This document shows, piece by piece, positions 1-64,000 of a stretch of 64,000 bases of DNA. Every line of letters begins with the position of its first letter. The first letter of the stretch is position 1. This DNA is from Promethearchaeota archaeon. Lineage in GTDB: Archaea > Asgardarchaeota > Lokiarchaeia > Sigyniarchaeales > SOKP01. The stretch is taken from the NCBI GenBank assembly GCA_020343655.1, contig CP070805.1, positions 2,086,676-2,150,675 of the forward strand. The letters run 5' to 3'. A program made the position numbers and the translations under genes. Below the pieces are notes generated by a model. It did no database searches and was not told the DNA's origin. It saw nothing but the letters and a program-made list of their open reading frames with translations.

Positions 1-1
1 T

Positions 2-229
2 TCTTTCATGGGAAATATGAAAAAATTAGAAGAAATTGTTGATAAAACCAAAAATTTTTATTTTATTGGAATGAAGACATTAGCGGCGGGAGATATTAGG
101 CCAGATATTGCATTTCAATATATTGCTAATCATAATATATGTGCTGTGACGATAGGAATGGTTTCAAAACAACAAGCAGAAGAATCAACTGAATTTGCCT
201 TGAAGTCTTTGATTAATAAAAAATCGTAA
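2..229 (+). CDS. 3' end of a CDS that starts upstream of the window; product unknown
   Basis: The frame is open from base 2 to the TAA at 227-229. Only about 75 codons are visible and no diagnostic motif was seen. Confidence 0.3.
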   Translation, partial: SFMGNMKKLEEIVDKTKNFYFIGMKTLAAGDIRPDIAFQYIANHNICAVTIGMVSKQQAEESTEFALKSLINKKS

Positions 230-278
230 ATGTTGTTTTTCGGAAAAAAAGAGAGGATTATAGGGGAAAAAATATATA

Positions 279-1961
279 TTAGATTTTTTTAGATTCTTTA
301 AAAATATCAAAAATATCCATTTCATATTCCACAGTATCTTCAGGAAGTAATTGAGGGTCTTTTATAAGTTTTGCTAAGTAATATATTTTTGCTCCTCGTT
401 CAAGGTAATTTAATACTGTCTTTGCCCCTTCAAGATGACTCCCACAACATAAATTTCCATGGTTAGCAAGTAGAACCGCATTTCTTTCTTTTAAAGCATT
501 AATAACGGATTTTGCTAACTCTTCTGAGCCTGCTTCTCCATAATCTGCACATTGAACTTCTCCACCAATATATGGTACTAATTCTTCCATTACTGGTGGT
601 AAAGAGAGATTCAATGCACTCAATACAGTAGAATATATACTGTGAGCATGAATAATTGCGTTCACGTCTTCTCTTTCTTTATATACATTAAGATGCATAT
701 ATTTTTCGACAGAAGGATTCCTTTCGCCTTCAATGACTTTACCTTCCATATCGATGATAAGGATATCTTCTGGTTTCATCTCTGCGTAATTAACATTGCT
801 AGGAGTAATTAAAACATATTCATTTTCATTATCCTTTATTCTTGCACTAACGTTTCCTGCAGAACCTATCACATGTTTCTCCTCTAATAAGATTTTGCAA
901 AGTTCGACAATTTTCTTTTTCAATTTAGTTATTCTAGCACTTTTGATTATTCTTTTTCCTGAAAGTACTTCAGGGTTCATTATATGATTTGGTGTTTTAT
1001 TGTTTAACCATAATTTAATATCATCTAGAAGCATTTTTGATTGACGCTCAATTATCTCATATGTATCCCCTCCTATATGGGGAGAAACAATTGTGTTGGA
1101 TAATTCTAAAAATTCATTATCTTCATCAATAGGTTCTAATGGGAAAACGTCTAGTGCAGCTCCAGCAATCTTTTTTTCTTTTAAGGCTTGTTCTAAGATT
1201 TCATAATCCACTAAACTCCCTTTAGCTGTATTTATTAAGAATGCAGTTTTTTTCATTGAGTTAATGCGATCTCCATTAATAAGATTATCATTTTCATCCG
1301 TTGCAGCTGCGTGAATGGTGATAAAATCAGAATTCCTTACAAGAAAATCGATATCAACAATTTCACCATATTCTTTAGCAATTTCATCAGGGATATATGG
1401 ATCATAAACAAGACAATTAACACCAAAAGGTCTTAATCGATCCACTACTCTTCTCCCAATTTGCCCTAAACCTATAATACCAACTGCTTTTCCTCCCAGT
1501 TCAGTGCCTCTGAATTTTTCAAAATAACCTATCCAATCTTCAAAATCCACAACTTCAAAATCTTCAGAATGAAGGATTCTATCTATTTCTTGTACTTTTC
1601 GAGCAAGCATTAAAATATAACATACTGTTAAATCAGCAACTGCATCAACATTTCTTAATGGAGTATTGAGGACAAGTAAACCTTTTTCTGTTGCAGCTTT
1701 AAGATTAACGTTGAACGGATCTCCCCTGCATGAAATGAGCAGTTTTATATTAGTGAGTTCAAAAAATTCCTTTTTTTTTACATCATCAGTCTCAGTAATA
1801 AAAATATCCACTCCTTCTAGTTTCTGTGCTAACTCTTTTGCATCAAAATAAATCTCTCCGGTTTTAACCCATGGTTCATAGACAACTTCCATTAAAATCT
1901 TTAATTCATTTAGTGCTTCTGGAGTTAAATTTGCTGTGACAAAAGCTTTCATAAACTTCAC
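279..1961 (-). CDS. Fusion protein: D-isomer-specific 2-hydroxyacid dehydrogenase (N-terminal) plus class II aldolase/adducin domain (C-terminal)
   Basis: The N-terminal half has the NAD-binding motif GIIGLGQIGRRV and a DVFPLEP...SPHIGG tail typical of PGDH-like dehydrogenases. The C-terminal ~215 aa has GSAGNVSARI and IHAHS motifs typical of class II aldolases/epimerases. Confidence 0.75.
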   Translation of the reverse strand: MKFMKAFVTANLTPEALNELKILMEVVYEPWVKTGEIYFDAKELAQKLEGVDIFITETDDVKKKEFFELTNIKLLISCRGDPFNVNLKAATEKGLLVLNTPLRNVDAVADLTVCYILMLARKVQEIDRILHSEDFEVVDFEDWIGYFEKFRGTELGGKAVGIIGLGQIGRRVVDRLRPFGVNCLVYDPYIPDEIAKEYGEIVDIDFLVRNSDFITIHAAATDENDNLINGDRINSMKKTAFLINTAKGSLVDYEILEQALKEKKIAGAALDVFPLEPIDEDNEFLELSNTIVSPHIGGDTYEIIERQSKMLLDDIKLWLNNKTPNHIMNPEVLSGKRIIKSARITKLKKKIVELCKILLEEKHVIGSAGNVSARIKDNENEYVLITPSNVNYAEMKPEDILIIDMEGKVIEGERNPSVEKYMHLNVYKEREDVNAIIHAHSIYSTVLSALNLSLPPVMEELVPYIGGEVQCADYGEAGSEELAKSVINALKERNAVLLANHGNLCCGSHLEGAKTVLNYLERGAKIYYLAKLIKDPQLLPEDTVEYEMDIFDIFKESKKI

Positions 1962-1997
1962 TTAATTTGTATCTTCTTATATTAAATATAATAATGT

Positions 1998-2348
1998 TTA
2001 AAACAATAAACTTTTCAGTTTAAGCAAATTGCGAATTTTTCCTTCAACAACTTTTATTTGACCAGAGCTATATGCTTTTACAGCTCCAATTTCCTTATTA
2101 AATAAATCCATAAGAGTTTTTTCGTTTGTAAAATCAATTTTTACTGGTGCCGTATCATCTGCTGTATTGTCTTTTACTTCAATTCCTTGATCTCCGTTTA
2201 CTAAAATCATTATCTTACGTCCAGTATCTAATAAAGTGACTTGAATTGGTTCATTATAGTTTGCTAGTTTTTTTCTAATTTTTTCAGTATTATTGTATCT
2301 ATCTTCGATATCTTTCAAACAACTTGGAATATCTTCAAATCTTGACAT
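1998..2348 (-). CDS. SCP2 (sterol carrier protein 2)-like domain protein
   Basis: 116 aa. The C-terminal pattern LMDLFNKEIGAVKAYSSGQIKVVEGKIRNLLKL resembles the SCP2 GKL..A...GklkieG...kl signature. Confidence 0.55.
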   Translation of the reverse strand: MSRFEDIPSCLKDIEDRYNNTEKIRKKLANYNEPIQVTLLDTGRKIMILVNGDQGIEVKDNTADDTAPVKIDFTNEKTLMDLFNKEIGAVKAYSSGQIKVVEGKIRNLLKLKSLLF

Positions 2349-2557
2349 AAGTTTAATACCTCCATTTTATTAGTAATATTTATTCCTAATTGATAAATAA
2401 GTTTGAAAAGATTTAAAGAATTCCTTGATATATTTTGATTTTATAATAACCATTTTTAACTTCTTATAATTGTTTAATACTAATTACTAATGATTTTAAA
2501 TAAGTATATTTTAATATTAAATAGGAATTTGAATAAAACCTAAGGAACTGTGTTCAA

Positions 2558-3343
2558 TTGGATTTAAATGAACTTCTTATAGAATTTACTAATAAAGGGA
2601 GATACGAAGTCTTTAAAAGCTTATACAAAGAGAAAAAAAGACATAGTGAGTTGGAGAAAGAGTTAAATATACCTGGTCCTGAGATCTCTCGAAATCTTAA
2701 AAGGTTAGTTAAAAAAAAATTAATTTCAAAAACAATCGATAATGAGTATGAAATTACAAGTATAGGAAAAATTCTTTACGAAATTTTAAATATCTTTGAA
2801 TCTACATTAAAATTTGAAGAATTCTTAAATAATCATGATATCAGCTCAATTCCAATCGATCTATTCCTACAATTTGGTAAGCTGAAGAAGGTTAATGTCA
2901 ATAATCAAACAATGAAAAATATACAGAAATGGTCCGATTTAGTTAAAAATTCAGAAAAATATATACTTGCAATTTCTGATCAATTCCAAAACTCCATTCT
3001 ACCTATTGTTGAAAGAAAAATCAACAATCAATCAATTGAAATTAAAGCACTCATAGAAAAAGCAATTCTAATGGATTCTGTAAAAGTTGGAAAACAATTC
3101 AAAGATCGTCATGCATTTTATGATAAAGTTGATGTTTTTCAAAATGTAAGAGTCTTATCTCAAATTGGAATTTCACTTATTGCTTCTGATAAGGGAGCAA
3201 TTGTATTTTTGAGTAAGGGTGGAAAAATTGATTATAGTCAATGTCTAGTAGATAATAGCGAGGCATTTGTTAACTGGACTCGTGAACTTTTTAAATGGTA
3301 TTGGAAAAAGGGAAAAAAACTCAGGCCCTTTTTAAAAAAATAG
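2558..3343 (+). CDS. Winged-helix (ArsR-like) transcriptional regulator with an extended C-terminal domain
   Basis: TTG start. The N-terminal segment RYEVFKSLYKEKKRHSELEKELNIPGPEISRNLKRLVKKKLI is wHTH-like. The size (~260 aa) is typical of archaeal HTH plus DUF1724-type regulators. Confidence 0.5.
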   Translation: MDLNELLIEFTNKGRYEVFKSLYKEKKRHSELEKELNIPGPEISRNLKRLVKKKLISKTIDNEYEITSIGKILYEILNIFESTLKFEEFLNNHDISSIPIDLFLQFGKLKKVNVNNQTMKNIQKWSDLVKNSEKYILAISDQFQNSILPIVERKINNQSIEIKALIEKAILMDSVKVGKQFKDRHAFYDKVDVFQNVRVLSQIGISLIASDKGAIVFLSKGGKIDYSQCLVDNSEAFVNWTRELFKWYWKKGKKLRPFLKK

Positions 3344-3354
3344 AATAATAAGAG

Positions 3355-4860
3355 TTAAAGATCATCAATTTTTTTTTTTAGATTCTTCCATTGTTTGTAG
3401 ATACTCTTATATTCTTCAGAGATTGATCTTTCGATGTTGAATGTATCATATTTCATGAATTCGTTAATAATTGCTTTATAATTGGGATATTGCTTTAAGC
3501 CTAATAAAGTAATAATAGCATTTCCGATAAAGGCGGAGTCTCTAATCAGTGGAACCATTATTTCTTTATCTAAAATATTAGTTAAAATTTCACAAAATTC
3601 TCTTGATTTTGACATACCTCCTGAACAAAATGTTGTTATTTCTGATTGAACGAATTGATGGAGGGCTTGAAAATTTTCATAAATCCCAAAACAAATATTC
3701 TCAATAGCACTTCGAGCAAAATTTTCTAATTTAGGTAATTCTTCTCCAATCATGCTGGGCGGAGGAAAAACAAAAACTCCTCTTTTTATTGATGTTTGAT
3801 CTTTTAATGCCATAAGTTCTGGCCCCAAATATGCAAAAATCGAGCCTGATCCAGGTTTGCCTCTACTTAATAAATTATTCATAATTTCATCTGCATCCCC
3901 CTCAGAACTTGAAATAAACGCATCTTTAAACCAATCATAAACCCTTCCTGTACCTCCTGTATTAGCTTCAATTAACCATTTATCCTTAATCACGTGACAA
4001 TCCGTCCAAAAATTCAGATCAGAGTCTATTATAGGTTTTTCTATAACTAAATGTACCGGTGTAGTTGTTCCTAAACTAATTCCTATATTCCCCTCCTCAA
4101 TTACTCCCATGCCCAATAAATTAGCTTGTGTATCACCGCATCCTTTTAATACAGGAACACTTTTTTGGTTTATACCAAATTTCTTTTTTAGATCTGACTT
4201 TAATTCTCCTACTATAGTACCTGAATCGACAATTTCAGGAAGTATATCATAGTTTATGTTAAATGCTTCAATAATCTCCGAACTCCATCTTTTTTTGCTA
4301 ATATCAAAAAGTTGAGATTCTCCTATAGAAGTATAATCTGTAAAAAATTCTCCAGTAAATTTATAGACAATCCAATCATCTAACATTAACACTTTACCTA
4401 TATTTTCATACTGGTCTTCTTCCTCTTCTTGAAACCATAACAAGCGAGCTAAAGTAAACATTAACGATGGAGTATGGGCAGTTATTTTGAATAATTCCTC
4501 TTCTGAAAATTTATCTTCAATTAGATAAGCTGAATCAATACCTCTAATATCTGTGTTAGGACCTCCATAAATCTCCATTCCTTGTTTATCTAAAAAAACT
4601 GTAGCCATTCTTTGACCACATGAAGATATGCCGATTATGGTTTCAGGTTTATTTTGTTTTATCACATTTTTTATACCTAATTTAATTTTGTTCCACATAT
4701 CATCCATATCAAATCTCTTAGCAAAACCATCAACATCCTCATCAATGATATCATATCCGTGAACTGAGACCGTTTCTAACTCCAACCTATCAGAGATAAT
4801 ACCAACCTTAACTTTTTTAGAAGATATATCGATAGAAAGTATTTTATCTGAATTTCCCAT
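3355..4860 (-). CDS. FGGY-family carbohydrate kinase (xylulo-/ribulokinase-like)
   Basis: 501 aa. It has the N-terminal ILSIDISSKKVKVGI phosphate-1 region, GTTTPV and GGTG motifs, and the C-terminal CSGGMSKS motif characteristic of FGGY kinases. Confidence 0.8.
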   Translation of the reverse strand: MGNSDKILSIDISSKKVKVGIISDRLELETVSVHGYDIIDEDVDGFAKRFDMDDMWNKIKLGIKNVIKQNKPETIIGISSCGQRMATVFLDKQGMEIYGGPNTDIRGIDSAYLIEDKFSEEELFKITAHTPSLMFTLARLLWFQEEEEDQYENIGKVLMLDDWIVYKFTGEFFTDYTSIGESQLFDISKKRWSSEIIEAFNINYDILPEIVDSGTIVGELKSDLKKKFGINQKSVPVLKGCGDTQANLLGMGVIEEGNIGISLGTTTPVHLVIEKPIIDSDLNFWTDCHVIKDKWLIEANTGGTGRVYDWFKDAFISSSEGDADEIMNNLLSRGKPGSGSIFAYLGPELMALKDQTSIKRGVFVFPPPSMIGEELPKLENFARSAIENICFGIYENFQALHQFVQSEITTFCSGGMSKSREFCEILTNILDKEIMVPLIRDSAFIGNAIITLLGLKQYPNYKAIINEFMKYDTFNIERSISEEYKSIYKQWKNLKKKIDDL

Positions 4861-4941
4861 ATATTTTTATTCCATTATATCATTTTAAAATTTTATTTAT
4901 TCATAAAAAAATGTAAATAATGATTAAATAAAAGTAAATTT

Positions 4942-5574
4942 TTATGTAAGATACTTTCTTATAATTTCACCACGCGGTTCTTTTTCCTCAAAAAGAATGG
5001 CTTGAAAAGAATAAATTTTTGTATTTTTATCTTTCCAAGCATTGCTATCTAGCCAAGCTTTTGAACATGTCTGAGAGATAAAAGTTTCAACGTCCCAATT
5101 TCTACCATGTTCCACTGGAACTTGAGGAAGAAGTAAACCTCTCCTCATTCCTTTTTCAGCAATTAGCCCATCTCTTCCAATAACAATTTTATCCACATAT
5201 TGTTTTGGATCATCTACCTCTAATAATTTAGGGGGAGTTAAAATTGATAATTCAATTACTATATTATCCATTTCTTCTATAGAAACAGAAGAAAATCGTG
5301 GATCTTCAATTGCAGAACTTATTGATACCTTATGAATTACATCATATAATGAATAAGTAGGTTCAATATAGCCAATACACCCTCTCAATGGGTTGCCAAT
5401 AACATTATATTTATTTAATGTAACAAAAGCACCATAATTGTCTGAAAATCTCTCTTTTATTACTTCTGGAATGGGTATTCGTCTATTATTTCTTAAAAAA
5501 AATTCAATATTTTCCCGAGCAAATCTTATTAACATTCTACCCTCTTCTAAGCTAAATTCATCTTCATCAGACAT
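4942..5574 (-). CDS. AMMECR1 domain protein
   Basis: Contains the LRGCIGY and GLLLPQV motifs diagnostic of AMMECR1. Length is 210 aa. Confidence 0.85.
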   Translation of the reverse strand: MSDEDEFSLEEGRMLIRFARENIEFFLRNNRRIPIPEVIKERFSDNYGAFVTLNKYNVIGNPLRGCIGYIEPTYSLYDVIHKVSISSAIEDPRFSSVSIEEMDNIVIELSILTPPKLLEVDDPKQYVDKIVIGRDGLIAEKGMRRGLLLPQVPVEHGRNWDVETFISQTCSKAWLDSNAWKDKNTKIYSFQAILFEEKEPRGEIIRKYLT

Positions 5575-5633
5575 TATCTTATTCCTAAAATCGTTTAATT
5601 TATGTATAATTATACTGTTTAAACATTTATACT

Positions 5634-7028
5634 TTATAGCATTCTTCTAATAATTTTTCCATTAGGAATGGAATTATCAACATTGATTTCAATTCCTCTT
5701 AAGAACACTTTCCAAATGTAAACTGTAGTACTGAATTTCTCAAAAGGAGTATATTTTGCTTTAGTTTTAAAATTATGAGGATTAATAATGTATTCTGGGA
5801 TTTTATCAACAATTAATAGGTCAGCATCATACCCTTCTCTAATAAAACCTTTATTTTTTAAACTAAAAATTTCAGCAGGATTTTCAGATGCAGCCCTAAC
5901 AAAATTTTCTAAGGGAAGTTGAAATTTAAACACTTTATAAAGAATTAGTAAAGGATATGTTTCAAAACCTGGGAATCCAGAGGGTGCTTCAGAATATTTT
6001 TGAGATTTTTCATCTAATGTATGTGGTGCGTGATCAGTTCCTATTAGGTTTATACTCCCTTCTTTCAATTCATTAAAGAGAAATCTAGAATGATTATCTT
6101 TTCTTAATGGAGGTAATACTTTGCCAAAATTATCATTGCTTAATAAAATAGTATTTGATAGAAGTAGATGATGTGGGGTTACTTCAAAAGAAATCTTTAG
6201 ATCTTTATTTGAAGTCTGTGCTTTTTTGATTGTAAGATAGCTATCTATGCAGCTTACATGACAAAAATGAATAATTGGATAATCTTTAGGATCTAAAGGT
6301 TTTCCATTAACATATTTTATATAATTTTCTATGACATATTTAACATATTTTTCCTCTGCTTTAACTGGATCTAACCTGTTATGATATTCCAAGATGCTAA
6401 AGTTTTCTAGATTAAACTCTTGGTCAATTTGTTCTTTTTCTAGTTCAGATAAAGGATAAGAGGCATGAATAAATATTGGTGTATGGAATTTAGATGAAAT
6501 ATTAAATAATTTTTGCAGGTTACTTGAATCTTTCCAATTTATTTCATTTAAAGAATTAAGTGGGTAAATTTTAAATCCTAAGATCCCTAAATTAACAATA
6601 TTCTTAATCTCTTCTTCATCAAATCCTTTAGGAACTCCTGCTATGAATCCAACATCCACATAAATATTGTTTTCTGCTTTTTTCATCCATAATTTAATTT
6701 GTTCTGTTGTAATTGCTGGAGGTTTTGTATTTGGCATATTAAACACGGTCGTTATTCCAGAAAAAGCAGCTGCCTTAGTCCCGGTTAAAAATGTTTCTTT
6801 TTCACTTTGATCCATATCTCGCAAATGAGAATGAATATCAATAATACCCGGTAAAATTAGTTTGTTTTGACAATCGATTTCTTTATGATCTTGATTTTTT
6901 TTAGCTAATTTTTTTAAATTTTTTTCTTGAGGATTAAATATAACTGTTTTAATGATATCATTAGCGATGAGAATGGCTCCTTTATGTAATAAACCTTCAG
7001 AATAAATTTTCGCGTTTTTTAAGATCAT
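5634..7028 (-). CDS. pyrC: Dihydroorotase-like cyclic amidohydrolase
   Basis: Has the metal-binding DIHSHLRD (HxH) and GTDHAPH motifs. pyrD and pyrK are also present in the window. Confidence 0.7.
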   Translation of the reverse strand: MILKNAKIYSEGLLHKGAILIANDIIKTVIFNPQEKNLKKLAKKNQDHKEIDCQNKLILPGIIDIHSHLRDMDQSEKETFLTGTKAAAFSGITTVFNMPNTKPPAITTEQIKLWMKKAENNIYVDVGFIAGVPKGFDEEEIKNIVNLGILGFKIYPLNSLNEINWKDSSNLQKLFNISSKFHTPIFIHASYPLSELEKEQIDQEFNLENFSILEYHNRLDPVKAEEKYVKYVIENYIKYVNGKPLDPKDYPIIHFCHVSCIDSYLTIKKAQTSNKDLKISFEVTPHHLLLSNTILLSNDNFGKVLPPLRKDNHSRFLFNELKEGSINLIGTDHAPHTLDEKSQKYSEAPSGFPGFETYPLLILYKVFKFQLPLENFVRAASENPAEIFSLKNKGFIREGYDADLLIVDKIPEYIINPHNFKTKAKYTPFEKFSTTVYIWKVFLRGIEINVDNSIPNGKIIRRML

Positions 7029-7050
7029 ATTATTAATTTTTAGAGCGAAT

Positions 7051-7692
7051 TTATTGTTGATCTTTTCTAAAATTAATATATAAAATTTTATTTTCTACCT
7101 CTTTAATTTTTGAAAGAGATATAGGTTTTATATTTTTCACTTCTTTAAATAATTCTATTATTTTATGTTTATCTCTTGATTTAGAATAAAAAGGAATGAT
7201 AAAAAAATCAACTTCCATGTTTTCAATGAATTCGAAATTGAAATCTTCTACTTTTTCCTCAACATTTTGAGGATGATCTATCATCAGAAAGGTTTTTCCC
7301 TTCCTAAGTGATTTATAGAAAGTTATAAAAGAGGAATCATCAAAAAATTTTCTGAAAAAAATTCCTGGAGTTGATTTCTTCCATTGTTCATTTTCAAGAA
7401 ATGATTCTTTTTTCGTATTGCTCAAAGCTTTCTCCAGAAGTAATGTTTGAGATCTTTCATCAGGGCCTAAATAACGTAATTTAGTACCCTCAAATTTAAT
7501 CAATACATGCTCTTTTTGAAAATATAAATATAAGTTATTTTCTTTTCTAATGGAATAAGATAAACAGAAAGTCTCTCTTATACAATTGCATAGTCTATAT
7601 ACATCAAAAGGAGTTTTTCCTAAGTCAATATCTCTTTTAGAATATTTTGATATATTTTCTATTAATAAAATGAAATTGACCAAAATAATCAA
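7051..7692 (-). CDS. trmY: tRNA (pseudouridine54-N1)-methyltransferase TrmY (SPOUT, DUF358)
   Basis: TTG start. LRYLGPDERSQTLLLEKAL and WKKSTPGIFFRK match the SPDERNIA..IKKAL and W.QSTPGIYVRR blocks I recall from M. jannaschii TrmY. Confidence 0.7.
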   Translation of the reverse strand: MIILVNFILLIENISKYSKRDIDLGKTPFDVYRLCNCIRETFCLSYSIRKENNLYLYFQKEHVLIKFEGTKLRYLGPDERSQTLLLEKALSNTKKESFLENEQWKKSTPGIFFRKFFDDSSFITFYKSLRKGKTFLMIDHPQNVEEKVEDFNFEFIENMEVDFFIIPFYSKSRDKHKIIELFKEVKNIKPISLSKIKEVENKILYINFRKDQQ

Positions 7693-7715
7693 ATAAAATG
7701 TAAATTACTAAATTT

Positions 7716-9089
7716 TTAAAATTTTCCCAACTTCTTCATAAAATCACCTGCGGCTTTACCACCCGGGATTCCAGGCATTCCAGGTATCCCCTTCCCTTTT
7801 TTCTGCATTTGAATGAATCGTTTCATAAATTTCTTCATTTGGTTATATTGATCTAGCATTTTATTAATTACTGAATATTCTACGCCAGAACCAATAGAAA
7901 TTCTTCTTTTTCTAGTTTTTTTAATAATTTTTGGACTCTCTTTTTCCAATTTTGTCATAGAACCAAGAACAACTTCCCATTTTGCGAGATTTGCTTCAGC
8001 ATCTTCTTTTAAAGCGTCTGGAATATTTCCACCACCCATCATTGCTAAAATCTGTTTAAATTTACCAACTTTTTTAATGCTTTTCAATTGTAAATATAAA
8101 TCTTCGAGAGTAAATTTACCATGAACCATTCTTCTTAATGTTTCTGGATCGATATCTATTTCTGCATCTTGTACTTTTTGAACTAATGATTTGATATCGG
8201 GTATACCTAATAGCGATCCTATGAATTTGGTTGGCTCGAATTCCTCGAAATCATCTATTTTTTCCCCAATCCCAATGAATCTAATACCCACATTTGCAGC
8301 AACACAGGCGGATAGAGCACCACCTCCTTTAGCAGTCCCATCTAATTTAGTAACTATTATTGAACCTAAATTGGTTGTCTGTGCAAATGCTTCAGCTTGG
8401 TTAAATGCTTGTTGGCCGAGAGTGCCATCAATAATCAGAATTATTTCGTTTGGTTTTAATTTATCTTCAAGAATTGCCATTTCTTTCATTAATTCTTTTT
8501 CTTCTTTATGTCTACCGGCGGTATCTGCGATAATAATATCAATTCCATCATTTATTGCTCTTTTAGTTTCTTGAATGGCAATCTTGATGGCATTTTTTTC
8601 ATTAGGATTCCCGTAACAATTCACACCTATCTGTTCTGATAATTGGACTAATTGTTCATAAGCTCCAGGCCTCCAAGTGTCAGTTGTCAATGTTGCAACT
8701 TTATAACCTTTACTTTTATAATATTTGGCAATTTTTGCTATTGTTGTAGTTTTTCCAGAGCCTTGGATCCCAACTAATAAAATCACATTCTTTTTTCCAG
8801 GTTTGATTCGGATTGGCGCCGGTTTCCCTCCTAAAAGCTTAATCAGTTCATCATGTACTAATTTTACGACAAAATCTTTTCTTCTTGCCTTCTGAAGTTT
8901 AGTATTCATTGCTTCTTTTCTAATATTTTCTGTCATTTCGAATACAAGCTCCACACGCACATCGCTAGAAAGCAATGCACGTTGAAGATCCTGAATAAGA
9001 GCATTTATTGCATCTTTATCCACTGTTGGTAACCGTCTAATTTTCCGAATTGCATTATCTAAAGATCTACCAAGCTTTTCTAAAACCAT
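7716..9089 (-). CDS. srp54: Signal recognition particle protein SRP54
   Basis: Has the GTPase motifs GIQGSGKTTT, DTAGR and TKLDG, plus a Met-rich C-terminal M domain. Confidence 0.95.
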   Translation of the reverse strand: MVLEKLGRSLDNAIRKIRRLPTVDKDAINALIQDLQRALLSSDVRVELVFEMTENIRKEAMNTKLQKARRKDFVVKLVHDELIKLLGGKPAPIRIKPGKKNVILLVGIQGSGKTTTIAKIAKYYKSKGYKVATLTTDTWRPGAYEQLVQLSEQIGVNCYGNPNEKNAIKIAIQETKRAINDGIDIIIADTAGRHKEEKELMKEMAILEDKLKPNEIILIIDGTLGQQAFNQAEAFAQTTNLGSIIVTKLDGTAKGGGALSACVAANVGIRFIGIGEKIDDFEEFEPTKFIGSLLGIPDIKSLVQKVQDAEIDIDPETLRRMVHGKFTLEDLYLQLKSIKKVGKFKQILAMMGGGNIPDALKEDAEANLAKWEVVLGSMTKLEKESPKIIKKTRKRRISIGSGVEYSVINKMLDQYNQMKKFMKRFIQMQKKGKGIPGMPGIPGGKAAGDFMKKLGKF

Positions 9090-9243
9090 TAAATCCCAGC
9101 TTTTAATTTTTTCAATGTATTTGGAATAATTCTCAAAAACTAATATTTTTTTTTGAAAAAATATAATATATCATAAATTAAAAGAAATGTCAAAATTAAA
9201 AATATTGTGGATAAAAAATAAATAAACTAAGGTGGAAAAGTAA

Positions 9244-9672
9244 TTGTCTATTAGAAGAACAGAGATACAAAAATTAAAAACTGGGCAATATATCATGGTT
9301 GATGAAGAACCATGTGTTATTAAAAGCACCGAAAGATCAAAAAGTGGGAAGCATGGTCATGCTAAAGTAAGAGTTGTATGTGTTGGTGTATTTGATAATA
9401 ATAAACGTTCATTAACATTTCCAAGCGGCTCTATGGTTGATGTCCCAGAAATTAACAAAGGTAATGCACAAATCAATTTTATAGAGGATACTTCAATTAA
9501 TATAATGGACTTAGAATCTTATGAATCATTGGATGTGGATTGGCCGCAAGATGAAGATTTAAAAAATAAATTAAAAGATCTTCAATCTTACCCAGAAAAA
9601 ATATCAAATACTCAAGTAGAATATTGGCAATTAGCCGGAAAAACTCTAATAAATCGGGTATTTAGCAATTAA
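9244..9672 (+). CDS. eif5a: Translation initiation factor 5A (aIF5A)
   Basis: Contains the hypusine-site motif SKSGKHGHAKV. The TTG start is preceded by AAGGTGG about 8 nt upstream. Confidence 0.9.
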   Translation: MSIRRTEIQKLKTGQYIMVDEEPCVIKSTERSKSGKHGHAKVRVVCVGVFDNNKRSLTFPSGSMVDVPEINKGNAQINFIEDTSINIMDLESYESLDVDWPQDEDLKNKLKDLQSYPEKISNTQVEYWQLAGKTLINRVFSN

Positions 9673-9768
9673 GATTCTAATAACAATAATTTTATTTTTC
9701 AATTATGTATTATTTTTTTGGATAATATTAAAATAGAATAATAAATCTTTAAGATAAATTTGAGGGTT

Positions 9769-10668
9769 ATGGAGAAAAAACCAATAGCATTAGCTTGTAG
9801 AATGGATTCAGAAAGAGCTATTAAATTAACGAGAAGAATTTTTGAGTTCTTAGTCCAAAAAGGCGAAGTTGTTTATTTGGAAACAAGAATAGCACCCAAA
9901 ATTTTTCCTCATAATGGAATGGATTTAAGTGAAATGACTGCTGAAAACATAAAATTCATTATAATTATTGGTGGAGATGGATCAATATTAAGAGTTGCTA
10001 ATGGTTTATCTCAGAAAAATCCTCCACCTATCTTGGGTGTTAATGTTGGTTCTATAGGTTTCCTCGATGAATCCAATGAAAGAATGGTTTTTAAGGATAT
10101 AACAAGAATTTTAAATGGCGAATATGAATTAGAACATTGTTCAAAAATAACCGCATATATAGTGAAAAACTCTGATGAAATCAGATTGAGTAATGCATTA
10201 AATGAAGTTTTAATTGTATCTTCTAAGAGTTCGAAAGTCTTACAAGTATCTATTAAAATCAATGGCACTTTCCTAAATCGTAGTTATTTGGATGGAGTAA
10301 TTGTCTCAACTTCTACAGGCTCTACAGCTTACAATTTAAGTGCTGGGGGAGCTATAGTAAATCCTGGTATGGAAATTATGCAAATAACTCCATTAAATAG
10401 TTTTGCTGGATCAGGCTTAAAGCCAATAATAATACCTATTGATTCTGAAGTAGAAATTCAGCTTCTAAGACCACGTTTAGATGCTAAAATTGTAATAGAT
10501 GGGCAACAAATAATTAAGAGAATTGCACCTAATACTAAAATTAGAATTCGAAAAGCAAACTCTCAAAATAAATTTATTCGGTTTAGTAAAAGTTATTATT
10601 CACGTTTAAGAAAGAAAATTATTGGCACATTAAGAAGAGTACCTATTGATGATTCCCCTGAAGAATAA
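9769..10668 (+). CDS. nadK: NAD kinase
   Basis: Contains GGDGSILR, NEV and STGSTAYNLSAGG motifs. I prefer the ATG at 9769 (GAGGG just upstream) over the TTG at 9760 given in the ORF track. Confidence 0.85.
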   Translation: MEKKPIALACRMDSERAIKLTRRIFEFLVQKGEVVYLETRIAPKIFPHNGMDLSEMTAENIKFIIIIGGDGSILRVANGLSQKNPPPILGVNVGSIGFLDESNERMVFKDITRILNGEYELEHCSKITAYIVKNSDEIRLSNALNEVLIVSSKSSKVLQVSIKINGTFLNRSYLDGVIVSTSTGSTAYNLSAGGAIVNPGMEIMQITPLNSFAGSGLKPIIIPIDSEVEIQLLRPRLDAKIVIDGQQIIKRIAPNTKIRIRKANSQNKFIRFSKSYYSRLRKKIIGTLRRVPIDDSPEE

Positions 10669-10728
10669 AATATAGGAAGGTTATGAATAGAGATTATTTT
10701 ACAAATTAATTCACCAAAGAACAGTGAT

Positions 10729-11265
10729 ATGAAACAAAAAGCTTCAATTTATATTTTAGATACAAATATTTTCCTCACTGGAATTGATTTTAATATATTC
10801 GAGGGGATCATTTATACAACACCTTCTATAATTGAGGAAGTAAAAGTTAGCAAATACCTTGATAGAACTAGAAATATTTTAAATAAAATTAATGCAGCAA
10901 TCGAGACCAGAAAACTAAAGATAAAATCTCCTCAAAGTAAGTTTATTGATAAGATAAAAGAAGCATCTAAAAAAACAGGAGATTTCAAAGCTTTATCAGA
11001 TGCAGATAAGGAATTGATAGCTTTAACATTAGAATTGATAGAAAAGCGAGATGAATTGGTAAAAATTTATTCTAATGATTATTCTATTGAAAATGTATGT
11101 TCTGAATTGAATATCCCTTTTTCTTCATTATATAAAGATGGGATTGAATCGAAGATAATATGGGAAATTTATTGTCCCTATTGCAAAAATATTCGCAACC
11201 CTGAAGATTTGAATAAAATATGTGAAATCTGTGGAACAAAATTTAAAAGACGACCAAAAAAATAA
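10729..11265 (+). CDS. nob1: Nob1-like endonuclease (PIN domain plus zinc ribbon)
   Basis: Has an N-terminal PIN motif (YILDTNIFL) and a C-terminal CPYC...CEICG ribbon. The size is typical of archaeal Nob1. Confidence 0.7.
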   Translation: MKQKASIYILDTNIFLTGIDFNIFEGIIYTTPSIIEEVKVSKYLDRTRNILNKINAAIETRKLKIKSPQSKFIDKIKEASKKTGDFKALSDADKELIALTLELIEKRDELVKIYSNDYSIENVCSELNIPFSSLYKDGIESKIIWEIYCPYCKNIRNPEDLNKICEICGTKFKRRPKK

Positions 11266-11344
11266 TATAAAATATTAGTGGAAATTATATAAGTTGTATT
11301 ATAAATATTTATTGTAGAGGTAGAAAATAGGGAATAAATTAAAT

Positions 11345-12400
11345 ATGGGCGTAAAAATAAATGAATTGGTAAAACAAGTTAAAAGAACAATCACTTTTGA
11401 AAATCTCTTTAAAAAAAGTATAGCAATCGACGCATTCAATACGATTTATCAGTTTTTAGCAATAATTCGTCAGAGAGATGGAACTCCTTTGAAAGATTAT
11501 CAAGGAAATATAACTTCTCATCTTTCTGGCCTTTTCTATAGAACGATAAATTTTTTAGAACACAGTGTTAAGCCAATTTATGTATTTGATGGTATTCCTT
11601 CCGAATTGAAATTAGGGACTATTAGAGAAAGAAAAAAGATTAAAGAGGAAGCCAGGAAGAAAATGATTAAAGCCCAAGATGATGAAGATTTTAGAGAAGC
11701 TAAAAAATTCGCTCAATTAACTTCAAAACTTGACTCTGATATGATAGAAGAGAGTAAAAAATTGATTGAGTACATGGGAATACCTATAATTCAAGCTAGT
11801 TCTGAAGGGGAAGCACAATCTGCATATTTAGTAGAGGTAAATGATGCTTGGGCATGCGCTTCTCAAGATTATGATACTTTATTGTTTGGAGGAGAACGAT
11901 TGATTAGAAATTTTGCTATAAGCCGAAGTAAAAAGGTTAGAGATACAACAGTTACTTTAGAGATTGAGTATATTTCATTAGCTAAATTTTTGAGCAATCT
12001 TGGCATAACTCGGGAGCAATTGATTGATATGGGAATATTAATTGGCACAGATTTTTTTCCAGGTATTAAAGGTATTGGTCAAAAAACCGCATATGACTTG
12101 ATTAAAAAATACAATAATATAGAAAAAATACTAGAAAATAATGTTATGGTGGGGGGTAAGGAGATTTTTATAGATCTAGAATTAGTGACCCAGATTAGAG
12201 AAATATTTCTAAATCCTGATGTAAAAAAAGATTATAAGATAGCAAAACCAAAAAAGATCAATTTTGAAAAACTAGAAGATTTACTTATAGAGCAACATAA
12301 TTTTTCAAAACAAAGAGTACAAAATGCTTTAGAAAGACTAATGAAATTAGATTCATCAAAAATTCAAGTCTCTTTAGATGATTTTCTTAAAACAAAATAA
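11345..12400 (+). CDS. fen: Flap endonuclease 1
   Basis: Has the MGV...IAIDAFNTIYQFL N-domain, GEAQSAYL, and the H3TH region GTDFFPGIKGIGQKTA. Confidence 0.95.
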   Translation: MGVKINELVKQVKRTITFENLFKKSIAIDAFNTIYQFLAIIRQRDGTPLKDYQGNITSHLSGLFYRTINFLEHSVKPIYVFDGIPSELKLGTIRERKKIKEEARKKMIKAQDDEDFREAKKFAQLTSKLDSDMIEESKKLIEYMGIPIIQASSEGEAQSAYLVEVNDAWACASQDYDTLLFGGERLIRNFAISRSKKVRDTTVTLEIEYISLAKFLSNLGITREQLIDMGILIGTDFFPGIKGIGQKTAYDLIKKYNNIEKILENNVMVGGKEIFIDLELVTQIREIFLNPDVKKDYKIAKPKKINFEKLEDLLIEQHNFSKQRVQNALERLMKLDSSKIQVSLDDFLKTK

Positions 12401-12489
12401 ATTTCTTATTAAAAAAAAAAACAAAAATTTTTACGAAATTAATATTTCTTAATATTAGAATAATATTATTTAATTAAAATTGAAATATC

Positions 12490-14733
12490 ATGTCATCGAA
12501 AGGCAATGATAGTAAGGAAAAAGATGATAAAAAAGATAATGATTTGCCACGTGTAACTTTACGTGTCCAAAAGGCTAAAAAACGGGATATAGGGCGCAAT
12601 ATCATTAGAATTGATCCAAAGACTATGGAAAAGTTAAAAATTCAAACTGGAGACGTCATATCTGTTAATGGTAAGAAACAGAGTGCTGGAATTGCATGGC
12701 CAAGTTATCCACAAGATAATGGATTAGGAATTGTGCGAGTTGATTCTAGAATTCAGAAGAATACGGGGACAAGAATTGACGATACTATTGAAATTCAAAA
12801 AGTTAAAGCTGAAGTTGCTCAAAACGTTGTATTAGCACCATCAAATTTTCCAGTTAAAAATAATCCAAGGTTTGAAAGTTTTGTAAAAAGGAAGTTAAAT
12901 AATTATCCAATAACACTTGATGATTTTATCTTTATATCTATTGGCATTAGTCGAGAAATCACATTTAAAGTAATTAGTATGAGGCCTAATGGAGTTTGTG
13001 TTATAAAGCAAGATACTGTACTTAATATAAGTGATCGAATCACTGAGGAAGCAGAAAGAGGGCTTAATTATATAACTTATGAAGATGTTGGTGGATTGGA
13101 TCGAGAGATCCAACGCGTTAGAGAAATGGTAGAATTGCCTTTAAGGCATCCTTCTTTATTCAAGCGTTTAGGAATAGATCCACCTAAAGGAGTTTTACTA
13201 AGAGGCCCCCCTGGTTGTGGAAAAACCTTGTTAGCAAGAGCTGTAGCAAATGAAAGTGAAGCATATTTCATTTCAATAAATGGTCCAGAGGTTATGAGCA
13301 AATTTTATGGAGAATCTGAAAAAAAATTGCGAAAAATCTTTATTGAAGCAGAAGAAAAGAGCCCAGCAATTATTTTTATCGATGAAATTGATGCTATTGC
13401 TCCAAAAAGAGAAACTGTTACAGGAGAAGTAGAACGTAGAGTAGTAGCCCAATTATTAGCTTTAATGGATGGATTGCATGGTAGAGGGAAAGTGATCGTT
13501 ATCGGTGCTACTAATAGGCCTAATAGCTTAGATCCGGCGCTAAGGCGTCCAGGAAGATTTGATCGTGAAATTGAAATTAAAGTTCCTAATGAAAAGGGTA
13601 GGAGAGAAATTTTTCAGATACATACTCGAAATATGCCTCTTGACAAAAAAATATCATTAAAGGAATTTTCACAAATTACACATGGTTTTGTAGGAGCTGA
13701 TATTTCAGCAGTCTCTCGAGAAGCAGCTATGTCTGCATTGCGACGGTATTTGCCAAAAATTGATTTAGAATCAGAAATGATTGATCCTGAATTATTAGAA
13801 CAAATTGAAGTCACCAAACAGGATTTTGAAGAAGCTTTAAAAGAAGTATTACCTTCTGGAATAAGAGAAGTATTTGTAGAGGTTCCAAATGTTCCATGGG
13901 ATCAAGTAGGGGGTTTAGATGAGTTAAAACAAAAATTAATTGAGGCTGTTGAATGGCCATTATCACATCCTTCAATATTTAGTCGTATGGGGATAACACC
14001 TCCAAAGGGGATCCTACTTTATGGTCCTCCAGGTTGTGGTAAAACCTTATTAGCAAGAGCAGTGGCAACAGAAAGTAAAGCAAATTTTATATCTATAAAA
14101 GGTCCAGAACTCTTATCAAAATGGGTAGGAGAATCGGAGAAGGCAATACGAGAAGTCTTTCGTAAAGCAAAAATGGCATCTCCGTGTATCATTTTTTTTG
14201 ACGAATTTGATTCGATAGCACCAAGTAGAGGTAGACATACTTCAGATTCAGGTGTATCAGAAAAAGTTTTATCTCAATTTTTAACAGAGTTAGATGGTTT
14301 AGAAGTCATGAAAGATATCGTGGTGATCGCAGCTACAAATCGTCCTGATATCTTAGATCCAGCCTTAATAAGACCGGGGAGGATTGATAGAATATTACTA
14401 GTGCCCGTTCCAGAAGAAAAGGGAAGACTTGAAATTTTAAAAATATTTACAAAAGAGATGCCTTTAACCAGCAATATAAAATTAGAAGATTTAAATAAAA
14501 TGATTGATGGATTTTCTGGTGCAGACATTGAAACATGGTGTCGCGAAGCTGCTATGATTGCCTTAAGAGAAAATATTAGAGCGAGAAAAGTATCAATGGA
14601 AAATTTTAAAGAAGCAAGAGAACTTGTTAATCCTACATTAACGAATGAAGTAATTAGTTGGTATGAAAAGTTTGGTGAAAAGTTAAAAACCAGAAGAATA
14701 GAAGAATCAAAAGAAGATCGATTGTTTGTATAA
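12490..14733 (+). CDS. cdc48: CDC48/VCP/p97-type AAA+ ATPase
   Basis: Has an N-domain followed by two AAA modules, each with [15 protein letters not shown] Walker A and DEID/DEFD Walker B motifs. Confidence 0.95.
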
Positions 14734-14795
14734 AATTCAAAAAATTATTTAGATAACACAGATTTTTTATCTTAACTTTATTTTAGGTGTTATAG

Positions 14796-15068
14796 ATGGA
14801 GTCTCATAGATGGAATCAAAAACCTGTAATCAATTCAATAATTGATATTTTAATTAAAAACAAGGGAGAAATTTTAGATAAAAGACTTGAAGAATTACTA
14901 AAAAAAGAGTTTCCTTTTGTTAATTCTTTAATATTAGAAGAAATATTCATGAAATTAGAAAGCATGAACATTGTAAATGTATTTAGAGTCTCAAAGAATA
15001 AAAAAATGATAGTACTTAATAAAAATAGTCAATCAATTAGGGAAGGAATAATTACAGATTTATTTTAA
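14796..15068 (+). CDS. Small hypothetical protein (90 aa)
   Basis: ORF only, with no motif recognised. It converges on the HerA-like gene and overlaps it by 9 nt. Confidence 0.35.
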   Translation: MESHRWNQKPVINSIIDILIKNKGEILDKRLEELLKKEFPFVNSLILEEIFMKLESMNIVNVFRVSKNKKMIVLNKNSQSIREGIITDLF

Positions 15069-16586
15069 TTCTTTTTTTTGCCAAATTAAGCAAGATTGGG
15101 ATAAAGTTATTGCATCAACTTTCGGTTTATACTTTCTTTCTCTCACATCAATGAACACAGGATAATTTACAGCATTCCCCATTAATAGCATTTCACCTAC
15201 ACCCAAACTAGAAATCATACTAGTGTATTCTTTGGTTATTGCCTCTGAACTGTCCATTAAATGTTTTAAATCATATGGGTTTTTTACATTTAATACTAAT
15301 TTTGAATTACATTGAGATAAAGCGGTAGTACTTAATTTTTTGGGGCGCTGACTAATTAAACATAGGCATGCCATGAATTTTCTACCTTCTCTCGCGAGCA
15401 TCTCAATGATAGGTTTTGAAATTGCTTTAGAATGGGCAGCTTCAGGACAAAACTGATGTGCTTCTTCTACAATTAATAGAAATGGAGGAATTTTATTCGT
15501 TCTTCGTAGCTCAAATAATCTATTACAAATATAATCAACAATAATTTGTTTTTTTCTAATACTTATTTCGTTTTGAAAGTTAAAAATTGTTATTTCTTGG
15601 TTTTTTACTACTTTTTCTAATATTGGATTTTCTTGATAACCAAATAGAGTTAATCGCTCTAATTCTGCTAACCAACCTATTAAAGCTTGTTTTGTGCTTT
15701 TATTTCCATCAGATTCGTTTTCGATCTGTTCAATTATATCTTTTAATGTGTATTTACTATTTTTATTCTTATCCCTTTTTAATTTTTTTATGTATTTTGA
15801 GAGTTCTCTAACTTGAACGTTTGAAATTTGTTCTTGATATTTTTTAAAAGAATAAACTGATAATTTAGGTATTCCAAGTTGAAAATAAGAAATATTTTCA
15901 ATTTTAATTTTATTTTTTAATTCAGGAATATCTTTTAAATAAATATATTCTCCATGAACGTCAAATAAAATGATAGCTGGTGTACCATAATCCTCTTTTC
16001 TCGACAGGAGCTCTTCAATAAGAATTGATGTAAGATAACTCTTTCCCCCTCCTGAGATTGATAGAATCGCAAAATGTTTGTTTAAAAGTCTGTTCATATT
16101 AATATTTGCATTAGAATTTGTTACTTTCACCCGACCTATATTTAAACCAAATTTGGTATCAAATCCAAGAAATTTATTGAGAATTTCTTCCTCTACGATA
16201 TAAACTCCCTTTCCAGGACTAGCAGGGTAAGTCATTCGTTGAACTCTTTCGATTTCTTTCAAATTATCATCTTTAAATTTTATTAATCCTAAACATTTTA
16301 CAATAGCAATCGCAAATTCAAAATCATCACTCGGAAAAAGCCCTTTTAAAATATTAGGATTATTGTTATTATTATAGGCTTTAATTGTTAGCGCATCAGT
16401 AAAATATTCATTTAATAATACAATTTCTTCAATAACACCAATTAAAAATCCCTCATTTGATTTAGTATAAACGAATAATCCCTTTTGTATAAACACCTCA
16501 TCTTGTCTTTTATTTATAACAAAAGGGAATTTTGATACATTGGGGAATTGTAAATAATTAAAAACAGTTCCAACTTTAATTGCCAT
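15060..16586 (-). CDS. HerA/FtsK-superfamily ATPase (DUF87-like)
   Basis: Has Walker A LSISGGGKSYLTS and Walker B LLIVEEAHQF, plus an N-terminal barrel-like region. No NurA-like partner is adjacent. Confidence 0.7.
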   Translation of the reverse strand: MAIKVGTVFNYLQFPNVSKFPFVINKRQDEVFIQKGLFVYTKSNEGFLIGVIEEIVLLNEYFTDALTIKAYNNNNNPNILKGLFPSDDFEFAIAIVKCLGLIKFKDDNLKEIERVQRMTYPASPGKGVYIVEEEILNKFLGFDTKFGLNIGRVKVTNSNANINMNRLLNKHFAILSISGGGKSYLTSILIEELLSRKEDYGTPAIILFDVHGEYIYLKDIPELKNKIKIENISYFQLGIPKLSVYSFKKYQEQISNVQVRELSKYIKKLKRDKNKNSKYTLKDIIEQIENESDGNKSTKQALIGWLAELERLTLFGYQENPILEKVVKNQEITIFNFQNEISIRKKQIIVDYICNRLFELRRTNKIPPFLLIVEEAHQFCPEAAHSKAISKPIIEMLAREGRKFMACLCLISQRPKKLSTTALSQCNSKLVLNVKNPYDLKHLMDSSEAITKEYTSMISSLGVGEMLLMGNAVNYPVFIDVRERKYKPKVDAITLSQSCLIWQKKELK

Positions 16587-16739
16587 ATTATCAAATAGGC
16601 GTAATCAGATTGATTATAATTATGGTTTGAATTTATTAGAGAATAAATTTAAATAAAAAGAATAAAAGAGCAAAAAATTTCTAATTTAATCAAAAAAAAA
16701 AATCAAAAATTTGTAAGATATTTTATTTTTCAAGAAAGT

Positions 16740-17357
16740 CTAATCCTTCTTTTCTTTTTCTAAAGAACCTAATAGTCTTAAAATCAAATAATACCCATTC
16801 TTCCAAAAGTATATCAAAAAAAGAATGACACCAACAAGTAAAAAGAGTCCGATTCCAATAAATAGCACCCGTGGACCTGTACTTCCTAAAAATGTCAAAA
16901 TAGCTGAGGGGTCTCCAGCGGAACTAGCAAAAATATCCCATATAATTGCAATAATAACACCAATAATAATACCAATTAAACTAACCAATAAACCCCCGGC
17001 TGCGATTTTAACATCAATGCGATTCTTATATTTTTCCTCAAGCTCTCTCTTCCTATAAATGAAATTTATCAAGGAACGTGAAGTTTTTTTAAACAATCCA
17101 AAAAAGAAAACTAATAAAAAAAACAAACCCGCTAATAGTCCACCAATAATAGCGATCTGATATCCTGTATTAAGTCCTAAAAATGTTAACCATTTTCCAG
17201 TTGTACCAATAAAGATATCCGCAAAGGTCCAAACAACACCACCAATAGTAATTATACTTGCTATAACTATTATAATAAAAAATATTAAGGCTATCACTTT
17301 CTGACTTTTTCTATATTCTCTAGACAATCTTGAAGATTGATTTTCCATTTTATTCAC
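16740..17357 (-). CDS. Integral membrane protein with internal two-fold repeat
   Basis: Four predicted TM helices. The two halves share W.F.DIF...LTFLG..TG blocks. Confidence 0.6.
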   Translation of the reverse strand: MNKMENQSSRLSREYRKSQKVIALIFFIIIVIASIITIGGVVWTFADIFIGTTGKWLTFLGLNTGYQIAIIGGLLAGLFFLLVFFFGLFKKTSRSLINFIYRKRELEEKYKNRIDVKIAAGGLLVSLIGIIIGVIIAIIWDIFASSAGDPSAILTFLGSTGPRVLFIGIGLFLLVGVILFLIYFWKNGYYLILRLLGSLEKEKKD

Positions 17358-17529
17358 TTTTTTGTTTTTCTGCTCTGTAGGTAATTTTAATTATAGAAAG
17401 AATAACAATTAAAATATATAAAATTGATTATTATGAAGAAAATTCAGACAATATTCATAATTTTTATGTTGATATACTATTCTTATTAGTTTTAAAGATA
17501 TTGAAAGGAAATTAATAAAAAATCCAATT

Positions 17530-18201
17530 TTACTTGATTTTATTGTATCCGCACTTTGGGCAAACTAGTTTACCGAATCCCACACCATAATCTTTGATTT
17601 CTGTCAGCATTCCATTGCAAATAGGACATTTTGCTTCAAATGTAGGAAACCACTGTCCTTTAATATTCGGCATCTGTTTAAGCATATTATTAAATTTCAA
17701 TTTTTCTAATTCTTTCCTATTTATTTGTAGTAATTGTCGTTCTTCGGCAATAGATTTTCCTTTAGGTGCTAAAACCATTAAAAATTTCATTTTTTCCGGA
17801 TTATTTAATAAAGATAACGTACGTATAATGGCTTCTTTTTTATATTGTTTAAACAATTTCCCTAATTCTGGAGGAGCTAAAGCCACCAAGATTGCTTTTT
17901 CTTTCGATTTTTGTATTAGAAACTGGTAGATTCTTCTCTCATTATCCATTCCCCACACAAAATTCCAGGGCTCAATATCATAATCTTCAGCATTAGGCCC
18001 AATAATCCTTTTAATGCTTTCAACCCATGAATAATGTTTGAATTTATACAAATTTGAGAGAATATCATCAAAAAATTCTGGTTCAATTACAGGATATTTC
18101 TTAAATATATTTTTCAATGAAAACAATTTAACTTCAGTTAATATATCTGAATTAAGTGTATCCCAGGGAGTTAAAGTAAAGATTCTAAAGAAACTAATCA
18201 T
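17530..18201 (-). CDS. Hypothetical protein with C-terminal zinc ribbon
   Basis: 223 aa ending in CPICNG...CPKCG. No other motif recognised. Confidence 0.5.
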   Translation of the reverse strand: MISFFRIFTLTPWDTLNSDILTEVKLFSLKNIFKKYPVIEPEFFDDILSNLYKFKHYSWVESIKRIIGPNAEDYDIEPWNFVWGMDNERRIYQFLIQKSKEKAILVALAPPELGKLFKQYKKEAIIRTLSLLNNPEKMKFLMVLAPKGKSIAEERQLLQINRKELEKLKFNNMLKQMPNIKGQWFPTFEAKCPICNGMLTEIKDYGVGFGKLVCPKCGYNKIK

Positions 18202-18288
18202 ATAATATCAATAGATTCAATGTTTAAAAATTAATTTTATATTTTAAATTAACAATTTTTAAAAATCACATTCAACATTATATCTCGT

Positions 18289-19440
18289 ATGACCTCAATT
18301 TGGGATACTAAGGCTGATGCTGTTCAAAAAGGAGATAAATTAAGAGATGTCTCTCCTTTGCACGATAAAACTAAAGTGGATGAAAACGGTTTCACACACT
18401 ATGTATTCAGTAAGATTATGTTTAATAATCCATGGTATAAAATACCTGATGATGAATTAGAGTTATTTAAAAAATATTTAGATGGAGGATCAAGAATGTA
18501 TCCTTCGGATGGGAAAATTCCTTGCGATATCGTAGCGGGTGAAGCTAGGAAAGTTTTAAATCATATTGTTTCATGTACGGAGGATTCAACTAATCCTTAC
18601 TGTAATAACGCTAAAAAAGCACTAAAAAATGGAAAAAAGGCTATGGTACGGGGTACTTTAAAGTTATATCTAGGTAAATATACATCAAGGGATTGGAGAA
18701 GAAAACGTTTTACTGATGATATAGATTTTTGGTGCTTTGAGGTAGGTGTTTTAGACCATGCTTTAAAAGAATGTGGATGGATTAAGAATAAAGAAACCGG
18801 TGAGTTCGAAAAACAAGTTCAATGGACTAATCCTGATACAGGTGAAGTAAGATATGAGGCACTCTGTGCTGCGAATAATTTAAATCAATTACTGGATTTT
18901 GGAGCAGGAAGTTATCTTGAGGGAACAGGATTGAAAGAAATTTTCAATAAAAAGCTAAAAAGAGGTCATGACGTTGATCTTAGTGATATTATGAATGTAG
19001 TCTTAAATAATAAGGAACTAGTAGATAGAAGTGAGGAGGAATGGAATAATATTTGGGAAACTTTTGAAGCTGCTACTAATACTAGAAATTCTAGAATCAC
19101 TTCAAACCTAATTAGTTTATGTAGATATTCATTAGGTACTGCTGATTATTTAGAAAGAGTAAGTTATGTTATTAATAAGTATCATGATAAAATCCTTGAT
19201 TTAATTGAATCTCCTAATGATAGCTTAGAAAAAATTTGTAGAATGTCAATTCATTGGATGAACTACCTAAAAGAAAGCGGTCCTGATGAAACTAGGAATA
19301 TGATACATCAATTTTTACTTGAACAGAAAGATGAAAAATTAATTCAAGCAAAGAATCTAAGAGATTTTGCATATCGTGTTCTGAAATTGCTAAATTCTAA
19401 GTATGAATATCTCAAGATTATATTTGAAATTGAGAGCTGA
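18289..19440 (+). CDS. Hypothetical protein; possible AbiEii/DUF1814-like nucleotidyltransferase
   Basis: RGTLKLYLGKYTSRDWRRKRFTDDIDFW resembles the GGTAL....R.S.DLDF motif of AbiEii-type nucleotidyltransferases. This is motif-level evidence only. Confidence 0.4.
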   Translation: MTSIWDTKADAVQKGDKLRDVSPLHDKTKVDENGFTHYVFSKIMFNNPWYKIPDDELELFKKYLDGGSRMYPSDGKIPCDIVAGEARKVLNHIVSCTEDSTNPYCNNAKKALKNGKKAMVRGTLKLYLGKYTSRDWRRKRFTDDIDFWCFEVGVLDHALKECGWIKNKETGEFEKQVQWTNPDTGEVRYEALCAANNLNQLLDFGAGSYLEGTGLKEIFNKKLKRGHDVDLSDIMNVVLNNKELVDRSEEEWNNIWETFEAATNTRNSRITSNLISLCRYSLGTADYLERVSYVINKYHDKILDLIESPNDSLEKICRMSIHWMNYLKESGPDETRNMIHQFLLEQKDEKLIQAKNLRDFAYRVLKLLNSKYEYLKIIFEIES

Positions 19441-19452
19441 TTAAAGAAATTC

Positions 19453-19476
19453 ATCGTGAAAGATGCGTTTCACGAT
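19453..19476. terminator. Perfect 9-bp hairpin between convergent genes
   Basis: ATCGTGAAA-gatgcg-TTTCACGAT lies 13 nt after the stop of 18289..19440 and 76 nt after the stop of the MFS gene. Confidence 0.4.
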
Positions 19477-19551
19477 CATTAATACCAAATTTTATATCTT
19501 AAATCATTATTAAATCGTTGATTATTAATAATAAACAAATATAGAAATCTC

Positions 19552-20826
19552 TCATTCAATTGAAGTAACAGTAAGTTCAAGTAGTTCTTCTTTCCTAGGT
19601 TTTTTTTCTTTTGAAAAACGCTCTTTAGTGATCTTATGAACTAATAAAAATCCTATTAATGAAATCAGAGAAAGAAGCCCAGCTAAATACCATACCCAGT
19701 TTGGTCCAATATGCTCTATAATTAAACCTGCGACTAAAACTCCAAAAAGATTCGGGATCGACCATTGAAAAGCAAACATACCCATATATCGACCTCGTTT
19801 ATCTTCTGGAGCAAATGATGCAGCTATACTTTGAGCAAGAGGGAATACAATCATTTCTCCTACTGTGATAATAATCATAGCGATAAAAAACAAGTATGGT
19901 TCAGAAATAAAACCATACATTCCAAAACCAATCATAAGAAATATCGTTCCAAAAGCCATCATTTTCATGGGAGCATATTTTGAAATCTTCCTAGTTATCC
20001 AGAATTGAAAAAGCACTACCATTAACGCATTCATGCTTAATAACAAGCTAAAACCTTGAGTGGGGAACCCATGAACATCTCGTAAGAATACTGACAGTGT
20101 ACTATTCATTTGCATATAAACTAATAATGTTATAGCAGACACAGCTAGAAATAACATATATTTCCAATCCTTTACCACCTCTTTATATCCTATAAGGGTT
20201 TTCATTACTGATTCTTCTGATGTGTTATCCTGCATTTGAGGTTTGGTCTCTGGAATGACAATATATACAATAACTGCGGTAATAATACTGCTCACAGCAT
20301 CCGAAATAAATAGAAATAAATAGGATTGGGTTGCTATAAATCCACCCAAAAGAGGACCAATCACTGCTGAAAGATTATATGCCACTCTTAGAATCCCAAA
20401 TCCTTCAGTTCGTTTCTCCTTTGGAAGTAAATCCGCCACCATTGCCCGTCGTGCAGGACCTCCAAAATTGCCTATCAAGCCTAAGAAGGCTGAGAGTAGA
20501 TAAAAAGTATTCATATTATTAGCTAAACCCATCAATATACTCCCTATCCCGCTTACAACTAAACCAATTAAAACCATCGCACGACGACCATATTTATCAG
20601 CTAAAGCTCCTCCGATCACAACACCGAATATATTTCCCATAGCCAAGATCGAAAATAGGTACCCTACTTCGATCATCCCTACTCCAAAACGTTCTGTCAT
20701 ATACAGAGCATAAAAGGGATATAATAAGAAGCTTCCAAGCTGGTCAATAAAAGTGGCGAGAGTTAGCACTTTAAATGCATTGGGATATTCGTTGTACATA
20801 TTTTTAATTTTTGCGAACATAAGCAA
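19552..20826 (-). CDS. MFS transporter
   Basis: About 12 TM helices and the MFS motif A GALADKYGRR. Confidence 0.85.
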   Translation of the reverse strand: MLMFAKIKNMYNEYPNAFKVLTLATFIDQLGSFLLYPFYALYMTERFGVGMIEVGYLFSILAMGNIFGVVIGGALADKYGRRAMVLIGLVVSGIGSILMGLANNMNTFYLLSAFLGLIGNFGGPARRAMVADLLPKEKRTEGFGILRVAYNLSAVIGPLLGGFIATQSYLFLFISDAVSSIITAVIVYIVIPETKPQMQDNTSEESVMKTLIGYKEVVKDWKYMLFLAVSAITLLVYMQMNSTLSVFLRDVHGFPTQGFSLLLSMNALMVVLFQFWITRKISKYAPMKMMAFGTIFLMIGFGMYGFISEPYLFFIAMIIITVGEMIVFPLAQSIAASFAPEDKRGRYMGMFAFQWSIPNLFGVLVAGLIIEHIGPNWVWYLAGLLSLISLIGFLLVHKITKERFSKEKKPRKEELLELTVTSIE

Positions 20827-21052
20827 GTTATCTATTTAAGATTTTAAGATTATAAAGTTGAGATTTATGATTTTTTAAAAATAATTTACATAAATTTGCT
20901 ATTCAGTGTGTAAGATAAGGAAATTTGAATATTTATAGATTAAATTGTTGAACTACAATGAAACTTTGAACTTGAGAAAAAAAGTAAACTTATCAAATTA
21001 GATAAAAATCAATTATTAAAAATTATACCATAATATAGATCCTTAAAAAAAA

Positions 21053-22207
21053 TTACTTTTGTTTAGAGAGATATCTTATTTTCACTAATAAATCCCGTAA
21101 TTCCATTTTATCGTTATCAGGAGTGATATACTTCTTTTTAACTCCTTCAGAAAGAGGGACTGTTTCAATTTTATTCCCTTGGAGTGATACCATATTTCCA
21201 AATTTACTTTGTAAAATAAGTTTCATAGCGGCTAAACCAAAACGTAATCCTAGAATTCTATCAAATGAATTAGGTGTCCCCGCGCGCATAGTATGACCAA
21301 GTACAACACTTCGACATTCAAATTCTACTCCATTTTTCTGAAAATCTTGTTTTAAATCATCTCTTAAGTTTAATTCATCAACAATTATTTGAGACATTTT
21401 CAATTTTACTAATAATGGATTACCAAAAGTATCTTTAGGTAGTTTATCTATTGTTTCTTTTGATATTGTCTTAAAATCCCTTTCTAATGATTCTAAATTT
21501 GGGTAAGCACCTTCTGACATTGCAATTATATGATATTTATAACCCGCATTAACTCTATTTTTTAGAACATCAATTACATCCTTCTCTAAATCAAATGGAG
21601 TTTCTGGAATTAAGATTATATCCGCTCCAGCAGAAATTCCACTGTACATAGTCAAAAAACCAGCATCTCTTCCCATTATTTCAACTACAAATACTCTCTG
21701 ATGTGAACGGGCAGTAGTAGTAAGATTATCCATTGCGTTAGAGGCTAATTGAGTGGCACTCCAGAAACCAAATGTATAATGGGTTCCCGCGAGGTCATTA
21801 TCTATCGTCTTTGGGCAACCAACTACTTTTGCATTACCGAATTTATACATAGTATCAGCTACACCTAATGTATCATCTCCCCCTATAGCAATTAACGCAT
21901 CAATTCCTAATTCATCAAATTTTTCAGTTAATTCTTTTGCTCTTTTTTCTTTTGAATCTACACCTTTAAATGGATTAGTTCTGCTTGTATATAGTATGGT
22001 TCCACCAACGGTATGTAAGTCATCATGTTCTGCAATATCAAGGGGGATTGTTTGATTTTCTACAAACCCTTTCCACCCTTTTAAAATTCCAATACATTCT
22101 ACACCTGCATCATAAGCCTTGAGCATGATTCCATAGAGGACAGAGTTTAAACCAGGACAATCTCCTCCTCCGGTTAAAATACCTATTTTTTTTATTTGAT
22201 TTCCCAT
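21053..22207 (-). CDS. pfp: 6-phosphofructokinase, probably PPi-dependent type
   Basis: Contains GILTGGGDCPGLN, AIGGDDT, PKTIDND and MGR motifs. The Asp in GGDD and the Lys in PKTIDND are the residues associated with PPi rather than ATP use. Confidence 0.8.
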   Translation of the reverse strand: MGNQIKKIGILTGGGDCPGLNSVLYGIMLKAYDAGVECIGILKGWKGFVENQTIPLDIAEHDDLHTVGGTILYTSRTNPFKGVDSKEKRAKELTEKFDELGIDALIAIGGDDTLGVADTMYKFGNAKVVGCPKTIDNDLAGTHYTFGFWSATQLASNAMDNLTTTARSHQRVFVVEIMGRDAGFLTMYSGISAGADIILIPETPFDLEKDVIDVLKNRVNAGYKYHIIAMSEGAYPNLESLERDFKTISKETIDKLPKDTFGNPLLVKLKMSQIIVDELNLRDDLKQDFQKNGVEFECRSVVLGHTMRAGTPNSFDRILGLRFGLAAMKLILQSKFGNMVSLQGNKIETVPLSEGVKKKYITPDNDKMELRDLLVKIRYLSKQK

Positions 22208-22287
22208 AAAATTTCACACAATTGATTTATTGAGGTTTTAAAAAAATAATTTATAATAAAGAATTATGATTATTTCATATTTTATAT

Positions 22288-22857
22288 TTATTCTAATTTG
22301 TTCTCCTCAATTTTTCTGAAATTATATTTTGAATTATCTTGAGGAATAATATAACTCCCTCCTTGAGGATCTGTTATTTTTAAAGTGAATTTAAAGCTAC
22401 CTTCCATTGCTTTTTTTAAGTTTTCTAAAAGTTCTTCTATTTCAGTTATTTCTGGATCATTTTTTTCAAGATTTTTTTTATAAATTAAGACTGCACCTTC
22501 AAATCTAAATAATATACCTTCTACATTTGTGTAATAGAAATCTGCTCTTGGGCCGGGTTCTACAATTAAATCCAATTCAGGTATTGCTAATTTGCCAGTA
22601 GGAGCCCGATAGATTTTAGATTTGAGATCCTTTTCGTTTGTTACTTGCAATGTCATCGTTCCTGGTTCCATGTTTGTAGTTAAAGGAATTATGTCATTTT
22701 TATGAAAATTACATATATTGCATTCAAATTTTAATATAAGCATTTTATCTCCGTCTGGCAGGTCATAAATGTTTTTAATGATATCAATTGTTCCTTTTTG
22801 ACATGAAGGACACTTAAAGGAATAAACTACATCGTCGTTTTTCTTCTCATTAAGCAT
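22288..22857 (-). CDS. ZPR1-type zinc finger protein
   Basis: Has CPSC...CNIC zinc ribbon knuckles followed by a ZPR1-like beta-rich domain. The size is typical of archaeal ZPR1 homologs. Confidence 0.65.
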   Translation of the reverse strand: MLNEKKNDDVVYSFKCPSCQKGTIDIIKNIYDLPDGDKMLILKFECNICNFHKNDIIPLTTNMEPGTMTLQVTNEKDLKSKIYRAPTGKLAIPELDLIVEPGPRADFYYTNVEGILFRFEGAVLIYKKNLEKNDPEITEIEELLENLKKAMEGSFKFTLKITDPQGGSYIIPQDNSKYNFRKIEENKLE

Positions 22858-23042
22858 AAGTTTATTTCCTACTTTAAAATATATTAATTTTGGGTGAAAA
22901 AATTTTAAAGTTACTGAAAATCAATTTAAGATTGTATTTTTCTGAAAAGGAATTAATTATTATAACAATTATTATTATAAATTCTATATTATTGTTTCAT
23001 ATTGTAGCTATATAAGTAAAATCAATAGAACTTTTATTCATT

Positions 23043-23678
23043 GTGCCTTTATTGGACATATTGCATTCAATTGAAATTAATAAAAGTAAGTTGAATAAAT
23101 TGTCAGACAATGAAAAAATTGTAGAAATATCAATGCATTGTAGAGGTGGTCAAACATGTATCACTGCAAGCCAATTACTGGCAGAAATGGCATATGAGGA
23201 AGATTTTAGGGACACAATTGCAATTCCAATAATAGGAGCAGAGCGAAGGGGTGCTCCAGTACAGGCATTTACAAAGATTTCTAAGAGTAAGGCAATTAAA
23301 ACTTATGATAGTGTAATAAATCCAGATTATATGCTTATGTTTGATACCTCATTATTAGATATACCTACAATAAAAGCTACTATAAAGGAAGGTGTAAATC
23401 TAATAATAAATAGCCCAAATCCTATAGATATAAGTAGCCTCCCTAATAATATAAAGATCTTTATCGTAGATGCTACAGGTATTTGTATTAAACATAATTT
23501 CATGCATGCAAGTGGACCAATTCTGAATATTCCTATGTTAGGGGCTTTTGGAAAGATTTCAGGGTATTTTAATCTTGAAACAATGGAAAAAGTGATTAAA
23601 AAGGAATTTGGAGAAAGTAGACTAGAAAAAAATATGAGCGTTGCAAAAGACGCTTATGAATCAGTAAGAGAGATATAA
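23043..23678 (+). CDS. porG: 2-oxoacid (pyruvate):ferredoxin oxidoreductase gamma subunit
   Basis: The [19 protein letters not shown] motif fits GRGGQG..taa.lLa. It starts at GTG with an N-terminal extension of about 25 aa, so the start is uncertain. Confidence 0.8.
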
Positions 23679-23680
23679 TT

Positions 23681-24028
23681 ATGTCAGAATCTAAAAAATG
23701 GAAGAAAATTAATAAATCAGTAAAAGAACGTCCCAAAGTTCAAGAATATAAAAATTGGAAAGAATTATCACCAATTCCAATTTCATTACCAATTGATGGA
23801 AATATAGGTACAACTGGTGATTGGAGGACTTTTAGACCCATCATTAAAGAGGGATGTAATAAATGTGGAATATGCTGGATGTATTGTCCAGAAGGCGTAA
23901 TCAAAAGGAAAGAAGACGGTACATTTGAGATAGATTTGAGGTATTGCAAAGGTTGTGGCATATGTGCTAAAGAATGTCCCACAAATAATATAGAAATGGT
24001 AAGAGAGAGTGATATAAAAGATGGTTGA
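23681..24028 (+). CDS. porD: 2-oxoacid:ferredoxin oxidoreductase delta subunit (2x[4Fe-4S])
   Basis: Contains two cluster motifs, [12 protein letters not shown] and [12 protein letters not shown]. Confidence 0.9.
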
Positions 24029-25277
24029 AGCTCAAGAAGATTTTGTGCAAAAAAGAGAAACTATAATAATTAAAGGAAATGAAGCAGCTGCGTATGCTGC
24101 TAAATCAGCACGAGTTCAAGTAATAAGTGCATACCCAATAACACCTCAAACAACAGTTGTTGAAAAGTTATCCGAGTTTGTAGATAATGGAGAGATGCCA
24201 GGTACTCAATACATAAAAGTAGAATCAGAACACAGTGTTTTTGCATCTGTAATAGGGGCTAGTAAAGCAGGAACTCGAACTTTTACTGCTACATCTGGCC
24301 AAGGAATATTTTATGCACATGAAATGATTCATTGGGCCGCAGGAGCTAGACTTCCTATTGTTGTTGCTATTGCCTCACGAGGACCGGCACCACCATGGAA
24401 TATTTGGGCAGATTTTACAGATGTGTTAAGTCAGCGGGATACAGGATGGATGAGTGCCTTTTGTGCGACACATCAAGAAATATATGATGAAATACTAATG
24501 TCATATAAAGTTTGTGAAGATCATGATATTCTCTTACCTAAGTTTGTAGCTTATGGGGGTTTCATTCTTTCACATACCTCAAAACCTGTCATAATTGAGG
24601 ATCAAGATCTTGTAGATAGTTTTTTGCCTTCATTACCAAGTGAAGAAGGTTGGCCTCACATTTGGATGGATCCAAAGAGACCAATGATGTTTGGAAATCT
24701 TATCATGCCTTCTAGCTTTTATTTAGAATTTAGATTAAAAATTCAAAATGCTTTTATTAGAGTTAAAGAAAAAATTAAAAAAGTCACTAAAGAATTTGAG
24801 AAAATTTTTGGTAGAAATTATGGTAATGGTTTAGTTCAGGAATATAAAATGAATAATGTTGATGTAGGTGTGATTATTTATGGTGATTTAGCTTTACAAA
24901 TGGAACAAGCTGTTGACGAATTGAGAGATCAAGGATATAAAGTTGGTATGGTAAAATTAAGACATTTTAGACCATTTCCAACAGAAGATATAATTGAAGT
25001 TGCTAAAAAGGTGAAATTACTTGGAGTTATAGATAGAGCTACTGCTTTTGGTTCTCAAACTGGAGGTCCTGTAAGCTGTGAAGTAAAAACTGCTCTACAC
25101 GAAACTCAAGAAACAGCTAAAGTATTACCAATAATTAATGGATTAGGGGGTAGAGAGGTTACTCTTGAGCAACAAAAAAATCAATTAAAAGCATTAATTA
25201 AATTTAATGAAACGGGAGAAATTCCAAAAGATACAATTCATGGAACTCTTTGGGATGGATTACTGGAGGTTGAATAA
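24021..25277 (+). CDS. porA: 2-oxoacid:ferredoxin oxidoreductase alpha subunit
   Basis: Has the GNEAAAYAA...[11 protein letters not shown]-terminus. Its start overlaps the porD stop by 8 nt. Confidence 0.9.
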
Positions 25278-25281
25278 GAGA

Positions 25282-26223
25282 ATGGTTAAATTGAAAGAAG
25301 CATTAGAATCTTGTCAGGAAGAATATTTCCTTCCAGGAAATTCGTGCTGTGCAGGATGTGGTTTGGAGTTAGCTCTTAGATGGGCAATAAAAGCTTTAGG
25401 CCCTAACACAGCTCTTGTAACTCCTGCATCCTGTCTTAATGTAGTTGTAGGTTTATGGCCTAAAACAGCACCGAATTTTCCTTTTACAAATATGGCTTTT
25501 GCTGCGGGAGCTGCTGCCGCAACAGGTATGTCTGCAGCTTTTAAAGCTAAAGCATATAGATTCCCGGGGAAAGGATGGGATGAGATTACAGCAATTACTT
25601 TTGCTGGTGATGGGGGCACAGCAGACATAGGAATTCAAGGTTTGAGTGGAGCAGCAGAAAGGAATTCTGATCAAATTTATGTCTGTTATGATAATGAAGC
25701 ATATATGAACACAGGAATTCAGAGATCTTCAAGTACACCGCATGGTGCCTGGACAAGCACAACTACAAAGGGGAAAGACCGTTTCAAGAAGAATCTTCCT
25801 GCAATTATGACTGCCCATGATATACCTTATGTTGCGACTTGTTCTATCAGTGAACCACTTGATTTATATAATAAATTCAAGAAGGCAAAGTCTATTAATG
25901 GTTGTAAATATATTCATATTCTTGCCCCATGCCCACCTGGTTGGGGTCTTGAGAGTTCGGAATCAATAGAAATTGCGAGATTAGCTGTAAAAACAGGTTC
26001 GTGGATTCTATATGAAGTAGAAAATGGTATTATGAATTTATCAAAAGCAAGTAGGTCATTGTTAGATACTTCAAAGAGGGCTCCACTAATAGATTATCTT
26101 TCTAGGCAAAAAAGATTTGCTAATATTTCAGAAAAGGATTTAATTGAACTCCAAGAATACTTAGATCATACTTGGAAACGTTTAGAAGCTGATTTACTTT
26201 GTCAAGATCAATATCCAAAATAA
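25282..26223 (+). CDS. porB: 2-oxoacid:ferredoxin oxidoreductase beta subunit (TPP-binding)
   Basis: Contains CAGCG and GDGGTADIG motifs. I use the ATG at 25282, just after the porA stop, instead of the upstream in-frame ATG at 25207. Confidence 0.9.
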   Translation: MVKLKEALESCQEEYFLPGNSCCAGCGLELALRWAIKALGPNTALVTPASCLNVVVGLWPKTAPNFPFTNMAFAAGAAAATGMSAAFKAKAYRFPGKGWDEITAITFAGDGGTADIGIQGLSGAAERNSDQIYVCYDNEAYMNTGIQRSSSTPHGAWTSTTTKGKDRFKKNLPAIMTAHDIPYVATCSISEPLDLYNKFKKAKSINGCKYIHILAPCPPGWGLESSESIEIARLAVKTGSWILYEVENGIMNLSKASRSLLDTSKRAPLIDYLSRQKRFANISEKDLIELQEYLDHTWKRLEADLLCQDQYPK

Positions 26224-26283
26224 TGTATATTTTTTTATTTATTCAATTTTTTATTATTAGTCTTAAATTATTAACGAACTCAA

Positions 26284-26943
26284 ATGGGATTTTTAATAAA
26301 ACTGGCTGGGAAAGAATTAAAAGAGATTGAATTTTATCTAAAAATTGCAGTTGAAAATATAATTGAAGGGAAAGTTATTGCCTTTCCTACTGATTCTGTT
26401 TACGGAATTGGTGGTGATCCTCAAAATTTAGATGTAATTAATAGAATTTATGAAATTAAATTTCGAGATAGATCAAAAGGTTTATTATTATTAATTTCAG
26501 ATTATGATGAAGCTACTATGATTGCTGAATTCAATGATACCGCAAGAAAATTGGCAAATCGATATTGGCCTGGTCAATTAACGCTTATATTGAAAAGAAA
26601 AGATCCATGTATAATCCCACCTGAAGTCTCGGCTTTTCAAAATACAATAGGCTTACGAGTTCCTGAAAATGAAATAATATTAAAGATTTTGAATCTTTTA
26701 AAATCAGAAGGACATTTTGGTGGAATTATTGGTACTTCGGCTAATTATACAGGAGAGCCCCCCTCTATAAGTGGAGAAGAAGTAACAAAAAAAATATTAA
26801 GTCCTATAGATTTAATTCTTGATAGTGGTAAATCAAAATCAAAACTTCCAACCACAATTGTTGATTGTTCCTCTCAAAAGATAGAGTTTTTAAGAATTGG
26901 GAAGATTTCTGAGGAAGAAATTTTAGAGTTTTTATCAAAATGA
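26284..26943 (+). CDS. tsaC: L-threonylcarbamoyladenylate synthase (Sua5/YrdC/TsaC family, YrdC domain only)
   Basis: Contains the AFPTDSVYGIGGDP motif. At 219 aa it has no Sua5 C-terminal domain. Confidence 0.85.
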   Translation: MGFLIKLAGKELKEIEFYLKIAVENIIEGKVIAFPTDSVYGIGGDPQNLDVINRIYEIKFRDRSKGLLLLISDYDEATMIAEFNDTARKLANRYWPGQLTLILKRKDPCIIPPEVSAFQNTIGLRVPENEIILKILNLLKSEGHFGGIIGTSANYTGEPPSISGEEVTKKILSPIDLILDSGKSKSKLPTTIVDCSSQKIEFLRIGKISEEEILEFLSK

Positions 26944-27038
26944 AAAGAGTGATATAAACGAAGAATTTTAATCTTTTAGTTTCAACATCTCGGTATAACG
27001 AATCTAATGCAAAAGCAGAATTATGGTTTATTTTATTA

Positions 27039-27473
27039 ATGTGCGGTGATACTTACCCAATTATTTCACAAATTCAGTTTCCGGGATTAATTACTGCTTT
27101 AACTAATTTAAATCCAAAAGAAGTAGTTTTTAAGATTAAAGAAATTCTGGAGACTGATCCTCACTTCCTCCAATTTATTTTAAAAATTGTTCCTATTAAT
27201 TTTATCTGTGAAACTAATACTAAAACGATAAGCAAAATTGTACAAGATAATTATAAAAAATTCATTAATGAAGAGGATACCTTTAAAATATCTTTAAAAC
27301 GTCGACATCATGAAAAAATAGAAAGAACTAATTTTATTGAAGAAACTGCTAAGAATATTGATAATAAAGTTAATCTTGAAAATCCAGATAAAGTTATTCG
27401 TATTGAAATCTTAGGAAATATTAGTGGAGTGTCGATTTTAGAAAAAAATGAAATTATAAAATTGAAAAGATAA
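27039..27473 (+). CDS. Small THUMP-domain protein (coordinates from first canonical start; conserved N-terminus lies upstream, see findings)
   Basis: The frame is open from 26958 and encodes NFNLLVSTSRYNESNAKAELWFILL before the first ATG. The overall size and pattern fit small archaeal THUMP proteins. Confidence 0.55.
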   Translation: MCGDTYPIISQIQFPGLITALTNLNPKEVVFKIKEILETDPHFLQFILKIVPINFICETNTKTISKIVQDNYKKFINEEDTFKISLKRRHHEKIERTNFIEETAKNIDNKVNLENPDKVIRIEILGNISGVSILEKNEIIKLKR

Positions 27474-27489
27474 GTTTCATATTTTCATT

Positions 27490-28179
27490 TTATTTATTTT
27501 TTTCTAGGCTTAAGAGAGCCATTTTCTCACAAATTAGATCGTATAATGCTAAAAACATAAAATTTAGGCTTAATTCTGATCTTTTTGTATTAATATTATA
27601 TGATCTTAAGATAGGGAGGAGCTGATTCTCAGATATTTCAAAAAATTCTTTAATTGAATTAAACTTAGCATGAGATTGATTATTTATTTTTAATTCTATA
27701 TCTTCTGCATCTAATATCCTTAGTAGCTCATTATTAATATTATTTAAATTGTTTATTGGAGAAATTATACAAAGTGTTAAGCATTTCTTATTTAAATCAG
27801 GATAATCAATTCCAAACGCTTCAATACTCTTACTAATTTGCCGATTAGTAGCCAAATACAATAGTAATTCAATATTTTTCTTGTTTGAAATGTTGGATTT
27901 TTGTTGAAAGGCTTTCTGTAGATAATAACATGCAGTAAATATGTGATCTTGGTTAAGTATATACTTATCTTTAATAAATTGTATCACTGAATTTTCATTT
28001 TTATTTTGGAGTTCTTCAATAATTTTAAAAAATTGATCTAAAATATTTTCTTTTTTATCTTTTCCGTAGAAATCTAAAAATCTATTTGAAGTCATTTTAA
28101 TTTGATTTATCCCTACGAAATATGTCAAATTTAATTCATCTATGTTGAATTCTTTTACAATCAAACAGGTAAACTCCAC
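27490..28179 (-). CDS. cgi121: KEOPS complex subunit Cgi121
   Basis: NIELLLYLATNRQISKSIEAFGI matches the E.L...sg.RQI..AI...G block. The C-terminal DLICEKMALLSLEK matches the EKIALIELKK block I recall from M. jannaschii Cgi121. Confidence 0.7.
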   Translation of the reverse strand: MEFTCLIVKEFNIDELNLTYFVGINQIKMTSNRFLDFYGKDKKENILDQFFKIIEELQNKNENSVIQFIKDKYILNQDHIFTACYYLQKAFQQKSNISNKKNIELLLYLATNRQISKSIEAFGIDYPDLNKKCLTLCIISPINNLNNINNELLRILDAEDIELKINNQSHAKFNSIKEFFEISENQLLPILRSYNINTKRSELSLNFMFLALYDLICEKMALLSLEKNK

Positions 28180-28934
28180 ATTAAAAATTCTGGCATTGAA
28201 TTGAATTGAATTCTAAGAAAAATTGAAAACGCTAAGAATAACAATAAATAAATCGTAAAACCCCAATCTTTTAGTGAATATTTAATACTATAATAATAGG
28301 TACGCTCTTTTCTACTACCAAATGCTCTTGATTCAAGAGCTTCAGCAACATTAAAAGCTCTTTTAATAGAACAAATAATCAAAGGAATTAATAGTGGAAA
28401 AAGATTTTTAATCTGGTTAATGAGCCCTTTTTTTTGCATTTCATAACCTCTACTTTGTTGGGCATCTAAGATATTTTGGGCTTCAAATGCAATAGTGGGG
28501 ACAAACCTAAATGCCAATGAAAAAGAAAATGCAAACTCATATGGAAATTTCATGGAAATCAGAGAAAGCGCTAAATCATTTGGATCAACAGTTAAGAAGA
28601 AGATTGAAAATGCAGATACCATTATATAAATTCTTAAGATCATAGCGATAGCAAATGATAAGGATATAAATAATGTATTTAAAATAACTATAAAAAGGAT
28701 TAAAAAAGATAAACCCCGTATGCTCTTAATCCATTGTTTAAATAATTTACCAATTAGAACCAATGGAATTAAAGTTAAAAATATAAAAAACAAAGGGATA
28801 ATTTCGGTAAATAATAGGGCACTAATAGTATATATAATTGCAAATACTAATTTTGCTCGTGGATCTAAATTATGTAAAAAAGATTTCTTTTTCATGAATT
28901 TAAAAGCATTTAAAAATTCTAAAGACATATACAC
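28161..28934 (-). CDS. ecfT: ECF transporter transmembrane (T) component
   Basis: Multi-TM protein with a QQSRGYE (ARG-type) coupling motif, located downstream of two EcfA ATPase genes. Confidence 0.85.
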   Translation of the reverse strand: MYMSLEFLNAFKFMKKKSFLHNLDPRAKLVFAIIYTISALLFTEIIPLFFIFLTLIPLVLIGKLFKQWIKSIRGLSFLILFIVILNTLFISLSFAIAMILRIYIMVSAFSIFFLTVDPNDLALSLISMKFPYEFAFSFSLAFRFVPTIAFEAQNILDAQQSRGYEMQKKGLINQIKNLFPLLIPLIICSIKRAFNVAEALESRAFGSRKERTYYYSIKYSLKDWGFTIYLLLFLAFSIFLRIQFNSMPEFLMWSLPV

Positions 28935-28949
28935 GCATTCCTCCTAAAT

Positions 28950-29798
28950 TTATGAAGATGTATTTTTTATTATTTTCTTTAAATAATTCACCATATCATT
29001 TTTGGACATTATGGCATCTACTTCTTGAAAACCTCTTTCTTGTAATGCTAAATAAAATTGACGAATTTGAGGCAAAATTAATGATGTCTGTCTTATTAAA
29101 AACTCATTTTTCAATACTTCTTTTGTAGGCCCATCAGAGATTATTTGCCCATCTGCCATTAATATCGTCCGAGATAAGTATTCATAGGCAAATTCAATAT
29201 TGTGAGTAATAATAATTATTGTTTTACCATTTTCTCTTTCATTTTTAATTAAGTTAATAAAAAATTCAATTTCTTTTGCATCTTGACCTAGAGTAGGTTC
29301 ATCGAAAACCAAAATTTCAGGATCCCTGCAAATAATTGATGCGACAGCAAGCTTTTTTGATTCTCCACCAGATAAATTTAGTGGAGATCGTTTCTTGTAT
29401 TTCTCAAGATCAAATTTATGTAATATCTGATCTGTTCTTAACTGAATTTCTTCTTTAGATAGATTAAAACTTTTTAATGAAAATTTAATTTCTTCCTCTA
29501 CTGAATTAGCAAATAATTGGTGGAATGGATTTTGAAAAATTATTCCCACCTTTTTGGATAAAGTTGCGATACTTTTAGAACTAATGTTTTCATTATCAAT
29601 ATAGACATTACCTTGTGTTGGTCTAATCAATCCGTTTAAAGTTCGAATAAGGCTGGTTTTACCTGCTCCATTTTTCCCCATTATTCCAACTAATTCCCCT
29701 TTAAAAATATTCAAATTTATTTTTTTTAAAGCCTCTGTTCCATTTGGATATATATATCCGAGTTCTCTAATCATAACGATTGGTATTTCTTCAAACAT
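28950..29798 (-). CDS. ecfA: ECF transporter ATPase component
   Basis: Has Walker A GKNGAGKTS, signature LSGGESKK and Walker B ILVFDEPT. Confidence 0.9.
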   Translation of the reverse strand: MFEEIPIVMIRELGYIYPNGTEALKKINLNIFKGELVGIMGKNGAGKTSLIRTLNGLIRPTQGNVYIDNENISSKSIATLSKKVGIIFQNPFHQLFANSVEEEIKFSLKSFNLSKEEIQLRTDQILHKFDLEKYKKRSPLNLSGGESKKLAVASIICRDPEILVFDEPTLGQDAKEIEFFINLIKNERENGKTIIIITHNIEFAYEYLSRTILMADGQIISDGPTKEVLKNEFLIRQTSLILPQIRQFYLALQERGFQEVDAIMSKNDMVNYLKKIIKNTSS

Positions 29799-29821
29799 TT
29801 ATGTCTCCAATAAATTTTTTA

Positions 29822-30655
29822 TTACAATTTTAAAGATTTTATTGCTTCTGGGATGGAACTAGGAATATTTTTTCTATATAAGTTTTCTTTTTTAAGTTTA
29901 TTAAAGATGGAGTAAATAACAGGTATATTTAATCTTAAATTTTGAAAATTGTCGCCATTAATGACTCTTTCACGAGATCCATGCTCAATTATACTACCCC
30001 GCTTTATTAAAATTAATTGTTCTGTAAATGGTAGAATTAAATCAAGTCGATGTTCACTAATCAAAATTGTAATTTTTTTTTCAATTCTTATCTCTTGTAG
30101 TAAATTAATTATTTTTTTTGCCATATAAGGATCCAATAGAGCAGTAGGTTCATCCAGTATCAAGATTTTTGGTTCTAAAACTAAAATGGATGCAATAGCA
30201 ACTCGTTGTTGTTCTCCACCACTCAGTTCAAATGGGGCTTTATCTAATATATGTTCAATTTCAGTTAATGATGCACTCTCCTTTATTCTTTTTGAAATCT
30301 CTTTTGAAGGAACACCTAAGTTCTCTAATCCAAAGGCGATTTCATGCTCGACATTCATTGCTATTAATTGATTTTCTGGATTCTGAAATACGATTCCTAC
30401 TTCTGTAGATAAATTCGCTATTGGTGCTTCAGTTGTGTTTTTTCCACAAACCTCTACTTTACCTTTATAAAAACCAGAATAAAATTGTGGAATTAAACCA
30501 TTCATACATCTAATTAAAGATGTTTTTCCGCTTCCAGTTTCACCACATAATAATATAAATTTATTATCTTCAATCTTTAAATTGATATTTTTTAGCGCAT
30601 ATTCTTCGTTTCCTTTATACCGGTAATAAAAGCTTTCAAATTTTACTAAATCCAT
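29822..30655 (-). CDS. ecfA: ECF transporter ATPase component (second copy)
   Basis: Has Walker A GETGSGKTS, signature LSGGEQQR and Walker B ILILDEPT. Confidence 0.9.
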   Translation of the reverse strand: MDLVKFESFYYRYKGNEEYALKNINLKIEDNKFILLCGETGSGKTSLIRCMNGLIPQFYSGFYKGKVEVCGKNTTEAPIANLSTEVGIVFQNPENQLIAMNVEHEIAFGLENLGVPSKEISKRIKESASLTEIEHILDKAPFELSGGEQQRVAIASILVLEPKILILDEPTALLDPYMAKKIINLLQEIRIEKKITILISEHRLDLILPFTEQLILIKRGSIIEHGSRERVINGDNFQNLRLNIPVIYSIFNKLKKENLYRKNIPSSIPEAIKSLKL

Positions 30656-30712
30656 GCTAAGATTTAAACTCTTAAAAATCTTGTTCTTTAATATTTTTTG
30701 ATAAAACTTAGA

Positions 30713-31720
30713 TTATAAACATTTTTTAATTTTTTCAATAATTTTAGTGATAATAAAATCAGTTTCTTTATTTGTAATTAAGGATGCTGCTCCATCATGT
30801 CCACCACCACTTCCTTCGTATTGTTCGGAGATTTCTTCTAAAATTTTCCCAAGATGCAATCCTCTTTTTAAACAAACTACTTTTTTGGCACGAGTATTAA
30901 TTCGATATTGATTTAATTCTTTTGAGAGAACAATGGCGATGTCAAATCCCAACTTTATTAACATTGTGGCAACGCTGGCCCCGAAACTACTCGTATTTGT
31001 AATTCCAATCAAAATTTCTCCTTCCCGAATCAGCTCAACTCTCTGTATTCCTTTTATTTTAGCAATTTTTTCTGAAATTTCTATATCCCTTTTAAGAAGA
31101 AAAAGTATATCTTGTATGTTTATGTGCTCACCCAATAATTTACTTACATTTTGAATAGTTTTATTATTGCCATGTTTAAAGAAGCCTGAATCAGTTATTA
31201 TACCAGCTAAAATAAGAATTTTTATAGGAACCGTTAATGCTACGTTATAGATTTCAAATAAATCTAAAATAATTTCTACTGTAGAAGAATAGTTTTCAAA
31301 TGTTAAAGATGATTTTTTAATTTCATTAATTCCTGATTTTTCTCCTATATAATGATGATCTATGAAGGTATAGGGAATTCCTAAATGTAAGATATCCAAA
31401 TTATCATCGATTTTAATTTGGTTTAAATTATTAGTATCTACTATTAAGAATAGATCAGTTTTAGAAAGGTTTATATTTTTATTGTAGGAAAAGTTAAATT
31501 CAGGAAATTTCTTAGAAAAATTTCTTATGAAATTTTTTGCTAATTTACTAAGTTCTGAAAAAAAAATTGAGATCTCTTGATTTTTAAAGTATTGATTTAA
31601 GAAATATTTTAAAGTAAAACAAGAGGCTAAACCATCAATATCTACTAAATCATGAGTTAGTATTGTAATACTTTTATTTTCTAATAAAGTCAAAAAATAT
31701 TTAAATTTAGATTTCAACAT
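30713..31720 (-). CDS. DHH/DHHA1 family phosphoesterase (NrnA/RecJ-like)
   Basis: Contains THDLVDIDGLAS, FIDHH and C-terminal GGGHDGAAS motifs. Confidence 0.8.
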   Translation of the reverse strand: MLKSKFKYFLTLLENKSITILTHDLVDIDGLASCFTLKYFLNQYFKNQEISIFFSELSKLAKNFIRNFSKKFPEFNFSYNKNINLSKTDLFLIVDTNNLNQIKIDDNLDILHLGIPYTFIDHHYIGEKSGINEIKKSSLTFENYSSTVEIILDLFEIYNVALTVPIKILILAGIITDSGFFKHGNNKTIQNVSKLLGEHINIQDILFLLKRDIEISEKIAKIKGIQRVELIREGEILIGITNTSSFGASVATMLIKLGFDIAIVLSKELNQYRINTRAKKVVCLKRGLHLGKILEEISEQYEGSGGGHDGAASLITNKETDFIITKIIEKIKKCL

Positions 31721-31728
31721 AAAAATTT

Positions 31729-32091
31729 CTAAGAATTTTGTTTTTGTAAATCAGCCTGGAGAGATTTTCTCATAGTTTCGATTTGGCTTTTTATCCGTTC
31801 TTCTTTTTGTTTTAAAGTTTTTAACCGCATCTCTAAAGTGACTTTTAAACTTTTTTTCTCATCTAATAACTTATTTTTTTCACTTTTAACTAAAATCCCA
31901 CCTATTGACTTATAGACAACATCATCTGGATTAATTTTTTCTAATTCCTCGATTGCTAATTCTGATTCTCTTAACGTACTCTCAATTTGTAATTTTTGAG
32001 AAGTAATAAATTCAAAAGATTGTTGTAAATTATTAAGATTTAATATTTTTTTCTTTTGTTCTTCGCTTAAACTGTTGAGATCTATCGTCAT
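31729..32091 (-). CDS. pfdB: Prefoldin beta subunit
   Basis: 120-aa coiled-coil protein with a central VYKSIGGILVKSEK hairpin. It sits in the conserved superoperon position. Confidence 0.85.
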   Translation of the reverse strand: MTIDLNSLSEEQKKKILNLNNLQQSFEFITSQKLQIESTLRESELAIEELEKINPDDVVYKSIGGILVKSEKNKLLDEKKSLKVTLEMRLKTLKQKEERIKSQIETMRKSLQADLQKQNS

Positions 32092-32159
32092 AATAATTCT
32101 ATAATTATATGTGTATTCATTTTATAATTTATTTTATACTGTAAACAATATATTTTTTT

Positions 32160-32432
32160 TTATGAATTATCAACTATTTTCAAAGAATTAGTAATTACTT
32201 TCCCAAAACTAATAATTTCATTAACGGAAGCACGAAAAGCAGTAATATCATTACTTTTAATCTCAAAAATTATGGTATTATAATCAGTTTTTTGGATTGA
32301 AATCTTGGATCTTTTTGTCTGTAATCTTTTGAACTCTGGTAAAAAAGAATTGAAAGAAATATCTCTTAATTGAGAAGAATCAAATTGAAATTCTATTGTA
32401 GATTTTATTAAGAAAAAATTATTTTTACTCAT
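32160..32432 (-). CDS. pcc1: KEOPS subunit Pcc1
   Basis: At 90 aa, KSNDITAFRASVNEIISFGKVI matches the Pcc1 block a.D..alRa.vNs.lr. Its start overlaps the rpl37ae stop (TAATG). Confidence 0.65.
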   Translation of the reverse strand: MSKNNFFLIKSTIEFQFDSSQLRDISFNSFLPEFKRLQTKRSKISIQKTDYNTIIFEIKSNDITAFRASVNEIISFGKVITNSLKIVDNS

Positions 32433-32719
32433 TATTCTTCAATGACTTCTAATTCTCTTTGTTTACGCTTTGCTATGCGGAAAGATTCAGTACCTCTCGG
32501 TGTTTCTATGTGATAGGCGCCTCCTGTAAACTTAGCACCACATTTTTTACAATACCAGATACCAGTCGAAATCCGATTAACAGAACCTTTAGTAATACAC
32601 CTAGGACATTTTATATCTCCTTTCATCTTTTCCAAAATTAAGCGAGTCCTTTTCCGTAATGTACTTCCATAACGAGCCGCGTAACGCCCAGTAATACCTA
32701 CTTTCTTAGTTTTACCCAT
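32432..32719 (-). CDS. rpl37ae: Ribosomal protein L37Ae (eL43)
   Basis: Contains MGKTKKVGITGRYAARYG plus a CPRC...CKKCG zinc ribbon. I prefer the ATG at 32719 to the TTG at 32728. Confidence 0.95.
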   Translation of the reverse strand: MGKTKKVGITGRYAARYGSTLRKRTRLILEKMKGDIKCPRCITKGSVNRISTGIWYCKKCGAKFTGGAYHIETPRGTESFRIAKRKQRELEVIEE

Positions 32720-32868
32720 TTTAATCAAAATTGGAATTGATTAGTTGATATTATATTAAAAATAGGATATACTATAAATTTTTCTAAATTAGAATTTTAT
32801 AAACAATAAGACTTTAATAAAAACAAAAAAACCAAATTAAATATAGAAGGAAAAAATTATTTAAGCTA

Positions 32869-33696
32869 TTACTCGATTTTACTTAAATATTGTAAAAGGT
32901 TCAATTTTTTTCTTAGTTTACTGCCAATTTCTAAAGTTTTATTTCCTAGCATTTTAATCTCGTCAATTGAAAATGTAGCAGCTCCACTCTTTTGAATTGA
33001 AGTAATTTTATCTTCTGTAGCTGAAATTGAAATTTTACCATCGCAGACCAATTCTTCTGGTAAACTAGGATCTAAGAAAATAATATCATCAATTTTTCCA
33101 TATGTTAACACTAAAGGTAATTCATTCACAATAATTTCTCCCGTTAGATACTTTCCAGTCCATTCAAGACCATTATCTCCCATTATTCCCTCAGGAATAT
33201 GAGCAGAAATTAATGTAGTTAATGCACTTACACCACCTGCATCTATTAAATTACCATCATAATTAATCACGTACATATCAACAAAAAGTATATAAACTGC
33301 TTCATTTTCTTTAATACATAGTTTTTTAGTTTGAACACAGTCTGCATGCCGAATACCACGATCAACTACGCGTGCTAATTCAATAGATTGTTCATCTGGA
33401 GGTCCTCTTTCAAATAAGGGAGATGCTATTGGAAGTAACTCAGCCATGACAGTGCAAACCCCTTCATTGGGTAGATCTGGAAAAGGTTCACCAACTTCGT
33501 ATTTTAGACCTGTTATAATCCTTGTGTCTCCTAAAGAAACATCTGCTGAACCTTCTGCTGAAGAAATGATATCACTCTTTATACGAAATTCGCGATATTC
33601 CCAGAGCCCTCTATTGTCTATTCTCTCTTCTTTTCTCAAATTTGAAATTATATAATCTTTTTCAATTTTTGATATAATTCGTTTAACATCCATCAT
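32869..33696 (-). CDS. rrp42: Exosome complex RNase PH-like subunit Rrp42
   Basis: RIDNRGLWEYREFRIKSDII..AEGSADVSLGDTRI is typical of Rrp42, and the gene follows rrp41. Confidence 0.9.
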   Translation of the reverse strand: MMDVKRIISKIEKDYIISNLRKEERIDNRGLWEYREFRIKSDIISSAEGSADVSLGDTRIITGLKYEVGEPFPDLPNEGVCTVMAELLPIASPLFERGPPDEQSIELARVVDRGIRHADCVQTKKLCIKENEAVYILFVDMYVINYDGNLIDAGGVSALTTLISAHIPEGIMGDNGLEWTGKYLTGEIIVNELPLVLTYGKIDDIIFLDPSLPEELVCDGKISISATEDKITSIQKSGAATFSIDEIKMLGNKTLEIGSKLRKKLNLLQYLSKIE

Positions 33697-33698
33697 TT

Positions 33699-34484
33699 TT
33701 ACTTATCACCTTTTTTGTCTTCATCCTTTTTGTTTTTAGATGTTTTTTCTTGTAATTTTATATATTTACTTTTTAAAGTATCTAATTGGATATTATGAAT
33801 GCTCTTTAAGAATTCTTTAGCTAGATCTAAGAATTCATTCATCTCATTCAAATCCATGTCTCCATCAAACTGTAATAATGAAATTTCCTCGTTATACCAG
33901 GTGATTGCGATTGGTAAATCTGCTTCTCCTGCTTTATCTTCAATTCCAGAAAGATCAATAACTTTCTTTCCATCAATTTTTCCTACTGCGATTGCCGATA
34001 CCAAACTCTTCATAGGAATCCCTGCATCAGCTAAAGCTAATGCTGCTACTGTAATACTTGCACATCTCGTTCCACCATCGGCATCCATGACTTCAATAAA
34101 GACTTCAAAACTAGTACCAGGATAAAGTTCAAGAAAAAGTACTGGTTCTAAACAATCAGCGACAATCATTGAAATTTCCTTTTCACGACGCCCAGGTGCG
34201 GGTCTTTTCCTATCAAAAACTGAAAAAGTAGCCATTCTATAAAATACTCTTAAAATTCCCTTATCTGGTTTTGCTAAATGATGTGGATGTACTTCACGTG
34301 GACCATATACAGCAGCAAAGATTTTATTATTACCCCATTCAAGATATGCAGATCCATCTGCATTTTTTATAATACCAACTTCCATTTTTATAGGTCTTAA
34401 TTCATTATTATCTCGACCATCGAGTCTTTTTCCATCTTCACGAAATAAAGTCTCAGGATATTCATCTTTAATAATTAATGGCAT
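33699..34484 (-). CDS. rrp41: Exosome complex exonuclease Rrp41
   Basis: Contains RLDGRDNNELRPIKMEVG...ADGSAYLEWGNNKIFAAVYGPRE and DADGGTR motifs. Confidence 0.95.
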   Translation of the reverse strand: MPLIIKDEYPETLFREDGKRLDGRDNNELRPIKMEVGIIKNADGSAYLEWGNNKIFAAVYGPREVHPHHLAKPDKGILRVFYRMATFSVFDRKRPAPGRREKEISMIVADCLEPVLFLELYPGTSFEVFIEVMDADGGTRCASITVAALALADAGIPMKSLVSAIAVGKIDGKKVIDLSGIEDKAGEADLPIAITWYNEEISLLQFDGDMDLNEMNEFLDLAKEFLKSIHNIQLDTLKSKYIKLQEKTSKNKKDEDKKGDK

Positions 34485-35276
34485 TTATTCAATACCTCTC
34501 TTCTTTTTTTCATTTATTATAAATTCTTGCATTCTATCTGTTAATCCAACAGTATGGGCTTCAGAAGCAATTTTATAAATTGATTCTATAAGCAACCTTT
34601 CATGAGCAATATCTTCACCTTTCAACCAAATTCGACCATTCTGAGTCACAAATATATTACATTTAGTCAAATTTTTTAACATTTTTATCATTGATCCGTT
34701 TCTACCAATTACTCTTGGAATTTTAGGCGGATCTACTGATATTACAATACCACCGGTCTTTTTTCCTAAGTACTTTCCTACAGTAGTTAATTCAGGTTTA
34801 TTTAAACGATCTGCAGATAGAACTTTTACAACTAAAATATCTCCAATATCAAATTTTTCAGTGCTTATTTCATCCTGAACTGCAGAACCTCCTCTGAATC
34901 CTCTTGTCTTTCCCCTTTTAACTGTATTCTTGGGTTTAAGTTGCCCAAAATCTTTAGCATTTATATCACATTTGTATTTAACTGGATTTTTATCAACTAT
35001 CAAAGCTATGACCTTATCTCCAGGATGAGGAGTATAAAACCCTCTAAGTGGAATAACATTGATATAATTCTTTTTTATTTGTTTTAGTCCAATATTCAAA
35101 GAGATTATTTTAGTTTTCTCTTTATTTAAGATTGTTCCCCTTCCAGGTAAGAAGTTCTTAACATCTTCAGTTAAAATCTCTCCAGGTACAACAACTTCTC
35201 TCGAAACTTCTTCATCTTCAAAATCCTCAAATTCATCCTCTACAGATTCTTCGTCATCTTCCATAATACTACTCAC
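34485..35276 (-). CDS. rrp4: Exosome RNA-binding subunit Rrp4 (S1 + KH)
   Basis: Has an S1-like core and a KH motif (VIGRNGSMIKML), with an acidic N-terminal extension. It abuts rrp41 with no gap. Confidence 0.9.
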   Translation of the reverse strand: MSSIMEDDEESVEDEFEDFEDEEVSREVVVPGEILTEDVKNFLPGRGTILNKEKTKIISLNIGLKQIKKNYINVIPLRGFYTPHPGDKVIALIVDKNPVKYKCDINAKDFGQLKPKNTVKRGKTRGFRGGSAVQDEISTEKFDIGDILVVKVLSADRLNKPELTTVGKYLGKKTGGIVISVDPPKIPRVIGRNGSMIKMLKNLTKCNIFVTQNGRIWLKGEDIAHERLLIESIYKIASEAHTVGLTDRMQEFIINEKKKRGIE

Positions 35277-35355
35277 ATCTTTTTTAAAATTTACCTCTTG
35301 GCCTAACCTATATTAAAAACATAATATAAATAAAAATAAATTGAAAACTTTGAGG

Positions 35356-36147
35356 TTAGGATTTTAAGATTCTTGTCTGAACTCTTCCATGAGTTAATTT
35401 ATTTAATTTGTCAATTAATTCCATTTGTAATCCTGCTGGTAAACTTACAACAGCTACCCATGAACCATCTGATTGCCATTCTTCTTTCTTAATTTGTGCA
35501 TATTGAGCAACGATATTATAACCTTTTGCAGTGAAAGTTGTTGGAATTTTTATAGCCATCTCTACCTGTTCGATTCTAATAGGAATAATGGCACGAATAC
35601 TCTTAACAATATCATCAACTTGTTCTTCTGCATTTCTCATTAAATCAATTTTAACTTTTGCCTCTTCGATTGCCTTTTCAATGCGTTGATAAGGATGAGG
35701 TTTATTATTCTGTGGATTTATCGCATTTTTACTAATTATTGTTATTATTTGTTTTAATTTCTTCTGCCTTTCCTCTTCTCTTTGAGCTTGTGTCCAATGT
35801 ATCTCTCCATCTAATAGAATATGTGCTGCAATTGTCATTCCATCTGTAGTATTAAATACAGCTTCCATATCTCCATCTGTTGCTTTTTTACCTCTCCTTA
35901 AATCTTCAAATACAATGAAACTCTCAAAAATAAGTTCTAAATCAATTTTTTGATCATTTAATACCTCTTCTACACCAAGTCGCGACTTTTCTTTCCCCGA
36001 TTTTAACCTTTTATTAATTTCTTCTCGAATAAATTTTTTCGCTTCCCATGCCTTCTCCGGATCCATTAACATTTCAAAAACTCTACCTGAATTCTCAATT
36101 CGCCCTATGATAAATCCGCCCAAATCAATCCTTGCCCTATCAATCAT
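35356..36147 (-). CDS. sdo1: SBDS/Sdo1 family ribosome maturation protein
   Basis: Has an FYSH-like N-terminus (GRVFEMLMDPEKAWEAKK). The 263-aa length and the position between psmA and rrp4 also fit. Confidence 0.85.
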   Translation of the reverse strand: MIDRARIDLGGFIIGRIENSGRVFEMLMDPEKAWEAKKFIREEINKRLKSGKEKSRLGVEEVLNDQKIDLELIFESFIVFEDLRRGKKATDGDMEAVFNTTDGMTIAAHILLDGEIHWTQAQREEERQKKLKQIITIISKNAINPQNNKPHPYQRIEKAIEEAKVKIDLMRNAEEQVDDIVKSIRAIIPIRIEQVEMAIKIPTTFTAKGYNIVAQYAQIKKEEWQSDGSWVAVVSLPAGLQMELIDKLNKLTHGRVQTRILKS

Positions 36148-36266
36148 ACTATAAATTCACAAATTAACTGATTGAATTAACTCGATTTTTATCCTATCCA
36201 ATTCTTTTGTCTTTCCGTTAAACGATAAATATAAAGGGGTATTGCCTTGATTTTATTTTCTATAAA

Positions 36267-36995
36267 TTAGGAAGTTTCGAGTTTTTTTAATAGTTCTTCC
36301 TCTTCTTCCAAACTTAGGAGTCTAAAGGTTCTATCTTCCTTTAATATTAAAGCTACATCACATGTATTTTTATTTAAATTATCACCCATCAATTCTTTTA
36401 ATGTTCTTAAAGGCAATAATTTCAATTCTTCATCACTCATATCCTCCTTATAATGTTCCTCAAGGTAAGCTCTTGCTTCCGCTGCTCCAGAACCAATAGC
36501 AAAAGCTTTATAACCCCACATTGCTCCACTTGGGTCTGTTAAATATAAAGAAGGCTTATTATTTGAATCTATTCCAGCAATTAGAAAAGAAACTCCAAAG
36601 GGACGTACTCCTGCATTTTGTGTAAAAGCTTGTTTATATTCACATATATTTAAGGTACTATCCTTAACAGAAATTCTTTCATCATAATTTAATATATTAA
36701 CCTGAGCTTGAACCCTAGCTCGGTCAATAAGTACTCTCGCATCAGCTGTAAGTCCCGCAATGGCTACCCCAATGTGATCATCAATTTTAAATATTTTTTC
36801 TGAACCAATATTTTGTTCTTGAAGTTCAGAGCTTTTCTTTTCAACCGCAAATACAACTGAATTCTTATTTCTACATACAATTGCGGTTGTACCTCGTCGG
36901 ACGGCTTCAATAGCATATTCAACCTGGAAAAGTCGACCTTCTGGCGAAAATTGGGTTATGGCCATATCATAACCTCTTCCTGCTTGCTGGAACAC
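36267..36995 (-). CDS. psmA: Proteasome alpha subunit
   Basis: Contains YDMAITQFSPEGRLFQVEYAIEAV, the hallmark alpha-subunit N-terminus. Confidence 0.95.
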   Translation of the reverse strand: MFQQAGRGYDMAITQFSPEGRLFQVEYAIEAVRRGTTAIVCRNKNSVVFAVEKKSSELQEQNIGSEKIFKIDDHIGVAIAGLTADARVLIDRARVQAQVNILNYDERISVKDSTLNICEYKQAFTQNAGVRPFGVSFLIAGIDSNNKPSLYLTDPSGAMWGYKAFAIGSGAAEARAYLEEHYKEDMSDEELKLLPLRTLKELMGDNLNKNTCDVALILKEDRTFRLLSLEEEEELLKKLETS

Positions 36996-37179
36996 TCAGA
37001 TTCACCTTAAAAGTTTTTAATATTTATCTATTTATATTATTATTTTTTATTTTTATTTTACTTTAGTTAAAAAGTAGTAATAAATGATATAATAAATATT
37101 TTTTTTATATATTTTAAAAAAAGAGTATAAAAAATAAAATAGAGAAGGTTTATCTAAATCTTCTAGGGGGTATGACCTT

Positions 37180-37551
37180 TTATGACCACGCAACTTTATT
37201 TATAAAAATAGACCACTCTAATAAAATCAGGCCTTCATCTCTTGTATGGGCAACAAGATAATCACCTTCTTTTGTAATTGAGCCAATGATATTACCTTTC
37301 CCAGCACCAATATTTTTAGCAGCTAATTGTATTTCATCATTTTTTAAAATTGCAAATCGATAATTCTGAAAAGTAAGAGCAGATTCTTTTGTTTTCCAAG
37401 CACTTAATATTGCTTTAGCCTCTTCACTTGTTAGAGGGAAATCGCTAGATTTAAAGACGATAGCTCCTTCGCTATTTAAAAGAAAAACTTCTTCCACCCC
37501 TTCATATTCATTTAGTGCATTGACTAGATTATTAAATCTTTGTTCTTCCAT
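37180..37551 (-). CDS. Profilin-like protein (Asgard-type); the Roadblock/LC7 fold is the main alternative
   Basis: In this 123-aa protein, NYRFAILKNDEIQLAAKNIGAGKGNIIGSITKEGDYLVAHT parallels the profilin core G.KY.vi..d...i.gkkG.gG..i.kT...lvi. The N-terminal EGVEEVFLLNSEGAIVFKS and LTSEEAKAIL also fit profilin. Confidence 0.55.
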   Translation of the reverse strand: MEEQRFNNLVNALNEYEGVEEVFLLNSEGAIVFKSSDFPLTSEEAKAILSAWKTKESALTFQNYRFAILKNDEIQLAAKNIGAGKGNIIGSITKEGDYLVAHTRDEGLILLEWSIFINKVAWS

Positions 37552-37750
37552 AATTCTCCATCTTTCGCAATAATCTGTTTTTAATTTTATTGAATGATAA
37601 AAATTTTGAAATTTAAATCTTTTTAGAACGATAGAATCTACAATTGAAAAATTGAGAAAGTAATTTTAGTTCTATGATATTATAAAAATCATATTAAAGA
37701 ATAAAATTTTAACCTCATTAAAACTAATGAGAAATTTATAAATAAATTCA

Positions 37751-38677
37751 ATGAAAAATAGGATAAAATTAGAACATCAAGCTTATATATTTATCTCAAT
37801 CGCTATAGTCTGTTGGGGTTTATCGAGTACTTTTGTGGAATTAGGATTGAATTCAATGCACTCTGTGCCATTTCTTTTTTATCGTTTCGCTATTTCAATG
37901 ATAATATTAACTCCTCTAATTTTAATTAAGAAACGGCGTCATGTTGCTATTTTATTCAAAAATAAATTTGTGTGGTTTATAGGGATATTTGAAGGGTTGG
38001 GATTAATACTTCAATATTTTGGTCAAGAGCTTCAAGTTCCAGCAGGTTTAGCGACTTTATTGACACTAACATATGCAATCATGGTTCCTTTTTTCTCTTG
38101 GGTTTTATTAAAACAAAAATTGCAATTATTTCATTTAATTGCTGTAATTACTAGTTTGTTAGGAATTTTTCTTATAATTTCTGGAGGAAATTTGACTTTT
38201 CTTAGTAATGGATCATTTTCTTTAATAGGAATAATAATATTAATCTCATCAGCAGTTTTCTTTGGATTATACATAACATACACTTCCTATATACAAAAAT
38301 TAAAGAACGATAATTTAGATTTAATTAGTTTATTTTATGTGGTACTTGTTATAGTCACTTTATTTAGTATAGCAATTATGATAATAGTAGGCGAATATGT
38401 TATCCCTTCTCAAGAGACATGGATTTGGTTAATAAGTCTTGTAATCTTTTCAACGATTATAGCTTTTTACATGTATTTTATGTCTATGAAAACATTAAGT
38501 GCTAATCAAGTATCTTTACTTTTATTACTTCAAATTATTATCCCATTTGTGATAGATATATTCTTATTCAATCGAAATTATAATTTGTGGGTTTTAATTG
38601 GAAGCTTTATCCTGTTTATTTCGGTTTTTTTATCAACTCTCGTTTCCAATAGAACTCATGGAAATAAAATAGAATAA
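37751..38677 (+). CDS. EamA/DMT-family transporter
   Basis: Ten predicted TM helices arranged as two EamA-like halves. Confidence 0.8.
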   Translation: MKNRIKLEHQAYIFISIAIVCWGLSSTFVELGLNSMHSVPFLFYRFAISMIILTPLILIKKRRHVAILFKNKFVWFIGIFEGLGLILQYFGQELQVPAGLATLLTLTYAIMVPFFSWVLLKQKLQLFHLIAVITSLLGIFLIISGGNLTFLSNGSFSLIGIIILISSAVFFGLYITYTSYIQKLKNDNLDLISLFYVVLVIVTLFSIAIMIIVGEYVIPSQETWIWLISLVIFSTIIAFYMYFMSMKTLSANQVSLLLLLQIIIPFVIDIFLFNRNYNLWVLIGSFILFISVFLSTLVSNRTHGNKIE

Positions 38678-38719
38678 AAAAGGTTTTACTTTTAACATGC
38701 TAAGATACTTAAATTTTAA

Positions 38720-39538
38720 ATGATACTAACACTTAAGTGTTTTTTTATGGTACAAAAACTAGTTTTATTCGATAAAATCTATAATATTTCAGATCGTGGA
38801 AAAAAAGAAGATATTTACCTTAGATATCTTAAATATTTGAAAGAGCATGTTAAAGGGTTTCCTGACACTTCTATCAAGGTTAAAAAGTTAAGAAAATTTG
38901 ATAAACGGTTTGAAATTATCATCAGTGGCCCTGAAGAGCAATTTGTTTTTAATCTTTTAAGAAAAGAAATCGGAACGATTAATGAATTTAAAGATATTCA
39001 GGTTGGTAAAGAGTATAGAGGATCGCTTGTAGATGTAGGGAAAGTTGGATTCGGATTATTTGTTGATTGTGCTATTTTAAATCCACATGCAGACGTTCTT
39101 ATAAACCTACACACTTTACGAAAGCAATTATGCAAAGGGAAAGAGAAATCGTTGAAGGAAATTATTGAAGCTTATGAACTAATTGATCACTTTCCTGTAA
39201 ATATTAAAATCACTGAGTTAGATACAGTTAATAATAAAATACGTGGTGAATTAGCAATAAATACTTTAAATTTCTTTAAAAAAATATTGGCAGAAAATCT
39301 CGAAGCTGTTTTTTTAAGCGGAGAAACGAAAGGTCAATTCAAGAAAGTAATAACTAAAAAAGGGCATTTTCAAGACATTATTACTGTAAAAAGATTTGGG
39401 TTTTTAGAAAACCTTGTTTTATTAAAAGAAGGATCTGATGCTCCCGGAATTATTACTCATATTGGGAGTGAACTTAGAAATTGTAAGTTAAGCGCCTTAC
39501 GCCCTGAAAAAATGAAAAGACTACTTTCAGAGAATTAA
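38720..39538 (+). CDS. Conserved hypothetical protein with S1/OB-like segment
   Basis: GKEYRGSLVDVGKVGFGLFVDC resembles an S1-type strand pair. The true start may be the ATG at 38747. Confidence 0.45.
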   Translation: MILTLKCFFMVQKLVLFDKIYNISDRGKKEDIYLRYLKYLKEHVKGFPDTSIKVKKLRKFDKRFEIIISGPEEQFVFNLLRKEIGTINEFKDIQVGKEYRGSLVDVGKVGFGLFVDCAILNPHADVLINLHTLRKQLCKGKEKSLKEIIEAYELIDHFPVNIKITELDTVNNKIRGELAINTLNFFKKILAENLEAVFLSGETKGQFKKVITKKGHFQDIITVKRFGFLENLVLLKEGSDAPGIITHIGSELRNCKLSALRPEKMKRLLSEN

Positions 39539-39542
39539 AAAA

Positions 39543-39618
39543 TGGTGGGCCAGGAGAGGATCGAACTCCCGACCTTCGCGGTGTAAGCGCGACGTCATAA
39601 CCACTAGACCACTGGCCC
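39543..39618 (-). tRNA. tRNA-Val (anticodon UAC), CCA encoded
   Basis: The reverse complement GGGCCAGTGGTCTAGTGGTTATGACGTCGCGCTTACACCGCGAAGGTCGGGAGTTCGATCCTCTCCTGGCCCACCA folds as a cloverleaf. It has a 7-bp acceptor stem, a 5-bp anticodon stem and the loop CTTACAC. Confidence 0.9.
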
Positions 39619-39627
39619 TTAATTAAG

Positions 39628-39710
39628 CGCAATCGGTGGGATTTGAACCCACGAATCCTTTGGACACCGGTTTAGCAGACCGGCGCTCTACCAGGCTAAG
39701 CGACGATTGC
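39628..39710 (-). tRNA. tRNA-Ser (anticodon GCU), class II
   Basis: The reverse complement begins GCAATCGTCGCTTAGCCTGGTAGAGCGCCGGTCTGCTAAACCGG. It continues with a 14-nt variable arm, GTGGGTTCAAATCCCAC and CGATTGCG. No CCA is encoded. Confidence 0.9.
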
Positions 39711-39828
39711 ACGTTTGATTAAGTTTTGATACAATACAATTTCAATATAACGATTTTAAATTTTAATATTTTATTATAGACTTTGTAAAAATGAAAGAAA
39801 AAGGAAATTTACAGTTATTGAATTTAAA

Positions 39829-40311
39829 TTATTCTGAGATTATCTCAAAGACCATCTTCTCAATGATCGGCTTTTTGGTGTACCTTTTATCATAATACCA
39901 TCCTACTAGATGCGCCTTTTGTTCCTTCTGCGGAACCTCAGGGACAACAATTATCATCACCCCGTTTGATAAATATTTCAAGATCCTCTTGTCAATCGTG
40001 TGCAGCTTCTCCGAGCCACTCGGGTGACTGTGCCACATCCATACGATATCCACACCTAGCTCAGTTTTAAATTTACGCATGTTATAAATTTTTGATTTTT
40101 TATAACGCATCCAGCTTCTTGGTTTTACATGAACTTTACTTTTATGTAAATCAGGATTCATTATAAATTTAGTACAGATTCCAAAATTCTCTTTACGGTC
40201 GGCAAAAAGCCATCCATGAACTATTTGAGGATATTCCTCCGCGGCTTTCTGAGTTATTTCTTTAAATAAACTTTCTGGTATTAAATAGCGAAAATCCTTT
40301 GCCCCGCTCAT
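39829..40311 (-). CDS. JAMM/MPN-like domain protein (variant motif)
   Basis: WHSHPSGSEKLHTID aligns to the JAMM HxHx7Sx2D motif, with the Ser position occupied by His. No clear upstream catalytic Glu was found. G+C is visibly higher than in the flanks. Confidence 0.55.
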   Translation of the reverse strand: MSGAKDFRYLIPESLFKEITQKAAEEYPQIVHGWLFADRKENFGICTKFIMNPDLHKSKVHVKPRSWMRYKKSKIYNMRKFKTELGVDIVWMWHSHPSGSEKLHTIDKRILKYLSNGVMIIVVPEVPQKEQKAHLVGWYYDKRYTKKPIIEKMVFEIISE

Positions 40312-40484
40312 TCTTCACCATCTCTTTTTAGAGTCAATGTAGCATAAAATTTATATTTTACTTATTGTTGATACAGAGCTTAAAAGGCAAAAGAGTAAAA
40401 TAATAAAAAATTTATTTTCTTGATTATAATCTAATTATAGTATTAGAGAAAAATAAGTATTCAAATTATAAATATCCTAATTGT

Positions 40485-40589
40485 GCAGACGTAGCCTAGC
40501 TGGTAAGACGCCGGCCTTGAGATTATTATGATATGAACAAGCTAGCCGGTGCGCGTGAGCGCTCGGGGGTTCGAGTCCCTCCGTCTGCG
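40485..40589 (+). tRNA. tRNA-Ser (anticodon UGA) with 22-nt intron at canonical 37/38 position
   Basis: The acceptor stem is GCAGACG/CGTCTGC and the anticodon stem is CCGGC/GCCGG. The loop is CTTGAG|intron 40522-40543|A. Anticodon-loop CTTG pairs with intron CAAG, leaving 3-nt bulges at both junctions. The variable arm is 15 nt. There is one C-A mismatch in the D stem. Confidence 0.85.
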
Positions 40590-40623
40590 TATATTAATAA
40601 TATTATGAGAAAATTGAAATTTT

Positions 40624-40697
40624 GGGCTATTGGCGCAGGCAGGTAGCGCAACCGGCTCTTAACCGGCAGGTCGGGGGTTCGAATCCCTCATAGCCCG
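40624..40697 (+). tRNA. tRNA-Lys (anticodon CUU)
   Basis: GGGCTAT TG GCGC AGGCAGGTA GCGC A ACCGG CTCTTAA CCGGC AGGTC GGGGG TTCGAAT CCCTC ATAGCCC G. There is one A-C mismatch at 27:43, and no CCA is encoded. Confidence 0.85.
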
Positions 40698-40745
40698 CTA
40701 TTTTTTAAAAAAAAAAGAGGAATCCTCTACCCAATTTAAAAGAAA

Positions 40746-41636
40746 TTATAAATATTGAAAAACCACTTCAAAATCTGAAAAATCAAAGGGCTTCAAGATA
40801 TAACCGTCAGCTTTAGTCTCCCCCATTTTCTTCTCTACTTCAGATCCCGGTATGGCAGTCAATAAATAAATTGGTATTTCATTATACTTTTCATGATCTT
40901 TGATCATCTTGCAAATTTCATAGCCCGAAATATCTGGTAAGATGATATCTAATAATATAAGTTTAGGAACACCACCTCTCAATTCTTCTAAACCTTTTGA
41001 ACCGCTTACAACACCCTTACACTTGTATCCCTTACTTTCGAAGTAGCTGGTAAGTAAGCGGATTGTGGATAAATCATCTTCAATTAGAAGTATATCGTAT
41101 TGAAGATGAGGTTCTTCCACAGCAATATTATCTAAAATATTAATAATCTTATTTTCAAGAAGTAAACTCTGGTCGAAGATGTTCTTAATCGTCAACAACA
41201 CTTCTTCGTTTAAATCATCTTTATAATTTTCTAGAAGAAGTTGGCTAAATCCCTTTATTGTAGTAAGTGGTTCCTTTAATGCATGAGAAACATTAGAAAT
41301 TGTCTTTTCATCCATTCTGTTTAAACCATTACCAAAGAGATCTGATTTTTTTTCGATATAATAATCAACACTCTCTCTAATCAAAGCAGAAATCGTTGAA
41401 TATTGATGTGAGGCCTTAAAATCTTGCCAACGTTGTTTTTTTTCTTCAGATATATATAATGAAATTCTTTCTTTATCTCTATCATAAATTTTTTCACCTT
41501 TTAACCATTTTTTAAATCCTTCTGTAATAGTTCCTCGCCAAATTGCATATTTTTCAGTTTCATTTCGATATTCTTTCATCAAATTCTTAACTTCTTTACT
41601 TTCCAAATCTAGTTTAGCGATTTCCTCATCAGTCAA
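40746..41636 (-). CDS. Response-regulator receiver protein with RHH-like and HisKA-like (DHp) segments, no ATPase domain
   Basis: TTG start. RISLYISEEKKQRWQDFKASHQYSTISALIRESVDYYI is ribbon-helix-helix-like. VSHALKEPLTTIKGFSQLL is an H-box. The C-terminal REC domain has LLIEDD, LILLDIILPDISG, LTA and KPF motifs. Confidence 0.7.
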   Translation of the reverse strand: MTDEEIAKLDLESKEVKNLMKEYRNETEKYAIWRGTITEGFKKWLKGEKIYDRDKERISLYISEEKKQRWQDFKASHQYSTISALIRESVDYYIEKKSDLFGNGLNRMDEKTISNVSHALKEPLTTIKGFSQLLLENYKDDLNEEVLLTIKNIFDQSLLLENKIINILDNIAVEEPHLQYDILLIEDDLSTIRLLTSYFESKGYKCKGVVSGSKGLEELRGGVPKLILLDIILPDISGYEICKMIKDHEKYNEIPIYLLTAIPGSEVEKKMGETKADGYILKPFDFSDFEVVFQYL

Positions 41637-42240
41637 ACCTTTTCTTTTATTATTTAATTCTTTATCTTGCTCATTCCTTTTAGACTGATTGGTTTTGTTT
41701 GATATTTTTTCATCCCTCTTTTTTTTATCAGATATTAATTATTTTGTTAACATTCATGAATAGTTATACAAAATTCCTTGTAAAACTTAGATTTCATATA
41801 ACAACAGTATACAATATTGTGTAATTTTTTATCCATTGATAAATCTTTTTTATTATAAATTTATTGTATTATCGAGATTATGCTCAAATATTTTAAATAT
41901 CAATATGATATTCTTGGCATCATTAATACAAATTATAAGTTTTGCTTGAAACCAATATAAAAGAATAATTATTTAATTTTTTTTGATTTTTTTATTGGTT
42001 TGTAGATGCAAATATGTGTGTTAAAAAAATAAAAATTTAATTCTTTATTGTTCTATTATCCGACAAATTTGATAATTCTCACTCTTACCTATGATGGTTT
42101 TTACAACAATAACATATCTAGATATTATATAGATTTTATAAAAACTCTCTAATAATTTTTATTATCAAATTTTTTCACACAGGAAACTTAAACGTATATT
42201 TAAGCATAAGTAATGCATATTTGAAAAAATATTTATGACG

Positions 42241-42256
42241 AAAAGATTTAAATATG
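42241..42256 (+). promoter_or_regulatory. BRE/TATA-like element upstream of tfb
   Basis: AAAAGATTTAAATATG resembles the archaeal BRE plus TTTAAATA box. A second T/A box lies near 42340-42352, closer to the ATG. Confidence 0.3.
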
Positions 42257-42272
42257 TGCTTGCGAATTATAA

Positions 42273-42300
42273 TTACAACAAATAAAGGCTTTTACAACAA
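42273..42300 (+). promoter_or_regulatory. Direct repeat TTACAACAA x2 (third copy at 42101-42109) upstream of tfb
   Basis: Exact 9-mers lie at 42273-42281 and 42292-42300, 19 nt apart and 70-97 nt upstream of the TFB start. Confidence 0.3.
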
Positions 42301-42369
42301 AAAGAATTTTTTGTATATAGTGTGTGTTCAAAAAGCTAAAATTTTATATTTTTTTAAGGGTTATGGTTT

Positions 42370-43266
42370 ATGATTATTGAAATATCAACTCAAACAGGTT
42401 TTTGCCCTGAGTGTGGAGGTTCTACGATTGATATTCATCAAAGAGGGGAAATTGTTTGTCAGTATTGTGGTCTGGTAGTTTCTGAGAAGGCAGTAGACAT
42501 TACTCACAGTGGTATAAGGGCCTATTCGAAACAAGAGAAAGATAAAAAAGAAAGAACAGGATGTCCGATTTCAATTTTGATGCCCGATATTGGTCTTAGT
42601 ACAATTATTGATAGGACAAAAATAAAGAATCCTGATTTAAGGAGGGCAACAAAGTGGAATACCCATTTATCTTGGGAGAAGCGAAACATGCTTATTGCTA
42701 TAACGGAATTAAAGAGGATTGGTGGTAATTTGAATTTTCCAGAGAGAGTAAAGAAAGCAGCTGTTCGCCTATACAAAGAAGTATTTAAAAAGAATCTCTT
42801 AAGGGGCAGATCTATAAATGGCATGATTGCTGCGTGTGCATATTATGTATGCAAGCAAGAAAAAGTTCCTATTACTCTTCAAGAAATCTTAGATGAAGCC
42901 TCAATAAACGATAATATCGTGAAAAAATGTTATAAGATCTTAGTAAGAGAATTGAACTTAAAATCACCTCACATTGATCCTGTATCACTTATACCACGTT
43001 ATTGCGCAGATTTAGGTTTAGACATTAATGTAGAGAAGGAGGCAATAAAAGTATTAAAGAAATTCATTGAAAATATATCAATATGCGGGAAAGATCCAAA
43101 AGGGTTATGTGCGGGATCGATATATTTAGTATCAAAGCTGAAGAATCACAAGGTAAGTCAAAAAGATATTTCCAAAGTAATAGGAGTCACAGAGGTGACT
43201 CTTCGTTCAAGGTATAAGGAATTTCTACAAAATGTATCGTTTAATTTTAATGTTAACGTTCAATAG
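42370..43266 (+). CDS. tfb: Transcription initiation factor TFB (TFIIB homolog)
   Basis: Has an N-terminal zinc ribbon CPECGG...CQYCG followed by two cyclin-fold repeats (GRSINGMIAACAYYVC, GKDPKGLCAGSIYLV). Confidence 0.95.
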   Translation: MIIEISTQTGFCPECGGSTIDIHQRGEIVCQYCGLVVSEKAVDITHSGIRAYSKQEKDKKERTGCPISILMPDIGLSTIIDRTKIKNPDLRRATKWNTHLSWEKRNMLIAITELKRIGGNLNFPERVKKAAVRLYKEVFKKNLLRGRSINGMIAACAYYVCKQEKVPITLQEILDEASINDNIVKKCYKILVRELNLKSPHIDPVSLIPRYCADLGLDINVEKEAIKVLKKFIENISICGKDPKGLCAGSIYLVSKLKNHKVSQKDISKVIGVTEVTLRSRYKEFLQNVSFNFNVNVQ

Positions 43267-43535
43267 TCTACTTTTTTCTTTTCCATAATAATCTGTTAAG
43301 GGTTGAGAGGGCGCGATCTTATAGTTTCTTTTTTAACAACTATCAGAAATTGATATTCTCAGAAGTTTAAGTAAAAAGACCTAAATTTTAATAAATCTAT
43401 CAATTCTTCTAATACCATAGTAAATGCTGACTTGTTATTTTTAATCGTTTCTTATAATAAAGAAAAAGTAAGATTATTCACCAAAATAATAAACGTTAAT
43501 ATATCACTGTATATTAAAAATGTTTCTGCCCAATT

Positions 43536-43591
43536 TAGTGGTAAATTTATCATAAATAGTGGTAAATTTATGAAAATAGCGGTAAATTTGA
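43536..43591 (+). repeat. Three tandem copies of TAG(T/C)GGTAAATTT with 21- and 20-nt spacing
   Basis: Copies start at 43536, 43557 and 43577, just upstream of a TTTAAAAA box and the 43647 gene. Confidence 0.7.
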
Positions 43592-43646
43592 CACTAAAGT
43601 TTAAAAACTAGACCTCCTAAATTATGAAGTAGCATTTAAAATTAAA

Positions 43647-44084
43647 ATGGGAGTGTTGAAAATGGAATTAAAGTGTAGTGATTGTAGCTATGAGGAGATA
43701 ATTCCTGACAGTAGCCCTTGCCCTGGGGAATGTCCTCAATGTGGGTCAAAGAATATTAACGCTTATGTAGGCGATCGGATGAAATTATTGTGTAAAGATT
43801 GTAAACATGAGCAGATTGTAAGTCATAGGAATTTTGAAGATTGTCCTCATTGTGGTTCGAGTAATATAAAGATCCGTTTAACTTCAGATTATGGTATCAT
43901 AGGTATGTTAAAACTTCACCCCATGATAGTTGGTCCATGTATTGTGTGCTCTTTAATATGCGGAATCATAGCAACTGTTCTTGTTTTTCCATATTTCAAC
44001 CTGGGACTTTGGTTTTTAATTCCAATAGCATTTGGTGTGGGTTTTTTTATTCCGATTATTGAAGAGTTTTTTTTTAACTTATAA
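43647..44084 (+). CDS. Double zinc-ribbon membrane protein
   Basis: Contains CSDC...CPQCG and CKDC...CPHCG knuckle pairs followed by two or three hydrophobic helices. The start may be the ATG at 43662. Confidence 0.55.
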   Translation: MGVLKMELKCSDCSYEEIIPDSSPCPGECPQCGSKNINAYVGDRMKLLCKDCKHEQIVSHRNFEDCPHCGSSNIKIRLTSDYGIIGMLKLHPMIVGPCIVCSLICGIIATVLVFPYFNLGLWFLIPIAFGVGFFIPIIEEFFFNL

Positions 44085-44423
44085 CAAAGATGGTTCAAGC
44101 TTAGAGTATGAGGGTGAAAAATGAGGAGTGGATGAAAATAAGAATTATTAACTTCTTTATTTAACACCCTATTACACAAAATCAGCGTAGAGAAAGATGT
44201 TTGTTAACATGAAATACCTTGTAAGTCGTCATGTGAGTGTGAGAATAAGTCTTTTGCTCTCTGCTATATATAATGAATTTCCTATTTAAAACTTGCGTTA
44301 GCAGTGATTTTGTAAATTTTCTAGATTAACTTTTTTTATCACAATATTTAATAAAATATTAGATATCATCGAAATTATCAAGATAATGGAAGTGTATTCA
44401 CTAACCATCATTAATAAGTAAGA

Positions 44424-45152
44424 CTAGTTTTGGTGACCCGTTCTTCTTGCAGCTATTTGTCCGACTTTCCTACCTGGAGGAGCGTTGCGGGATGTCGTTG
44501 TTGGTTTATGTGGTGACTGTTTTGCCCCACCTCCATATGGATGGCTAACTGCATTTTGAGCAACTCCTCGCACCACAGGCCACTTTTTAGCCTTAGATTT
44601 TACGTAGTGGAACTTATTCCCAGCCTTAAGAAAAGGTTTATCTGTACGACCGCCTCCCGCGACAACCCCTACTGTTGCTAAACAGCTTCCATGAATCCAT
44701 TTTGTTTTTTTTGAGCGAAAGAGAAGTTCGACTTTGTTTCCTGATCGGTTTCTTACAATGGCAGCAACGCCTGAAGCGCGTGCGAATTTGCCACCATCTT
44801 GAGGTATGGCTTCAATATTGAATACTAATGTCCCTAACGGCATTTTTTTTAGTGGTAAGACATTTCCGACCTCCACTTTTTGCCCATACCCAGTTTTAGA
44901 TTGCAAAAATTCTTGTCCTACAAAAATTCCTTCTGGAGGTAGCCATAAACCTTTTTCACCATCATTGTATTGCACCCTCGCTACGGGAGCACCTCTTCCA
45001 GGAGAATGGATAAGGTCAATCACTTTAAATGTAAATAGATTCTCGCTCTTCTTAAATTTTTTATATTTTACTTCTCCTACATGTCTATGGCTTGGAGATC
45101 TAAAACCAAGAACGCCTCTGCCTTTCCTTTGGGCTAAAATTCGTTTTCCCAT
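44424..45152 (-). CDS. rpl2: Ribosomal protein L2 (uL2)
   Basis: Contains MGKRILAQRKGRG, GRGAPVARV and HPYGGG motifs. No other r-protein gene is adjacent. Confidence 0.95.
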   Translation of the reverse strand: MGKRILAQRKGRGVLGFRSPSHRHVGEVKYKKFKKSENLFTFKVIDLIHSPGRGAPVARVQYNDGEKGLWLPPEGIFVGQEFLQSKTGYGQKVEVGNVLPLKKMPLGTLVFNIEAIPQDGGKFARASGVAAIVRNRSGNKVELLFRSKKTKWIHGSCLATVGVVAGGGRTDKPFLKAGNKFHYVKSKAKKWPVVRGVAQNAVSHPYGGGAKQSPHKPTTTSRNAPPGRKVGQIAARRTGHQN

Positions 45153-45282
45153 TTACTTCACAATAATAACTGAATATAAACTTAAATTATGCAAACTTTA
45201 AAATTTTTATCATTTTCGTTGAAATTTAATAGAAGATTGAAAAATAAGGATTTTATATATAATGTGACATGATTTGAGTTGT

Positions 45283-46641
45283 TTAGAGCTTATTTTGTTT
45301 TAGTAATTCATCAATATTATAATTGAAGGCAATAGGAATTTCTCGCTCTAAAAACTCACCGGCAATATTTTGTAATAATAGACCTTTAATTTCTTCTGGA
45401 TTGCTAGTTTGACCTAGAACCCAACCAAGTTTAACGTATGCAACTTCTGGTAAAAGATTTCTTCCAGGAATGATGCCCATATTTTGCAATTCTCTTCCTG
45501 TCGAATAAACATTCATACCTACAAATCCATGGAGAGTTTGTGTTGTCATAAGAAGGGTGAGACCTTCCTGAACGGCTCTTTCTATTGAATCATAAAGAGT
45601 AGTTGGTAAATGTCCTAATCCAGTCCCGGCAAAAACGATTCCTTTATATCCTTTATCAGTATAAAAATCAATTAACTCATTGTCTATTTCAGGATAAGAA
45701 TAAATTAAAGCGATTTTCTTTTCGAAATTAGTTATTGCCACAGTATTTAATTTTGATCTTTTTCGATAATCTTGAGTAAACATTTTTATTTCTCTATTTT
45801 TTACCATTCCAAGAGGAATACTATTGATCGTTCGAAAAGTGTTTCTCACAGATGAATGCATTTTTCTTACTAAAGTACCTCGATGGATTAAACCATAATC
45901 ATGAGAAGTAGATCCTAGCATCGAAACAACCACTTCAGCGATATCTGAGGAACTTACTACAGCAGCATTAATTAAATTTAAAGCAGCATCAGAAGAAGGT
46001 CTATCAGAACTTCTTTGACTCCCAACTAATACTACAGGGATTGATAAATCTTTTAACATAAATGATAAAGCAGCACTGGTAAAAGACATTGTATCTGTAC
46101 CATGTCCAATCATAACACCACTAACTCCAGAATTCGCTGCTTCTGCGACTTTTTTCGCCAATTTTTGCCAATTTTCATATTTCATATTTTCTGACAAAAT
46201 CTCAAATATCATCTCGCATTCAAGATTACATACTTCTGCTAATTCTGGGACAGCGCTAAATAATTCTCCTGGTGTGAAAGAGGGGATTACGGCTCCTGTA
46301 GTATAATCTAATCTTGAAGCGACTGTTCCACCAGTTCCTAATAATTTAACTTTAGGGAGATTTTTGTTTATTGGAAACTCCTTTTCAGGAATTTTATAAG
46401 AAGCTTCTCTTTTACCAATTTTTATGATTTCTTGAATATCTGAAACTTTTATTCCAATGTTATAATTATTCTCTAATTTGATATTAATGAAATTTGGGGC
46501 TGAATATTCGCTTCTGGGTAAAATAATCCCTTCATAACTGGTTTTTTCTGTTTTAATTTGAATAATATCCCAAATTTCAATTTTATATTTTTCTAAGAGT
46601 TTTTTTCCCTCTGCTTTATAACCTTTTAATTTCTCATTCAT
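45283..46641 (-). CDS. gatD: Glu-tRNA(Gln) amidotransferase subunit D
   Basis: Has an asparaginase-like core with the motifs LGTGGTVASR and HGTDTM. It abuts gatE with no gap. Confidence 0.9.
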   Translation of the reverse strand: MNEKLKGYKAEGKKLLEKYKIEIWDIIQIKTEKTSYEGIILPRSEYSAPNFINIKLENNYNIGIKVSDIQEIIKIGKREASYKIPEKEFPINKNLPKVKLLGTGGTVASRLDYTTGAVIPSFTPGELFSAVPELAEVCNLECEMIFEILSENMKYENWQKLAKKVAEAANSGVSGVMIGHGTDTMSFTSAALSFMLKDLSIPVVLVGSQRSSDRPSSDAALNLINAAVVSSSDIAEVVVSMLGSTSHDYGLIHRGTLVRKMHSSVRNTFRTINSIPLGMVKNREIKMFTQDYRKRSKLNTVAITNFEKKIALIYSYPEIDNELIDFYTDKGYKGIVFAGTGLGHLPTTLYDSIERAVQEGLTLLMTTQTLHGFVGMNVYSTGRELQNMGIIPGRNLLPEVAYVKLGWVLGQTSNPEEIKGLLLQNIAGEFLEREIPIAFNYNIDELLKQNKL

Positions 46642-48567
46642 TTACTTCAACTCCTTTAGTTTTTCTTTTATTGAATTTTCTAACTCCTTAGAAACAACAG
46701 CACCATCAACTTTTCCACGTACTTTTTTCATAACTTCTCCCATTAAGGGCCCTTTTGCTCGCATTTCTTTTTCTTTTATTATTTTAGAGTTATTGTTTAC
46801 TAATTCGGTTATCAATTGTTTAAGATCATCTATGGAAATACTCTCGATTTTTAATTTCTTTCTAATTTGACCAATAGAGAGTTCTGGGGTATCGGCTTTT
46901 AGGCTCATTATTTCTTCAATTGCTTCTTTACTAATTTTTTTTTCTTTTAGAAGGTTAAAGATTTCCGCAAAATCGTTGTCAGTAATATTTTCGATGTTTT
47001 TCCCGTCCCTTCTAAGAGCAGTTGTTGTTTCAAGTAGAGTTGTGAAAACTAATGAAGGATTCTCTGGATACAATTTTATTAAATTATCAAATAACTTGAG
47101 TTTTCCCGTAAAAATTAAGTCTTTTATGAATCTTTCCTCAATTTTGTATTTTTTAGAATACTGTTTAATTGTTACCCAAGGATATTCTGGAAGATTTTTT
47201 CTAATTTCATTGATTTCTTCTTCGGTATTAAAAATAGCTTCAGTATCAGTATCAGGATATAACCTTGCTCCTCCATGAAGTTCTCTTAAAAATTCTGTAT
47301 TACCATTCTCTAGAGCTCTTCTAGTCTCGGGAGGGACCCCCTTAAAAGCAAACTTAACTCGATTAATTATGACATTCATTGCTTTATTCACTTCTTTCTT
47401 TGATCCTAAAACTAATACAAAACAATCATTTTCTTTCGATTCTAATTTCTCTTTGATTTTTTTAATATCATCATTTGAGAAATTATATGTACTTAAATCT
47501 TCATCTGAATGAATAATGCCTCTTAGGCCAGAAATCAATTTTACTTTGCTACTAACTTCAGTACCAAATCTATAGTCTTCCATTAATTCTTTTCCAAATA
47601 AGCCCTTAAATCCACTGAAATTAATCCCAAATAATAATTTTCCTGATTTAATACCTTTAGTTATAAAATTGGATTTGGTTTTAGCTAAAGAATCAGTTAA
47701 ATCTACAGGATTATCTGGAATAGCGCTTTCATCTAATTTTCTTTTTTCAAGTTCTTCTTTAATTTCAAGTAGTTTTAATTGTCGTGAGATTTCATGATTG
47801 ATTAAGACGGGGATCCATCCTAATTTTTGAACTCCTTTTATTTCAATCCTAGTCCCTGCTTCAATACTAACATTAACATCTTGTCTAATTGATCCGAGAA
47901 CTTTTTTTACGTTTGTTGACCATAATAGTAATCCTATTCGTTCAGCGCATTCTCGACATTCCTCTGGTGTATTTATATCCGGCTTTGTTGTGACCTCTAT
48001 TAATGGAATTCCTAAGCGATCTAAACGAAAAAAATTCACTTTATTTTCTGTTTTAATTTTTCTCGCAGCCTCTTCCTCTAAACTTAAGATATCTAATCGA
48101 ATTTTTTTACCACTTTCTAAAGTTATGTAGCCATCAGTTCCAAGTATCATTGTACGTTGAAACCCGCATGGAACACTTCCATCAAGGTAGTTTTTTCTAC
48201 AAACATGCATTTCTTCAATTATATTAGCATTTAGAAGCATGGCAATTTGTAAAGCAATCATTCTAGCTTCTAAATTGCAGGAAAAGGGAGGAGTATCATC
48301 GAGTTCATAAGTACATACTACATCATTATATCCTTCATATGTAATTCCCATTCCCTTTTCGTATTCTGTAAGCATTGCTTTATCAAAAGTACCCATTTCA
48401 CCTAAAACAGGTCGCATTTTTCGCCTTATTGTAAAATCTGGGGCTCTAGTTCCCTGTAGTTTCGCAGGGCATCTACAAAATAATTTTTTTTCCGTGTCAA
48501 GCTGTTGATGGATCTCAAGCCCGCATTTAAGCCCCATTTTTTCATAATCATATTGTTCCATATTCAA
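46642..48567 (-). CDS. gatE: Glu-tRNA(Gln) amidotransferase subunit E
   Basis: Has the GLKCGLEIHQQL N-terminus and a GatB/E-like core plus insertion domain. Length is 641 aa. Confidence 0.9.
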   Translation of the reverse strand: MNMEQYDYEKMGLKCGLEIHQQLDTEKKLFCRCPAKLQGTRAPDFTIRRKMRPVLGEMGTFDKAMLTEYEKGMGITYEGYNDVVCTYELDDTPPFSCNLEARMIALQIAMLLNANIIEEMHVCRKNYLDGSVPCGFQRTMILGTDGYITLESGKKIRLDILSLEEEAARKIKTENKVNFFRLDRLGIPLIEVTTKPDINTPEECRECAERIGLLLWSTNVKKVLGSIRQDVNVSIEAGTRIEIKGVQKLGWIPVLINHEISRQLKLLEIKEELEKRKLDESAIPDNPVDLTDSLAKTKSNFITKGIKSGKLLFGINFSGFKGLFGKELMEDYRFGTEVSSKVKLISGLRGIIHSDEDLSTYNFSNDDIKKIKEKLESKENDCFVLVLGSKKEVNKAMNVIINRVKFAFKGVPPETRRALENGNTEFLRELHGGARLYPDTDTEAIFNTEEEINEIRKNLPEYPWVTIKQYSKKYKIEERFIKDLIFTGKLKLFDNLIKLYPENPSLVFTTLLETTTALRRDGKNIENITDNDFAEIFNLLKEKKISKEAIEEIMSLKADTPELSIGQIRKKLKIESISIDDLKQLITELVNNNSKIIKEKEMRAKGPLMGEVMKKVRGKVDGAVVSKELENSIKEKLKELK

Positions 48568-48681
48568 TCGAATTTACATTTTTTTAAAGATTTGAACATA
48601 CAATAAATATTCAAGTAAGAAATGTTATAATTATTTTCAAAAAAATTTTGGGATATTTATTTTAAGAAAAATAAGAAATCA

Positions 48682-49779
48682 TTATAACGAAGTATTTATA
48701 GTTAATAATTTTAAGTAATAAAGTCCCTCTTTCTGAGAAATCTCAGTATAATTTGAAAGATAATTTAGTAGCAATTGTTTTTGTTCCAGATTTTTTTCGA
48801 TAGATTGTTCAACTTGAAAAGAGAGATCTTTTAAATTTTCAATTCTAATCCAATGTATTTTATTAAAAAACAATAATAATTTACTGAGAAAATCTTCCTT
48901 TGTTCCAAATTTCTGCAAATCTTTCTCGATACTTCTAATCCATTTGGTAAAAGCATTTTCACTCTTAAAACTTATAAATAAATCGTTGTCTTCTGCTAAA
49001 TTCATCCATAAATACTTATCTTTATCATCAAGCATTCTATTATAATTTACGATGTATTCTATATTTTCATTTAGCAATTTTATCCTTTCTTTCTTGGCTA
49101 ATTCTTTTTTAAACAGGAGATCTGTCTCTAATAAATCCAATCTACAATAATAGTCTGTAGGTGAATATATAAAATCAGTTACTTTTATTCCTAACATTCC
49201 AAGTACGGCTGCAAAGAATTTGCAATTTTCATAATGAAGATTTCTTTGTGTCCCAATAAATTCTAAAACTCCTTGCGCAGGTCTGTTATTTTCATCTGGA
49301 ATAATTTCCAAGTTCCATTCTTTAGAAATATTTGAAAGGTTAACTCTTGTTCTTAATCTTTCATATAATATTCTAAGATCATCATAATTCTGTGATCTAA
49401 ACTGTCTCTTCAAGAAATTTAAATAGGTTAATAGAAAACGAGTAGTAAATTCAAAAGAAAAGGGTGTATATCTATTAGACTCTGAAACCATTTCATAAAG
49501 TGGTATTGTGGCGCGGAAAGTGAATGGTTCAAAGAAATCTTTAACCTCTTTATCCTCTACTCTGGCAAAATCATCAAGAGTCTTACCCTTCTTAAATAAT
49601 TCCAATATATTCTCCATGATATAGTTATAAAAAGCTGATACGCTTTGAAATCTTTCATCATTAGGATTCTTTTTGTGATTGACATTTACATATCTTTTTA
49701 TCCAATCTTTGAGAGCAGGTGATATTGAAATCGTTTGTTGGCTAGTTTTCTTATCTGAAAGATATTTTTTAGAGGTCAT
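48682..49779 (-). CDS. Uncharacterised protein, paralog A (RHH-like N-terminus)
   Basis: QQTISISPALKDWIKRYV....RFQSVSAFYNYIMENIL looks like strand-helix-helix. The protein aligns along its whole length with ORF 50157..51242. Confidence 0.6.
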   Translation of the reverse strand: MTSKKYLSDKKTSQQTISISPALKDWIKRYVNVNHKKNPNDERFQSVSAFYNYIMENILELFKKGKTLDDFARVEDKEVKDFFEPFTFRATIPLYEMVSESNRYTPFSFEFTTRFLLTYLNFLKRQFRSQNYDDLRILYERLRTRVNLSNISKEWNLEIIPDENNRPAQGVLEFIGTQRNLHYENCKFFAAVLGMLGIKVTDFIYSPTDYYCRLDLLETDLLFKKELAKKERIKLLNENIEYIVNYNRMLDDKDKYLWMNLAEDNDLFISFKSENAFTKWIRSIEKDLQKFGTKEDFLSKLLLFFNKIHWIRIENLKDLSFQVEQSIEKNLEQKQLLLNYLSNYTEISQKEGLYYLKLLTINTSL

Positions 49780-50043
49780 AATTCCAAATATTTTACCTAA
49801 TTTTTAAATTTATAATAGTTGAGAAATTTAAAAATTTAAGAGTATTTCTGATAAAGAAGAAATTATATAATTAAAAAGATATTTATAAGATACGATTTTT
49901 TCTAATGATATATTTCCATTTCTATTCTACTTGTATATTCTTTTTAGGATTACCTATTATTAAAATTATAAGTTAGAAAAGTTAATATTAAGTTTTAAAT
50001 ATCCTCTTGAAAAATTATATTTGGGCAATTTTTAAAGATAAGA

Positions 50044-50134
50044 ACCAAGGGGATGACAGGAGAGCCTTGCCAGGAAGGTAAAAAGGGGAGAAAATCTATA
50101 GGGGCAAGGAGGGGGAGATCCTACCTTTTTTTTT
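50044..50134 (+). ncRNA. Candidate small structured RNA or regulatory element (G+C/purine-rich island ending in T9)
   Basis: About 54% G+C by hand count over ~82 nt, versus about 30% in the flanks. CCTTGCC (50065-50071) is complementary to GGCAAGG (50103-50109). Nine T residues occupy 50126-50134. The strand assignment is tentative. Confidence 0.25.
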
Positions 50135-50156
50135 CTTAATATTAAATTAGATATCC

Positions 50157-51242
50157 CTAAGAAGCTAGAGGCTCTAGGTGGTATTTCCCATTTATATGTG
50201 AAACTTTTGATTTTTTTGAAAGAATCTTTAATAAGGATTCTCTTTCAGATTGATATTTGGATTTTAATAATCTGATTTGAAAGATTAAGTCTTTCTCACT
50301 TTCAATTTCAATCCAATGTAATTTCTCAAAGAATTTTAAAAAATTGAGATGAAATTCCTCTTCTTCTCCAAATTTCTCAATTTCACTTTCTATTAATTTT
50401 ACCCATTCTTGTTTGGTTTCTTCATTATTAAAAGTAATGATTATATTTTTATCATTAGCTAATTTCATCCATAAGTAGTAATCTTTATCATTTATAATTC
50501 TATTGTAATTGATGAAAAATGAAAGATTATGTTCCATAAGGTTGATTCTTTCTTTTTTTGCTAAATCCTTTATAAAAAATAAATCTGTTGCTTTTAAATC
50601 GAATCTACAATAATCTTCTTTACGTGAATATAGAAAATTTGTAATTTTAGTTCCTAATAATCCGAAAAATGCAGCTGAGAATTTATAATTTTCATAACAC
50701 AAATTTTCATATAATCCCGCATGTTCAAAGATTCCTGATAAATCTTTAATGCCTTTTCCAGTAAAAAGATCTAATCTAAATTCCTTAGAAAGATTGTTTG
50801 AAAATACATAGTTTCTCACTCGATTAAATATGGTTTTTATGCTAGTAATATCATATGGATCCATCCGGGATGTGTATATCCTTCTAAGTGTGAAGTAGAA
50901 AAAGGGATTTCTCTCAAGAGTGGGACTTGTATAACGATTTGTTCTTATTGCATTTTCGTAATAGGGTATTAAGGCACTAAAAGATATGTTTTGGAAAATA
51001 TCTTTTATTTCAGTATCAACAAATGCTTCGAAGTCATCAAGTGTTTTACCCTTTTCAAGGATATTCATTGTTTTATCCAAAACATAGTTATAAAAGGCAG
51101 AAATACTTTTGAACCTTTTATCTTCCGGATGTTGTTTATATTTTTCATTAACATATCCTTCGATTTTATTTTTAAGTGCCGGTGAAATAGAAATCGTTTG
51201 CTGGGTGATTTTCTTTTTTGATAAGGGTCTTTCTGTAGACAT
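50157..51242 (-). CDS. Uncharacterised protein, paralog B (RHH-like N-terminus)
   Basis: QQTISISPALKNKIEGYV....RFKSISAFYNYVLDKTM. It shares blocks with paralog A, including KGKTLDDF, NRYT, YEN.KF.AA..G.LG.K.T.F.YS, LAKKERI and YLWM.LA. Confidence 0.6.
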   Translation of the reverse strand: MSTERPLSKKKITQQTISISPALKNKIEGYVNEKYKQHPEDKRFKSISAFYNYVLDKTMNILEKGKTLDDFEAFVDTEIKDIFQNISFSALIPYYENAIRTNRYTSPTLERNPFFYFTLRRIYTSRMDPYDITSIKTIFNRVRNYVFSNNLSKEFRLDLFTGKGIKDLSGIFEHAGLYENLCYENYKFSAAFFGLLGTKITNFLYSRKEDYCRFDLKATDLFFIKDLAKKERINLMEHNLSFFINYNRIINDKDYYLWMKLANDKNIIITFNNEETKQEWVKLIESEIEKFGEEEEFHLNFLKFFEKLHWIEIESEKDLIFQIRLLKSKYQSERESLLKILSKKSKVSHINGKYHLEPLAS

Positions 51243-51334
51243 TCTAAATCATTACTCATATATATTTAACATTTATACCGTAGTATAAAGTATATACGGA
51301 ATAATATTAAGATATACTATTTTAAAATTCTTGT

Positions 51335-52963
51335 TTAAAGTACTTTAGAAACATAGACTCCATCTAAATTATATCCCATTTCATAGAACCAATCTCTTGC
51401 TCCGATTCCACTTATTACAGCTAACTTTTTTGCATCAAACTCTTCAAAAGATATCTTTTCAGCGTTTTCCATTAATAGTTTTCCAAAACCTCTATGTTGA
51501 ATTTGAGTGTATCGATTTGGTTTTAAATCTTTTGGAACAAGTTCACCCACTACTTTGATTTCTCTTACAATCATAGTTTTTCCATCATTTAATTCTGGTC
51601 TATGAGCGAATTCTGAGGGTTTTCTTAAGCGTAAATATCCAATTAAATAATCTTCGTTTTTATTCTCATAAGACAAGAATATTTCTTTCCCTTGAGAAGC
51701 ATCATAATCTAATCGATACAGTTTAACTTCGTCCAAAGATTTTTCATCGATAATTTCTTTTCTTTTACTGATACCGTACTCTTTGCATCTAATGCATTTA
51801 CAAGTTTCATTTATTTCTTTTAATCTTTCTTGTACCAACTGCCTTAAATTGCTATTTTTACATCCTGCTTCAATTAACGTAGCAGGGATGTCTCTCATAA
51901 TTCTTTGAATTCTAACATATGGAGGAAGATCAGTCTTAACCTTTGCTATTAAATCTATTAATTCTTTATCAGAATATGGAGTATATTTGCCCTTTTTCCA
52001 CCAATTGTATAATTCAGTACCACTTATTACTAGGGTAGGATAAATCTTTAACATATCAGGTCGATATTCTGGAATAGAAAATAAAATATCAAATAATTCT
52101 AAATCTTTATCGATACTTGAACCTGGTAAATTTGGCATTATGTGTGCGTTAATTTTTAATCCTGCATCTTTAGCAATCCTTATCGATTCAATGCTATCAG
52201 CGGTTGTATGCCCTCTCTTTATTAAATCATAGATTTCATTATAAATAGTTTGGATACCGATTTCAACTCGAGTAGTTCCAAAGTTTAACATATCATCAAT
52301 ATGTGTTTCCTTGCAATAATCTGGTCTTGTCTCAACAGTTATACCTATAACCCTTCTTTTGGATTTTTCTGCCACTATCTTGGCTTCTTCTAAACTGCCT
52401 GTTTTCTGTTCTATTATTCCTTCTAATGCCCCTTTAACGAATTCTGTTTGATAGTTCTGATCAGTTGATAAGAATGTCCCACCCATTATGATTAATTCGA
52501 TTTTATCTACAGCATGACCAATAGATTCTAAATCCTTAATTCTACTTTGGACTTGTAAGTAAGAATCATAATTGTTATGAATAGATCTCATAGCTGCTGG
52601 TTCTTGACCTGTATAAGATTGGGCTACTTTTTCTCCAGGCTGAGAATCTTGCCCTGGACAATATACACAAGTTCCAGGACAAGGAAGAGGTTTTGTCATA
52701 ATAGCTATAACAGATACACCAGATAAAGTTCTGGTTTTTCTTCTCTTAAGAATCTGGGTAATTATTAGTTTTTCTTGTTCCGTTGCAAAATCCAGGATTG
52801 TTGCATTTTTAATGACTTTATTGTATCTATATTTTTTTCCTATTCTACCTTTTATATTAGTAATTTTTTCTCTTGGAGTTTCTGGATTCCTTATTAAATA
52901 ATTTATGATCTCTCTTGAAATAAGTTTAATTTTTTCAGGAAATTCAGTTTTTTCTTGTACCAT
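51335..52963 (-). CDS. elp3: Elp3-type radical SAM / GNAT tRNA modification enzyme
   Basis: Has the radical SAM cluster motif CPGTCVYCPG and a C-terminal GNAT domain with QHRGFGKLLM. Confidence 0.9.
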   Translation of the reverse strand: MVQEKTEFPEKIKLISREIINYLIRNPETPREKITNIKGRIGKKYRYNKVIKNATILDFATEQEKLIITQILKRRKTRTLSGVSVIAIMTKPLPCPGTCVYCPGQDSQPGEKVAQSYTGQEPAAMRSIHNNYDSYLQVQSRIKDLESIGHAVDKIELIIMGGTFLSTDQNYQTEFVKGALEGIIEQKTGSLEEAKIVAEKSKRRVIGITVETRPDYCKETHIDDMLNFGTTRVEIGIQTIYNEIYDLIKRGHTTADSIESIRIAKDAGLKINAHIMPNLPGSSIDKDLELFDILFSIPEYRPDMLKIYPTLVISGTELYNWWKKGKYTPYSDKELIDLIAKVKTDLPPYVRIQRIMRDIPATLIEAGCKNSNLRQLVQERLKEINETCKCIRCKEYGISKRKEIIDEKSLDEVKLYRLDYDASQGKEIFLSYENKNEDYLIGYLRLRKPSEFAHRPELNDGKTMIVREIKVVGELVPKDLKPNRYTQIQHRGFGKLLMENAEKISFEEFDAKKLAVISGIGARDWFYEMGYNLDGVYVSKVL

Positions 52964-52994
52964 TTCGTGCCAAATTTAATGTATATTTGATTTT

Positions 52995-53873
52995 TTATAA
53001 CTCTACTTTCCTCCCAGTAAAATCTCTTTTAAATTTTCCAAAATCTTCCATGTTCTTTAGGGTTTCAGTTTTAAAAACAGGCCCATCCTTACAAACTAGT
53101 AATCCTAAAGGATCAATTACACATAATCCACACAATCCACACCCACATCTCATTATTCGCTCAAGACTTGCGTGAAGTTCAATATCCCATTTCTCACATA
53201 TTTCATAGATTGAATAGATCATTTTCTCAGGACCGCAAGTATAAACTATTGCATTTGAAAATAGTCTTTTTGAGTAGGTTTCTAAAATTGTTTCAAAAGC
53301 CTCAGTTGGAATACCTTTAGAACCATAACTCCCATCCTCGGTACAATAAAAAATATCAACTGATTTTTTATCTAATATTTGAAATTGATTAGCAAACATT
53401 AATTCACTTTTAACTTTTGCGCCTTGAATTAGGATAAAGGGAATTTTATGTTTAGATAGTTCTTCAGTAAGAAAACGAAGAGGAGCCATACCGATTCCTC
53501 CCCCAATTACGAATATATTTTTAGATTTTTGTTCTGGAATTTCAAACCAATTACCTAAAGGTCCTCTAACGCCAATAAAATCACCCCGTTTTAGGTTAAA
53601 AATTGCATCAGTGCACTCGCCAATATTTTTTACAGTAATACTCCAATTTCCATTTATATCACACCCTGAAACTGACATTGGGACCTCGTCAACTCCAGGA
53701 ACCCATAACATAACAAATTGCCCTGGTCTGGGTATGATATAGTTTGTATTTTCATTTTTCATATTGAACTTAATGGTTTTAACGTCTTCACATTCCATTA
53801 TAGCTTCTTCAATAGCAACAGTTCTTATGATATTTTCACTCAAAATCGGGTACCTCTTGAGTTTTATATTCAT
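52995..53873 (-). CDS. pyrK: Dihydroorotate dehydrogenase electron-transfer subunit
   Basis: Has an FAD/NAD-binding fold (RPGQFVMLWVPG, GGGIGMAPL) and the C-terminal 2Fe-2S motif CGCGLCGLC. Confidence 0.85.
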   Translation of the reverse strand: MNIKLKRYPILSENIIRTVAIEEAIMECEDVKTIKFNMKNENTNYIIPRPGQFVMLWVPGVDEVPMSVSGCDINGNWSITVKNIGECTDAIFNLKRGDFIGVRGPLGNWFEIPEQKSKNIFVIGGGIGMAPLRFLTEELSKHKIPFILIQGAKVKSELMFANQFQILDKKSVDIFYCTEDGSYGSKGIPTEAFETILETYSKRLFSNAIVYTCGPEKMIYSIYEICEKWDIELHASLERIMRCGCGLCGLCVIDPLGLLVCKDGPVFKTETLKNMEDFGKFKRDFTGRKVEL

Positions 53874-54762
53874 GGGCTAATCCAATTATTTCTGATATGG
53901 ATGAATATCCATTATTCTTAATATAATAAATTAAAGAATTATTGATTTCAGTAATGATTTCAACACCTTTATAAAGAGCAGTTCCGATTTGAACAGCATT
54001 AGCACCTGCTAACATAAATTCCACTACTTCTTTCCAAGTAAAGATACCTCCGCATCCAATAATTGGAATTTTTAATAATTGATAAAGATCATACACTTTT
54101 TTTACTGCAATTGGATGAATAGCTTTTCCAGATAGACCACCACTTCCATGAGCTAATATTGGTCTCTTAGTATTTATATCAATTACCATAGCTCCTAGGG
54201 TATTTATAGCAACAACTCCATCAGCACCGCCCTTTTCAGCTGCTAAGGCAATTTTCCCAATATCCGTAACGTTGGGGTTTAATTTAACAAATACTGGCAC
54301 TTTTAGATTATCTTTTAGTGTTTTAACAACTTTATAAGTTAAATCCTTGTTGATCCCTATTGATGATACCTCCGCGTGAGGACATGAAATATTTATCTCA
54401 ATAGCATCCGCACCTGCCTGTTCTGCTTTAGTGGCAACATTTAAATAAGAGTTAGCAGAGTCACCAAACACGCTAACTATCATAGGAATGTTAAATTCCT
54501 TTATTTCTTTAATTTCAGAAAGAAAATTGTCAATTCCGGGATTGCCAAGACCGACAGCATTCAGAAAGGTACCAGGAAATAATTCTATAATCGAAGGATT
54601 TTTATAGCCTTTTCTTGGATTAGGCCCAATCGATTTAGAGGTTACAGCACCTATCCCTGCGTTGAATATTCTCTTCATTGAAGAATATGATACACCTAAA
54701 ATTCCAGAGGCCAAAATAATGGGAGATTTTAATTCTAAACCAGAGAGATTTATTTCAAGCAT
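53836..54762 (-). CDS. pyrD: Dihydroorotate dehydrogenase catalytic subunit (class 1B)
   Basis: Contains GSGGLSGKAIHPIA and IGCGGI motifs. Its 3' end overlaps the pyrK start by 38 nt. Confidence 0.9.
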   Translation of the reverse strand: MLEINLSGLELKSPIILASGILGVSYSSMKRIFNAGIGAVTSKSIGPNPRKGYKNPSIIELFPGTFLNAVGLGNPGIDNFLSEIKEIKEFNIPMIVSVFGDSANSYLNVATKAEQAGADAIEINISCPHAEVSSIGINKDLTYKVVKTLKDNLKVPVFVKLNPNVTDIGKIALAAEKGGADGVVAINTLGAMVIDINTKRPILAHGSGGLSGKAIHPIAVKKVYDLYQLLKIPIIGCGGIFTWKEVVEFMLAGANAVQIGTALYKGVEIITEINNSLIYYIKNNGYSSISEIIGLAHEYKTQEVPDFE

Positions 54763-54839
54763 TTTTTTAAGAAAATAATGATTATAATTTTATAATAATT
54801 ATTAATGATGGAAAAACAAGTTTAAATTAACTAATCAAA

Positions 54840-56042
54840 ATGAAATCTTACATAGCAGACACTTTAATTGGAATTTTTGCATTTGATGAAACTGGAAACA
54901 TATTAAATTTTATTGATTTCAATGATGATATTGCAAAAATAATTGAATTTTATGACGCTTTGGATAATGACGTTATTCAAAAGGTATTTGAAGATTTTTT
55001 ATTAGATTTGAAAAATTCCGGATTTAGTGAATTTCTATTTGATAATAAGAAATTAGAATTATTAACTTCAGAAAAATTAGGTTATGAAACAATTTTTCAA
55101 AGAAATTCATTGGAGCTTAAATCTATACGTTTAAATTTAGATGAACACTTAAAAAAAGTGGGTATAATTAAAACAAGAGAAGAAATTCTAGCGCAATACA
55201 AAAAAGTAAGTGTAGAATTAACAAAGAGAAAGGTCAGTCAAGTCAGTGGTCATACTGATAATATAATAACTCAAATTATTACAGTTTTGGATGTAATAAA
55301 AAAATCAATCAGTCTATTTTCAAATCATCTTCGAGAATGGTATGGCTTACATTTCCCTGAATTAACTGACGAAATTATTGAGGAAAATATTATTTTAGCA
55401 AAATTAGTTTCAGTTTTAGGGTCAAGGGAGAATTTTACATTCAAAAATATTGAAAATAATTTTGATATTAAAGAAAGTAAGATTAAAGCCTTGGAGCAAT
55501 ATGCATTAGAATCAATGGGAGCAAAAATTGATCTTAATATCCTACAGAATTATGCTGACCAAATACTTTCTTTAGATACTTATCGACAGCAATTGGAGAA
55601 TTATTTAGAAGCAATGATGGAAAAAGCTGCTCCAAATATCAATGCTATTATTGGTTCTTTGATAGGGGCAAAATTAATAGCTAAAGCAGGCGGTTTGCAA
55701 AAATTAGCTTATATGCCTGCTTCCAGAATTCAATTATTAGGAGCTGAAAAAGCATTATACCGTTTTCTTAAAAGCGGTGAAAAAAGACCTAAACATGGCT
55801 TAATATTTCAGTGGAATCAAATTAGATCCTCAAAACCTATTTATAGAGGCAATATTGCAAGGATAGTTGCAGGAAAAATCGGGATTGCCGCTAAGGTCGA
55901 TTATTTTGATGGTAAATTCATCGGTGATATATTAACTAAAGAAATTCAAGGAAAAATAGAAGAATTAAAAAAGAAATTTCCTCAAAAAAAAAAAGTTGAA
56001 AGAAAAATGACTTTTAAACAAAAAAAGAAAGGCAAAAGATAG
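54840..56042 (+). CDS. nop5: C/D box sRNP core protein Nop5 (Nop56/58)
   Basis: Has the NOP domain AAPNINAIIGSLIGAKLIAKAGGLQKLAYMPASRIQLLGAEKALYRFLK and a Lys-rich tail. Confidence 0.95.
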   Translation: MKSYIADTLIGIFAFDETGNILNFIDFNDDIAKIIEFYDALDNDVIQKVFEDFLLDLKNSGFSEFLFDNKKLELLTSEKLGYETIFQRNSLELKSIRLNLDEHLKKVGIIKTREEILAQYKKVSVELTKRKVSQVSGHTDNIITQIITVLDVIKKSISLFSNHLREWYGLHFPELTDEIIEENIILAKLVSVLGSRENFTFKNIENNFDIKESKIKALEQYALESMGAKIDLNILQNYADQILSLDTYRQQLENYLEAMMEKAAPNINAIIGSLIGAKLIAKAGGLQKLAYMPASRIQLLGAEKALYRFLKSGEKRPKHGLIFQWNQIRSSKPIYRGNIARIVAGKIGIAAKVDYFDGKFIGDILTKEIQGKIEELKKKFPQKKKVERKMTFKQKKKGKR

Positions 56043-56332
56043 AACCTTTACATATTCAAAATTAATCAAGATCTTCCATCAAAAAATCTTCTATGATGTT
56101 TATGACCAATATGTTGATGCACCTATTCTTTTGCGGTTTCCCTTGACAAAATTTTTATTCTCTAGTTCTATCAATTTATTATATGCTGCTCTCATCCCTT
56201 TTCCAATAATTTTAGAAATAGTTAATTTACATTTTGGTTTTCTTCTCTTACGGCATAAAAAATGTAGAACTCTATTTATGTTATTTCATTCTCTCCAATG
56301 TTATTTTTACTATTCATTTTTAATGAAAAGAA

Positions 56333-56893
56333 TTAAAATACCACGTTATTTATTATCAATCTTTCAATTGCAGTTAACTCAGATCTATTTAATGATGTGA
56401 TGATTTTAAATAAAATTCCATTTGAAAGATGAAAAACCAAAGAATAATTGGAAAGTTTTAATCCATATGAAGATACAGTTGTATTCTTTTTAATATATAC
56501 ATTAGATATCATTAAAAATGGTATCAATTTCTTTTTAGTAAAGATTCCAAAGTGGGTTTCAATTTGAACTGTGCTTGAGATTTTATCAATTTTCAAAATC
56601 CTTTTAAAAAACAATCCTCTAATCAAAAAAAACAAACAAATAATTATAAATGAAAAAAATATGGCAGATATCAAAAAATAAGCAAATATCTTTAAATTTC
56701 TGTTTTCTAGAATGAATACATATGTTTCTATAATGAAAAGTAATAGAAAATAACCTATTAGAAAAATAACAATAATTACTATAAATAAAATTAAATTCTC
56801 TTTATAATTTAATTTTAAAGCTAATACATCCTGGTTATCTTTTATTATTTCAAATCTTTTATATTTTTTATCTCTAATAATTGTATCTTCCAT
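56333..56893 (-). CDS. Hypothetical membrane protein
   Basis: Two or three hydrophobic helices followed by a soluble C-terminal domain. It lies on the opposite strand between nop5 and fibrillarin. Confidence 0.45.
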   Translation of the reverse strand: MEDTIIRDKKYKRFEIIKDNQDVLALKLNYKENLILFIVIIVIFLIGYFLLLFIIETYVFILENRNLKIFAYFLISAIFFSFIIICLFFLIRGLFFKRILKIDKISSTVQIETHFGIFTKKKLIPFLMISNVYIKKNTTVSSYGLKLSNYSLVFHLSNGILFKIITSLNRSELTAIERLIINNVVF

Positions 56894-57190
56894 TATAATT
56901 CAATTGTTACTATTTCTCTTTAGTATAAATCTTATTTCACTTTTTATCTATAATCACAGTTATTATGAATGATTTGAACTTATTGTCATTTTTTGTAAAA
57001 ATTATTAAAGAGAATAAATCTTGGTTTGAATTTTTCACAAATGATATCTTATTGATTCTACATTTTTATTATCTGATAATAAATTTATTAATTTGTATTA
57101 ATCTATCAAAAAAAAAGGATAACTAGGAAATGAATATAAATTAAAACTGAGATTGACTAAATAAAGATTTGAATAAGAAATAAAATATTG

Positions 57191-57229
57191 GGAGAGTTAG
57201 TTCAATTAAGATTGAACTTCATCCTCTCC
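57191..57229. other. Nested inverted repeat / hairpin
   Basis: GGAGAG-tta-GTTCAAT-taag-ATTGAAC-ttcatc-CTCTCC: a 6-bp outer stem and a 7-bp inner stem. Confidence 0.4.
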
Positions 57230-57399
57230 GATTCTTGAATTATCTTTTTTTCATAAAATTTTATTTCAACATTATTTCTGCAATAATTTAATTAATTTAT
57301 TAATAACCTAATCCTTATTTTTTTATCTGAACTCACTTTTATTATCATATAATGATTTAATACAAAACTAAAAAAAAAGAAAATAAACGATTTTATTAA

Positions 57400-57542
57400 A
57401 TTCGTGAAAAAGTTGCTCGTCTGATAGCTGGAAAATTGGACTATCAGCTAAAGTTGATTTTCTCTTAGGTGAATTTATTGGTAATATTTTATCTAAAGAA
57501 GTTGAAGAAAAAAGAAAAGAAAATGATTGTTTTATTATAAAA
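57400..57542 (+). pseudogene. Relic of a Nop5 C-terminus (frameshifted) directly upstream of fibrillarin
   Basis: The region translates as IREKVARLIAG, then a 1-nt shift in the A-run at 57432-57435, then KIGLSAKVDFLLGEFIGNILSKEVEEKRKEN. Intact Nop5 reads YRGNIARIVAGKIGIAAKVDYFDGKFIGDILTKEIQGKIEEL. By hand alignment 22 of 42 positions are identical. Confidence 0.65.
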
Positions 57543-58241
57543 ATGACTAATATTGAAATTAGGAATCATCCAAAATTTAAAAATGTCTATATATCTGGCT
57601 CTCAAGAATATTTAAAACTCTATACAAAAAATTTAGATGTGGGTAAAAGAATCTACGGAGAGAAGTTGATTATACATAAGGATATACAATATAGAGAATG
57701 GGATCCTTTTAGAAGTAAATTGGCAGCATTAATTTTAGAAAATCCCATTACAAATTTCTTAACAGATAATTTAAAGTGTTTATATTTAGGAGCTTCTTCA
57801 GGTACCACTATTTCTCATCTTTCCGATATCATACAATCTGGAATCATATATGGTGTAGAATTCTCAGAAAGAAGTATTAGACAATTAATTCAAAATACTT
57901 CAAAAAGGGTAAATATCGTTCCAATTTTGGCAGATGCCCGCTTTCCAGAAAGTTATGCTAAATACTTTTTTACAGATATAGATTTAATCTATCAGGATGT
58001 TGCCCAACCACGACAAGCCAATATTGCGGTAGAAAATTGTAATTACTATCTGAAGAATGATGGTATTTTAATTATAGCTATTAAATCTCAATCAATTGAT
58101 AGTATTCAAAAATCTGAATATATTTATGCTCAAGAGAAAAAGATCCTAGAAAAAGCAGGATATCAAATCTTAGAAAGTATAAATATCCATAAATATGCTG
58201 CTAATCACATTATTTTGATAGCTAAAAAAGCAATTAGTTAA
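57543..58241 (+). CDS. flpA: Fibrillarin (rRNA/tRNA 2'-O-methyltransferase)
   Basis: Contains the LYLGASSGTTISHLSDI SAM-binding motif. Length is 232 aa. Confidence 0.95.
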   Translation: MTNIEIRNHPKFKNVYISGSQEYLKLYTKNLDVGKRIYGEKLIIHKDIQYREWDPFRSKLAALILENPITNFLTDNLKCLYLGASSGTTISHLSDIIQSGIIYGVEFSERSIRQLIQNTSKRVNIVPILADARFPESYAKYFFTDIDLIYQDVAQPRQANIAVENCNYYLKNDGILIIAIKSQSIDSIQKSEYIYAQEKKILEKAGYQILESINIHKYAANHIILIAKKAIS

Positions 58242-58875
58242 GAAACTCTGTTATTTTTCTGTTAGACAATTCTTCACTTATTATTTTTTTAGTTGTATCC
58301 CATGACTTCCTAGCAAAAATAGGTGGTTTTTTATTTTTTTTTACATATTCTCTCATGAATTCTATTGTTCTAACATCAGAAGGATATCCTGAGCCAAAAT
58401 TTCCGTATTCATCCTGGAGTTCTCCAATTAAGGCATCTCTTTTATCTTTAGCTATTATAGAACCTGCTGATACAATTGGATATATATCATCAGCCTTGTG
58501 TTTAGAGACTATTTTTTTAGGGGTATAATTTAATAATGCTTTTATAGATTCTCCGAATCTCTGTTCATTCACATCAACAGCGTCTATATAGATGATATCT
58601 GGTTTCAAATTATTAATTATCTCTGCCATTTTTAGTTCTTCAAGTCGATTCATTGTGATTTTTTTAAGTTCTCTCTCATCAATTTCCTGAGGTCCAATTA
58701 CAATGATTTTATGGGAATAACAGTTATTCTTTAATATATTAGCTAATTTACTCCTCTTTTTAGGAGATAATCTCTTTGAATCTTTAACCCCAATTTCAGA
58801 TAAAAAGTCTATTTTTGATTTGAAAAAACATACTCCACATAAAACCATTGGGCCTAAGACAGAGCCTTTTGACAT
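58234..58875 (-). CDS. rnhB: Ribonuclease HII, ORF as callable from first ATG (lacks the GIDEAGRG strand; see findings)
   Basis: GSVLGPMVLCGV, DSKRLSPKKR and ASIIAKDKRD blocks are typical of RNase HII. The catalytic N-terminal motif is encoded upstream, beyond an in-frame TAA. Confidence 0.85.
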   Translation of the reverse strand: MSKGSVLGPMVLCGVCFFKSKIDFLSEIGVKDSKRLSPKKRSKLANILKNNCYSHKIIVIGPQEIDERELKKITMNRLEELKMAEIINNLKPDIIYIDAVDVNEQRFGESIKALLNYTPKKIVSKHKADDIYPIVSAGSIIAKDKRDALIGELQDEYGNFGSGYPSDVRTIEFMREYVKKNKKPPIFARKSWDTTKKIISEELSNRKITEFLN

Positions 58876-58896
58876 ATAATTCGAAGTGAATTAAAT
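58867..58896 (-). other. 30-nt in-frame intervening segment with TAA inside the RNase HII GIDEAGRG motif
   Basis: In gene sense the sequence reads AGA|ATT TAA TTC ACT TCG AAT TAT ATG TCA AAA|GGC. Deleting the 30 nt restores GIDEAGRGSVLGPMV. Confidence 0.6.
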
Positions 58897-58939
58897 TCTA
58901 CCAGCCTCGTCTATCCCACAAATTAATTCTATTTTATCC

Positions 58940-59941
58940 TCATGATTCTTGGATGAGTTCAATGAATTCTTCTTCATTATCCAGTTTTTCTAAATTTTTA
59001 ATTCTAACAATGGGAATTTTTTCCTTTTTAAACATCTCAGGAATTTTAATATCGTTATCAATTATTAAGAGTGAAGTCTTGTGGAATAAATCTGCGAAAA
59101 TTTTTAGACATTTCAAACTCATTTCATTGACTTTACCTTGTTCTTCTGAAATACTAGAAAAAAGAGGATAAAATCCTTCTAAATCTTTTTTTTCGGACGT
59201 AGAGTATAAGGATAATTTAAAGGGAATTGACCCTTTCTTATACCAGTATGAAGTAAGGCCGATATCCCTTATTATATTTTGTATGTGAGATTCAAATTCA
59301 TTTAATTCTTTCTCTTCAAAGATTTTTTTATCATCGACAATATTTTCAATAGGCCATCCAAAAACGTTTATTTTTTTAAAAAGATCATTATTTTCCAATA
59401 TCTCTAGTAGCTTTTCAGCAATTTTTTCAGATGGACGCATAGATTCGTTTTCATATGCACACAAGGTTCTCTTCGTTACACCTAAAGTTTCTGATAGTTC
59501 CTTTCTTGTTATTGAATGATTTTCTCTTAGTATTTTCATTAAACTACCATTTAAAAACACAACTCCACCACCCCTTCTTGCTAAGATATAAGGATATCTA
59601 TCGTTAAGGATATTCTCAAATGTATTAAGAGTAATAAAGGGTAAACCTTCTCTTATATAGATTGTATTGTCGTCTAATTTTTGGTATCGATTCCTTAGTC
59701 CGATTAATAATGGCTTTGATTTGAGAATTGTAGATAAAGATTTAATATCTCGAATTATATCAGGGTTTAAATTATCAATATTAGGAAATATTTTTACACT
59801 AAATATCTGATTTTCTTTTTTAACTAACAGATCAAAGCAGAATTTGTTTTTCTTAGTAGCAAAATTTTCCAATACTAATGTTTCATAATTAGCATTCTTT
59901 AATAAAACGTCAATTCTCTCAAGAATCTTTTCAATCATCAA
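58940..59941 (-). CDS. Putative transcriptional regulator with central XRE-type HTH
   Basis: The HTH segment is ITRKELSETLGVTKRTLCAYENESMRPS, in the middle of a 333-aa protein. Confidence 0.55.
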   Translation of the reverse strand: MMIEKILERIDVLLKNANYETLVLENFATKKNKFCFDLLVKKENQIFSVKIFPNIDNLNPDIIRDIKSLSTILKSKPLLIGLRNRYQKLDDNTIYIREGLPFITLNTFENILNDRYPYILARRGGGVVFLNGSLMKILRENHSITRKELSETLGVTKRTLCAYENESMRPSEKIAEKLLEILENNDLFKKINVFGWPIENIVDDKKIFEEKELNEFESHIQNIIRDIGLTSYWYKKGSIPFKLSLYSTSEKKDLEGFYPLFSSISEEQGKVNEMSLKCLKIFADLFHKTSLLIIDNDIKIPEMFKKEKIPIVRIKNLEKLDNEEEFIELIQES

Positions 59942-60059
59942 ATTTAATCTTTAAAAAATAATATTGTATAAAAAAATTATTCTTTTTTCTATTATATAAT
60001 ATCAATTTACAAATATATTGCTTTTACATTCTAACATTGATAAATTTTCGAATTTTTAC

Positions 60060-60629
60060 TTACTTTTTATTAGGTAATCTAAGAAGATCAGAATCAGTAA
60101 CTATTCCAATATAATCATTATTTTCTTTTACCAAAACAGCAGGATACTTCAAAAGTAAATCAGATATGTCCTTTACATTCCAATTTTTATCAATTTCTGG
60201 AAATGGTAATTCTTTTATAAGCGATACATCCATATTAATAATTTGTGGATTATCTGTTATGTATTTCTGAATTTTTTTAGATGTTATACTTCCCAAATTC
60301 TGATTATTTTCTATTATTGGTAATTGTGAGATTTCATGTTTATTCATTAAATCTACTGCTTTTCTTATAGTTGAGCTGGATTCGATAGATATTATATCAT
60401 GTACCATTATATCTTCCGCATGTTTCTTTGATTTTTCTCGTATTTTACGTTCATTTTCGAGATATTCAAAAATTTTTTTTAACTTAGAATATGGAGGATC
60501 TATGGTTCCGTTTTCAATTCTAGAAATTGTAGACTGCGGAATATTTAATATTTCTCCCAGGTCTTTTTGACTGATGTTTAATTTTTTACGTAATCGCTTA
60601 ACATCACTCAAAGAGGGTAATATTTCCAT
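60060..60629 (-). CDS. XRE-type HTH plus CBS-pair domain regulator
   Basis: The N-terminal LNISQKDLGEILNIPQSTISRIENG HTH is followed by two CBS-like repeats (VHDIISIES...ISQLPII and PAVLVKENNDYIGIVTDSDLL). Confidence 0.75.
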   Translation of the reverse strand: MEILPSLSDVKRLRKKLNISQKDLGEILNIPQSTISRIENGTIDPPYSKLKKIFEYLENERKIREKSKKHAEDIMVHDIISIESSSTIRKAVDLMNKHEISQLPIIENNQNLGSITSKKIQKYITDNPQIINMDVSLIKELPFPEIDKNWNVKDISDLLLKYPAVLVKENNDYIGIVTDSDLLRLPNKK

Positions 60630-60809
60630 ATTATAATAACATATTTTTATGCTGTATATGCATAATTATTATACAAAATATTTAATAAATATTTACATTT
60701 ATAAAAAGCAAATACTGTATTTTTCATTTAATAAGGAATTTAACTGATAAATAATTTAAAAACATATTTAAAAGGACTATTTATATAGATAAGAAGTTGG
60801 TTAATTGAA

Positions 60810-62054
60810 ATGTTAAAAATTACTCGTGCTAACTTTTTACCAATTGAAAAAAGTGAATTCCCAGAACTCTGTGAAAGGAAAGGTATTGGACACCCTGATA
60901 CTGTTTGTGATGCCGTTGCTGATGCTTGTTCTAGAGCTTTGTGTCTTTATTATCTTGAGAAATTCGATAGAGTATACCACCATAATGTTGATAAGGCTGC
61001 TCTCGTTGGAGGTACTGCAAAACCAGAATATGGCGGAGGTCAGATTATCCAACCACAATATTTTCTCATTGTTGGAAGAGCAATAAATCAAATTCTTAGA
61101 GAGTGTAGTGATGGTACAAATAAACTTGAGTATATTCCTATTCCTACTATTTGTATAGAAACACAACGTGAAGTTCTTTCCAAAATTTTTAGAAACCTTG
61201 ATTTAAATAAAGATATCCAGTTTGATTATGCAGTTCGACCGGGTTCAATAGATTTGACAGGAGTTTTTGATGAGTCTCATCATTCTGAAGAAATTCCACT
61301 TGCTAATGATACAAGTTTTGGTGTCGGTTATGCTCCATATTCGGATGTAGAAAGAATTACTTTAGAAGCTGAAAAATTAATTAATTCGAATAAATTTAAA
61401 GATAAGTGCCCCGCTTCCGGAGAAGATGTGAAGGTTATGACAGAACGAATGGGGAATGAAATTGGAATAACAGTAGCTGCTGCCATGATTAGCAAATATA
61501 TCAACGATGCTAGTGAATATGTTAGTTATACCAATCAAATAAAAGAAGCAGTTTTAGATTTAGCAGCAGATATTATCCCAGAACGTGACATATCATGCCA
61601 AGTAAATGTAGCGGATAATATAGAAAAAGGAATTATATATTTAACTATTACTGGAACATCTGCGGAAGCTGGTGATGATGGAGAAGTAGGACGCGGAAAT
61701 AGAGCAAATGGACTCATAACTCCTTGTAGAACAATGAGCCTAGAAGCTGTTTGCGGAAAGAACCCTATTAATCACGTAGGTAAATTATATAATGTACTTG
61801 GAACAGAAATGGCAAGAGAAATTGTAAAGAGAGGACAAGGAGATATTATAGAGGCACACGTCAAACTTTTATCTCAGATTGGAAGACCAATAACCGATCC
61901 ATGGGTAAATTCAATTGAATTAATTCCTGCAGATAATGTAAACTTTGATTCAGCAAAGAGAATAGCAGAGGAGGTATCCGCTGAAAAGCTCAGTAAAGAA
62001 TACTTTTTTGATTTAAGAAAGAGACTTATTGCAGGTGAGGTTCAAGTATTTTAG
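60810..62054 (+). CDS. mat: Archaeal-type S-adenosylmethionine synthetase
   Basis: Contains the ERKGIGHPDTVCDAVAD N-terminus and NDTSFGVGYAP. The ~410-aa length fits the archaeal MAT family. Confidence 0.9.
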   Translation: MLKITRANFLPIEKSEFPELCERKGIGHPDTVCDAVADACSRALCLYYLEKFDRVYHHNVDKAALVGGTAKPEYGGGQIIQPQYFLIVGRAINQILRECSDGTNKLEYIPIPTICIETQREVLSKIFRNLDLNKDIQFDYAVRPGSIDLTGVFDESHHSEEIPLANDTSFGVGYAPYSDVERITLEAEKLINSNKFKDKCPASGEDVKVMTERMGNEIGITVAAAMISKYINDASEYVSYTNQIKEAVLDLAADIIPERDISCQVNVADNIEKGIIYLTITGTSAEAGDDGEVGRGNRANGLITPCRTMSLEAVCGKNPINHVGKLYNVLGTEMAREIVKRGQGDIIEAHVKLLSQIGRPITDPWVNSIELIPADNVNFDSAKRIAEEVSAEKLSKEYFFDLRKRLIAGEVQVF

Positions 62055-62188
62055 TGTTTAATTATCGATAAACAAATTTTTATTTTTTTCCCTTTTTTTA
62101 TTTATTAGGTTTTAAGTTTATGAAATAACTATATAGATATATGTTTTAAATCTTCCTTAAATTATTAGATTTCTAAGGTGATTATCTA

Positions 62189-62455
62189 ATGGGTTTAGAC
62201 AAGTGGCTCAAGTCAGATGATATAGCAAAAGAATCAACAAAAAAAAAGGAATCATCAATTAAAGCTAAAAGAAGTAAAGGTGAACAAATACAACCTAAAG
62301 AACTTGAAACACAATCAATTAAGTTAACAAAATATGTGTTGGTTTGTCCAAATGCAAAATGTAAATATCAAAAGACAATTATTAAAAAGCAAATCACTGA
62401 TGAAGATAAAACCTGTCCGAGATGTAAGACAAAAATGAAAATTAAGGAATTGTAA
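62189..62455 (+). CDS. Small Lys-rich zinc-ribbon protein
   Basis: CPNAKC...CPRC knuckles in an 88-aa basic protein. Confidence 0.45.
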   Translation: MGLDKWLKSDDIAKESTKKKESSIKAKRSKGEQIQPKELETQSIKLTKYVLVCPNAKCKYQKTIIKKQITDEDKTCPRCKTKMKIKEL

Positions 62456-62708
62456 ATTTATTTTTAGGACCAAATACTTGGGTAATATTTATTTTTTGTG
62501 AGGGAAGGTTATTTAAATCAAAAACAGATTCGCAATTCGGGCAGGTATTTGGCTTTTTTGAATATTTCAGAATAAAGTAAATGATAAAGCCTAAACCTAA
62601 AGTTAGGATTACCATAAAGCAAAGAAGCTCATGATATTGATGAGCAAAATTCTTCCGGCGAAGCAAGACCTCCTGTTCACAAGTTGGGCAATATATTTTA
62701 TGACCCAT
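62442..62708 (-). CDS. Split zinc ribbon with embedded hydrophobic helix (LITAF/SIMPLE-like architecture)
   Basis: CPTC is followed by about 45 aa that include the helix LLCFMVILTLGLGFIIYFIL, then CPNC. Confidence 0.4.
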   Translation of the reverse strand: MGHKIYCPTCEQEVLLRRKNFAHQYHELLCFMVILTLGLGFIIYFILKYSKKPNTCPNCESVFDLNNLPSQKINITQVFGPKNKFTIP

Positions 62709-62925
62709 TTTTCGACTTCCAAAAATATTTTGATGATGAATAAATCTAATACAATGAAGTATAATTATTTTTTGTTTAATATAAAATTATCATTAAACTT
62801 TTTCCATCTTTTGGTAAGTCTACCATAATATATTCTTTACCAATTAGACTTTTTGAAACATAAATTAGCTAGAATTCATCGTATATACGAAATTTTTAGG
62901 AAATAAAAGCATATTTTTAAGGAAA

Positions 62926-63081
62926 TTATATAAATCCTCTAAAAGGTTTTTTCTCTTCGGGTTCTTTCTTTTTCTTTTCGCCGGTTGTCAACATATCCCA
63001 GGTACTATTGACGCCTAACTCTTTTAATTTCTTACGCTCCTCATCCAATGACATTTCATTTTCATTTTCATCTTCACTCAT
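62926..63081 (-). CDS. Possible small charged protein (51 aa)
   Basis: An ATG at 63081 runs to a TAA at 62926-62928 and encodes MSEDENENEMSLDEERKKLKELGVNSTWDMLTTGEKKKKEPEEKKPFRGFI. It is below the ORF-track length cut-off and has no homology evidence. Confidence 0.25.
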   Translation of the reverse strand: MSEDENENEMSLDEERKKLKELGVNSTWDMLTTGEKKKKEPEEKKPFRGFI

Positions 63082-63297
63082 AACATACACGAATGAAATC
63101 TTTAACTTTAATTAATTAGTATACTTCAGCTTAATATACTTTTCTAAATCCAGTATTAGTAAGCATTAAATTAGAGCATTCTATCACTAAAAAAATTTTT
63201 TAAGATTTTCTCAATAAAATTTTATATCTTTAATTTTATAATTAATTAAAACAGTTTTCTTTTAAATAAGTAGAAAAATACACGTTAGGTAAAAAGT

Positions 63298-64000
63298 ATG
63301 ACAATATGTGCTCATTGTGGTGAGGAGATTATTGGAGATTTATTCTATTGTAGTGATTGTAGACAAAATTATTGTATATTCCATAAAGAACCAATAAATC
63401 ATGAATGCAATATTGTAAAAGAGAGTTTAAGGGTTCAACAATTATCAACAACACCCACTTATGGTGAACCCTCTCAAATTTCACCTGCGCCACAAGAACA
63501 TACATATCAACAGCAAATTCCTCCTAGTGTTGTACGAGGAACTACTGATGGCACATATACTTGGTATCGTCAAGAATCCCAGGTTCCAGTAAATGCATTT
63601 GATCCTGATTCAGGTATTGAATTCAAAGGTATCTTATTACCTCATAAATCAGAATTTACACATTTTTTAATTGGCCTATCCCTTATTTTTATTATTGGCC
63701 TTTTAATTTTCACTCCTAATTTAGTTAATACTGGATATGAATGGGCAATTTTTATGTTAGCAGGTTTTTATGCTACAGCTTTTCTCTTTCACGAATTTGG
63801 ACATAGGCAAGTAGCAATTCATTTTGGACTTCAAACGAAATTTAGATTGTTAACTTTTGGAATGATTTTAACGGTTACTGGAGTAGTTTTTGGTCTATAT
63901 TCATTGATATCAGGCGGACCAAGTTTCCCATCATTAGCTCTACCGGGTGCTGTTGTAGTTTTAGGGTTAAGTAAAATTGATAGAACTACAGGTTTATGTA
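63298..64000 (+). CDS. AN1-type zinc finger fused to a membrane HExxH metalloprotease (M50/site-2-protease-like), 3' end outside window
   Basis: CAHC-x10-CSDC-x4-C-x2-H-x5-H-x-C matches the AN1 signature exactly. Downstream are TM helices with HEFGH. The frame stays open to base 64000. Confidence 0.7.
   Translation, partial: MTICAHCGEEIIGDLFYCSDCRQNYCIFHKEPINHECNIVKESLRVQQLSTTPTYGEPSQISPAPQEHTYQQQIPPSVVRGTTDGTYTWYRQESQVPVNAFDPDSGIEFKGILLPHKSEFTHFLIGLSLIFIIGLLIFTPNLVNTGYEWAIFMLAGFYATAFLFHEFGHRQVAIHFGLQTKFRLLTFGMILTVTGVVFGLYSLISGGPSFPSLALPGAVVVLGLSKIDRTTGLC

Follow-up and report, generated by a model that had tools for sequence, protein, structure and literature searches.

A predicted BHB intron splits a catalytic-motif codon of the RNase HII gene in Promethearchaeota and two other archaeal phyla

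Introduction

In the searchable literature, cbf5 is the only archaeal coding sequence reported to carry a bulge-helix-bulge (BHB) intron, an element usually seen in archaeal tRNAs. The intron interrupts the pre-mRNA of this pseudouridine synthase gene in Crenarchaeota, in members of the Desulfurococcales and Sulfolobales (Watanabe 2002; Yoshinari 2006; Yokobori 2009, PMC2738675). The splicing of cbf5 was proven by cDNA, and its motifs were described as relaxed or unconventional BHB. In Haloferax volcanii, a 46-nt BHB-flanked intron in the 5' UTR of HVO_1309 was identified by circRNA-seq and in vitro cleavage (PMC7714728). This intron leaves the reading frame uninterrupted.

In T4 gene 60, a short non-coding gap in the ORF is bypassed during translation. 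A stop codon follows soon after the take-off site, a hairpin starts there, the take-off and landing codons are matched, and the RNA remains intact. In eukaryotes, HAC1/XBP1 mRNA is spliced independently of the spliceosome by IRE1 cleavage and RtcB/Trl1 ligation, as a regulated stress switch. The XBP1 intron has 26 nt.

Here we analyze rnhB, the RNase HII gene, in a stretch of 64,000 nt from a Promethearchaeota archaeon (the window). An earlier note on this DNA had reported that the catalytic motif is split by a 30-nt insert containing a stop codon, and had offered four explanations: a recent pseudogene, an intervening sequence excised at the RNA level, ribosomal bypass or readthrough, and a 10-aa loop combined with a base-call error. 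Our results support excision at the RNA level, predicted from the BHB geometry, the covariation and the cleavage register. The insert is very probably a BHB intron, which would be removed from the mRNA to rebuild the RNase HII active site.

The rnhB element resembles the cbf5 intron in being of the BHB type, in interrupting an archaeal protein-coding sequence, and in a cut, predicted or demonstrated, that separates bulge residues 2 and 3. Both are found in lineages with a hetero-oligomeric (alpha-beta)2 EndA, as reported for Asgard archaea in the case of rnhB, with patchy gain and loss among relatives. They differ in host gene and organisms, since rnhB is interrupted in Asgard archaea, Thermoplasmatota and DPANN. 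Furthermore, rnhB keeps a strict 3-4-3 core, sequence-unrelated introns occupy the same codon in three phyla, and splicing is predicted from sequence. Because the host gene is that of RNase HII and the organisms are not crenarchaeal, the rnhB intron would work like that of cbf5 without being a member of the cbf5 family. Like the HVO_1309 element, it is a short mRNA element and a predicted substrate of the archaeal splicing endonuclease, but it splits a codon of the catalytic motif. No report of an rnhB intron was found in the literature searched, most subscription journals lying outside its reach. Thus, rnhB would be the second gene of this kind, and the first such case in Asgard archaea, Thermoplasmatota and DPANN.

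Results

Interruption of rnhB in the window

The called rnhB ORF (58234..58875, minus strand) encodes 213 aa with the N-terminus MSKGSVLGPMV, and the gene was assigned to RNase HII (PF01351; PDB matches). Translation of the same frame from the ATG at 58977 (minus strand) gives MKKNSLNSSKNHEDKIELICGIDEAGRI, a stop, and then FTSNYMSKGSVLGPMV... The order on the minus strand is GIDEAGR-I-TAA-...-ATG-SK-GSVLGPMV. When 30 nt (58896..58867, ATTTAATTCACTTCGAATTATATGTCAAAA) are deleted, the catalytic GIDEAGRG strand is regained. The deleted block contains a TAA (58893-58891), the ATG selected by the ORF caller (58875-58873) and the hairpin TAATTC-ACTTC-GAATTA. Upstream, the ATG at 58977 and a TTG at 58962 are both in the rnhB frame, and a gene starting at this ATG overlaps the preceding gene (stop 58942-58940) by 38 nt. 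The layout described in the earlier note, and its finding that removal of 30 nt recreates the catalytic strand, were confirmed, and its guess of an Asgard source was correct. The gene was divided as follows.

58898..58977, minus strand: rnhB exon 1, from ATG 58977 through AG, bases 1 and 2 of the split codon for Arg27
58868..58897, minus strand: predicted BHB intron, 30 nt, phase 2, from base 3 of the 5' bulge to base 2 of the 3' bulge
58234..58867, minus strand: rnhB exon 2, from A, the last base of the codon for Arg27, to the stop codon 58236-58234

The two exons together have 711 nt, corresponding to 237 aa. Exon 1 is translated to MKKNSLNSSKNHEDKIELICGIDEAG(R), which includes the catalytic Asp-Glu, and the N-terminus MKKNSLN.SKN is common to intron-less orthologs. 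The spliced protein aligns colinearly with Thermococcus kodakarensis RNase HII (2dfh, 1io2; E = 1.6e-51), and the junction is free of indels. The Asp-Glu pair that exon 1 contributes to the DEAGRG strand corresponds to D7 and E8 of that enzyme, which are catalytic residues.

The excised block is most likely 58897..58868, which lies 1 nt 5' of 58896..58867. In the window the two blocks are indistinguishable because both boundary bases are A; they can be distinguished in relatives (L108, L001, L013, L022 and others). The boundaries given in the earlier note (58867-58896) are displaced by 1 nt from the likely cleavage sites.

Predicted BHB structure

A strict 3-4-3 BHB geometry with flanking helices was found at the junction. 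Its elements, in the order of the transcript, are as follows.

58904..58912, minus strand: outer helix h, 5' strand, in exon 1, AGACGAGGC; pairs with 58866-58857
58900..58903, minus strand: central 4-bp helix H, 5' strand, in exon 1, UGGU; pairs with GUCA 58873-58870
58897..58899, minus strand: 5' bulge AGA; predicted 5' splice site between 58898 and 58897
58874..58896, minus strand: intron hairpin h', 9-bp stem AUUUAAUUC/GAAUUAUAU with one U.U; loop ACUUC (58887-58883)
58870..58873, minus strand: central helix H, 3' strand, in the intron, GUCA
58867..58869, minus strand: 3' bulge AAA; predicted 3' splice site between 58868 and 58867
58857..58866, minus strand: outer helix h, 3' strand, in exon 2, GGCUCUGUCU

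The pairs of helix H are U-A, G-C, G.U and U.G. Hairpin h' holds the in-frame TAA (58893-58891) and two bases, A and U, of the spurious ATG start (58875-58873); the G of this ATG (58873) is the first base of helix H. The 6-bp hairpin noticed earlier is present, but it is only the core of the 9-bp intron helix. Outer helix h is imperfect in the window, with one mismatch and one bulge.

The window also carries a tRNA-Ser(UGA) gene, in which the anticodon-loop insertion (approximately 40522-40543) was parsed by hand as a canonical 22-nt BHB intron. The architecture, the bulge size and the 5' bulge AGA are the same as in the 30-nt rnhB element, and the two lengths are similar. As compared with archaeal tRNA introns, the host of the rnhB element is an mRNA, and its outer helix is made of two coding segments instead of the anticodon stem. 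Therefore, the outer helix is constrained by the protein sequence.

In the unconstrained MFE fold, the exon flanks are already paired around the hairpin and helix h is present. Although the exon-exon and intron helices appear in this fold, the 4-bp central helix does not, and the z-score is only -1.9. The strict BHB conformer of the 81-mer has -8.5 kcal/mol and falls short of the thermodynamic optimum at -20.6 kcal/mol, a consequence of the two G.U pairs in the central helix. The intron would not be identifiable by folding energy alone. When the site was fixed, 50 of 200,000 composition-preserving shuffles of the insert reached the observed helix scores. Rfam at the gathering threshold gave no match at the rnhB locus; within the window it matched tRNAs only. 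Group I and group II introns and inteins were rejected, since an insert of 28-34 nt is too small for a ribozyme core or a splicing domain.

Search for further introns in the window

Loose BHB geometry is frequent in the AT-rich window, and the BHB scan combined with an ORF-fusion test was very permissive (approximately 700 geometry matches per strand). The scan missed rnhB because exon 1 is shorter than the 60-codon flank filter. Three scan candidates (+46859-46885, +52872-52944 and -5710-5616) were set aside, as they look by position and sequence like antisense frames or adjacent genes. A covariance model of the rnhB junction was also run over the window with filters off. No sibling intron was detected, and the next best match had 10.5 bits (E = 2.6).

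Distribution among archaea

Alignment with related rnhB genes, as suggested in the earlier note, showed that the insert is conserved at exactly the same codon, nearly always with an in-frame stop, and in lengths that include non-triplet ones. In total, 41 distinct junction sequences were obtained from Promethearchaeota, Thermoplasmatota and Aenigmatarchaeota. The insert has 30 nt in 34 junctions, 31 nt in three, 29 nt in two, and 34 and 28 nt in one each. Seven of the 41 are out of frame, their lengths not being multiples of 3. In a count of loci at the DNA level, a 30-nt insert was present at 44 and a 31-nt insert at one, all at the same codon, and no insert at 80. The interruption is kept across a large Promethearchaeota clade, to approximately 55% protein identity, and in the two other phyla. 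Length differences among the relatives lie mostly in the hairpin loop; one stem base is deleted in L162, and the hairpin is shorter in L170. Three intron families of unrelated sequence share the BHB architecture, each with all four central-helix pairs formed (4/4). Within phyla, the intron sequences appear to be monophyletic.

An in-frame stop (TAA, TAG or TGA) is present inside the insert in 40 of the 41 junctions. In 39 its distance from the Arg codon is at most three codons, and two stops are found in several inserts. Possible in-frame starts (ATG, GTG or TTG) occur in 27 inserts, but ATG in only 17, and 14 junctions have no start codon downstream of the last stop and ahead of exon 2.

These interruptions are visible in the protein records. 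For approximately 60 of the best 120 homolog clusters, the called protein is truncated at the N-terminus and has 204-213 aa (in one case 228 aa, from a frame-shifted call). Orthologs more distant than the truncated set are full length. A full-length GIDEAGRGSVLG protein, as expected from a spliced transcript, was not detected among the best 120 homologs.

Covariation and selection

Two alignments were analyzed: A2 contains 36 sequences, and A3 is a pooled set of 39 sequences from the three phyla. The 3-4-3 core (two 3-nt bulges, the 4-bp helix and a hairpin in the insert) is kept in every variant. The central helix is paired at 4/4 positions in 29 of 36 variants and at 3/4 in the other seven, and it is complete in all 10 divergent variants. 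Compensatory changes in helix H include AGGG/CCUU, CGGC/GCCG and UGGU/ACCA.

Alignment A2: 89.2% of the cells were paired, as compared with 24.7-44.0% in slid controls, and 11 pairs showed double changes. None of 500 shuffles reached the observed value on any of five measures.

Alignment A3: Overall, 89% of the cells were paired, as compared with 26-44% in slid controls. All nine intron-helix pairs showed double compensatory changes, and h' was paired in 91.5% of the cells. The central helix was paired in 95.5%, although five of the 39 sequences had one mismatch in it (pair 18/48). The outer helix h (eight pairs) was paired in 83.7% of the cells, but it is interrupted. Three outer-helix pairs are invariant because they are coding. 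Again, none of 500 shuffles reached the observed values.

Across the two alignments, double changes were found at 13 pairs. RNAalifold independently predicted the central helix, the 5' bulge and the intron helix. The register of the outer helix was ambiguous by 1 nt in this prediction, and the preferred register gives a 4-nt 3' bulge. As read from these alignments, the comparative evidence against chance is overwhelming.

The third-codon positions of the insert are unlike those of coding sequence, and its two arms co-vary. In most Promethearchaeota relatives, the exon-1 frame can be followed upstream without a stop for 27-28 codons to a conserved ATG. Where a GIDEAGR codon differs from its commonest form, the change is nearly always synonymous. 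Judging from the aligned codons, exon 1 is under purifying selection.

Cleavage register

In the 5' bulge, bases 1 and 2 are kept (AG or AA), and base 3 varies (A, G or U). In the 3' bulge, bases 1 and 2 vary (AA, AU, AC, UA or UU), and base 3 is always A or G. Thus, the split codon would be completed as AGA, AGG or AAA. When cleavage was simulated after bulge base 2, the product encoded G-R-G or G-K-G in all 36 variants and also in the 10 divergent ones. Register 1 gave GIG or GTG in seven variants, and register 3 gave GSG in L108. Of the three registers, only predicted cleavage after bulge nucleotide 2 would restore Gly-Arg/Lys-Gly in every variant tested. EndA cuts between the second and third bulge residues (PMC2738675).

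Discussion

Proposed splicing of rnhB

We propose the following pathway for the window gene. In the pre-mRNA, the D-E-A-G codons of exon 1 would pair with the G-S-V codons of exon 2 to form the outer helix. The UGGU that ends exon 1 before the Arg codon would form the 4-bp central helix with GUCA, which lies close to the insert's 3' end, and the remainder of the insert would fold into the 9-bp hairpin. A 3-nt bulge would be left on each strand (AGA and AAA). The tRNA-splicing endonuclease EndA may then cut after base 2 of each bulge (58898|58897 and 58868|58867), and an RtcB-type ligase may join AG to A, by which the Arg27 codon would be rebuilt. The ligated mRNA would encode an RNase HII of 237 aa in which the GIDEAGRG strand is complete, and the 30-nt intron would be freed. 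We infer the splicing from sequence, together with the action of EndA and RtcB in vivo and the fate of the excised intron. A broad-specificity (alpha-beta)2 EndA with an L1 loop has been reported in Asgard archaea (PMC5829648), and the intron-bearing tRNA-Ser(UGA) of the window is a further indirect sign that the host may possess such machinery.

The proposed pathway has several features in common with HAC1/XBP1 splicing. It would be spliceosome-independent, it concerns a very short mRNA intron defined by a stem-loop, it would use a protein nuclease and a tRNA ligase, and the functional protein would need the splicing. The nuclease (IRE1) and the recognition motif of HAC1/XBP1 are different, and stress regulation is a feature of that system.

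Other explanations

The insert might instead be overcome during translation, by readthrough of the stop or by a ribosomal hop of the T4 gene 60 type with the hairpin as a stimulator. Such recoding would fit the early stop (no more than three codons from the Arg codon in 39 of the 41 junctions), the conserved hairpin that starts beside a potential take-off site, and the Gly codons that flank the gap in the window. However, readthrough is impossible in the seven out-of-frame junctions, and with lengths of 28, 29, 30, 31 and 34 nt, in-frame readthrough cannot be general. Readthrough of a single stop (Sec, Pyl or a suppressor) was rejected, because the stop identity varies among TAA, TAG and TGA and several inserts have two stops. 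A hop from Gly to Gly would delete the conserved Arg-Gly. Furthermore, the take-off and landing codons are matched in T4 gene 60, whereas in rnhB the two Gly codons agree in just 15 of the 41 junctions; the window, with GGU and GGC, is not among them. The Arg/Lys codon and the last codon of the insert are the same in one of 41 junctions, and L108 has AGU (Ser) where Arg is needed, unless cleavage inside the bulges rebuilds the codon. Bypass also leaves unexplained why the 4-bp helix joining exon 1 to the insert's 3' end co-varies, why the bulges are constantly 3 nt long, and why base 3 of the 3' bulge alone is restricted to A or G; what is conserved corresponds to an EndA substrate. We consider recoding, one of the four explanations of the earlier note, very unlikely. 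A two-piece or truncated enzyme, in which a 28-aa exon-1 peptide is made beside a working 213-aa protein from the internal ATG, the latter acting alone or in a complex, would agree with the annotation of the 213-aa ORF by gene callers and with the in-frame ATG, GTG or TTG in 27 of 41 inserts. However, in 14 junctions no start codon follows the last stop before exon 2 is reached, and ATG is available in only 17. The truncated product is devoid of the Asp-Glu in the DEAGRG strand, and the conserved RNA structure is left without an explanation. This arrangement is highly improbable.

The in-frame stop and a callable ORF without the catalytic strand are also what a pseudogene would show, if rnhB had been inactivated by a recent insertion. 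The data speak strongly against this possibility: the same interruption is present in a large Promethearchaeota clade (to approximately 55% protein identity) and in two other phyla, with 41 distinct junctions, both exons are open, the departures in the GIDEAGR codons of exon 1, which is under purifying selection, are nearly all synonymous, and the insert evolves by compensatory changes. A recent pseudogene is therefore extremely improbable. The last of the earlier proposals, a lineage-specific 10-residue loop with a sequencing or assembly error at the TAA, is compatible with the in-frame 30 nt of the window, but we give it almost no chance. A stop occurs in 40 of 41 inserts, at the same codon in independent assemblies from many projects and with varying identity (TAA, TAG or TGA). 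In addition, the lengths of 28, 29, 31 and 34 nt put seven junctions out of frame, the third-codon positions are not coding-like, and the arms co-vary.

Implications of an rnhB intron

The truncation of database records concerns annotation directly. Approximately 60 of the best 120 homolog clusters, including the protein of this genome, have been deposited as truncated or frame-scrambled "ribonuclease HII" without the catalytic Asp-Glu, and metabolic or repair inferences drawn from such records would therefore be wrong. A search for BHB geometry whose excision fuses two frames could reveal hidden split genes elsewhere.

The presence of introns of unrelated sequence at the same codon in three phyla raises the question of how such introns arise and persist. 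The BHB intron of rnhB may be ancient, predating the split of Asgard archaea, Thermoplasmatota and DPANN and followed by many losses, or it may have been inserted repeatedly at this specific site; in either case, it may have been kept because it ties RNase HII synthesis to the tRNA-splicing machinery. We offer this history as a tentative and rather doubtful suggestion. If the intron is maintained in this manner, the near-universal early stop would be a safeguard against translation of the unspliced RNA. It would also mean that EndA/RtcB-type mRNA splicing, akin to that of HAC1/XBP1, is maintained in the closest archaeal relatives of eukaryotes. As for repeated insertion, the target would be one self-complementary stretch of mRNA, and the gain might occur by a homing-like or a reverse-splicing mechanism.

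Layout of the rnhB locus

The called rnhB (RNase HII) ORF lies at 58234..58875 (-) and encodes 213 aa with the N-terminus MSKGSVLGPMV. Its public annotation is 'MAG: ribonuclease HII [Promethearchaeota archaeon]'. Translation of the same frame from the ATG at 58977 (-) gives MKKNSLNSSKNHEDKIELICGIDEAGRI*FTSNYMSKGSVLGPMV.... A 30-nt block at 58896..58867 (-) contains an in-frame TAA (58893-58891), the ATG selected by the ORF caller (58875-58873) and the hairpin TAATTC-ACTTC-GAATTA, and its deletion yields GIDEAGRGSVLGPMV. The ORF, stop codon, ATG, hairpin and restored motif were all present as the earlier note had described them.

The ATG at 58977 and the stop codon of the preceding gene (58942-58940) overlap by 38 nt, and exon 1 of rnhB extends over the 3' end of this 333-aa gene at 58940-58977 (-). 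At L162, a homologous locus from another member of Promethearchaeota, the ortholog of the 333-aa gene carries PDDEXK_19 and HTH_3 domains. The window and L162 share the gene order HTH-CBS, PDDEXK-HTH, rnhB and then a convergent gene, of which the L162 ortholog is fibrillarin; Nop5 is next in L162.

Predicted bulge-helix-bulge structure

When modelled by hand, with a check by script, the insert and its flanking RNA match a substrate of EndA, the archaeal tRNA-splicing endonuclease.

Predicted bulge-helix-bulge (BHB) elements of the rnhB insert
58912-58904 with 58866-58857 (-): outer helix h (exon-exon), 8 pairs, one mismatch, one bulged base
58903-58900 with 58873-58870 (-): central helix H, UGGU/GUCA
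58899-58897 (-): 5' bulge, AGA
58896-58874 (-): intron hairpin h', 9-bp stem, loop ACUUC
58869-58867 (-): 3' bulge, AAA

In the unconstrained MFE fold, the exon flanks were paired around the hairpin, and the central helix, with its two G.U pairs, was not formed (strict BHB conformer, -8.5 kcal/mol; MFE, -20.6 kcal/mol). BHB geometry from a single sequence is poor evidence; a loose scan of the AT-rich window gave about 700 matches per strand. At the fixed rnhB site, the helix scores of the insert were reached by only 50 of 200,000 insert shuffles. Without a supplied structure, RNAalifold found the central helix and the intron helix as well as a 5' bulge of 3 nt. Since it placed the outer helix one register off, giving a 3' bulge of 4 nt, the outer-helix register is ambiguous.

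Covariation was analyzed in two alignments. In the alignment of 36 distinct junctions, 89.2% of the hBHBh' cells pair (24.7-44.0% in controls with partners slid by 1-3 columns), both sides changed at 11 pairs, and none of 500 shuffles reached the observed value on any of the five measures. The second alignment pooled three phyla (39 sequences, loops trimmed to equal length, L162 and L170 excluded). Here compensatory double changes were found at 9/9 intron-helix pairs, central-helix pairing was 95.5%, and 62 double-change cells were observed against 14 expected; no shuffle of 500 reached these values. Little variation was seen in the outer helix, which consists of coding sequence.

Distribution of the insert

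About 60 of the best 120 homolog clusters (72-100% identity) were called N-terminally short (204-213 aa), usually starting with M[LSQ][KIVR]GSVLGPMV; one of them is a 228-aa frame-shifted call. Orthologs at 66-71% identity were full length, with GIDEAGRGPVLGPMV. In DNA from species-representative genomes and metagenomes, the distance separating the GIDEAGR codons from the G[SP]V[LI]GP codons was measured. The insert recurs at the same codon: the gap was exactly 30 nt at 44 of 125 resolved loci (window counted) and 31 nt at one, and it was absent from 80, most non-Asgard outgroups among them. Of 36 loci missed by the first pattern, 30 were of the GVDDAGR type without a gap, and six were left unclassified. 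In a neighbour-joining tree of the spliced proteins, the insert is spread over a large Promethearchaeota clade, within which several insert-free subclades are nested. Such nested absence would be expected if the insert was gained early and then lost precisely and repeatedly, as described for the cbf5 intron (PMC2738675). At L011 (~2440-2560), from a species-representative MAG, an N run directly follows the rnhB intron, with a partial, degenerate copy of the junction downstream; scaffolding at the repeat-like hairpin probably produced this artefact.

The 41 distinct junctions comprised inserts of 30 nt (34), 31 nt (3), 29 nt (2), 34 nt (1) and 28 nt (1). L162 has lost one base from the intron helix; because its insert is 29 nt, its exons are in different frames, and the gene caller's hybrid protein is MWDRRGWQNLIHFEFMLKGSVLG.

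Thermoplasmatota: L123, placed in this phylum through named relatives at 85-91% identity, has a 31-nt insert. Among its relatives, the insert is 31 nt in L166 and 34 nt in L163-L165. Here GSMRQVENRSYCFCSPKGPV is the product of gene calls that run through exon 1 and the intron in the +1 frame.

Aenigmatarchaeota (DPANN): L158 was placed in this phylum. Among the best 120 homologs, 19 genuinely had no N-terminal motif, and four more regex misses were A-I-D-E or G-I-E-E variants. DNA of three motif-less homologs contained inserts, measuring 31 nt in L167 (its assembly is named Aenigmarchaeota), 29 nt in L169 and 28 nt in L170. L171 (~440-520), a GC-rich relative, has no intron and reads ...HPDEAGRGPVIGPF; upstream, neither G-I-D nor a start codon is recognisable, and its N-terminus may be degenerate or differently initiated.

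The intron sequences are unrelated among the three phyla, and the insertion position is identical. The carriers L123 and L163-L166 (Thermoplasmatota) and L158 and L167-L170 (Aenigmatarchaeota) have introns of 28-34 nt, and rnhB is uninterrupted in their close relatives. In all ten divergent variants the central helix is perfect (4/4), and nine have the 9-bp stem (bulged in L162); the hairpin of L170 is shorter. The shared codon may reflect either an ancient origin or repeated site-specific gain. The partly self-complementary flanks GAYGARGCNGGNAG and RGGNCCNGU may favour insertion at this site.

Cleavage register and coding of exon 1

Because the bulges differ among relatives, the coding sequence shows where the cuts have to fall. 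Each bulge was cut after base 1, 2 or 3, and the junction was translated in 36 variants.

Translated junctions by cleavage register
Cut after bulge base 1: GIG or GTG in 7/36 variants
Cut after bulge base 2: G-R-G in 35 variants, G-K-G in L111
Cut after bulge base 3 (plain removal of 58896..58867): GSG in L108 (5' bulge AGU)

The third base of the 5' bulge (A, G, U) and the first two of the 3' bulge (AA, AU, AC, UA, UU) are unconstrained, and the bases entering the mature codon are restricted to AG/AA plus A/G. For EndA, PMC2738675 gives a cut between bulge residues 2 and 3. Therefore, the cut after base 2 places the window intron at 58897..58868 (-), predicted to be phase 2 in Arg27. The 30-nt length proposed earlier holds, and the boundaries shift by one base. 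Predicted exon 1 (58977..58898) joined to exon 2 (58867..58234) would encode 237 aa.

Upstream of the intron, insert-bearing Promethearchaeota mostly have an open frame as far as a conserved ATG 27-28 codons away. They have kept the N-terminus M(M/T)K(K/R)NSLNSSKN, which also occurs in insert-free orthologs. Departures from the commonest GIDEAGR codons are almost all synonymous, with four (all) Gly, three Ile, two Asp and four Ala codons in use. The predicted spliced protein aligned with T. kodakarensis RNase HII (2dfh, 1io2; E = 1.6e-51) from ICGIDEAGRGSVLGPMV to IAGIDEAGRGPVIGPMV without an indel, and the Asp-Glu of exon 1 aligned with D7 and E8, catalytic residues of this family. A product begun at the internal Met would therefore be inactive.

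Stop codons and public records

A stop in the exon-1 frame within three codons of the Arg codon was found in 39 of 41 junctions (58891-58893 in the window), all except L158 and L170. It occurs in all three intron families (AUU UAA, AUA UAG, AUA UGA, GAA UAG, AAG UAA, AGU UGA). The early stop may be a safeguard that selection maintains against translation of unspliced RNA, or it could be a by-product of A/U-rich helices. Across these lineages, public 'ribonuclease HII' records (P0001-P0016 and others; P0121, P0126, P0127, P0131; P0270, P0321) are N-terminally short (204-213 aa). Those of Thermoplasmatota carry the spurious N-terminus GSMRQVENRSYCFCSPK (exon 1 plus intron in the +1 frame), and P0103 is a comparable frame-hybrid.

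Alternative explanations

We are highly confident that the insert is a BHB intron. Among the explanations offered earlier, an intervening sequence excised from RNA agrees with the BHB geometry, the covariation and the single frame-restoring register, and splicing at the predicted BHB is inferred from these sequence features. A recently disrupted pseudogene is excluded by the retention of the insert in relatives and in three phyla, by covariation and by the nearly all synonymous changes in exon 1. A 10-aa loop with a point mutation or base-call error would leave one erroneous stop in an ordinary insertion; base-call error is excluded, since inserts at the same codon in relatives and three phyla vary in length (28-34 nt) and in their stops, and their helices carry compensatory pairs.

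In-frame readthrough is excluded as a general mechanism because seven junctions are out of frame and the stops are variable, sometimes double. T4-like bypass, for which the Gly codons flanking the gap had been pointed out, is rejected: take-off and landing codons are unmatched (the Gly codons agree in 15/41 junctions), a Gly-to-Gly hop would remove Arg-Gly, and the AGU of L108, the bulge-base constraints and the central-helix covariation are left unaccounted for. With no start codon for exon 2 in 14 of 41 inserts, a split or reinitiated protein is unlikely.

Comparison with known introns

The cbf5 pre-mRNA intron of Crenarchaeota is cut by a hetero-oligomeric EndA, and Asgard archaea were reported to have the same (alpha-beta)2 type of EndA with the L1 loop (PMC5829648). 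The predicted rnhB intron would work alike. Because host gene and lineages both differ, it stands outside the cbf5 family. A 2020 study and a 2023 review give cbf5 as the sole coding-sequence case and HVO_1309 of Haloferax volcanii (PMC7714728) as a 5'-UTR case; a 2025 structural paper cites the cbf5 work alone. Full-text searches, which covered few subscription journals, turned up no BHB intron described for RNase HII or for any Asgard protein gene, and the rnhB intron is probably novel. It is of clear interest for archaeal RNA biology and genome annotation.

A generic scan for loose BHB geometry with ORF-fusing excision gave +46859-46885, +52872-52944 and -5710-5616, whose position and sequence suggest antisense frames or neighbouring genes. 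The scan was noisy and could not see exons of <60 codons, and it may have missed other split genes in the window.

The window also encodes tRNA-Ser(UGA) at 40485-40589 (+), 105 nt with a long variable arm (Rfam, 43.3 bits; missed by ARAGORN), whose anticodon loop contains an insertion according to Rfam. Parsed by hand, the insertion is predicted to be a canonical 37/38 BHB intron of 22 nt.

Predicted intron of tRNA-Ser(UGA)
~40522-40543 (+): h CCGGC/GCCGG, H CUUG/CAAG, bulges AGA and CUA

Its 5' bulge, AGA, is the same as that of rnhB.
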